Shown here: positions 1 through 33,135 of the stretch, in pieces
How positions within the stretch are numbered: position 1 is the stretch's first letter
Layout of the letters: each line of letters opens with the position of its first letter
IMG/VR virus record: IMGVR_UViG_3300044676_004445
Coordinates: 1-33,135 of that record
Source of the DNA: a virus
Lineage: Duplodnaviria; Caudoviricetes
Reading direction: 5' to 3' (one strand)
DNA: 33,135 nt
Program-made: the position numbers and the translations under genes
The notes under the pieces: model-generated
Databases searched by the model: none
Told to the model about the DNA's origin: nothing
The model's input: the letters and a program-made list of their open reading frames with translations, nothing else

Positions 1-353
1 ATCAACTGGGGGTGTGCCTCAACGCCCGTGGGTATGGATGCTTATTATCTGTGTGGGGGATGTGTGGTTTTGTTGGGATCTGTTTTGGTGATGGGTTGCT
101 GCAGGGAGGTTTATGTCCCCCATCTGGGTGCCGCTTTTCCAGATTCCCGCTCGTTGTCGTGGAGCTTCACGTTTAGTGCATTGTTTTTCGCCGTCGCCGG
201 TTCGTGCTTCTCTCGTCTTCCTGCCTGGACCGGGTTCGTCGCCGTGTCTAGGGCATGAGAGATCGACCACGTTTCCGTGGGTTGCGTCCCGCACCGTGCA
301 AGTGGTGTACGACCTGAGCGAGCTGCGTGGCTCGGTGGTTTGATTGTATCAGA

Positions 354-467
354 TTATTTTTTGGTTTTGGGTTTTTGTGAGCCGTGTTTTGGGTGGTGTC
401 GTCCGCTTGCTTTGTACCGGCTGGCTGTTGGTGTGACGGGTGGTCGTATTGGCTGGTTGTTGTTCAT
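354..467 (-). CDS. small basic hypothetical protein (37 aa, MNNNQPIRPPVTPTASRYKASGRHHPKHGSQKPKTKK)
   Basis: ATG at 467, one base after the dpdA-like stop; TAA at 354-356; below the ORF-track cutoff, translated by hand. Confidence 0.4.
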   Translation of the reverse strand: MNNNQPIRPPVTPTASRYKASGRHHPKHGSQKPKTKK

Positions 468-468
468 T

Positions 469-1245
469 TTAGAAGAGTTCTGGTTGTATGCCGGCGGTGC
501 CGATGTTGTTGTTGATGTTGTTTGCCCATTGGGTTGCCCATGTGCGGCAGTGTGAACATTTTTTGGCTCGATGTTGGGTTCCGCAGAGTGGTCCTGGTGC
601 GAGTCGTGCGGTGAGTGACCAGGCGAGGCTGTCTGCTGATTGTAGGTAGTTGCCCATGATGGGTAGTCCGTCTTGTTTTACGCCGAATCCGTGCATTTTT
701 AGGCCGTTTTCCCAGAGTCGGTAGACGAGGTTGTGTACTGGTTTGAGGTTTGCTCGTCGGCAGAAGGTTCCCATTCCTACGGTTGGGGCTTTTGTGAGGT
801 CTATGCCTGCTTTGTCGTACATTTCGATGTGGCGTAGGTAGTCGTCTGGTTGCCAGCCTTGTAGGGCGGGGATGATTGGGAGTGTTGGGGAGAGTGTTTT
901 GAGGGTGAGGTAGTTGTTGACGGTGAGTTGTTGGTGTTCTGTGACAGTTTTGCCGGTTTTTGCTAGAACGCTGGGTTCGCACATCCAGTCTTGTGGTGCT
1001 GCCCAGTCGAGGTTGCCGATTTCGTTGGCGTAGCGTTGTACGAGTGCCACATATTTGTGCGGGCTAGTGCGCCATTCTCCGTACATGTTGAGTTCGGTGA
1101 ATCCTCCGCTGTCTAGTGCCCAGCGTGTGTTGGATGGTTTCAGGTTTTTGTAGCGTTCTAGTCTGCGGCGTGAGATGAATAGGGGGTGTGGGGGTGTGTT
1201 GTCCCATAGCCAGTATGCGTCGTCGGTTCCAAGATAGAAAATCAT
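469..1245 (-). CDS. dpdA: DpdA/tRNA-guanine-transglycosylase-like protein (putative 7-deazaguanine DNA modification enzyme), 258 aa
   Basis: TGT-fold motifs LDSGGF, PQDWMCEP, IPALQGW, HGFGVK, SADSLAWS and a C-terminal Cys/His cluster (CGTQH...CSHC); start MIFYLG at 1245 overlaps the whiB stop (TAATG). Confidence 0.75.
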   Translation of the reverse strand: MIFYLGTDDAYWLWDNTPPHPLFISRRRLERYKNLKPSNTRWALDSGGFTELNMYGEWRTSPHKYVALVQRYANEIGNLDWAAPQDWMCEPSVLAKTGKTVTEHQQLTVNNYLTLKTLSPTLPIIPALQGWQPDDYLRHIEMYDKAGIDLTKAPTVGMGTFCRRANLKPVHNLVYRLWENGLKMHGFGVKQDGLPIMGNYLQSADSLAWSLTARLAPGPLCGTQHRAKKCSHCRTWATQWANNINNNIGTAGIQPELF

Positions 1246-1544
1246 TAGTTTTTGCCTTGGATGCCGAGTCTTCGGCGTTCTTTTCTTCGTTCGAGTGCGG
1301 TGAGTCCTGCCCATATGCCTTCGAGTGATCGGTCGGCGTGTTGGATGGCGTATTCGTAGCATTGTTGTTTGGCGGGGCAGGTGTTGCAGATTTGTCTGGC
1401 TTCTTGGATGGTGGCGTGTGCTGTGCCTCTGGTTGGGAAGAAGAGGTCGGGGTTGCTGTTGGTGCAGGCTGCTTTGTTTCGCCATTCTGCTTCTTGTTGG
1501 GTGTATGGGGTGAGGGCTTCTAGGAGTAGGTATTTGTCTTTCAT
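1245..1544 (-). CDS. whiB: WhiB-family Fe-S transcription factor, 99 aa
   Basis: WRNKAAC...PDLFFP...ARQICNTCPAKQQC...GIWAG...ERR: four Cys plus the G[VI]WxG turn; ATG 1544 overlaps the rep stop (ATGA). Confidence 0.93.
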   Translation of the reverse strand: MKDKYLLLEALTPYTQQEAEWRNKAACTNSNPDLFFPTRGTAHATIQEARQICNTCPAKQQCYEYAIQHADRSLEGIWAGLTALERRKERRRLGIQGKN

Positions 1545-2287
1545 TTGTTGCATTCCTCGCATTGGGTGGCGTAGTAGCGTCCTTGGTCGTCTTCGTAGCT
1601 GGTCCAGCCGGTGGAGTCGCATGCTGGGCATTCTGGGCGTTTTGGTTGGTCGTATGCTCGAGGGGGTTCGTTTGTTTCGATGTTTTCGTTTTCGTAGGAG
1701 CCGGCGTTTAGCCATGATGCTGGGTAGGGGATGTATTGGGGGTCGCGTGTGAGTGCGCTGTCTGGTGTGGTGAGTTGCCGGCGGGTGGCTTCGATGATGT
1801 GTTCTGGTTTGGTTTTTTTGGTGTGGGCTTTCCAGGCTTTGATGGCGTTCTGTTTGTTGACTTTTTTTGGGTACAGTTTCCACCATTCGTCGAATTGGTT
1901 GTTTGGCTCTGGTTCTTTGGCTTTGGTTACTGCGTCGCTGGCGCGAGGGGGTGGTGTCATATGCGCGAGGGGGGTAGTGTCGTGAGCGCGAGGGGTGCTG
2001 TGGATAACGTATTTGTTTGAGAGGTAGCGTTCTGGGTTGTCGGGGTCGCGTCGGTGGTGCACGGTGATGTATCCGTGTTCGACGAGTTCTCGGATTGCTC
2101 GATCTACGCTGCGGGGGTTGGTGTGTGCGAGTTTGGCGATCCGTGTGCGTCCGGGGTGGCAGGTTCCTTGTTGGTCTGCGTGTCTGCGTAGCACTCCGTA
2201 GATGCGTACTGCGAGGTGCCCGATGTTTCCGTACAGCACGTTTTCGGGGATGACAGCGAAATATTCTGTGGCTTCGACCTGTTCCAT
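1541..2287 (-). CDS. phage replication initiator (N-terminal wHTH, replisome-organiser-like region, C-terminal CxxC...CxxC), 248 aa
   Basis: FAVIPE...RIYGVL...CHPGRTRIAKLAH...SVDRAIRELVEHGYI...SNKY wHTH; FDEWWKLYPKKVNKQNAIKAW and YIPYPASWLN motifs; GGAGA RBS before ATG 2287. Confidence 0.8.
   Translation of the reverse strand: MEQVEATEYFAVIPENVLYGNIGHLAVRIYGVLRRHADQQGTCHPGRTRIAKLAHTNPRSVDRAIRELVEHGYITVHHRRDPDNPERYLSNKYVIHSTPRAHDTTPLAHMTPPPRASDAVTKAKEPEPNNQFDEWWKLYPKKVNKQNAIKAWKAHTKKTKPEHIIEATRRQLTTPDSALTRDPQYIPYPASWLNAGSYENENIETNEPPRAYDQPKRPECPACDSTGWTSYEDDQGRYYATQCEECNK
1941..2007. repeat. putative replication origin: three GCGCGAGGGG iterons plus a DnaA box inside the initiator gene
   Basis: GCGCGAGGGG at 1941, 1963 and 1986 (22-23 bp period); TGTGGATAA at 1999-2007 is the reverse complement of TTATCCACA. 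Confidence 0.7.
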
Positions 2288-2314
2288 TTTTTCTCCGTTG
2301 TTCGACCTGCGGAA

Positions 2315-2320
2315 AGTATA
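2315..2320 (-). promoter_or_regulatory. candidate -10 element (TATACT) for the leftward rep-whiB-dpdA operon
   Basis: TATACT on the minus strand 27 nt upstream of the rep ATG; no clear -35. Confidence 0.4.
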
Positions 2321-2461
2321 TCGCCGGTTGGTGTCTGTGGGTGTGTCCTGGTGTATCATTGTGTTGCGTAAAGTTTTATCTCCGCTTAACGCACCCCACT
2401 GGGTTGAGCGCGTGGGGGGAAGAGTATTCGACCTCCTCCTCCTCCTGCGTCGCTCCCCATG

Positions 2462-2475
2462 TATCATGTTGTCGA
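2462..2475 (+). promoter_or_regulatory. candidate -10 (TATCAT) giving a leaderless terminase transcript
   Basis: TATCAT at 2462-2467, 7 nt before ATG 2475; no Shine-Dalgarno sequence. Confidence 0.5.
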
Positions 2476-4460
2476 TGACTGGAACGACGAACAGCGGTAG
2501 ACGCAATGTGCCTTTGGAAGATAAGGCTCGTTTCTGGGAAGCTAGAGCGGCCGGCATTTCCATTAAGGAGGCTTGCAAGATTGCTGGCATCCATTACAAC
2601 ACTGGTCAGAAGTGGGATGCGAATCGCCGTAAGATTGAGGCGGATCAGAAGGCTGCTGATTTTGCGGTGAAGAAAGCGGGTGCGGATTCGGGTCGGGCGA
2701 CTCGAGAGTTGCGTTCGATGATTGATGAGGCCGGCGATTTGCCTCCGGTGATTCCGTATGAGCGTTTGTCGGAGCGTGCGAAGCGGGGTTGGGACGATTT
2801 CGACTATTTTCGGCGTGTCTATTTGGGGCGTGTGCCGTCTCCGTGGCAGGTTGATGCTGCGTACAAGATTGTTGAGTATTTGGAGTCGGAGGAAAAAGAG
2901 TTCCTTGTGTTGAATTGTCCTCCGGGTGCTGGCAAGTCAACGCTTTTTCACGATGTAGCTGTCTGGTCTATTGTGAGGAACCGTGCGATCCGTGTGTTGA
3001 TTGGTTCTATTTCGCAGACGTTGGCGAAACAGTATTCTCGACGTATCCGTGAAACCCTTGAACGGCCTGTCCGGCTGTCTCCTGACCCTGAGCAGGTGCG
3101 TAAAGGGCTGGTTGTTGAACCTGAGGGCTGTTTGGCGCAGGATTATGGCCGTTTTAAACCGTTGGCTTCGGGTTCGTTGTGGCGTGCAGAAGAATTTGTG
3201 GTGGAGCAGTACATTCCGGGCGGTTTGGACAACAAAGAACCGACAGTTTCGGCGTACGGTATCGATTCAGAGTTCATTGGTCACCGTGCCGACCTGTGTT
3301 TGTTTGACGATGTGGCGTCACCGGAGAACGCTAAGGAATCTGTTGCCCGTGACCGTCTGCTGGAACGTTGGGATTCGATGGCTGAGGCACGTTGCGACCC
3401 TGGTGGGCTGGTTTCGGTGATCGGGCAGCGTCTCGGACCCGGCGATTTGTACCGTCACTGTCTTGACAAAGTCACTTACGAAGATGTTGACGACGAAGAT
3501 GACGGCGAAGACATGACCGTTGAAGAAGCAATGGCCGATCCAACGATGGTGCAGAAATATCATCAGCTGATTTATAAGGCGTACTACGAAGAGTTGGATA
3601 CCGGCAAGGTGTCTCGCCGTAAAACGTCACTGCCTTGGCCGGACGGACCGATGCTCGACCCTGTGCGTTTGCCGTACAAAGATTTGTCGTACATCAAACA
3701 CAACCAGCCACAAAAGTTTCGTGTCGTCTATCAGCAAGAAGACATCGATCTGGACTACCAGCTTGTTGAACGCCCTATGCTGATCGGCGGTATTGCATCT
3801 GACGGCATTGAGTATCCGGGCTGTATCGACCGTGACCGTCAACCAGGTTTCCTGCCCCGTGGCCTGTCGGCACCGTGGGTCAGCATCGTGTCGGTTGACC
3901 CGTCACCCGCAAACTTTTGGGGTGTCATCTGGACAGTTATCCAACCCGAGCTCGGTTTGTATCATGTGGTTGACATTCTTCGAGTCAGACTGACTGCCGA
4001 AGAACTGTTGGGTTACACGATGGCAACCGGCACCTACTCCGGCATCCTTGAAGATTTGATTGACCGTAGCGAAGATTTGGGTTACCCGATTTCCCATGTG
4101 GTTGTTGAGGTGAACGCTGCTCAAAGGTTCTTGTTGGCACACGACTTTGTTCGACGTTGGCAGGCGTTGCGTGGGGTGCAGATCGTTCCGCACACAACCG
4201 CCCGAAACAAAATCGATCAGAACCTCGGGTTGGAAGCGTTGATACCGCCTGTTATTCGTTCAGGGTCGGTGCGTCTCCCGACGCTGTCCGGTAACTGGAA
4301 AACGTTGGCCTTGGTGGACGAGCTGACATCGTGGACGCGCGACAAAAAGAAAGGCACCGACCTTGCTATGGCGTTGTGGTTCATGTTACTTAACGCACCT
4401 AAGTTCACTGCTCCTAAACTCCCGCCACGCTTGTGGCGACCAACGTTCCTTACCGAGTAA
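2475..4460 (+). CDS. terL: terminase large subunit with N-terminal HTH extension, ~661 aa
   Basis: PSPWQ adenine-binding motif, Walker A LNCPPGAGKST, Walker B GHRADLCLFDD, VIGQR coupling motif, nuclease SVDPS, VVVEVNAAQ, TDLAMALW. Confidence 0.93.
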   Translation: MTGTTNSGRRNVPLEDKARFWEARAAGISIKEACKIAGIHYNTGQKWDANRRKIEADQKAADFAVKKAGADSGRATRELRSMIDEAGDLPPVIPYERLSERAKRGWDDFDYFRRVYLGRVPSPWQVDAAYKIVEYLESEEKEFLVLNCPPGAGKSTLFHDVAVWSIVRNRAIRVLIGSISQTLAKQYSRRIRETLERPVRLSPDPEQVRKGLVVEPEGCLAQDYGRFKPLASGSLWRAEEFVVEQYIPGGLDNKEPTVSAYGIDSEFIGHRADLCLFDDVASPENAKESVARDRLLERWDSMAEARCDPGGLVSVIGQRLGPGDLYRHCLDKVTYEDVDDEDDGEDMTVEEAMADPTMVQKYHQLIYKAYYEELDTGKVSRRKTSLPWPDGPMLDPVRLPYKDLSYIKHNQPQKFRVVYQQEDIDLDYQLVERPMLIGGIASDGIEYPGCIDRDRQPGFLPRGLSAPWVSIVSVDPSPANFWGVIWTVIQPELGLYHVVDILRVRLTAEELLGYTMATGTYSGILEDLIDRSEDLGYPISHVVVEVNAAQRFLLAHDFVRRWQALRGVQIVPHTTARNKIDQNLGLEALIPPVIRSGSVRLPTLSGNWKTLALVDELTSWTRDKKKGTDLAMALWFMLLNAPKFTAPKLPPRLWRPTFLTE

Positions 4461-4480
4461 GAGCAGACAAACAGGAGACA

Positions 4481-4579
4481 ATGTCAATGCCATGCGAAAA
4501 TTGTGGAAAAGAATTTGACCCCGTAGCAACCCGCTGGCGATGCCCGCACTGCGGTTTAAAACATCATTGCTGCGGATAA
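4481..4579 (+). CDS. 32-aa zinc-ribbon microprotein (MSMPCENCGKEFDPVATRWRCPHCGLKHHCCG)
   Basis: AGGAG RBS, CxxC...CPxCG...CC pattern; translated by hand. Confidence 0.7.
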   Translation: MSMPCENCGKEFDPVATRWRCPHCGLKHHCCG

Positions 4580-4588
4580 TGCTATCCT
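4580..4588 (+). promoter_or_regulatory. candidate extended -10 promoter (TGCTATCCT) upstream of portal
   Basis: TGnTAnnnT in the intergenic gap; the same pattern recurs at 14940 and 16546. Confidence 0.45.
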
Positions 4589-4620
4589 AGAGGCACCAAT
4601 GTCATACGCTCGGAGCCTTT

Positions 4621-6384
4621 ATGCGGACTATTGAAGAAATCGTCGCCCTATACAACCACAGGCGTCGCATACTGGGACCAGTCCATGACCAGATGCAAGC
4701 CGTCAGAGAACTCGCCCGTGGCGACGTCATCGTTCCGTTAAACGAACTTGACTCCAACGCCCGAGCGTCAGTGGCGAACCTTCTATCAATCGGACTCGAC
4801 CAAATGTCAATGCGGGTTGCATCAACAATGCCAACCCCGTACTTCCCGCCGTTGAAAGACGGATCACAACGCTCAAAAGATTTAGCGTCACTCCGCAAGA
4901 AAACCATGATTTCGTTTTGGGATCACAACCGGATGAACATGAAGTTGCGTCGCCGTAGCCGACACCTGCTCGGATACAGCTCGTCACCTGTCATCGTGAA
5001 ACCATGTTTCCGCACCAACATGCCGAAGTGGCACATGCGGAACCCGCTCGACACTTACGCTGCACCAACCGACGACTTCGACAACCCAGTCCCAGACGAC
5101 GTCATCTTCACCTACCGCAAACCGTACCAATGGCTGTTCGCAATGTACGGACCGATCATCCAAGGCAAACTACGGATTGGCCGGCCAGAACCCGACACCA
5201 TGTTCACCTTGCTGGAATACGTCGACGACCAGCATCTGGTTATTGGTGTGCTCGGCGCATACGACGACCCGTCACTCCCAGCAGCAGAACGCGCCGGCCT
5301 AGAAGTCATGGAGCTAGAACGGGTAGAGAACCGGACAGGTCGCCCAATGGCAGTCGTCCCGCAACGCATCACACTTGACCAGCCTCGAGGCCAGTTCGAC
5401 GACATGCTCGGCATGTTCTACACCCGTGCCCGCCTCCAAGCATTGACAGAAATCGCTATTGAACGAGGCATCTTCCCAGACGAATATTTGGTTGCTCGCC
5501 CCGGCGAAAACCCTGAACTCATCCAGATTGCTGACGGCAAAACCGGCCAGCTCGGAATTGTTAAAGGTGGCGACCTCCAGCTGCAGCAAGTCAACCCTGG
5601 TTACAAAACAGAACAAGCACTTGACCGCATCGAACGACAAGAACGTTTGGAAGGCGCAATACCAGCAGAGTTCAGCGGCGAATCCGGCACCAACATCCGT
5701 ACCGGCAGGCGAGGCGAAAACGTCCTGTCAGCAACCGTCGACTTCCGGGTGCAAGAAGCACAAGAAATCTTGGCGTCCTCCATGCTGGAAGAAGACAAAG
5801 TTGCGATCGCAGTTGACAAAGCCTACTTCGGCAACCAACAAAAATCGTTTTTCATTCCTGGTCGAGCGAACGTCGACAAAGCCGACTACACGCCGAACAA
5901 ACTTTGGGAAACCGACTTCCACCATGTCGCCTACTCCGCTGCAGGTTCCGACGTCAACAACCTCATCATCGGTTTAGGCCAACGCATGGGTACTGGCATG
6001 ATGTCGAAAGAATCTGCCCGTGAAGCCGACCCACTGATTGACGATCCAGAAATGGAACACGACCGCATCACTTCCGAAGGTGTCGAAGCAGCATTGCTGG
6101 CATCAATCCAGCAGCAAGCATCACAACCCGACGGACCGTACCAGCCGGCAGACTTGGCGTCACTTGTCAAGAAAGTAATGGTAGAAAACAAATCTTTGTT
6201 TGACGCTGTCAGCGAAGTAGACAAAGAAGCCCGTGAACGTCAAGCAACCGAAGCTGAAGCAATGGCACCAGAAACGATGCCCGGTTTGGCTATGCCCGGT
6301 ATGGGAGCGGAACAACCTGCTGCACCGCCACCGCAACCAGGTGGAGGCGGAATCGAAGCCCTTCTCGCACAGTTGGGAGGCTAA
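4621..6384 (+). CDS. portal protein (podovirus-type), 587 aa
   Basis: Size, position after the terminase, helical composition and low-complexity Pro/Gly C-terminal tail. Confidence 0.8.
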   Translation: MRTIEEIVALYNHRRRILGPVHDQMQAVRELARGDVIVPLNELDSNARASVANLLSIGLDQMSMRVASTMPTPYFPPLKDGSQRSKDLASLRKKTMISFWDHNRMNMKLRRRSRHLLGYSSSPVIVKPCFRTNMPKWHMRNPLDTYAAPTDDFDNPVPDDVIFTYRKPYQWLFAMYGPIIQGKLRIGRPEPDTMFTLLEYVDDQHLVIGVLGAYDDPSLPAAERAGLEVMELERVENRTGRPMAVVPQRITLDQPRGQFDDMLGMFYTRARLQALTEIAIERGIFPDEYLVARPGENPELIQIADGKTGQLGIVKGGDLQLQQVNPGYKTEQALDRIERQERLEGAIPAEFSGESGTNIRTGRRGENVLSATVDFRVQEAQEILASSMLEEDKVAIAVDKAYFGNQQKSFFIPGRANVDKADYTPNKLWETDFHHVAYSAAGSDVNNLIIGLGQRMGTGMMSKESAREADPLIDDPEMEHDRITSEGVEAALLASIQQQASQPDGPYQPADLASLVKKVMVENKSLFDAVSEVDKEARERQATEAEAMAPETMPGLAMPGMGAEQPAAPPPQPGGGGIEALLAQLGG

Positions 6385-6387
6385 CCC

Positions 6388-6789
6388 ATGTCGGACACTG
6401 GTCAAAACTACCCGAACCGTAGCGACCTTCGGGACGCTTCAACACGTCAAGCCCGTTTCACTGGACAAACCTACGGCGAAGGTGCCGCACAGGTACGAGC
6501 ACAACAAGCAGTTCCTGCCGGTGCGCCCCCTACCGCAGTACAAGGACAGCAAATGGCGCAACGCCCCCGACCGGGAGCACAAGCATTTAACCGTCCATCG
6601 GAACGACCAAATGAACCGATTACATCTGGCGCAGATTTCGGTCCAGGCATGAACAGCATGCAGGCAGGTATCCGTCCACGGTTCATTCAAGAAGACGAAA
6701 TTGAACAACGTTTAATGATGCTGTATCGGGCGCACCCCAACGAAGGGCTACGCCTGTTGTTGAACCGTTACACAGGTAGCAAGTTCTAA
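6388..6789 (+). CDS. hypothetical virion-associated protein, 133 aa
   Basis: Tightly coupled to portal and the next gene; YGEG...QQAVP and RPSERPNEPITSGADFGPG motifs recalled from post-portal genes of actinobacterial podophages. Confidence 0.65.
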   Translation: MSDTGQNYPNRSDLRDASTRQARFTGQTYGEGAAQVRAQQAVPAGAPPTAVQGQQMAQRPRPGAQAFNRPSERPNEPITSGADFGPGMNSMQAGIRPRFIQEDEIEQRLMMLYRAHPNEGLRLLLNRYTGSKF

Positions 6790-9700
6790 TGGGGGCAGAA
6801 GACCTTCTGTACAACGACGAACAACAGTTACGTCGAGAACTTGTCGATGAGGAATACAACGTCCTCAACTATGTGAAGCAGGCCAGCAAAGACCAGTCTG
6901 ACATCATCAACGATCTTGTGGCGTATGCCCCTAACGCACCGGGCGAAATCATGTATCCGCTCGCAGAATCTGTGCGTATGGGTGCCATGACGTTCGAACA
7001 AGCAGCTCAAACCGCTGTCGATTCGGTTCAGATGATGGCAACAAAAACGGTGGAACGTCAACCAGAACCTAAAAACTGGTGGGACAACATCACCGAAGGC
7101 GGGTTTGAAGGCATCAAGAAAGCTAGCAAATGGGGTTTCGCCGCTCTTGAGTTCCTGCCACAAACCGTCACAAACCTTGCATCCCGTAACTACGGCTATA
7201 CCCAGCAAGGCGTCGAAGCAGTCGCCGGACGCAACTTCGGCATGGGTGAATACGAGAAACCAGAAACAGGTTTCTTTGACGGACTTTGGTCATCCACCGA
7301 TCTTGGTGCATTGTTTTCTGGCGCAGAATCCGGCAACGGATACTTCATTGGTGAAGCAGCGAAAGAATTCCAAGAAGACAGAGCACGCGCATACCGTGGC
7401 ACCATCAGCGGAGAAACATGGACTCTAGGTCGTGGCTTCGCAAACAACTTCGCGCAACCCGGATCCCAAGCGTTCAACATTTCATCCGGTCTTGTTGATG
7501 CGGCTGCAGCACTCGCTATCCCGTCAATCCCCGGTTCAAAAGTAGTTACCAAAGGTGCCCGTGCTGTCGGCCGTCCACTCGGCAAAGCAGACGAGTTCGC
7601 TCAAGGTGTTGAAAACACGTTGCGTGGCGCACGCCGTCTCACTGCGCTACCTGGCTCCAAACGAGCAAACCTTGCTGGCATCACCTATTCGAGTCGGCCA
7701 CACATCGACCGGAACTCTATCGGCCGCTGGTTGGAAAGCCGGGAAGGTAAAGCAGTTAAGGAACGTCTTGTCGGTGTTAACAGCATTGAAGAAGCAACCG
7801 ACATGTTCCGTAACGCAGACGCAGATTTCTGGTTGCGTCTCACCAAAACCGAAACAGTTGACGACGTAGACGCTTTGCTACGGGATCGTCTCGGCCTAGA
7901 AGGACTAGCCCGCACCGACGACATACGCATCGGCACAATGGCCGACCGCAAACGAGCATTGTTCGGCATCCAAGGCGCAAGCAGTGTCGACGGGGCACAA
8001 CCCGGACGCGTCAAAAGCGGATTCCAGTCATGGTATGCACGCAACTTCACACCAGTTGCTGGCCGTGAAATGGTTGTTGTATCGGACGACATTCGTGACT
8101 TGACACAAACTGTTCGTAACGCACGCGACTATCTGCGTACTTTGCGGGTCGCACCAGAAGAACGTGAAACGATTCTTAAAGACATCACGGATGCTTTGTT
8201 GACTCGAGGTGTCGAAGGCAACATCCAAGACGCAATGAAGTCGTTGGACGACGCAGTGATCCGAGAACTCAGCCTCAAAAACGTTGGACGTGATGCACGG
8301 AAACGCATCAAAGCCGGACAAGCAACCGCAGAAGACACCGCCGCACTCAAAGCAGCAGACACATTCCACCGTGACGTGTTTGGCAAGTTCCGTAACGACG
8401 TCGGCGACTACGACCTGTACGGCACCATCGACGAATCAGGTAACACCGCAGTCATCAAAGGTTTGAATTTCACTGTTGACGGCGAAGTCATTATTGACGC
8501 TAAAGGTGATCTTGTTTCAGCTACCGCACACATCCCGTCAGAAATGCGTAAGTTTGCTGGCTACATGCCTGACGCCCGTCGTGTCCGTCGAGCAAGCGCA
8601 CGCTACAACTTCATGTGGACAAAACATGCGAAAGATCCAGCCAAGTGGGGCGATCCCAAGTTGTACACGGCAATGATGGACAAAATACAGCAAGACATTT
8701 GGCGTCCAGCAACCCTAATGACCGGCGGATACATGTTCCGCAACATGATCGAATCCGTTATCCGGGCAGGAGCAACACCTGGCATCAAAGCAGGACCGCT
8801 ACATCCGTTGGAATGGATGCGAGCAGTCGGTAAAAAACGTTATCCAGGTGACGTCAACGGAGCAGATTTTGCTGAAAACTCTGTTCTTGCAGGTCGACGC
8901 ACCAACGCCGAATACATCGACGCCACCAACGCAAAACCCCGTGAAGCAGTCGACGTCATCGACATCGAAAAAGCAGGACACCGAAGCGGCCACTACCAGC
9001 TCGTATCCCGCCCCCGTGTCGCCAGCGAAAACAAAAACTATGTCACCGGCGTAGCAAACGAACTCCGTCTCATGGCGAACACCCCGCTCGGCCGAATCGC
9101 TGCAGACATCATGGAACAAGGCGGTTCCAGAGAAGAAGCTGTCGCCACGATGCGTGCATGGCTATCCGGCGCAGACGAAGCGTTCTACGTTGAACGTTAC
9201 GCGTTCCGACCAGGACAAGGAAAAGAAGAACTCAAACGCATCAACACCCTCTGGCAAAACAAACGGATCCGTCGAGCAGACACAGGCGAAGAAGTCCGAG
9301 GAAGCATCAATTTCGTTGACGAATCCGGCAACATCGACATGGAAAACCTGTCGGTATACCTCAACGACGTCATCGTTGACCGTCTTGAACAAGTCACCGG
9401 AAGCAACAATGTTCTGCTGTCCATGATTGCCCGTTCACTAGACGGCACCTTCATGGACGAGCTCGGCGATATCAAACCAGCGTTCCGTGACATAACCGGC
9501 AGAGGATCACTTGACGTTGACTCTTTCGACTACTCCGACGAAATGCTTGAAGAAATCCGCAAACTCGTCGACGACCCTGACGCACAACTACCGCAGTTCG
9601 TTAAAACACCAACCGACGTCAACACAGCACGATTCGGCAAAACAGGCGGACCAATCGGCGAAGCATGGCGACGCACTATCGACCACTTCTTCGGCAACGT

Positions 9701-11816
9701 ATTCAGCAAAAAAGAAGCATTCTTGAACCGTTCCCCCGTGTTCCGCCAATACTACTACCGGCGCATCGACGACTTGATCGGCCAAGAAGGCGCATGGGGC
9801 ATCCAACAAGGAACCGCCCAAGACATCATGCGACGCATCGAACAAGGCACCGTCGACGTCGCAGAACAACGAGTCCTCGGACTCAAAACATTACGCAACA
9901 AATCTGACGAAAATCGTTTCTGGAACGGCAAACAAATCACCCGAGACGAATACAACCAGCTAGTCACCGAAGCAGACGAAGAACTCCGCAAAGCACGCGA
10001 ACTGTTCGACGACGACTACGCCTCCAAATACGTCGGTTCCCGCGACCTCTGGGAAAAAATCAAAGCCCGAGCAGCAGACAACACCATCTACGACAACGCC
10101 CTCGACATCGACCAGCTCGACATCGCATCAAAAGCATTCGCACTCGAAGAAACCAAAACAGCATTCTTCAACGCTGCAGACAAAAGCAACTTCGCTGACA
10201 TCCTTCGCATCGCCGTACCATTCGGACCGGCATGGACAGAAATGACCCGCTACTACTACAAGCAGGTTCTGCTCAAACCAAACCGGCTTAAAAACATGGG
10301 TGTGTCCGCACAAGGATTCCGAGACATGGATCCCGACGGTGACGGCAAAGGTTTCATCTACCGTGACCCGACGTCAGGCGAAATGGTGTTCAACTATCCG
10401 TTTTCTGACTGGATGATCCCGTTCGTCGGTGCCGGCGCAGGTGCTGTACTCGGCGAAACATTCCTTGGTCGCACCAGTCCTGTCCGTGGCGCACTTGGCG
10501 GAGCCGCACTTCTCGGCGGGCTAGGTGTACTTGGCCGTGAAAAAGTCACGGAGAACCTTGGTGATATCAAACCTGAGCTGGTTGCACCTGTCCGTTCGTT
10601 GTCGATGTCGCTGCAGGTTATTCCTGGTTTCGGACCCGCAGTCCAGATCGCAGCCAATGAACTTTTGGGAAGTATGCCAAAAGCCGACCAGTTGATGGAA
10701 ATCATTTCACCGTTCGGCGCACCCGACGTCGGCGTAGGACTTGTGGCTCCAGCATGGCTAGAAAAAGTAGTTGAAGCCGTTTCGAGCGACCCTGAAAGCG
10801 ATCGTCTGTACGGTGACATGCTGATCGACTCGTATCGTGCTCTGTACACCACAGGCGGATACGACAACACCGACGAAGACAGCATGGCGGATCTACGGGC
10901 AGACGCCGAATCACTCGCTGCATATCTTCTCGCATACCGTGGTTTCGCCCAGTACCTCGGTCCAGTGCGTGGACAAATCCAATTCAACATCCCAACATCG
11001 TTCGACGGCACCATCGACATTGAAGGCAACAAGTACGACATTGACGCCGATTACATTCCCAGCGCACTGCTGTCAGCAACATTCCGTGCAATGCAGGAAT
11101 CAGATTACGAAAACGCTGTAACTGACTTTTTGCGTACGTTCGGACCGGACATGATGATGTACACCACCGGCAAAACCCGTAGCAAAGTCCAAGGATTGGA
11201 CGCTTCGGCGTTGTTCGGCGATTGGGAACGCAACAACGTCGCATTCACCGAAGCACACACCGACGTGTACGGGTACTTTGCACCAATCGGCACCGAGTTC
11301 GACATGCAAACCTATCTACGTCAGATCGAACAAGGGGCGCGTGAAAAGATTACTGACCCTCGAGAAATCCGTATGGCTGCTGAAGCAGTCGTCGGCAAAG
11401 CCTTGTACATGGACGCTCAACGAAACTTGCCTGACAAGTTGACAGATGCTGCCGAAATGGAACTCCGCATGTACCGTGACTTGCTGGAAGACCAATTGCC
11501 TGGCTTTGAGTTTGAACCTTTAAATATTCGTGAACGTGCACAGATCCTCGATCAAGTGATTAATGCTGCTCGTAGCGAACTGATGGACAAAAACCTTGTA
11601 GCGATCCCTGCACGCATGTACATCGACTACCGGGATCAAGTCATTGCCGAAGCAACAGATCGCAACAACGGCATTGAGCCTTCGTTGAAAGGCAAAAATT
11701 ACGCAGACCTCCGACGCGTCCTACGCGAATGGGGCGACCAACTAGTAGGAAAATACCCAGAATTCGAACGCCTATATTCACGGGTGTTCTTTGACGAAGT
11801 GGATGCATTGCAATGA
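6789..11816 (+). CDS. large internal virion/DNA ejection protein, 1675 aa
   Basis: Very long helical ORF in the structural operon with Gly-rich hydrophobic segments; no tape-measure repeats; function inferred from context. Confidence 0.65.
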   Translation: MGAEDLLYNDEQQLRRELVDEEYNVLNYVKQASKDQSDIINDLVAYAPNAPGEIMYPLAESVRMGAMTFEQAAQTAVDSVQMMATKTVERQPEPKNWWDNITEGGFEGIKKASKWGFAALEFLPQTVTNLASRNYGYTQQGVEAVAGRNFGMGEYEKPETGFFDGLWSSTDLGALFSGAESGNGYFIGEAAKEFQEDRARAYRGTISGETWTLGRGFANNFAQPGSQAFNISSGLVDAAAALAIPSIPGSKVVTKGARAVGRPLGKADEFAQGVENTLRGARRLTALPGSKRANLAGITYSSRPHIDRNSIGRWLESREGKAVKERLVGVNSIEEATDMFRNADADFWLRLTKTETVDDVDALLRDRLGLEGLARTDDIRIGTMADRKRALFGIQGASSVDGAQPGRVKSGFQSWYARNFTPVAGREMVVVSDDIRDLTQTVRNARDYLRTLRVAPEERETILKDITDALLTRGVEGNIQDAMKSLDDAVIRELSLKNVGRDARKRIKAGQATAEDTAALKAADTFHRDVFGKFRNDVGDYDLYGTIDESGNTAVIKGLNFTVDGEVIIDAKGDLVSATAHIPSEMRKFAGYMPDARRVRRASARYNFMWTKHAKDPAKWGDPKLYTAMMDKIQQDIWRPATLMTGGYMFRNMIESVIRAGATPGIKAGPLHPLEWMRAVGKKRYPGDVNGADFAENSVLAGRRTNAEYIDATNAKPREAVDVIDIEKAGHRSGHYQLVSRPRVASENKNYVTGVANELRLMANTPLGRIAADIMEQGGSREEAVATMRAWLSGADEAFYVERYAFRPGQGKEELKRINTLWQNKRIRRADTGEEVRGSINFVDESGNIDMENLSVYLNDVIVDRLEQVTGSNNVLLSMIARSLDGTFMDELGDIKPAFRDITGRGSLDVDSFDYSDEMLEEIRKLVDDPDAQLPQFVKTPTDVNTARFGKTGGPIGEAWRRTIDHFFGNVFSKKEAFLNRSPVFRQYYYRRIDDLIGQEGAWGIQQGTAQDIMRRIEQGTVDVAEQRVLGLKTLRNKSDENRFWNGKQITRDEYNQLVTEADEELRKARELFDDDYASKYVGSRDLWEKIKARAADNTIYDNALDIDQLDIASKAFALEETKTAFFNAADKSNFADILRIAVPFGPAWTEMTRYYYKQVLLKPNRLKNMGVSAQGFRDMDPDGDGKGFIYRDPTSGEMVFNYPFSDWMIPFVGAGAGAVLGETFLGRTSPVRGALGGAALLGGLGVLGREKVTENLGDIKPELVAPVRSLSMSLQVIPGFGPAVQIAANELLGSMPKADQLMEIISPFGAPDVGVGLVAPAWLEKVVEAVSSDPESDRLYGDMLIDSYRALYTTGGYDNTDEDSMADLRADAESLAAYLLAYRGFAQYLGPVRGQIQFNIPTSFDGTIDIEGNKYDIDADYIPSALLSATFRAMQESDYENAVTDFLRTFGPDMMMYTTGKTRSKVQGLDASALFGDWERNNVAFTEAHTDVYGYFAPIGTEFDMQTYLRQIEQGAREKITDPREIRMAAEAVVGKALYMDAQRNLPDKLTDAAEMELRMYRDLLEDQLPGFEFEPLNIRERAQILDQVINAARSELMDKNLVAIPARMYIDYRDQVIAEATDRNNGIEPSLKGKNYADLRRVLREWGDQLVGKYPEFERLYSRVFFDEVDALQ

Positions 11817-12589
11817 ACGAAACAAATGATGTAACTGGAACAACTGGTGGCGGTGTCGTCAACACCGTCGTCCAAGGTTTACAATCCGCAGAAAACCTAG
11901 GGATCCTTGAACCACCAGAAATCACCCAAGGTGTCGTGCAAGAAAGCCCGTACAGCCCTGATCCACGCCCCGCATACGTCAACGGCGTTTACAACCCGCA
12001 ATACGCCGGCGGAGGCATCGTCGACCGCAACAACCAACTCATCATCGGACCGGACGGCAAACCGTACGAATACAACCTGAACACCGACCCAACCAAAACG
12101 TTCTACGGCATGTCCGAACAACAACGCACCACCACACAAGACCGGCTCGAAGCCCGTGGCATCAGCGCACAAACCTCATCACAGTTCATCAATGCCCTCG
12201 GGTTCCTCATGGAATCCGGCAACAACATTGGCCGTGACTGGGAAACAGCATTAACCAAACTTGAAACAATGACATCGCTGGCACCCAAAACGTATGCGCC
12301 ACGCTACCGGGTGACCTCATCCACCGATATCCGAGCGGTCGCAGACGAATCAGCTCGACGTGTCCTCGGCCGCAAGTTCTCGGCAGAAGAACTACAACGG
12401 TTCACCGAGTCATACCAGCAACAAGAAATTGCCACACAGCAGGCCGGCGCAGGTGTGTCTGAAGCGGCACCTTCTGTCGCCACAGCAGCTGAAGCATTTG
12501 CCGAGCGTGTTGACCCGTCGCAGGCTAATGCCTACAGGTTCCTCGGGTTCTTCGACCAGTTGTCCAGCAGTCTCAGGAGCAGAATTTAA
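11813..12589 (+). CDS. putative internal virion protein, 258 aa
   Basis: ATGA overlap; lies in the run of genes between portal and scaffold. Confidence 0.55.
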   Translation: MNETNDVTGTTGGGVVNTVVQGLQSAENLGILEPPEITQGVVQESPYSPDPRPAYVNGVYNPQYAGGGIVDRNNQLIIGPDGKPYEYNLNTDPTKTFYGMSEQQRTTTQDRLEARGISAQTSSQFINALGFLMESGNNIGRDWETALTKLETMTSLAPKTYAPRYRVTSSTDIRAVADESARRVLGRKFSAEELQRFTESYQQQEIATQQAGAGVSEAAPSVATAAEAFAERVDPSQANAYRFLGFFDQLSSSLRSRI

Positions 12590-14097
12590 TGAGCGAAGAA
12601 TTGTACCAACCAGTACCTCCAGGAACAAAACGCAACTTCAGCCCACAACAAGCATTAAATGAAGTCATCAACCTTGTTGATCCTGAATATGAAGTGTATT
12701 TCCGTACAGGGACAGTCATACTGCAAAAAGGATCGAGCGTTTCTGCTGAAGAACGCCAGTTGATTAGGTCGCTCCGCAACGAAATTTTAAGCGGCGGTAA
12801 CGTTGAGCGTGTTTACGACAACATCAATCGGTTTTTAACTTCTGGCAGCACGTTCCGAAACAATCGTGCTCAGATTGCCGCAGTTTTGCGTGGCACTAAC
12901 TATGTGCGTCCCAGTGAGGACCCTGCTGACCGTGACCCTTCTACTCCCGGTTTCGGACGCGCACTAGGTGAGGTGCAACCAGAACAAGATGGCGCACCGC
13001 CTGTGGTCGGTGTTGATGAACGCCGAGCGGGTGTTGATGAGGCTGAGCTCGGTGGTTTGCCTGATCGCCCTACACCTGAACAAGCTTACGAAGGGATTGC
13101 CCAACCCGGTATGCAAACGACGCCGTCTAGTGGCGATGGAGTCGTTGATGACAGCGACGGTGTAGATACCGGGGGCGGTGTCAGCGATGGTGCATACGTC
13201 GACCAAACAGAACTCGACGCAGCCATCCCAGAAGACTGGAAAGACGCCGCACGCGAAGCATACCCAGCGTACTACGCCATCGTAAAAAACATCCCAGAAA
13301 TCGCACAACTATTAGAAAAAGCAATCAACCAGGGATACTCCGAAGCACAATTCCAAGCAGAACTAGAACAAACCAACTGGTGGAAACAAACCACCGCATC
13401 AGCACGCGAATGGGACATCAACGGCGAGCGCGACCCAGCAAGCCAACAAACCCAAATTGACAACCGCACAGCGTTCATCCAGCAAACCTCGCTCGACACG
13501 TTCGGGGTACGCATCAGCGCAGAATCAGCGTCAGAACTAGCACTTGACAGTTTACGTCAAGGCTGGGGACAACAATTCCTGTTGAACTCCATCGGCGACG
13601 TAGCAACCCAATCAACCGCCGGCATCTCCCAGCTTCGGGCAGGTTTCATCGGGCAAGACATCCGTCAAACCGCTTACGACTACGGGATCGCTATCTCCGA
13701 AAACACATTCAACAAGTTTGTTAATCAGATCGCTGTCGGCGCAGAAACAAAAGACACGTTCCAACAGTACGCATTGACACAAGCCAAAAACTTGTTCCCG
13801 TCAGTTGCGGAACGGCTCAATGCAGGCGAAACATTCCAACAGATCGTCGACCCGTACAAACAGAACGCTGCCGCACTCCTCGAAATCGATCCAAACAGCA
13901 TCGACTTCACGTCACCTGACTGGGCGAAAGCAATCACCTACCAGGATGCCAAAGGCGAACAACGCCCAATGAACTTCACGGAGTTCAACGACTATGTGCG
14001 CCAAACACGGTCATTCGGTTACGAATACACAGATCAAGCCAAAAACAAGGCGTACAAGGTGGCGAGCGATCTCGCTAATCTGTTCGGAAGGATTTAA
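12589..14097 (+). CDS. putative internal virion protein, 502 aa
   Basis: TAATG overlap; acidic low-complexity linker followed by a helical domain (TNWWKQ...). Confidence 0.55.
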   Translation: MSEELYQPVPPGTKRNFSPQQALNEVINLVDPEYEVYFRTGTVILQKGSSVSAEERQLIRSLRNEILSGGNVERVYDNINRFLTSGSTFRNNRAQIAAVLRGTNYVRPSEDPADRDPSTPGFGRALGEVQPEQDGAPPVVGVDERRAGVDEAELGGLPDRPTPEQAYEGIAQPGMQTTPSSGDGVVDDSDGVDTGGGVSDGAYVDQTELDAAIPEDWKDAAREAYPAYYAIVKNIPEIAQLLEKAINQGYSEAQFQAELEQTNWWKQTTASAREWDINGERDPASQQTQIDNRTAFIQQTSLDTFGVRISAESASELALDSLRQGWGQQFLLNSIGDVATQSTAGISQLRAGFIGQDIRQTAYDYGIAISENTFNKFVNQIAVGAETKDTFQQYALTQAKNLFPSVAERLNAGETFQQIVDPYKQNAAALLEIDPNSIDFTSPDWAKAITYQDAKGEQRPMNFTEFNDYVRQTRSFGYEYTDQAKNKAYKVASDLANLFGRI

Positions 14098-14099
14098 CC

Positions 14100-14933
14100 A
14101 TGAGCATGATCGGAACAGAACAACAACAGTCAGCGTTCGATGTCATCAGTAGCCTGCTGGAAATGTACGACCTGACAGACCTGTCAGACTTCGTCACGAA
14201 CTACATCCTTGACAACGACGTTGTTGACACAACGGTCCTCATGGCACAAGTCCGTCAACAACCCGCATATGAGACACGGTTTGCAGGCAACGAAGCACGC
14301 CGACGAGCTGGCCTCAACGTCCTATCAGAAGGCGAATACGTCGCCCTAGAAAACACTTACCGGCAATACATGCGGGCATCAGGACTACCAGCAGACTTCT
14401 ACGACAGCGCAGAAGACCTACAAAACCTGATCGGCAACGACGTGTCACCAGGAGAACTCGCTGAACGAGTCAACCAAGGCTACGAAGCAGTACGTTTCGC
14501 CGACCCAACCGTCGTCTCCCAAATGCAAGAACTGTACGGAGTAGGCGAAGGCGAACTCGCCGCATTCTTCCTTGACCCCGAACGGGCAACACCAACCCTG
14601 CTCCGACGGGCACAAGCAGCACAAATCGCTGGAGGCGCAGTACAAGCCGGCATGCAACTCACCGCTGAAGAAGCAGAACGCCTCGCACAAGAAGGCGTCA
14701 CAGAACAAACCGCCCGAGCAGGTGTCGCAGCCATCGAACAAGCACAAGAACTGTTCCAGGCAACAACACAAGAAACCGGGGATTTCACCCGTGAAGAACA
14801 GCTCGGCGCAGTGTTCGGCACGGACCCTCGAGCCGCTCAACGGTTACGGGAACGGTCACGTCGCCGGCAAGCACAGTTCGAAGCAGGTGGCCGTTTCGCC
14901 GGTCAAGGCGCAGAACTAACAGGCTTGCAATAA
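14100..14933 (+). CDS. putative internal virion protein, 277 aa
   Basis: YETRFAGNEARRRAGLNVLSEGEY and IGNDVSPGELAERV motifs; Ala/Gln-rich helical C-terminus. Confidence 0.55.
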   Translation: MSMIGTEQQQSAFDVISSLLEMYDLTDLSDFVTNYILDNDVVDTTVLMAQVRQQPAYETRFAGNEARRRAGLNVLSEGEYVALENTYRQYMRASGLPADFYDSAEDLQNLIGNDVSPGELAERVNQGYEAVRFADPTVVSQMQELYGVGEGELAAFFLDPERATPTLLRRAQAAQIAGGAVQAGMQLTAEEAERLAQEGVTEQTARAGVAAIEQAQELFQATTQETGDFTREEQLGAVFGTDPRAAQRLRERSRRRQAQFEAGGRFAGQGAELTGLQ

Positions 14934-14939
14934 CGTTTG

Positions 14940-14948
14940 TGCTACTAT
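14940..14948 (+). promoter_or_regulatory. candidate extended -10 promoter (TGCTACTAT) for the scaffold-capsid operon
   Basis: TGnTAnnnT just after the upstream stop, ~100 nt before the scaffold ATG. Confidence 0.55.
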
Positions 14949-14950
14949 TG

Positions 14951-15046
14951 TCCTGATGCCCAAGGTGGGCAGGAACCCCGCAAGGGTGTATAAGCAGCAT
15001 CGTCATCTGCCTCCGGGTGACGGTTGGGCGAAGGAGTGTACATAGC
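14951..15046 (+). promoter_or_regulatory. structured 5' leader of the scaffold gene (candidate cis-regulatory RNA)
   Basis: Hairpins GCCCA-agg-TGGGC, CCC-GCAA-GGG and CGTCATCT-gcctcc-GGGTGACG ahead of SD AAGGAG at 15031-15036. Confidence 0.5.
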
Positions 15047-15481
15047 ATGGACAGCGACATCGACCGCGATGAAGAGCAAGAAGGCCGTAATCCGTTACGC
15101 GATCGGATGAAACAGCTAGAAGCCGAAAACGCTGAACTGAAAGCCAGAGCAGACGAATCATCTGCCGCAGCTCGAGAACTTGCGTTCGTGAAGGCCGGAG
15201 TAGATCCGAACCTTCCGATCACCAAGTATTTCATGAAGGGCTACGACGGGGAACTCACTGCTGAAGCAATCAGGGAAGCAGCGATCGAAGCACAACTCAT
15301 CCGTGATGCACAAGCAGATCAGGTGAAGGCTGAAGCCGGGACGTGGGATCGTTCCACGCAAATGGCTGCAGATTCTTCCAACGAACCGCCTGTGGATTGG
15401 GGACAGAGAATCTCTAACGCAAAAAATGCGGCAGAGGTAGAAGCGTTGCTGGCCGAAGCGAAAGCAGCCCAACAAATCTAG
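15047..15481 (+). CDS. capsid scaffolding protein, 144 aa
   Basis: Acidic N-terminus, coiled coil (RMKQLEAENAELKARADE), directly upstream of the major capsid gene; AAGGAG RBS. Confidence 0.75.
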   Translation: MDSDIDRDEEQEGRNPLRDRMKQLEAENAELKARADESSAAARELAFVKAGVDPNLPITKYFMKGYDGELTAEAIREAAIEAQLIRDAQADQVKAEAGTWDRSTQMAADSSNEPPVDWGQRISNAKNAAEVEALLAEAKAAQQI

Positions 15482-15496
15482 CCCCGTAACAGGGGC
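15481..15496 (+). other. short intergenic hairpin between scaffold and capsid genes
   Basis: GCCCC-gtaaca-GGGGC. Confidence 0.4.
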
Positions 15497-15519
15497 ATTT
15501 CCCGGAAGGAAACCCCATC

Positions 15520-16485
15520 ATGGCTTATACCGAGCAGTCATCACTTTCAGTAGACCAGCAGGCGTTTGATCGTATTGCGTACTTCGCATTGCGTTCAGAG
15601 CTTCTGTTCGACGCAGTAGCAGACGTTCAGCCGACCAATCAGGCAATGCCTGGCTCATCGGTCACGTTCACCATTTTCAACGACCTTGCCGCAGCAACGT
15701 CAACCCTCACCGAAACGTCAGACGTCACCGCAGTTGCGATGTCAGACAGCCAGGTGTCGGTGACTTTGAACGAATACGGTAACGCCGTTCTCACCACCGC
15801 AAAGCTCCGTGGCACCTCGTTCCTCGATGTCGACACCGTCGCAGCCAACGTTGTTGGTTACAACGCCGGTATCTCAATCGACAGCGTTGTTCGTAGCGTC
15901 CTCGAAGCAGGAAGCAACGTCAACTACGGAACCGGCGGTTCAACAACCCCGACTTCGCGTGCAACCATCCAGGTTGAAGACGAGCTCGCTGCCGACGACA
16001 TCCGCAAGGTGACCGCAGAACTCCGTGGCGACAACGTCCCAACGTTCAACGGCCTGTACATGGGCTACATCCACCCAGACGTGTCATACGACCTCCGTTC
16101 TGAAACAGGTGCAGCAGCATGGCGCGACCCACACGTCTATGTCGATACCGACATGATCTACAACGGCGAAATCGGTGCCTTTGAAGGTGTCCGTTTCATT
16201 GAGACGCCCCGTGCGCCTCTCTTCGCTGACGCAGGTGACGGATCCGGTGGCGCAGGCACCATCGACGCATACGGCACGTTGGTGATGGGACGCCAGGCAC
16301 TTGCCAAGGCACACTCAATCACCGACGGCAACGGAGCGAACCCATCGATTGTTCGTGGCCCCGTTGTTGACACCCTCGAGCGTTTCCAGCCAATCGGTTG
16401 GTACTGGCTCGGCGGTTACGGTCGTTTCCGTGAGGCAAGCCTCCGTCGTATTGAGTCATCGTCCAGCATCGGCGCAAACAGCTGA
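15520..16485 (+). CDS. major capsid protein (HK97 fold, N4-gp56-like), 321 aa
   Basis: GSSVTFTIF, VSVTLNEYGNAV, YMGYIHPDVSYDLR, GEIGAFEGVRFIETP and DTLERFQPIGWY motifs; AAGGA RBS; followed by a terminator. Confidence 0.92.
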   Translation: MAYTEQSSLSVDQQAFDRIAYFALRSELLFDAVADVQPTNQAMPGSSVTFTIFNDLAAATSTLTETSDVTAVAMSDSQVSVTLNEYGNAVLTTAKLRGTSFLDVDTVAANVVGYNAGISIDSVVRSVLEAGSNVNYGTGGSTTPTSRATIQVEDELAADDIRKVTAELRGDNVPTFNGLYMGYIHPDVSYDLRSETGAAAWRDPHVYVDTDMIYNGEIGAFEGVRFIETPRAPLFADAGDGSGGAGTIDAYGTLVMGRQALAKAHSITDGNGANPSIVRGPVVDTLERFQPIGWYWLGGYGRFREASLRRIESSSSIGANS

Positions 16486-16501
16486 TCTGATTGACTCCTG
16501 T

Positions 16502-16540
16502 AGCGTTGCCCCCTGCTTCGGCGGGGGGCTTCGCTGTTTC
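16502..16540 (+). terminator. intrinsic terminator-like hairpin after the capsid gene
   Basis: GCCCCCTGC-TTCG-GCGGGGGGC 9-bp stem with cUUCGg loop, extended by AGCG/CGCT; weak U tract. Confidence 0.75.
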
Positions 16541-16545
16541 TGGGG

Positions 16546-16554
16546 TGCTATTAT
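16546..16554 (+). promoter_or_regulatory. candidate extended -10 promoter (TGCTATTAT) for the accessory fibre cassette
   Basis: TGnTAnnnT immediately after the terminator; GGGAG RBS follows. Confidence 0.55.
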
Positions 16555-16577
16555 TGTGGGACGACTACTGGGAGTAG

Positions 16578-16943
16578 ATGATGAGTATTTCTAATTATGC
16601 TGAGAACAAGTTGCTGGATGCGGTTGGTGGCACTTCGTTTAGTGTGACGACCGCTTATTTGCAGTTGCATTTGGGTGATCCTGGTGAGGATGGTACGGCT
16701 AATGCTGCGGGTGAATCAACTCGTAAGTCGTGTGCGTTTGATGCTGCTGCGTCTGGTTCGATGGCTTCTTCTGCGACTGTTGAGTGGACGAATGTGTCTA
16801 CGACTGAGACGTATTCGCATTGGTCGTTGTGGGATGCTGCGTCGGCGGGTAATTGTTTGTGGTCTGGGGCGTTGGCTTCGTCTGCTGCTGTGACGGCTGG
16901 TGATACGTTTCAGATTACGAGCTTGACTTTGACGCTCGACTGA
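16578..16943 (+). CDS. small beta-rich virion structural protein (fibre/spike-associated), 121 aa
   Basis: SNYAENKLLD...YLQLH.GDPG...SHWSLWDA.SAGN.LWSG.L...GDTF pattern of a widespread phage structural family. Confidence 0.7.
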   Translation: MMSISNYAENKLLDAVGGTSFSVTTAYLQLHLGDPGEDGTANAAGESTRKSCAFDAAASGSMASSATVEWTNVSTTETYSHWSLWDAASAGNCLWSGALASSAAVTAGDTFQITSLTLTLD

Positions 16944-17920
16944 TGGCTACTAATTTTCCGGGGTCTGCGGATAGTTTTACGAATCCTTCGTCGGGTTCTT
17001 CGTTGTCGTCGCCTTCTCATGCGGATCAGCATGCGAATGTGAATGATGCTGTTGAGGCTATTGAGACTGCGCTGTTGGATGGCGCGCCTCTGCATATTGA
17101 TGACACGAATGAGCGTGTCGGTATCGGCACGACCAGCCCTAGCGCACCTTTAGAAATCAATGGTTCACGCGATACCGAATTGTTGAGGTTGTCTGCGCCG
17201 TTAAATGCCGCAAATCAAACCAATTACATTACGATGGTGGACTCCCAAGACGGAGGGATTGTTGCCGCTATCGGTCTTGGTTCAGATGTTGGTGGTGCTA
17301 ACGATAACGATGGCGGTATTGCGTTCCGCACAACAACTGCGGCAAACACTTCGATTCCTGCTACTCGCATGTACATCAACAAAGATGGCGATGTTGGTAT
17401 TGGGACTACCAGCATGACCAACCAGTTTACGGTGTACAACGGCACTTACTATTCGATTATTGGTCGTAACGACTGGGGATTGCGTTCCCCAGGAACCTAC
17501 GCACTCTCAACATCCAACGCCGCAAACGTCTATATTTCTTCTAACGGTACGTTCTACCGTTCCACCTCGTCAGCAAAATACAAAACTGATGTTGAGGACA
17601 TTGATACGTCTGCGGCAGATGTTGTGTTCGCTTTGCGCCCCGTATGGTTCAGATCCACGTCACCTCACGATCCCGAAGGCTGGTCTTACTATGGTTTGAT
17701 CGCTGAAGAAGTGGCTGAGGTTGACCCTCGGTTGGTGTCGTTTGGTGCTGGAGAGGATTGTGGTTGCGATTTTGACGCTGACCATGTGGCCGAGTGTTTG
17801 ACGGAACCTGAAGGTGTTTACTATGACCGACTAGTGCCACACCTGATTAGCGTGGTGCAACGTCAGCAGGAACAGATTGATGCGTTGACTGCTCGTATTG
17901 AAGCGTTGGAGGCTGTCTGA
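16943..17920 (+). CDS. fibre/spike protein 1 with C-terminal intramolecular chaperone (peptidase S74-like), 325 aa
   Basis: VGIGTTSP repeats; SSAKYKTDVEDI, LRPVWF, YGLIAEEV, VYYDRL and a terminal coiled coil. Confidence 0.85.
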   Translation: MATNFPGSADSFTNPSSGSSLSSPSHADQHANVNDAVEAIETALLDGAPLHIDDTNERVGIGTTSPSAPLEINGSRDTELLRLSAPLNAANQTNYITMVDSQDGGIVAAIGLGSDVGGANDNDGGIAFRTTTAANTSIPATRMYINKDGDVGIGTTSMTNQFTVYNGTYYSIIGRNDWGLRSPGTYALSTSNAANVYISSNGTFYRSTSSAKYKTDVEDIDTSAADVVFALRPVWFRSTSPHDPEGWSYYGLIAEEVAEVDPRLVSFGAGEDCGCDFDADHVAECLTEPEGVYYDRLVPHLISVVQRQQEQIDALTARIEALEAV

Positions 17921-18786
17921 TGTCAACGAACTTCCCTACTAGTGTTGATGCGTTTACGAATCCTACGTCGGGTGACACGTTGGATAATCCGCCGCACGAT
18001 CAACAGCACGCAGATATTAATGATGCGATGGAAGCGGTACAAACCAGCCTGTTGGATGGTGCACCGTTACATATTGATGATGCGAATGAACGTGTCGGTA
18101 TCGGCACAACCAGCCCTAGTCAAACTCTTCAACTTGGTGAAACATCTGGGGGGTTGGAGCCTGCCATTGACTTAGTTTCTAATGGTGGGCGCACCATTAG
18201 GATGAAAGCCGCTGACTCTGGGAACTTTTTGACAGTGGGTTCTGCTACTGCTCACTCGTTTGCTTTACAGACGAACAATGTTCGTCGCTTAACGGTTGAT
18301 TCGTCTGGAAATGTCGGTATCAACGACACCACGCCGTCGTACAAGTTGGATGTCAACGGAGACATCAATGCCACAAGCGATGTGCTGGTCGGGGGCAGTT
18401 CTCTGCCGAGAGGGTTCGCTGGTCAGGATGGCAACCAAGTATCTCTTGCCCTAACAACAACAGCAACATTGAGGTTGTCTACAAGTGTAACGACGGTTGC
18501 TGGTCGTCGTTACCTGTGTGGTTTTTCTGGATTTACTTACGCAACATCAACATCCATGCTCGCTATCGCCTACATGCGTTTTGAGGGTACTTCTATTCAG
18601 AACTGTCAAGTTTCGATTAGTTCCAGTATGGATAACGGCAACCTAAGCATGTCTCGTATTGTCACCGCTGGGTCAACTGGGACAACAACGTTGGAATTGT
18701 ATGGACAAACCTCAACAGGAACTTCTTATATCCGAGCATCTACTGGGTCAGTAAGACCAGTTTTGTACTGTATAGATTTAGGGTGA
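17920..18786 (+). CDS. fibre/spike protein 2, 288 aa
   Basis: First ~67 aa paralogous to fibre 1; GNVGINDTTPSYKLDVNG shaft motif; different beta-sandwich-like tip. Confidence 0.8.
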   Translation: MSTNFPTSVDAFTNPTSGDTLDNPPHDQQHADINDAMEAVQTSLLDGAPLHIDDANERVGIGTTSPSQTLQLGETSGGLEPAIDLVSNGGRTIRMKAADSGNFLTVGSATAHSFALQTNNVRRLTVDSSGNVGINDTTPSYKLDVNGDINATSDVLVGGSSLPRGFAGQDGNQVSLALTTTATLRLSTSVTTVAGRRYLCGFSGFTYATSTSMLAIAYMRFEGTSIQNCQVSISSSMDNGNLSMSRIVTAGSTGTTTLELYGQTSTGTSYIRASTGSVRPVLYCIDLG

Positions 18787-19019
18787 TAAGCATGTTGGTT
18801 ATCTGTAATTTGCAGGGTTCCGAAGTTGAAGATTTTGACCGCCAGATGCGGTGGCATCGTAATGCATTTCTGAACAACTCTGATTGGACTCAGATGCCTG
18901 ACAGTCCTCTGACCGCTGAACAGAAAGAAGCATGGGCTACCTACCGTCAAGCCCTACGGGATTTCCCTGCAACGTGGGTTCCTGCCGAGACAGCCGAGTT
19001 CCCTGAGGTGCCAGCATGA
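18783..19019 (+). CDS. tail fibre assembly chaperone (start at GTG 18783 or ATG 18792)
   Basis: RNAFLNNSDWTQMPDSPL...W.TYRQALRD.P...FP motif of phage tail assembly chaperones. Confidence 0.85.
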   Translation: MISMLVICNLQGSEVEDFDRQMRWHRNAFLNNSDWTQMPDSPLTAEQKEAWATYRQALRDFPATWVPAETAEFPEVPA

Positions 19020-19606
19020 CCACTAATTTTCCGTCGTCGCTTGATTCGTTTACGAATCCGTCTGCTACTGATGCGATGGATTCTGTGACGGTTCCTCACG
19101 CTACTCAGCACGCTGATTTGAATGATGCTGTGGAGGCACTTGAGGCGAAGGTGGGTGTGGATGGTTCTGCGGTCACCAGCAGTTTGGATTATCAGTTGAA
19201 CGCCATCGGTGCCTACACTGCCTACACGCCCAGTTCAACTGGTGGTCTGACGTTGGGTAACGGCACGATTCAAACCTTTTACACAAGAATAAACGATTTT
19301 GTTCACACCTACGGTTCGGTAAGTTTAGGTTCAACGTCGTCAGTCGCTCCCTATGTTGATATTGCGCTACCCGTTACTAATGCTACGAGTACGTTTGAAT
19401 CGCCTACTGGCAATGCGTTGTTTTGGGATAGCAGCATGTTCATTTGGAAAGGCACAACAATTAGTGTTGGCACTACAACGGTCAGGTTGATAGCCGAACT
19501 AGCAAGCGGTACTTATACGAGATACGCAGATTTGACCGCAAATGTTCCGTTCACATGGGCAACCTCTGATGCGATGGTTTGGAACATTATGTACAGGGCG
19601 GCATGA
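19016..19606 (+). CDS. fibre/spike protein 3, 196 aa
   Basis: Shares the TNFP.S.D.FTNP...H..QHA..NDA.EA anchor; C-terminal AYTP...TLGNGT...YTRIN...LPV...PFTWATSD tip domain. Confidence 0.78.
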   Translation: MTTNFPSSLDSFTNPSATDAMDSVTVPHATQHADLNDAVEALEAKVGVDGSAVTSSLDYQLNAIGAYTAYTPSSTGGLTLGNGTIQTFYTRINDFVHTYGSVSLGSTSSVAPYVDIALPVTNATSTFESPTGNALFWDSSMFIWKGTTISVGTTTVRLIAELASGTYTRYADLTANVPFTWATSDAMVWNIMYRAA

Positions 19607-19607
19607 C

Positions 19608-19769
19608 ATGGTAACCGTAACTTGCACTAATGAAGCGTGCGTATCACACGCGATTGAATGGAACTTTGCAGGCAATCCTGATGTTGTCGAATGTGGCGGT
19701 TGTCACGAAATGTTGACACCAACCGATCTTCGTGATGACCCGCCCATGCCACAACTACCACCGTTCTAA
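19608..19769 (+). CDS. 53-aa Cys-containing protein (CTNEAC...CGGC), possible chaperone or tip partner of fibre 3
   Basis: ATG 1 nt after the fibre 3 stop; four Cys; Pro-rich tail. Confidence 0.6.
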   Translation: MVTVTCTNEACVSHAIEWNFAGNPDVVECGGCHEMLTPTDLRDDPPMPQLPPF

Positions 19770-19780
19770 GTAGGTAGCGG

Positions 19781-20857
19781 ATGGCACGCCTATACGACAC
19801 CTCCAGCGACTACCAAGAACACATTGACTACTCGGGCGAACCCGCAGACGTAGACACCTACGACTCAGACCTCACATACGACCGAACAAAACTCTCATAC
19901 GACGGCGACCCAATCGACCTCGACCAGGGCTACGCGTCCACCTCGATCACCTACGCATCCAACGTCACCGGATACAACGGCAGCCGCACAATCGACACCA
20001 CCGCCACCGGAAGCGGGACCGGCGGATCAACCACAACAGGTGTCCGCATCGCGTTCCGCACCGCCACAGGCGACGGGGCAGGAACCTCCAACGCAACCGG
20101 GCTACACGTCGCACCCCGAACCGCAACAGCAGACGGCACAGGCACCTCAACCAGCAGCGGCCTACACATAGCCCCACGGACAGCAACCGGCAACGGTACA
20201 GGCACATCAAACAATGCGATCCTGCACAAACTTCTTCGCACCGGCTACGGCACAGGCGGCGCAACCACCGGCGACACCGCTATCGGGCTACACAAACATT
20301 TACGCACCGCAACCGGCACAGGCGACGGCACATCTGCCGTCGTACAGGTACGCATCACGTTCGCTACAGGCACAGCGTCCGGCACAGGCACCTCGTCTAC
20401 TACCGGCCTGCACATTGCGCCACGCACAGCCACAGGCTCAGGTGACGGCACACAATCCGCTACCGGTCTGCATATCGCACCACGCACAGCAACCGGAGCA
20501 GGCACCGGAACCGACAGCTCGCAAGGGCTACACATCGCGCCACGCACCGCATCCAACACTGGCACCGGGGCAGACATCCCAGCCACCTGGACAAAAAGCC
20601 TCATCTTCAGGCCACCCGCACAAGACGACTTCCCGTTTGCCGAATACCCGCCTCGAGGAAAAGCACACCGCCTCTACGGATTCTTCGCACCAGGAGTACG
20701 AGCTCGCAACGTGTACAAGCTGACCGACGGCACTTACACCAACGTCGACCCACGCAACGACAACCTCGTCGTCAAAACCTATCTAGGCGCACACGAAAAC
20801 TTTGTGACCGCAGAAGAAAAAGCCGATCTAGTAGCAGCAGGATACGAGGTGACCTGA
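19781..20857 (+). CDS. repeat-containing virion protein (three Tyr triads, ten ~20-aa Gly/Thr repeats, C-terminal domain), 358 aa
   Basis: LHIAPRTATGxGxGTxxxxG repeats; C-terminal domain homologous to the next gene. Confidence 0.8.
   Translation: MARLYDTSSDYQEHIDYSGEPADVDTYDSDLTYDRTKLSYDGDPIDLDQGYASTSITYASNVTGYNGSRTIDTTATGSGTGGSTTTGVRIAFRTATGDGAGTSNATGLHVAPRTATADGTGTSTSSGLHIAPRTATGNGTGTSNNAILHKLLRTGYGTGGATTGDTAIGLHKHLRTATGTGDGTSAVVQVRITFATGTASGTGTSSTTGLHIAPRTATGSGDGTQSATGLHIAPRTATGAGTGTDSSQGLHIAPRTASNTGTGADIPATWTKSLIFRPPAQDDFPFAEYPPRGKAHRLYGFFAPGVRARNVYKLTDGTYTNVDPRNDNLVVKTYLGAHENFVTAEEKADLVAAGYEVT
19982..20587 (+). repeat. ten tandem ~60-bp coding repeats
   Basis: Residues 68-269: nine 20-aa units and one 22-aa unit; degenerate at the DNA level. 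Confidence 0.85.
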
Positions 20858-21144
20858 TGGCAACATTCACACCCCCAACCGACAACCTATACAACCTTTC
20901 AGACTTCGACGTACAAGAACCGTTCACCGCTGAACGACGACTCGCCTACTCATTCCTACGGCACTACGCACCGCTACCTCGAGGACGAAACATCTTCAAA
21001 CTTGCTGACGGCACCTATGTAGAGAACGAACCAGCAGACAGGAGCACCGTCACCGTCACCTACTACGGCGGTCACGACCACGAAGTTGACGCCACAGAAG
21101 CATCAGCACTCACAGCAGCAGGCTACGGCGACTATATTTCATAG
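20857..21144 (+). CDS. hypothetical protein, stand-alone paralogue of the upstream C-terminal domain, 95 aa
   Basis: F.PP...R.RN.[YF]KL.DGTY...P...TY.G.H...V...E...L.AAGY shared with residues 276-358 of the upstream protein. Confidence 0.8.
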   Translation: MATFTPPTDNLYNLSDFDVQEPFTAERRLAYSFLRHYAPLPRGRNIFKLADGTYVENEPADRSTVTVTYYGGHDHEVDATEASALTAAGYGDYIS

Positions 21145-21146
21145 CC

Positions 21147-21413
21147 ATGAAACACCGTGAAACACACCCGAACCTCGACGTAGATGATTGTTTCGGTTGC
21201 CGGATCGCAGGAGTAGCATTCGCAGCCTCATCGATGCCTTCCCGCAAGATCTCAACAAACGACATTGATGCTACGGAACGCCGCTGGTCAAAAGACATGG
21301 ACGCCTACAAACGGTTGAAACAGGACGGGTTACAGCCGGCACAAATCGATGGTGCAGCAAACATTGAGAAGAAAGCAGATCACCCGTCTCAGGTAGTAAC
21401 AGGGATTCTGTAG
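21147..21413 (+). CDS. hypothetical protein with H...H...CFGC motif, 88 aa
   Basis: Coupled ORF; possible metal-binding N-terminus. Confidence 0.7.
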   Translation: MKHRETHPNLDVDDCFGCRIAGVAFAASSMPSRKISTNDIDATERRWSKDMDAYKRLKQDGLQPAQIDGAANIEKKADHPSQVVTGIL

Positions 21414-21426
21414 TACAATTGGCGCA
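21414..21426 (+). promoter_or_regulatory. candidate -10 (TACAAT) giving a leaderless transcript for the basic-protein cluster
   Basis: TACAAT at 21414-21419, 6 nt before ATG 21426; no SD. Confidence 0.55.
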
Positions 21427-21683
21427 TGGCTGTGTACCGTGGCAAAAACGTGGAGCTGAACTCGCCTCGTCGCATCCGCAAGGGTGAACCAGGGTACGGC
21501 CGAAAGAAGTCTGTTGTGTTCGTCAAGGACGGAGCAAAAGTTAAAAAAGTAATGTACGGCGATCCGAACATGAAGATCAAGAAGCAGGATCCTGCCCGCA
21601 AAAAGTCATTTGATGCACGTCACAACTGTGATAATCCGGGTCCGAAAACAAAAGCCCGGTACTGGAGTTGTAAGGCATGGTAG
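21426..21683 (+). CDS. small basic phage protein (RKKSFDARHNC...ARYWSCKAW type), 85 aa
   Basis: Recognisable V.YGDPNMKIK...RKSF.ARH.C...ARYWSC motif of small aquatic-phage proteins. Confidence 0.8.
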   Translation: MAVYRGKNVELNSPRRIRKGEPGYGRKKSVVFVKDGAKVKKVMYGDPNMKIKKQDPARKKSFDARHNCDNPGPKTKARYWSCKAW

Positions 21684-21838
21684 CGAAGAAAGCGTTTTGG
21701 GATAAACCAAACCCTGTCAAAAAGTCGAAAAAAATGTCTCCTGCACAGGTGAAAGCGGCTAAAGCTCGAGCGAAGAAAGCAGGCCGGAAGTATCCGAACC
21801 TAGTTGATAACGCTGCAATGGCGAGAAAGAAGAAGTGA
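21677..21838 (+). CDS. Lys-rich microprotein, 53 aa (MVAKKAFWDKPNP...AKARAKKAGRKYPNLVDNAAMARKKK)
   Basis: Translated by hand; overlaps the upstream stop; 18 K/R. Confidence 0.75.
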   Translation: MVAKKAFWDKPNPVKKSKKMSPAQVKAAKARAKKAGRKYPNLVDNAAMARKKK

Positions 21839-21839
21839 C

Positions 21840-21974
21840 ATGGCTCATTACGGTGGCGTATATATGAAGAAGAAGGGCGGGAAGTCTGCCCAGTCAAACG
21901 GTCCTGGTTCCAAATCGTTCGGTCCTGCCTTGTCCACAGCGGAATCAAAGGCAAAGAAGGGCAAGAAACGCTGA
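21840..21974 (+). CDS. Lys-rich microprotein, 44 aa (MAHYGGVYMKKKGGKS...KAKKGKKR)
   Basis: Translated by hand; fills the gap exactly; TGATG overlap with the next ORF. Confidence 0.65.
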   Translation: MAHYGGVYMKKKGGKSAQSNGPGSKSFGPALSTAESKAKKGKKR

Positions 21975-22075
21975 TGCCGATGAAAAAGAAGAAAGCTCCC
22001 GCTGGCTATCATTACATGCCGAACGGGAAACTGATGAAAGATTCAGCACACAAAGGACGTAAGAAGAAGAAGTGA
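21974..22075 (+). CDS. Lys-rich microprotein, 33 aa (MPMKKKKAPAGYHYMPNGKLMKDSAHKGRKKKK)
   Basis: Translated by hand; TGATG and GTGA overlaps on both sides; GYHYMPNGKLMK motif. Confidence 0.72.
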   Translation: MPMKKKKAPAGYHYMPNGKLMKDSAHKGRKKKK

Positions 22076-22953
22076 CTACAGCAGGTCAGTTGATTGACCG
22101 TGTTGCTGGCGAACTGTTAGCAGGAACGGTAGAGGAACGTAACAAGGTTGCGACAGGTATTGACGCGTCTACAACCACAGTGACGTTTACCTATCCGCTG
22201 TCTGGTTTGCGTGAAGGTTCCGTCTTTGAGATCGGTTCGGAACAGATGTATGTGTGGACAACGAACTCGTCCGCCAAATCAGCTGTCGTAGAACGAGGCT
22301 TCAATGGCACTACCGCAGCATCACACGACGCTGAAGATATTGCTACCGTCAACCCCCGGTTCCCACGGCACCGGGTTCTCGCCCAACTCAACGCAGAACT
22401 AGCCGACCTGTCATCACCGTTAAACGGCCTGTTCCAAATGGCAACACTCGATGTTGCTTACAACGGTTCTGACCGCATGGTGAACTTGACTGGTGTCACT
22501 AACATCCTCGATTTATATGACGTCCGGCTTCGCTATCTGAACGACGACTACCCGGTTATCCGTTCGGTTCGTTTGCTACGAGACATGCCGACCAGCGACT
22601 TTGCTTCAGGTAACGCTTTGGCATTCGACTCTGCTGTTCGGGCAGGCAGTCTCCGGGTTTCATATAAAGCTCCTTACGGCTCGTTCAGCACAGAATCTGA
22701 CACCGTTGCCGATGTCGGCGGTTCATCAAACATTGATGATTTGTTGGCGTTAGGTGCACAGATCCGTTTAATGGCTGGCCGTGAAATCAAACGCAACTTC
22801 ACCGAATCGCAGGGTGATACCCGTCGGGCAGAAGAAGTGCCATCCGGTGCCGTAGCGAACTCGATGCTGCAACTACAACGGTTGCGTCGTGACCGTGTAA
22901 TGGCCGAGGCCGCACGTCTAAACCGCCAGTATCCGATTCGTATCCGAAAGTAG
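22072..22953 (+). CDS. putative head-tail adaptor (tail tubular protein A-like), 293 aa
   Basis: MTTAGQLIDRV helical start, helical end, position before the nozzle-like gene. Confidence 0.6.
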   Translation: MTTAGQLIDRVAGELLAGTVEERNKVATGIDASTTTVTFTYPLSGLREGSVFEIGSEQMYVWTTNSSAKSAVVERGFNGTTAASHDAEDIATVNPRFPRHRVLAQLNAELADLSSPLNGLFQMATLDVAYNGSDRMVNLTGVTNILDLYDVRLRYLNDDYPVIRSVRLLRDMPTSDFASGNALAFDSAVRAGSLRVSYKAPYGSFSTESDTVADVGGSSNIDDLLALGAQIRLMAGREIKRNFTESQGDTRRAEEVPSGAVANSMLQLQRLRRDRVMAEAARLNRQYPIRIRK

Positions 22954-22959
22954 GCAGCG

Positions 22960-24810
22960 ATGTCGCTGATTACCTACACCACACCGTTCACGGGTGGACC
23001 GTCGTTCTATACAGGTATTTCTGGTGCCTCCGATTTGGTGCCACACATTTTCCCGGTGTCGATTGATGGTCGTCCGTACATGCTTGATACTGCGTCTGGC
23101 CGGTATGCCCGCACGTTTGAGGCTCGGTTGAGGGATTCGGTTGACCAGTCTGATGTGCCTGGTGAGGCTGCGATTAACCCGCAGGGTTTGTGGAGGCGTG
23201 GTCAATCGTCTTGGCATTTCGGTTTCAACCAGAAGTATGGTGATTTGCCTGATAGCAATGTGGAGCGGTTTGAGGCTTCGTTGGGTGTGGATGTTTGGAC
23301 TGAGGGCGAACTCACGTTGTTGAATGATGTGAAGGTGTCGTCGTCTACTGCTGGCACGAACCTGTTTTTGGCTGTTGTTGGTGACGAGCTGTGGCACACC
23401 GATGGTTCTGACATCAAGTATTCGACCGATCCGTTTGCGGCTTCGCCTGTTTGGTCAACGATTCCTGGTACTGGCACGATTCGTGACATTCAAAGTATCG
23501 GCGGTGACGCATACGTCGTTTATGCCGGTACTGGTTCAACGCAAGGCATCGTCAAGGTTGACGGCGGGACACACACATTAGGTTCGGCTACTGCTTACGG
23601 TGTCCAGTTTGACAAAGTTGGTTACGCCAAAGGCCGTCTGGTCGCTAGTTCCACTACGTCCAGCAAACTGTGGTTTGACCCGTCCGGCAACAACCCGACC
23701 GCAGACTACACGCATCCTGACGGCAACTTCCGTTGGGTAGGTTTCGCAGCAGGCCAGAACGCCATCTACTGTGCAGGGTACTCCGGCCAAAAATCGTTAA
23801 TCTACAAGGTGACTATCCAGTCTGACGGCACCCTTGACACACCGGTTGTTGCTGCTGAACTGCCGTTCGGTGAACGTGTGTACAGTCTCGCCGGATATTT
23901 GGGATACATCCTTATCGGCACTAACGAGGGTTTGCGGTACGCCTCGGCTGATGCTGACGCAAACCTTGTTCTCGGTCAAACCATTGAGGGACCGAACCCG
24001 ATTCTGTGCGCTGACGGTTACCAACAGTATGTTTGGTGCGGTGTCACCGATTACACGGGGGATTACACGGGGCTTGGCCGTATCGACCTGTCACATTATG
24101 TTGATGTCAACGTCCCTGCCGCAGCCCCGGATCTGATGTACGAGGGTCAGGGCGACGTACAGAGTGTTGCTACGTTTGATTCTAAGCGGGTGTTCACGGT
24201 GTCAGGTGTCGGTGTGGTGGTTGAAGACACAGCGAACCTCATGGCTACCGGCTACTGCGAGACAGGTACTTGGCGTTGGGGTATCCCCGATCCGAAGTTC
24301 TTAGCGTTCTTTGACCTTGAGTATGAAACGCTAAACGGCACCATTGACGTTGACTACGCCTACGACGGTGGGAACTATGAGCGTCTTGGCACAGCAAACT
24401 TGCAGGGTGGCACCCTCACTTCGTTGTCTGGTTTAGATGACCAGTTCCGTCAAGCCAAATTCAAGGTCACGTTGAACCGTGACAGCGTTACCGCATCCGA
24501 GGGTCCGGTGTTGGCACGTTGGCAGGCACGGGCTGTACCGTCACCGTCACGTTCAGAGCTGTTCCAGATCCCTGTGTTGTTGCATCAACGCATTAACCGT
24601 TTCAACAGGGAATACAACGTGGATGTTGAGTTTGAGTTGAACAAACTGCGGGATCTGATTCACAACCCTCGCATCATCCAGTTCCAAACAGGTACGTCTG
24701 TCTACAAGACAATCGTTGAAAGTGTAGAATGGATACCTGTTGACCAACCCAACGACGACTATATTTTTGATGGGACTGCGACGGTGACGTTGCGCTCCCT
24801 TGTGGAGTAA
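22960..24810 (+). CDS. putative tail nozzle (tail tubular protein B-like, beta-propeller), 616 aa
   Basis: QSSWHFGFNQ, SLGVDVWTEGELTLL, beta-rich blades; size and position. Confidence 0.65.
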   Translation: MSLITYTTPFTGGPSFYTGISGASDLVPHIFPVSIDGRPYMLDTASGRYARTFEARLRDSVDQSDVPGEAAINPQGLWRRGQSSWHFGFNQKYGDLPDSNVERFEASLGVDVWTEGELTLLNDVKVSSSTAGTNLFLAVVGDELWHTDGSDIKYSTDPFAASPVWSTIPGTGTIRDIQSIGGDAYVVYAGTGSTQGIVKVDGGTHTLGSATAYGVQFDKVGYAKGRLVASSTTSSKLWFDPSGNNPTADYTHPDGNFRWVGFAAGQNAIYCAGYSGQKSLIYKVTIQSDGTLDTPVVAAELPFGERVYSLAGYLGYILIGTNEGLRYASADADANLVLGQTIEGPNPILCADGYQQYVWCGVTDYTGDYTGLGRIDLSHYVDVNVPAAAPDLMYEGQGDVQSVATFDSKRVFTVSGVGVVVEDTANLMATGYCETGTWRWGIPDPKFLAFFDLEYETLNGTIDVDYAYDGGNYERLGTANLQGGTLTSLSGLDDQFRQAKFKVTLNRDSVTASEGPVLARWQARAVPSPSRSELFQIPVLLHQRINRFNREYNVDVEFELNKLRDLIHNPRIIQFQTGTSVYKTIVESVEWIPVDQPNDDYIFDGTATVTLRSLVE

Positions 24811-24812
24811 CA

Positions 24813-26615
24813 ATGGCTAAGACACGCAGAGAATATGCAGGAGCAGCAGTATCTACCATCACAGGTAGCGAAATTAACGCTTCGCTGACTATTCAATTTT
24901 CTATTCAATCAACAACAAACTGGCCGTATGGTTCAAATCCGTTCTATGTAGTTGTTGAACCGGGGACTGCCTCTGAAGAAAAAATACTGGTTACCCGTAC
25001 AAATTCAGGCGATTCCACGCTTGCGATTGCGTCTGATTCTGACCGCGGGTTGGATGGCACGTCAGCTGTTTTCCACGGTTCTGGTGCGACGGTGTATCCA
25101 GTGTTCACTGCGGTGGATGCGGATGAAGCAAACGAGCTGGCTGCAATGTGGGAAGCAAAGGGTGACATTGTTTCGCATGGTGCTTCGACGTTTGCTCGTT
25201 TGGCGGTTGGTTCTGATGACACGGTGTTGATTGCTGATTCGTCGGCTGGTTCTGGTTTGTCGTGGGGTCAGGTTGGTACTGCGAATATTGCTGCGGATGC
25301 GGTGACAAACGCGAAGATCGCTGCTAACGCTGTTGATTCTGCTGAGATTGCCACTGGTGCGGTTGGTACTGACGAGTTGGCTGCTGATGCGGTGAACGGC
25401 ACCAAGATTGCTGCTGATGCGGTCGATGGCACCAAAATCGCTGATGAGTCGATTGACTCAGAGCATTATGTTGATGGCTCGATTGATACAGCGCATCTCG
25501 CTGCTGGTGCGGTCGATGGCACCATAATCGATAACAACGCAGTTACTAATGCCAAGTTGTCAAACATGGCGGCTCACACCGTTAAAGTTAGGCAGTCGTC
25601 TACAGGTGATCCACAAGACCTTGTTGTATCAGAGAATCGGGTTGTAGGACGCGCATCCGGTGGGACGGTTACCGGCGTACAAGTGCAAACTGATATGATC
25701 GCTAACGACGCTGTTGACGGCACGAAGATCGCTAACGATTCGATCAACTCTGAGCATTACGTTGATGAGTCAATCGACCGTGTGCATCTGGCTGCTGACA
25801 TTATTGACGGTACTAAGATTGCGAATGACGTAATCAATTCTGAGCATTACGTTAATGGCTCAATTGACAACGCCCACATCGCCAACAGCACGATCACATC
25901 TGCGAAAGTAGATACCAGCAGCATTTTGATAACCGGAAGCACAAGCCAGTCAAAGTCCGGTAAGTTGACGTTGACTTACTCTCAGCCTGACGATAACTGG
26001 GACGATTGCCAACTCATCATCAACTCTGGCGGGGATGCCGGTATCGCTTTGCGAAGCAACAACGATACAAGCAAACAGACCTTTATGATGCGGGCGGCTC
26101 GGAACCCCATTTCGGACCGTTCAGCGGCGTACTTCAGGACATCAGGAGATGACGGTGCCGCCGACGTGCTGGCAGCAGATTTCTACTCTGACACTGGATA
26201 CATTTTCTGTTCAAGTGCGGCTGTCTACAACCGGTTCCGGTTCAAAACAAACGGTTCTGGTTACCCTGATGCAGATATCAATTGCAAATCTGTAACGGAA
26301 ACTTCTGCACGCCGCTTCAAAGAAAACATTGTTGACGCATACGTCGCAACCGACACTGACGCAATTGAGTTGCTGAACGACATTGATTTTGCAGAGTTCT
26401 CATTTATCGGTGATGAATCGGAACGCCGTGTGAAAGGTGTTATTGCTGACGATCTTGTTGGTGTGATGCCTGAAGCAGTTATGTATGACGAGAACAACGA
26501 GGTTTCTGGTGTTGAAACGCAACGTATGACGTATCTGGCTTTGGGTGCGTTGAAGCAGGCGTTGAATAAGATTGATTCGTTGGAAGCCCGTATTGCAGAG
26601 TTGGAGAGTAACTAA
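24813..26615 (+). CDS. main tail fibre with 10-aa shaft repeats and a C-terminal S74-like chaperone, 600 aa
   Basis: IAADAVDGTK/IDSEHYVDGS repeats; TSARRFKENI, GVIADDL, MPEAV, terminal coiled coil. Confidence 0.85.
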   Translation: MAKTRREYAGAAVSTITGSEINASLTIQFSIQSTTNWPYGSNPFYVVVEPGTASEEKILVTRTNSGDSTLAIASDSDRGLDGTSAVFHGSGATVYPVFTAVDADEANELAAMWEAKGDIVSHGASTFARLAVGSDDTVLIADSSAGSGLSWGQVGTANIAADAVTNAKIAANAVDSAEIATGAVGTDELAADAVNGTKIAADAVDGTKIADESIDSEHYVDGSIDTAHLAAGAVDGTIIDNNAVTNAKLSNMAAHTVKVRQSSTGDPQDLVVSENRVVGRASGGTVTGVQVQTDMIANDAVDGTKIANDSINSEHYVDESIDRVHLAADIIDGTKIANDVINSEHYVNGSIDNAHIANSTITSAKVDTSSILITGSTSQSKSGKLTLTYSQPDDNWDDCQLIINSGGDAGIALRSNNDTSKQTFMMRAARNPISDRSAAYFRTSGDDGAADVLAADFYSDTGYIFCSSAAVYNRFRFKTNGSGYPDADINCKSVTETSARRFKENIVDAYVATDTDAIELLNDIDFAEFSFIGDESERRVKGVIADDLVGVMPEAVMYDENNEVSGVETQRMTYLALGALKQALNKIDSLEARIAELESN

Positions 26616-27322
26616 TGGCACGCTACATCGGATACGACAAAACAGCACGCATGAAAATGGCTGGCCTCGAAAAGCTGGTTGACCTGCTGGAAGCCGAGTT
26701 CGGTTTGTGGAATAACGGCACATACGGTGTCCGCAAAAAGCGTGGCAAAAACTCTTACAGCGTTCACGCAACAGGCCGTGCCGCCGACCTTTCTTGGCGT
26801 GGAGGCAAGTACCGTGGCTCAGGCAACTATGAGGATGCTGTCCGCATGATGGATTTCCTCGTAGAAAACGCTGCCGTACTTGATATCCAAGCCGTGTTCG
26901 ATTATTACCCGAAGCCGTGGGGTCGTGGCTGGAAGTGTGACCGTAACGGGTGGCGGGTGTATAACCGTAAAGCGTTCTCTGGTTCACCTGGCGGTGATTG
27001 GGTACACGTCGAGATCGGATTGAAATTCTGTCACGATCCAGACTATTACGAGCAGAAGATTGCTGAACTGTTGGGCAACAAGAAGCCTGCCCGCAAACCA
27101 GCGAAGAAAAAGACACCGGAGTATCCAGGCAAGTCGTTGCGTAAAGGCTCACAGGGCGACGACGTGAAACTCGTACAAGGTGTTGTTGGTGCAACCCAAG
27201 ACGGCGACTTCGGTCCGAAGACCGAGAAGTCCGTGAAGGCTTGGCAGAAAAAGAACGCAGATTGCTGTGGTCCAAGTGACGGGATTGTCGGTCCTAAAAC
27301 TTGGGGCTGCATGTTTGGCTGA
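26615..27322 (+). CDS. endolysin: Zn-peptidase (M15-like) domain plus peptidoglycan-binding domain, 235 aa
   Basis: SVHATGRAADL...DWVHVE (H-x6-D...H); LRKGSQGDDVKLVQ...DGDFGPKTE..VKAWQ...DGIVGPKTW. Confidence 0.88.
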   Translation: MARYIGYDKTARMKMAGLEKLVDLLEAEFGLWNNGTYGVRKKRGKNSYSVHATGRAADLSWRGGKYRGSGNYEDAVRMMDFLVENAAVLDIQAVFDYYPKPWGRGWKCDRNGWRVYNRKAFSGSPGGDWVHVEIGLKFCHDPDYYEQKIAELLGNKKPARKPAKKKTPEYPGKSLRKGSQGDDVKLVQGVVGATQDGDFGPKTEKSVKAWQKKNADCCGPSDGIVGPKTWGCMFG

Positions 27323-27324
27323 CG

Positions 27325-28464
27325 GTGCGCCGTGGCCTTCTTACTTGCAGCCAGCTAGGTTTCGTCGGCCTATTCTTCCTGTGCCTACTGGCACCCTTCC
27401 AGGCGTACGCCGATTCGCTCACAATTACCGAAGAAACCGACGTCTACTTCACGCTCGACGAGCAAAGCCTTGTCATCATCTACGGCAACAGCAACGAAAA
27501 CTGTGAGAACGTCACGACCGACCCGTACCTGTGGCTGTACGACGACAACCCTGAATCAACCGGCGAACTGATCGCACAAGACGACGACAGCAACCACGGA
27601 CAAGGACAGTGCGTATCCGCAAAGCTGTACGTCACACTCGAGGCTGGCGACTACCGTTTACGCGCAGGCTACTGCTGCCAACAACTAGGAACAGGCAACA
27701 CGCCTAGTTGGGGAGACGGATCCTACGAGCTGGTGTCTGAGATATTGTTGTCCACAGATACCACTACATCTAGTACCACGACGAGTAGCACAACCACTAC
27801 ATCTAGTACCACGACAACAACGGAGCCGCTGCCATCAACAACAACATTGAGCACTACGTCAACCACGCCATCAACCACGGTATTGGTGGCCCCATCTACA
27901 ACTTCCACCACGACAACCACCACATCGTCAACAACGACGACATCTGTACCGGCACCGACGACTGTCCCAACTACGACGACGACCACCGTCGCTACTTCCA
28001 CAACAACTACGAGCACGACAACTACTACGTTGTTACCGACGACAACATCGTCATCGACAACAACGGTCGCACCTACCACGACGACTTCAACTATCCCACC
28101 GACTACAAGTACGACAAGCACAACAGTCGCTCAGACGACCACGACGACAACGCTCCCCCCAACGACTACCACGTCGAATACGACTACGTCGTCCACCACG
28201 ACGGCTGTTCCCACCACATCAACGACAACGATTCCTGCCGTCACAACCACAACCCTTCCCCCACCACCACCAAATGACGCACCCGTAGAACAAAAAGAAA
28301 CGTTCGAAAAACAAGTCGACGTCTACTCAACGCCTGGCTACGACGACTATGTGCCAGCCGGATCAACAATCAGCGTGGAGACTCGAAGGACGGTCATTGC
28401 TGCGACTGCTACAATAGTATCTGCCGTACCTACTATCCCAGCTCGCCGGAGGACCCGACGATGA
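27325..28464 (+). CDS. secreted/membrane-anchored protein with a PPC-like domain and a long Thr-rich stalk (start GTG 27325 or TTG 27301)
   Basis: Signal peptide ending AYA; DPYLWLYD...LIAQDDDS...LEAGDY domain; ~170-aa Thr/Ser/Pro tract; weakly hydrophobic segment plus RRRTRR tail. Confidence 0.75.
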   Translation: MRRGLLTCSQLGFVGLFFLCLLAPFQAYADSLTITEETDVYFTLDEQSLVIIYGNSNENCENVTTDPYLWLYDDNPESTGELIAQDDDSNHGQGQCVSAKLYVTLEAGDYRLRAGYCCQQLGTGNTPSWGDGSYELVSEILLSTDTTTSSTTTSSTTTTSSTTTTTEPLPSTTTLSTTSTTPSTTVLVAPSTTSTTTTTTSSTTTTSVPAPTTVPTTTTTTVATSTTTTSTTTTTLLPTTTSSSTTTVAPTTTTSTIPPTTSTTSTTVAQTTTTTTLPPTTTTSNTTTSSTTTAVPTTSTTTIPAVTTTTLPPPPPNDAPVEQKETFEKQVDVYSTPGYDDYVPAGSTISVETRRTVIAATATIVSAVPTIPARRRTRR

Positions 28465-28631
28465 AACATTATTTTGTCCTCGCCTGCGAGATCTTGGTGA
28501 TGGTGTGCGGTTTAGCCTTAGTCGTCATAACTCTCAGCGGGCAAACGAAGGACTACGCCATCGCTCTATCGGTAGCAAGTGTTATATTCTTTGCCTTATC
28601 CCAGTTGTTCTCACCAAAGGAAGACAAATGA
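28461..28631 (+). CDS. two-TM membrane protein, 56 aa (MKHYFVLACEILVMVCGLALVVITLSGQTKDYAIALSVASVIFFALSQLFSPKEDK)
   Basis: Translated by hand; GGAGG RBS; ATGA overlaps at both ends. Confidence 0.72.
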   Translation: MKHYFVLACEILVMVCGLALVVITLSGQTKDYAIALSVASVIFFALSQLFSPKEDK

Positions 28632-28846
28632 TTGCAAAAGTAGCCAAGCGACTCGTCGCAACTTTCATCGCTGCAGGCGTCCCCAACGTTCTCGCTGGAG
28701 CAATCGTCGATGTGGCAGTGTGGAAATCAGCTGTCATGGCCGGAGCTATCGCTGCCCTCGGCGCAGTACAGACTCTCGCCGTTGCTTACAAGGCCGATGG
28801 CGAACTGACCGACGAAGACGTTGAGTCAGCGTTCGGCGACAAGTAA
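28628..28846 (+). CDS. putative holin, 72 aa
   Basis: AAGGA RBS; two hydrophobic segments, acidic C-terminus (DGELTDEDVESAF); in the lysis region. Confidence 0.6.
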   Translation: MIAKVAKRLVATFIAAGVPNVLAGAIVDVAVWKSAVMAGAIAALGAVQTLAVAYKADGELTDEDVESAFGDK

Positions 28847-28860
28847 CAATCAGGTGACAA

Positions 28861-29058
28861 ATGCCAACCTGGCTGACAATCCTTCTCGCTGTGTTGGCAC
28901 CGGGTGGTATTCTCGTCACCCTCATCCAATTAAAAAAAGAAAATGCGAGAGATCACGCCGTTAATTCAGCGAAGCTCGATCGGGTTATTGAGGTAAGCGA
29001 AGACACAAGAGAACGCCTCAACGACCACATCGACTACCACTTGAAACACGGTCGCTGA
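28861..29058 (+). CDS. single-TM coiled-coil membrane protein (lysis-associated), 65 aa
   Basis: N-terminal TM segment, then ENARDH...RLNDHIDYH. Confidence 0.65.
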   Translation: MPTWLTILLAVLAPGGILVTLIQLKKENARDHAVNSAKLDRVIEVSEDTRERLNDHIDYHLKHGR

Positions 29059-29082
29059 CTCTCCCCGAGAGAAAGGCGAACT

Positions 29083-29247
29083 GTGCCTGCAAGTGATATC
29101 CCACTTTTGATTTCATTTTTGACTAGAGTTGTTCCTCGAGGACCACATGAAGCAGCCCAATTGGACGGCCTCATGTCACGGTTAGAGGAGGAACATGGGA
29201 CTCGCAGAACAGTTACGACATCCACCAGCAGGGGAAAATCACGTTAA
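29083..29247 (+). CDS. hypothetical protein, 54 aa (MPASDIPLLISFLTRVVPRGPHEAAQLDGLMSRLEEE...)
   Basis: GAAAGG RBS before GTG 29083; fills the gap; translated by hand. Confidence 0.5.
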   Translation: MPASDIPLLISFLTRVVPRGPHEAAQLDGLMSRLEEEHGTRRTVTTSTSRGKSR

Positions 29248-29476
29248 GTGCAGCGTCCGCCTGCTACGAGAAACACTTGAAGGCGAAGACCTCAATGTCT
29301 TAGATGACACGATGGCAAAAATCGCCTCAATAGAAGGTAGCCAACGACGCAACGGCAAGACAGGCATGACCGTCACATGGCTCGTCAAAATACTTACCGA
29401 AAACGGACACAAAATGTCCAAGTCAGTAATGAACCGTCATCTCAACGGGGAGTGCAACTGTGGCTCTTTCGGATGA
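29195..29476 (+). CDS. hypothetical Zn-binding/HTH-like protein, 93 aa
   Basis: GAGGAGG RBS; N-terminal Cys and C-terminal RHLNGECNC. Confidence 0.7.
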   Translation: MGLAEQLRHPPAGENHVKCSVRLLRETLEGEDLNVLDDTMAKIASIEGSQRRNGKTGMTVTWLVKILTENGHKMSKSVMNRHLNGECNCGSFG

Positions 29477-30632
29477 CATCAAAGCGGGTCCGCCTCCCGC
29501 CAAAAAAGAAGTCCTCGGCAAGATTGCTCACCTGCTTGAACGCAACGGGATCGACGTCGAAGAGGTCGGCAAGATCACCCGTGTCAACGTATGGCAAGGG
29601 TTCTATAAAGACGACGAAGGCGAAGCTCACACGGTCGACATGGCCGGCCTGTCATTCTCCCCGTCATGGGAAGACGGACCCGAATGGGATCCGGTCAGCC
29701 AAGCACCACCCGTCAAATGCTCTGTACGCCCCCTCAAAGGCGTTGTACGCCCCGAAACATACAAGTGCGCTGTCATTGTGCCCGACATCCAAATCGGCTA
29801 CTACAGGGACGTACACGGCGAGCTTATTCCGACGCACGACGAAGACGCGATTGCCCTGTGCCTGCAAGTCATGCGTGAAATCAACCCCGACAAAGTTGTG
29901 TTGGTCGGCGACAACCTCGATCTGCCCACGATGGGGAAATACCGTCTGAGTCCCTCGTTTGTAAACACCACTCAAGCATCGATTGACAGAGCAGCAAAAC
30001 TTGCTGCCGAACTACGAGCTTGCGCTCCGAACGCAGAAATCCAGTGGCTCGCCGGAAACCACGAAGAAAGGCTCGTCAACTATGTCCTTGACAACGCGTC
30101 AGCGGCGTTTGGAATACGGAGAGGTAACAGCCCTGATTCTTGGCCTGTTATCAGCGTTCCTTATCTTTGTCGTTTCGATGACCATGATGTTGAGTTTGTT
30201 CCTGGTTACCCGACATCCACTGTATGGATCAACGAAAAACTCAAAGTCATACACGGCAACAAAGTTAATTCGCAAGGCGTTACGGCCACGAAATATCTCA
30301 ACGACTCCAAAGTTTCTGTCCTTTACGGGCATATCCACAGGCGTGAATGGGCTGAACGTACCCGACAAGACTGGGACGGAGCTAAAACCATTATGGCCGC
30401 ATCCCCTGGCACGCTCGCGCGAACGGACGGCGCAGTTCCTTCTACACGGGGAGCCGTGGACTTGGACGGACGACCAATTCTCCAAAAAGGTTTGGAAGAC
30501 TGGCAACAAGGATTCGGAGTAGTCACCTACCAAGAAGGCGACGGAGATTTCTGGTACGAACAAATCCCAATTCACCACAAACAGTGCTTCTGGCGTGGCA
30601 AACTGTATACCTATGGCACCACCGAAGGTTAA
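29460..30632 (+). CDS. calcineurin-like metallophosphoesterase, 390 aa
   Basis: PDIQ, GDNLD, GNHE, IHG and GHIHR motifs. Confidence 0.88.
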   Translation: MALSDDIKAGPPPAKKEVLGKIAHLLERNGIDVEEVGKITRVNVWQGFYKDDEGEAHTVDMAGLSFSPSWEDGPEWDPVSQAPPVKCSVRPLKGVVRPETYKCAVIVPDIQIGYYRDVHGELIPTHDEDAIALCLQVMREINPDKVVLVGDNLDLPTMGKYRLSPSFVNTTQASIDRAAKLAAELRACAPNAEIQWLAGNHEERLVNYVLDNASAAFGIRRGNSPDSWPVISVPYLCRFDDHDVEFVPGYPTSTVWINEKLKVIHGNKVNSQGVTATKYLNDSKVSVLYGHIHRREWAERTRQDWDGAKTIMAASPGTLARTDGAVPSTRGAVDLDGRPILQKGLEDWQQGFGVVTYQEGDGDFWYEQIPIHHKQCFWRGKLYTYGTTEG

Positions 30633-30876
30633 AAGCCCGAAACGATCAGCCAAGTATTATCGAGAGAACGCTGACGCCCGACGCAAGAAGGCTGCGTACG
30701 ACACCAAATACCAGTCAAGCCCAGCTGAAAAGAAAGCGAAACGGGAACGCGCCAAGTTTCGTCGAGACAAAGGCGTCATGGGTAAAGGCGGTAAAGATGC
30801 ATCGCACACCAAGTCGGGACGCATGGTTCTTGAGAACTCATCGAAGAATCGGGCGAGGAACCGGGGAAAGAAATGA
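30613..30876 (+). CDS. basic protein with a degenerate HNH-like C-terminus, 87 aa
   Basis: GKGGKDASHTK...LENSSKNRARN. Confidence 0.65.
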   Translation: MAPPKVKSPKRSAKYYRENADARRKKAAYDTKYQSSPAEKKAKRERAKFRRDKGVMGKGGKDASHTKSGRMVLENSSKNRARNRGKK

Positions 30877-30977
30877 CTGACATCGTTTACGAATGTGTCC
30901 GTTGCGGAAGCGTCGTTGTCGGCGACAAAAAATGCCCCACTTGTGGAGGCAAATTGATCCCGTACGAGCCGTTCTGA
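30873..30977 (+). CDS. 34-aa zinc-ribbon microprotein (MTDIVYECVRCGSVVVGDKKCPTCGGKLIPYEPF)
   Basis: Translated by hand; ATGA and TGATG overlaps; CxxC...CPxCG. Confidence 0.7.
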   Translation: MTDIVYECVRCGSVVVGDKKCPTCGGKLIPYEPF

Positions 30978-31291
30978 TGGGCGACATTTACGACGAAGAA
31001 GATGAAACGTGGCCTTTGGTAGTTTGCCAATGGAAAGACGCTCATGCCGGCGGAGACAGCAGTTGGACTGACACTGCGAGCTACAAAGCTGAAGAGGTGC
31101 ACGTCCTGTCAACCGGCTGGGTATGGCCGAAATGTTTAGACGGCCACCTCACATTGGTCAGCTCGACAATTGGTGCCCCGTACAACCCTGAAACGGTCGG
31201 CGACATCTTGCATATTCCTTGGGAGAACATCATTTCGTGTTTCAGCGTGATGATGCATGTACCTGTGAATTGGATGGCTGAAGACTTCTGA
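30977..31291 (+). CDS. hypothetical small beta-barrel phage protein, 104 aa
   Basis: VVCQWKDA...W...STGW...IPW..I pattern; start at the TGATG overlap. Confidence 0.7.
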   Translation: MGDIYDEEDETWPLVVCQWKDAHAGGDSSWTDTASYKAEEVHVLSTGWVWPKCLDGHLTLVSSTIGAPYNPETVGDILHIPWENIISCFSVMMHVPVNWMAEDF

Positions 31292-31349
31292 CTTGCAAAA
31301 TGTCACACCCTTCCTGTAGAACTATTCAGGTCACTACAAGGAGGTCGAC

Positions 31350-32303
31350 ATGGGGACAATCCCTAAACCAGAGCACGGCAGTTTTGAATGGCTGCAACTA
31401 CGGCACCGAGATGAAACAGGATGGCCTCGAGTCTCCGCATCCGACGCTGCATCAATCCACGCAGAGCACCGTTTCAAAACGAAGCATGCGTTAGCAGCCG
31501 AGAAACTCGCTGCAGAACCCGAGTTCACTGAAACCAACAGGGCAATGGAACGAGGCCAACGACTAGAGCACGCCATCATCGAATGGTTGTCAGCTGACGT
31601 CGGCCAGGACATCCACGAACCCGACGTCATGTACATCCGAGACTCAATGATCTCAACATTGGACGGATACATCGGCGACGACGTAGAGAACCCTGACACC
31701 ATTGTCGAAATCAAAACGTTCAACGGCAACTTTGATCCAGACAACGACTACGGCGAAACATACGGACCGTTACCTGCCTACTGGTACTGGCAAGGAGTGC
31801 AACAAGCCACCACGACAGGTGCCGGCACAGTCCTATGGGGCGTGCTGGACAGCACCCTTGACTTGAAGCATTACTGGCAGACAGTCACCGACGAAGAGAA
31901 ACAACGTCACCACGAAGCGGTCGAAGATTTCTGCAAACACATCGCTGCAGGCATCATCCCAGACGAATGGGAACACACCTACGACGACCTGATGAAATCA
32001 CAGCCGGTGCTCGACGACATACGAGACATCACCGAACACGCTTCACTTATCGGGCAACTCAAAGAAGTCAAAGCAGAGCTTCGTGAACTTGTCAAGCAAG
32101 AAGACGAACTAAAAGCATCCTTGGCGTTCGCGTTAGATGGTGCTATCGTCGGTTCTGTCAACGGTGTGGAGGTCGTCACCTGGAAACAACAGTCACGGAA
32201 CTCGTTCGATGCGAAACGGTTCGCCTCGGAACACCCTGATCTGCATAAGCAGTACACAACACCCAGCACCTTCCGGGTGCTACGAACAAAAGAGGTCAAA
32301 TAA
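31350..32303 (+). CDS. YqaJ-like (lambda exonuclease family) recombination nuclease, 317 aa
   Basis: EWLQLR, SASD, AMERGQRLE, STLDG, VEIKT, P.YWYWQ..QQ; AAGGAGG RBS. Confidence 0.9.
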   Translation: MGTIPKPEHGSFEWLQLRHRDETGWPRVSASDAASIHAEHRFKTKHALAAEKLAAEPEFTETNRAMERGQRLEHAIIEWLSADVGQDIHEPDVMYIRDSMISTLDGYIGDDVENPDTIVEIKTFNGNFDPDNDYGETYGPLPAYWYWQGVQQATTTGAGTVLWGVLDSTLDLKHYWQTVTDEEKQRHHEAVEDFCKHIAAGIIPDEWEHTYDDLMKSQPVLDDIRDITEHASLIGQLKEVKAELRELVKQEDELKASLAFALDGAIVGSVNGVEVVTWKQQSRNSFDAKRFASEHPDLHKQYTTPSTFRVLRTKEVK

Positions 32304-32947
32304 TGGAAGACGCAAACGCTGAGAAACTACGCCTTGTCTTAGACAAGTACGCAGTGCCCGATCCGAAGATCGTCGGCAAACTACCAAGAGGAAACATCCA
32401 GCTCGACTACGTCGGTCATGCTGAGATCACTCGCATCCTGACAGAGATCGACCCGCTATGGAAGTTGGAACCGTTGAAGATCGACGACGACGGTTTACCT
32501 GGCTACCGAGTGGAGAACGGTATGGCGCACATGATGGGCGCACTCACCCTGCTCGGCCACACCCGCCTCGGAGTCGGCTCCGCACCACACAACAAGCAAG
32601 ACTTGTTCAAAGAGTTGTGGTCGGATCTGATAAGGAATTGCAGCATGAGGTTCGGCATAGCCGTCAGTCTCTGGTCCAAGGAAGAATGGGGTGGAGACAC
32701 TGCCCCCGCTCCAGCACCGAAGAAGAAGGCCCCAGCAAAAAAGCCACAGGCTACGTCAAGCAAACCGATTGCTGGAGACAACCTTGCCGACCAGCAAATC
32801 ATCGACAAATTTATTAGCGCATGCAAAGGCGCAGGACTCAACCCACAAGATGTTTGCGAACACGCAACCGTAAAAGATTTCAAGACAGCAACCCTCGCAG
32901 ACCTTGATCGTCTGCGCGCATCCTTCAAGGAGCTCATCTCAAAATGA
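32303..32947 (+). CDS. Sak/Rad52-like single-strand annealing protein, 214 aa
   Basis: LDYVGHAEIT..L..IDP.W...LTLLG.TR.GVG...KE..SD..RN..MRFGI...LW; lies between the exonuclease and SSB. Confidence 0.8.
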   Translation: MEDANAEKLRLVLDKYAVPDPKIVGKLPRGNIQLDYVGHAEITRILTEIDPLWKLEPLKIDDDGLPGYRVENGMAHMMGALTLLGHTRLGVGSAPHNKQDLFKELWSDLIRNCSMRFGIAVSLWSKEEWGGDTAPAPAPKKKAPAKKPQATSSKPIAGDNLADQQIIDKFISACKGAGLNPQDVCEHATVKDFKTATLADLDRLRASFKELISK

Positions 32948-33135
32948 ACAACATCACAGTCACAGGCAACGTCGGACGCGACCCAGAACTCAAGTTCTCT
33001 CAATCCGGCCTAGCAATCCTCAAATTCTCTGTTGGCGACACCAGCGGACGAGACGAAAACAAGAAAACCCAATGGTGGAACATCGTCTGCTTCGGTGACC
33101 TCGGAGAAAACGTCGCTGCAAGCATCAGCAAAGGC
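32944..33135 (+). CDS. ssb: single-stranded DNA-binding protein (truncated by the window end)
   Basis: MNNITVTGNVGRDPELKFSQSGLAILKFSVG...TQWWNIVCFGDLGENVAASISKG; ATGA overlap. Confidence 0.92.
   Translation, partial: MNNITVTGNVGRDPELKFSQSGLAILKFSVGDTSGRDENKKTQWWNIVCFGDLGENVAASISKG

Follow-up and report, generated by a model that had tools for sequence, protein, structure and literature searches.

Genes and Flanking Elements of the Cassette

The window, i.e., the whole stretch of viral DNA analysed here (33,135 nt), contains a gene cassette downstream of the capsid gene; all features given below lie on the plus strand. The open reading frames named in an earlier note on this DNA were all recovered at their positions, but two small genes between the fibre genes (18783–19019 and 19608–19769) had been overlooked there. 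A GC-rich, terminator-like hairpin after the capsid gene (16508–16529; RNAfold −20.1 kcal/mol) corresponds to the capsid terminator proposed before, and hairpins were present at the equivalent position in homologous loci. The candidate promoter also held: a promoter-like extended −10 element (TGnTAnnnT, 16546–16554) precedes the cassette and is conserved upstream of homologous ones, occurring in 78 of 107 distinct upstream regions (7.1 expected from shuffles). A generic element scan listed neither the hairpin nor the −10 element.

The first gene (16578–16943) encodes a protein of 121 aa, which matched Pfam family PF23140 with 94 bits (cut-off 27) and PDB entry 8JOU with an E value of 2.6e-8, and also 9C39 and 9MT4. 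By these sequence matches it is a Gp80-family whisker protein, the bead protein of fibre I, an identity that was missed when the gene was listed as encoding a beta protein.

Fibre 1 (325 aa, 16943–17920) comprises an N-terminal anchor of subtype C, a shaft, and a C-terminal S74 intramolecular chaperone (PF13884, above the Pfam cut-off); it also had PHROG tail-fibre matches. Fibre 2 (288 aa, 17920–18786) carries a TNFP anchor of subtype B and matched the tail-fibre family phrog_9942 (E 1e-7). The 78-aa product of the gene after it (18783–19019) was assigned to the tail-fibre assembly chaperones by PF16778 (60 bits, cut-off 26.6). The S74 chaperone works in homotrimers, and with PF13884 in fibre 1 and PF16778 after fibre 2 hallmarks of homotrimeric fibres are present. 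Fibre 3 (196 aa, 19016–19606) was assigned anchor subtype A and has a knob-like tip: the nearest Atlas entries to its model were unnamed viral proteins (TM 0.65–0.72), and the adenovirus knob reached TM 0.47. The Cys-containing protein of 53 aa encoded next (19608–19769) had no family in Pfam or PHROG and is, from its sequence, likely an accessory protein of fibre 3. In locus L365, a similar small gene comes after a fibre gene.

The last two genes encode a 358-aa protein (19781–20857; phrog_23524, E 4e-74), for which we found 635 homologues, and a 95-aa protein (20857–21144). The view that this module stands apart from the main tail fibre was supported. The nozzle-like protein, the N-terminus of the main fibre, and the capsid protein had no sequence match in the PDB, so "nozzle" and "adaptor" are names given by the order and size of the genes.

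A Candidate Rope for Gp80 Whiskers

The 358-aa protein contains the ten repeats of about 20 aa that had been reported for it (R-T-A-T-G-x-G-x-G..., 19985–20602). They begin at residues 69, 93, 113, 133, 153, 175, 194, 215, 235, and 255 and are 19–24 aa long; across homologues the period was 20 (772 intervals). Chain-like fibres of a rope and whiskers are described for Ralstonia podophage GP4 (fibre I, gp80, PDB 8JOU), Bas63/Sf14 (collar whiskers, 9MT4 and 9C39), Pseudomonas podophage A1002 (PMC13730344), and VP1. In A1002, rope residues 243–468 hold 11 dimers, i.e., about 20.5 aa each (PMC13730344). Given that the 121-aa protein belongs to the Gp80 whiskers, the ten repeats are, by analogy, most likely the rope of a chain fibre of the GP4/Bas63/A1002 type, which would be threaded with about one whisker dimer per repeat. 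The two systems share a Gp80-family bead protein and would probably also share a separate rope (in GP4 also encoded as a protein of its own) with about 20 residues per dimer.

The earlier note had read the repeats as a stalk or ruler; in such a version the stalk would be free and Gp80 would decorate the head separately. The repeats themselves stand, but a bare stalk is highly improbable, and a docking rope for Gp80 dimers, an architecture already described, is the probable function. The PHROG label of the Gp80 family ("head protein") would fit the former reading, as would the finding that the 358-aa protein has no sequence relative among solved structures, solved ropes included. However, the structures described in the available accounts show Gp80 homologues threaded on ropes, the 20-aa period equals the residues-per-dimer figure given for A1002, and Gp80 was present in all 309 rope loci in which the capsid gene was also in view.

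The rope ends in a candidate virion anchor (20603–20857), an alpha/beta domain as judged from the model of its paralog. As claimed before, this domain is duplicated in the 95-aa gene (38% identity over 87 aa, E 2e-13). Of 193 distinct ropes, 151 were followed by a detected 95-aa gene and the other 42 were not, and thus the free copy appears dispensable. For its alpha/beta model (pLDDT 89), neither Foldseek nor a comparison at Z ≥ 5 gave a PDB match. The best match of the base domain was weak (YqbF, 2hjq, Z 4.4 with an rmsd of 2.1 across 44 residues); the prohead-binding C-terminal fold of lambda gpFI (2lsm) reached Z 2.2, and an Atlas score of 0.82 was at chance level. The described chain fibres are rooted in an Ig-like collar or a nozzle; the base domain here models as alpha/beta. 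We discarded a 15-fold collar of 5 ropes and 10 free domains, because 42 of 193 ropes had no detected copy and the fold does not resemble an Ig domain.

Tyr Triads and Fibre Anchors

The N-terminus of the rope carries the three Tyr triads noted before, each followed by x-G: T1 (Y5/11/17, 19793–19837), T2 (Y27/33/40, 19859–19906), and T3 (Y51/58/65, 19931–19981). No further Tyr is present before residue 156. When residues 1–70 were shuffled, two or three triads were obtained in 0 of 20,000 shuffles and one triad in 446. The triads also differ from each other in a conserved manner. T1 had 5/5 spacing in 34 of 34 three-triad ropes, and T2 contained a basic residue (Arg or Lys) in 23 of 23. The heptad spacing 6/6 was found in 29 of 34 T3 and likewise in 29 of 30 triads of single-triad ropes, so T3 is of the single-triad type. 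A loose triad pattern also caught a second motif class. A triad HMM was rejected as a counter, as it was too subtype-specific; zero-anchor ropes all scored ≤0.8 bits.

The three fibres have residues ~1–50 in common (fibres 1 and 2 are alike over residues 1–72, 68%), and their tips do not align, as the earlier note had stated. The TNFP anchor columns were invariant over 58 sequences and form a motif of their own, different from the KP32/G7C/CBA120 docking peptide. A monomer model of the fibre 1 anchor (pTM 0.44) predicted a helix at residues 24–45 and had no fold match; the anchor profile gave nothing credible against PDB and Pfam. Loci with three anchors had one each of subtypes A, B, and C in 30 of 30 cases, in three gene orders, and single-anchor loci had subtype C in 37 of 37. 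The tips fell into 24–26 clusters among 26–29 sequences per anchor subtype, i.e., turnover is nearly free. Anchor patterns matched about 1,600 IMG/VR stretches. By tblastn, anchor and rope had no match in 50,697 deposited phage records, and no cultured carrier was found; the carriers are uncultured aquatic phages, probably actinobacterial ones.

Triad Number Follows Anchor Gene Number

We counted triads and anchor genes in homologous loci, the comparison by which the earlier note had wanted its model to be judged, and the outcome was favourable. In 163 distinct cassettes, from loci fetched by tip type and not at random, both counts were equal in 162 (0/0 in 101, 1/1 in 39, 2/2 in 1, 3/3 in 21) with a triad pattern tuned after 13 false calls had been seen; the untuned pattern gave 149 of 163 matches. 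A profile approach gave only 132 of 163, because T2 and YNQ-type triads were under-called. With stricter completeness the counts matched in 176 of 177 cases, and after clustering at 70% identity in all but L365, the exception, with three triads and one anchor gene. Searches for loci whose rope tip naturally bears two triads (P0004, P0012) recovered none. On a tree of Gp80 and the C-domain, triad presence changed 13 times and anchor presence also 13 times; in independent tree pairs both switched together in 11 of 11 (p~0.001). The equal counts in 162 of 163 cassettes suggest that each triad is likely the socket for one host-binding fibre of its own, which can be swapped.

Because the triad and fibre genes lie next to each other, co-transfer inflates the covariation. 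It is quite improbable that linkage explains all of it, i.e., that the rope gene's 5' end moves with the fibre genes as one recombination block, with triads that bind glycans or the capsid and fibres that are attached at some other place. The adjacency of the genes favours this explanation, and aromatic motifs often bind sugars. But the counts match even though the DNA that separates anchor from triad is constantly replaced and the gene order is shuffled. Locus L041 has a tip triad and an internal rope triad, with one anchor gene on either side of the rope, so its count matches through the internal triad and the downstream gene. All 101 zero-anchor cassettes contain Gp80 and capsid genes and have nevertheless gained no anchor genes.

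Anchors outside the rope family bear on this point in both directions. A triad was found within 3.5 kb in 31 of 65 such loci (background 0.13 per 7 kb), on a non-homologous family of phrog_5313-like tail proteins, at either terminus, and beside the anchor genes; 16 of 29 scaffolds end ≤36 nt from the anchor gene. Recurrence on non-homologous scaffolds argues against mere linkage. The other 34 of 65 loci, including a large-genome group, had no triad nearby, as linkage would allow. Over the whole contigs of five large-genome anchor loci, triad and Gp80 were found in 0 of 5, in records 44–71% complete and with no positive control. Locus L552 had two triads and two anchor genes, L534 two and one, and L538 and L458 one and two. 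These mismatches and the loci lacking a nearby triad indicate that the anchor may have other partners.

Binding of triad and anchor in another geometry is improbable as well. Several ropes might share one trimer, or an A+B+C heterotrimeric hub might sit on three triads. The fixed set of A, B, and C anchors would fit such a hub, L534 and L538 break strict counting, and heterotrimeric fibres are described for mycobacteriophage Mysterious (gp35/36/37). However, a single triad with a single type-C gene suffices in 39 cassettes, the tips differ in family and in length (111–485 aa), fibre 1 has a chaperone of the homotrimer type, and the described ropes carry their beads as single chains.

Proposed Model and Comparison with Known Systems

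We consider it probable that the cassette encodes a whisker-beaded accessory chain fibre in which each triad at the rope tip docks the N-terminal TNFP anchor of one fibre. Judged from the sequence evidence, the docking of one triad to one trimer, as the earlier note had it, is the best reading. The fibres would be homotrimers, as the S74 and assembly chaperones suggest, and each Tyr-led unit of 6–7 residues would contact one protomer in pseudo-three-fold fashion. T3 would pair with anchor C, and T1 and T2 with A and B in either order. The C-terminal domain may fix the rope to the head or neck, and the fibres would add binding to the host surface with a reach of about 200 residues, apart from the main tail fibre.

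Whether the triads form a portable code is an even call. Such a code would provide three orthogonal sockets, set apart by triad spacing and charge, for three anchor subtypes, insertable at the tip or middle of ropes or at the ends of unrelated tail proteins. A second class of motifs, mutually exclusive with the first (and present also in the nozzle-like protein at its N-terminus), and possibly a third (Phe-Gly-His three times, in cultured Streptomyces phages) would serve other anchors, similar to cohesin and dockerin, as a means to assemble virions with several adhesins.

The earlier note knew of no described system of this architecture. Half of it is in fact known, since GP4 fibre I, Bas63/Sf14, and A1002 have the whisker rope; the triad-bearing tip is new. 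In the available descriptions, none of the GP4, Bas63, Sf14, A1002, and VP1 chain fibres carries trimeric fibres on its rope, whereas here the tip or middle bears 0–3 triads matched by fibre genes. Branched receptor-binding systems (KP32 gp37/gp38, G7C, CBA120; PMC13352976) likewise attach several receptor-binding proteins (RBPs) to one point through a conserved N-terminal docking peptide and have swappable specificity domains, like the highly variable tips here. There, a primary RBP provides the socket in the form of a folded branching domain that is T4 gp10-like (PMC13352976). In contrast, the candidate socket here is a linear motif of about 15 residues on a rope that is not an RBP. It has three subtypes, which are apparently orthogonal, and is portable to tail proteins that are unrelated. 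A gp10-like domain had no Pfam or PHROG match on hub or fibres, and the triad is a short motif, once located mid-rope.

The fibre attachment loop of E217 gp45 (PMC10329688) is a precedent for a loop in a trimer. In it and in the pseudo-trimeric claw of the Mysterious DTP (PMC13252515) one chain holds a fibre at its N-terminal trimeric interface, as proposed here; the parts of both reports at hand describe one fixed site per baseplate subunit and mention no tandem or variable number and no Tyr-heptad motif. Streptomyces phages of the Beephvirinae (Immanuel3, HaugeAnator) have capsid proteins 43–45% identical. They also have homologues of the genes for the adaptor, the nozzle-like protein, the main fibre, and phrog_24600, and a weak homologue of the C-terminal domain of the rope; the 95-aa protein has a fold relative in HaugeAnator. 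In Immanuel3, none of the nine genes scanned contained Gp80, rope repeats, a TNFP anchor, or a Tyr triad.

Implications

The new half of the system, as read from its genes, is likely the tip: a socket made of a portable linear motif and borne by a whisker rope, as a variant of the branched receptor-binding systems. If this is true, an abundant family that lacks convincing matches in Pfam and PDB would be assigned a function, and the cargo of whisker ropes in uncultured aquatic phages would be explained. A socket of about 15 residues and a trimer plug of about 50 residues, in three candidate orthogonal versions, would be a minimal set of parts for testing the docking of trimers to asymmetric peptides. 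One could read from sequence how many accessory fibres there are and how they are wired, and host-range studies would be redirected to up to three extra hypervariable fibres.

Cassette elements and genome setting

In the 33,135-base window, the cassette (16578-21144) follows the terminase, portal and capsid genes, in that order. The closest cultured relatives of the capsid are Streptomyces Beephvirinae phages (43–45%), which also have the adaptor-like, nozzle-like and main-fibre genes that lie downstream. These phages have podovirus morphology. Since the capsid and the downstream genes resemble theirs, we infer that the host is actinobacterial and the tail short. All cassette elements listed in the earlier note were located in the sequence: a 121-aa protein, three fibres sharing an N-terminal TNFP anchor, a 358-aa protein, the probable rope, with three Tyr triads in its tip and ten repeats of about 20 aa, and a 95-aa copy of the rope C-terminal domain. 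Three triads in 70 residues are not due to chance (≥2 motifs in 0/20,000 shuffles). Of 107 homologous upstream regions, 78 keep the promoter-like element, versus 7.1 expected.

Three small conserved genes follow the cassette at 21147-21838: phrog_24600 (with a Cys pair), phrog_7595 and phrog_34011. The products of the last two are very basic, and the genes possibly encode internal DNA-binding proteins. Past the endolysin, 27301-28464 encodes a protein of 387 aa that contains a long mucin-like tract rich in Thr and Ser; the family search gave no match for this protein.

Gp80 and its probable rope

By its Pfam score (94 bits) and its PDB matches (8JOU, 9C39, 9MT4), the 121-aa protein is Gp80, which forms the beads of GP4 fibre I; this half of the cassette is already known. 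In Bas63, whisker dimers are wrapped bead-like around a rope, which completes their beta-sandwiches (PMC12609058). GP4 has five dimers on a rope with a gene of its own. The fibre-dock domain of A1002, chiefly residues 243-468, bears 11 dimers (PMC13730344), by our own division about 20.5 residues per dimer. The rope repeat has a period of 20 (772 intervals), and Gp80 accompanied the rope in 309/309 loci with the capsid gene in view. By analogy, the window rope would carry ten dimers. The neck fibre of A-1(L) is likewise a bead chain, one composed of trimers (PMC10966104).

Among Mycobacterium phages, 640 records have Gp80 homologues, which mostly lack annotation. In phage Silverleaf (L555:2810-4378), the minor tail protein upstream of the homologue has a repetitive-looking N-terminal half, which may be a rope.

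Triad number and anchor-gene number

The earlier note had proposed that each triad docks one fibre and that triad number should track anchor-gene number. A rope was called in 442 of 457 loci (456 fetched loci and the window). The demand for an upstream Gp80 and an intact tip left 319 loci, representing 163 distinct cassettes; loci were picked by tip type, so class frequencies carry no meaning. With the loose triad pattern the numbers agreed in 149/163 cassettes, and 13 of the 14 mismatches were another aromatic motif. A refined pattern, made after inspection of these mismatches, in which the first two Tyr must each be followed by a small or polar residue, gave agreement in 162/163 (triads/anchors 0/0 in 101, 1/1 in 39, 2/2 in 1, 3/3 in 21 and 3/1 in 1), as the proposal expected. 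The match persisted under 70% clustering and when a full rope and a downstream marker were required (176/177). A triad HMM agreed in only 132/163 through under-calling, with all zero-anchor ropes at ≤0.8 bits. The lone exception, L365 (3/1), looked by eye like an A/C fusion and reads like a deletion or an assembly collapse across the repeated anchor.

On a quickly built tree of Gp80 and the C-domain (88 thinned rows), the presence of triads changed 13 times, as did that of anchors, and the two agreed in 11/11 independent pairs (p~0.001). Gene linkage by itself is not enough to account for the match. The fibre tips, which lie between anchor and triad, form 24-26 clusters among 26-29 sequences per anchor subtype, and thus the DNA between the two is constantly replaced.

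In all 30 distinct three-anchor loci, the anchors are one A, one B and one C subtype (order CBA in 19, ABC in 10, ACB in 1), and single anchors were subtype C in 37/37. Among the rope-tip triads, the first had 5/5 spacing in 34/34, the second a basic residue in 23/23, and the third mostly 6/6 spacing, resembling single triads. L041 has an extra triad mid-rope and an extra anchor gene downstream.

Anchor genes outside the rope family

Reverse sampling by anchor yielded 97 new loci, 65 distinct ones being outside the rope family. A triad lay in a gene within 3.5 kb of the anchor in 31/65, a few calls being doubtful, versus a background of 0.13 matches per 7 kb; none of the 65 had one beyond 3.5 kb. 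Seventeen of these triads are on a non-homologous protein family, N- or C-terminally, and several match phrog_5313. Triad/anchor counts were 2/2 in L552, 2/1 in L534, and 1/2 in L538 and L458. The scaffold ended ≤36 nt from the anchor gene in 16/29 scaffolds. Because 34/65 outside loci had no triad, as did 22 of the 40 with ample flank (large-genome group included), the anchor may also bind some other partner. The large-genome phages L499, L508, L511, L520, L523, L541 and L547 have a TNFP anchor gene, with neither triad nor Gp80 in view.

Rope and triad genes with a different rope C-terminus were seen in L531, L534, L538, L548, L509 and L552 (Gp80 confirmed for L534 and L552). They adjoin terminase in L534 and L538; in L552 the gene is fused with a long second repeat region. 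Next to lysis genes, a Propionivibrio MAG contig (L475:7604-10809) holds a whisker-sized small gene without Pfam match, a gene for a TNFP fibre and one for a rope-like protein that bears a Tyr/Phe triad. This suggests a rope/fibre module in a proteobacterial prophage. Genes of 75-78 aa encoding only the anchor, followed by separate small fibre-module genes, occur in L178 (5973-6209), L072, L089, L164, L214, L228, L280, L288, L323, L324, L446 and L552. The anchor can thus act as an adapter for another set of fibres. At L512:5285-6525, non-structural genes come straight after the capsid, Gp80 and anchor genes; there is no rope, adaptor or nozzle-like gene, owing to deletion or misassembly.

Proposed docking and the base domain

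An S74 chaperone is present in fibre 1, and an assembly chaperone goes with fibre 2; since these mark homotrimeric fibres, the fibres were read as probable homotrimers. The anchor model shows an extended arm and a helix at 24-45 (low pTM). His26 and His30 (17018-17032) are invariant and one helical turn apart, and might together bind a metal at the axis of the trimer. The triad comprises three Tyr-led units of 6-7 residues, which would suit pseudo-three-fold binding of a fibre trimer. A precedent is E217 gp45-gp46, where a single loop is seated among the trimeric N-terminal helices of the fibre (PMC10329688). From comparison of sequences, we consider docking of the anchor on the triad likely.

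The base domain, the C-terminal domain of the rope, was modeled well (pLDDT 89), with no clear relative among solved structures. It weakly resembles lambda gpFI-C/YqbF (Z 2.2-4.4), which, given the prohead binding proposed for gpFI (PMC4856287), no more than hints at head binding.

Other candidate sockets

An aromatic motif of the nozzle-like N-terminus (22960-23025) also occurs, once or twice, in rope tips such as those of L050, L053, L170, L183 and L198. A profile made solely from nozzle-like N-termini matched 129/133 triad-less ropes and 1/55 triad-bearing ropes, with one match in shuffles. This motif is a candidate second socket class. Since cassettes with triad-less ropes have zero extra fibre genes, it may be the main tail fibre that such ropes load. 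In the cultured Streptomyces phage Immanuel3, gp39 (L554:2471-2857) is a weak homologue of the base domain with three Phe-Gly-His units at its end; these may represent a third type of socket. Directly after it, gp40 (L554:2858-4519) is tailspike-like with an N-terminus of another kind.

Relation to known fibre systems

Searches by subject rather than by motif letters met no description of the TNFP anchor or the Tyr triad in the literature covered, and anchor and rope had zero matches among deposited phage records. The cassette would work like a branched RBP system (PMC13352976) for which a whisker rope is the base, yet it falls outside that group, as the gp10-like branching domain is missing. 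The comparison also took in PMC13252515 and bioRxiv 10.64898/2026.02.16.706137. We regard the triad/anchor observation as real and well supported by comparative genomics.
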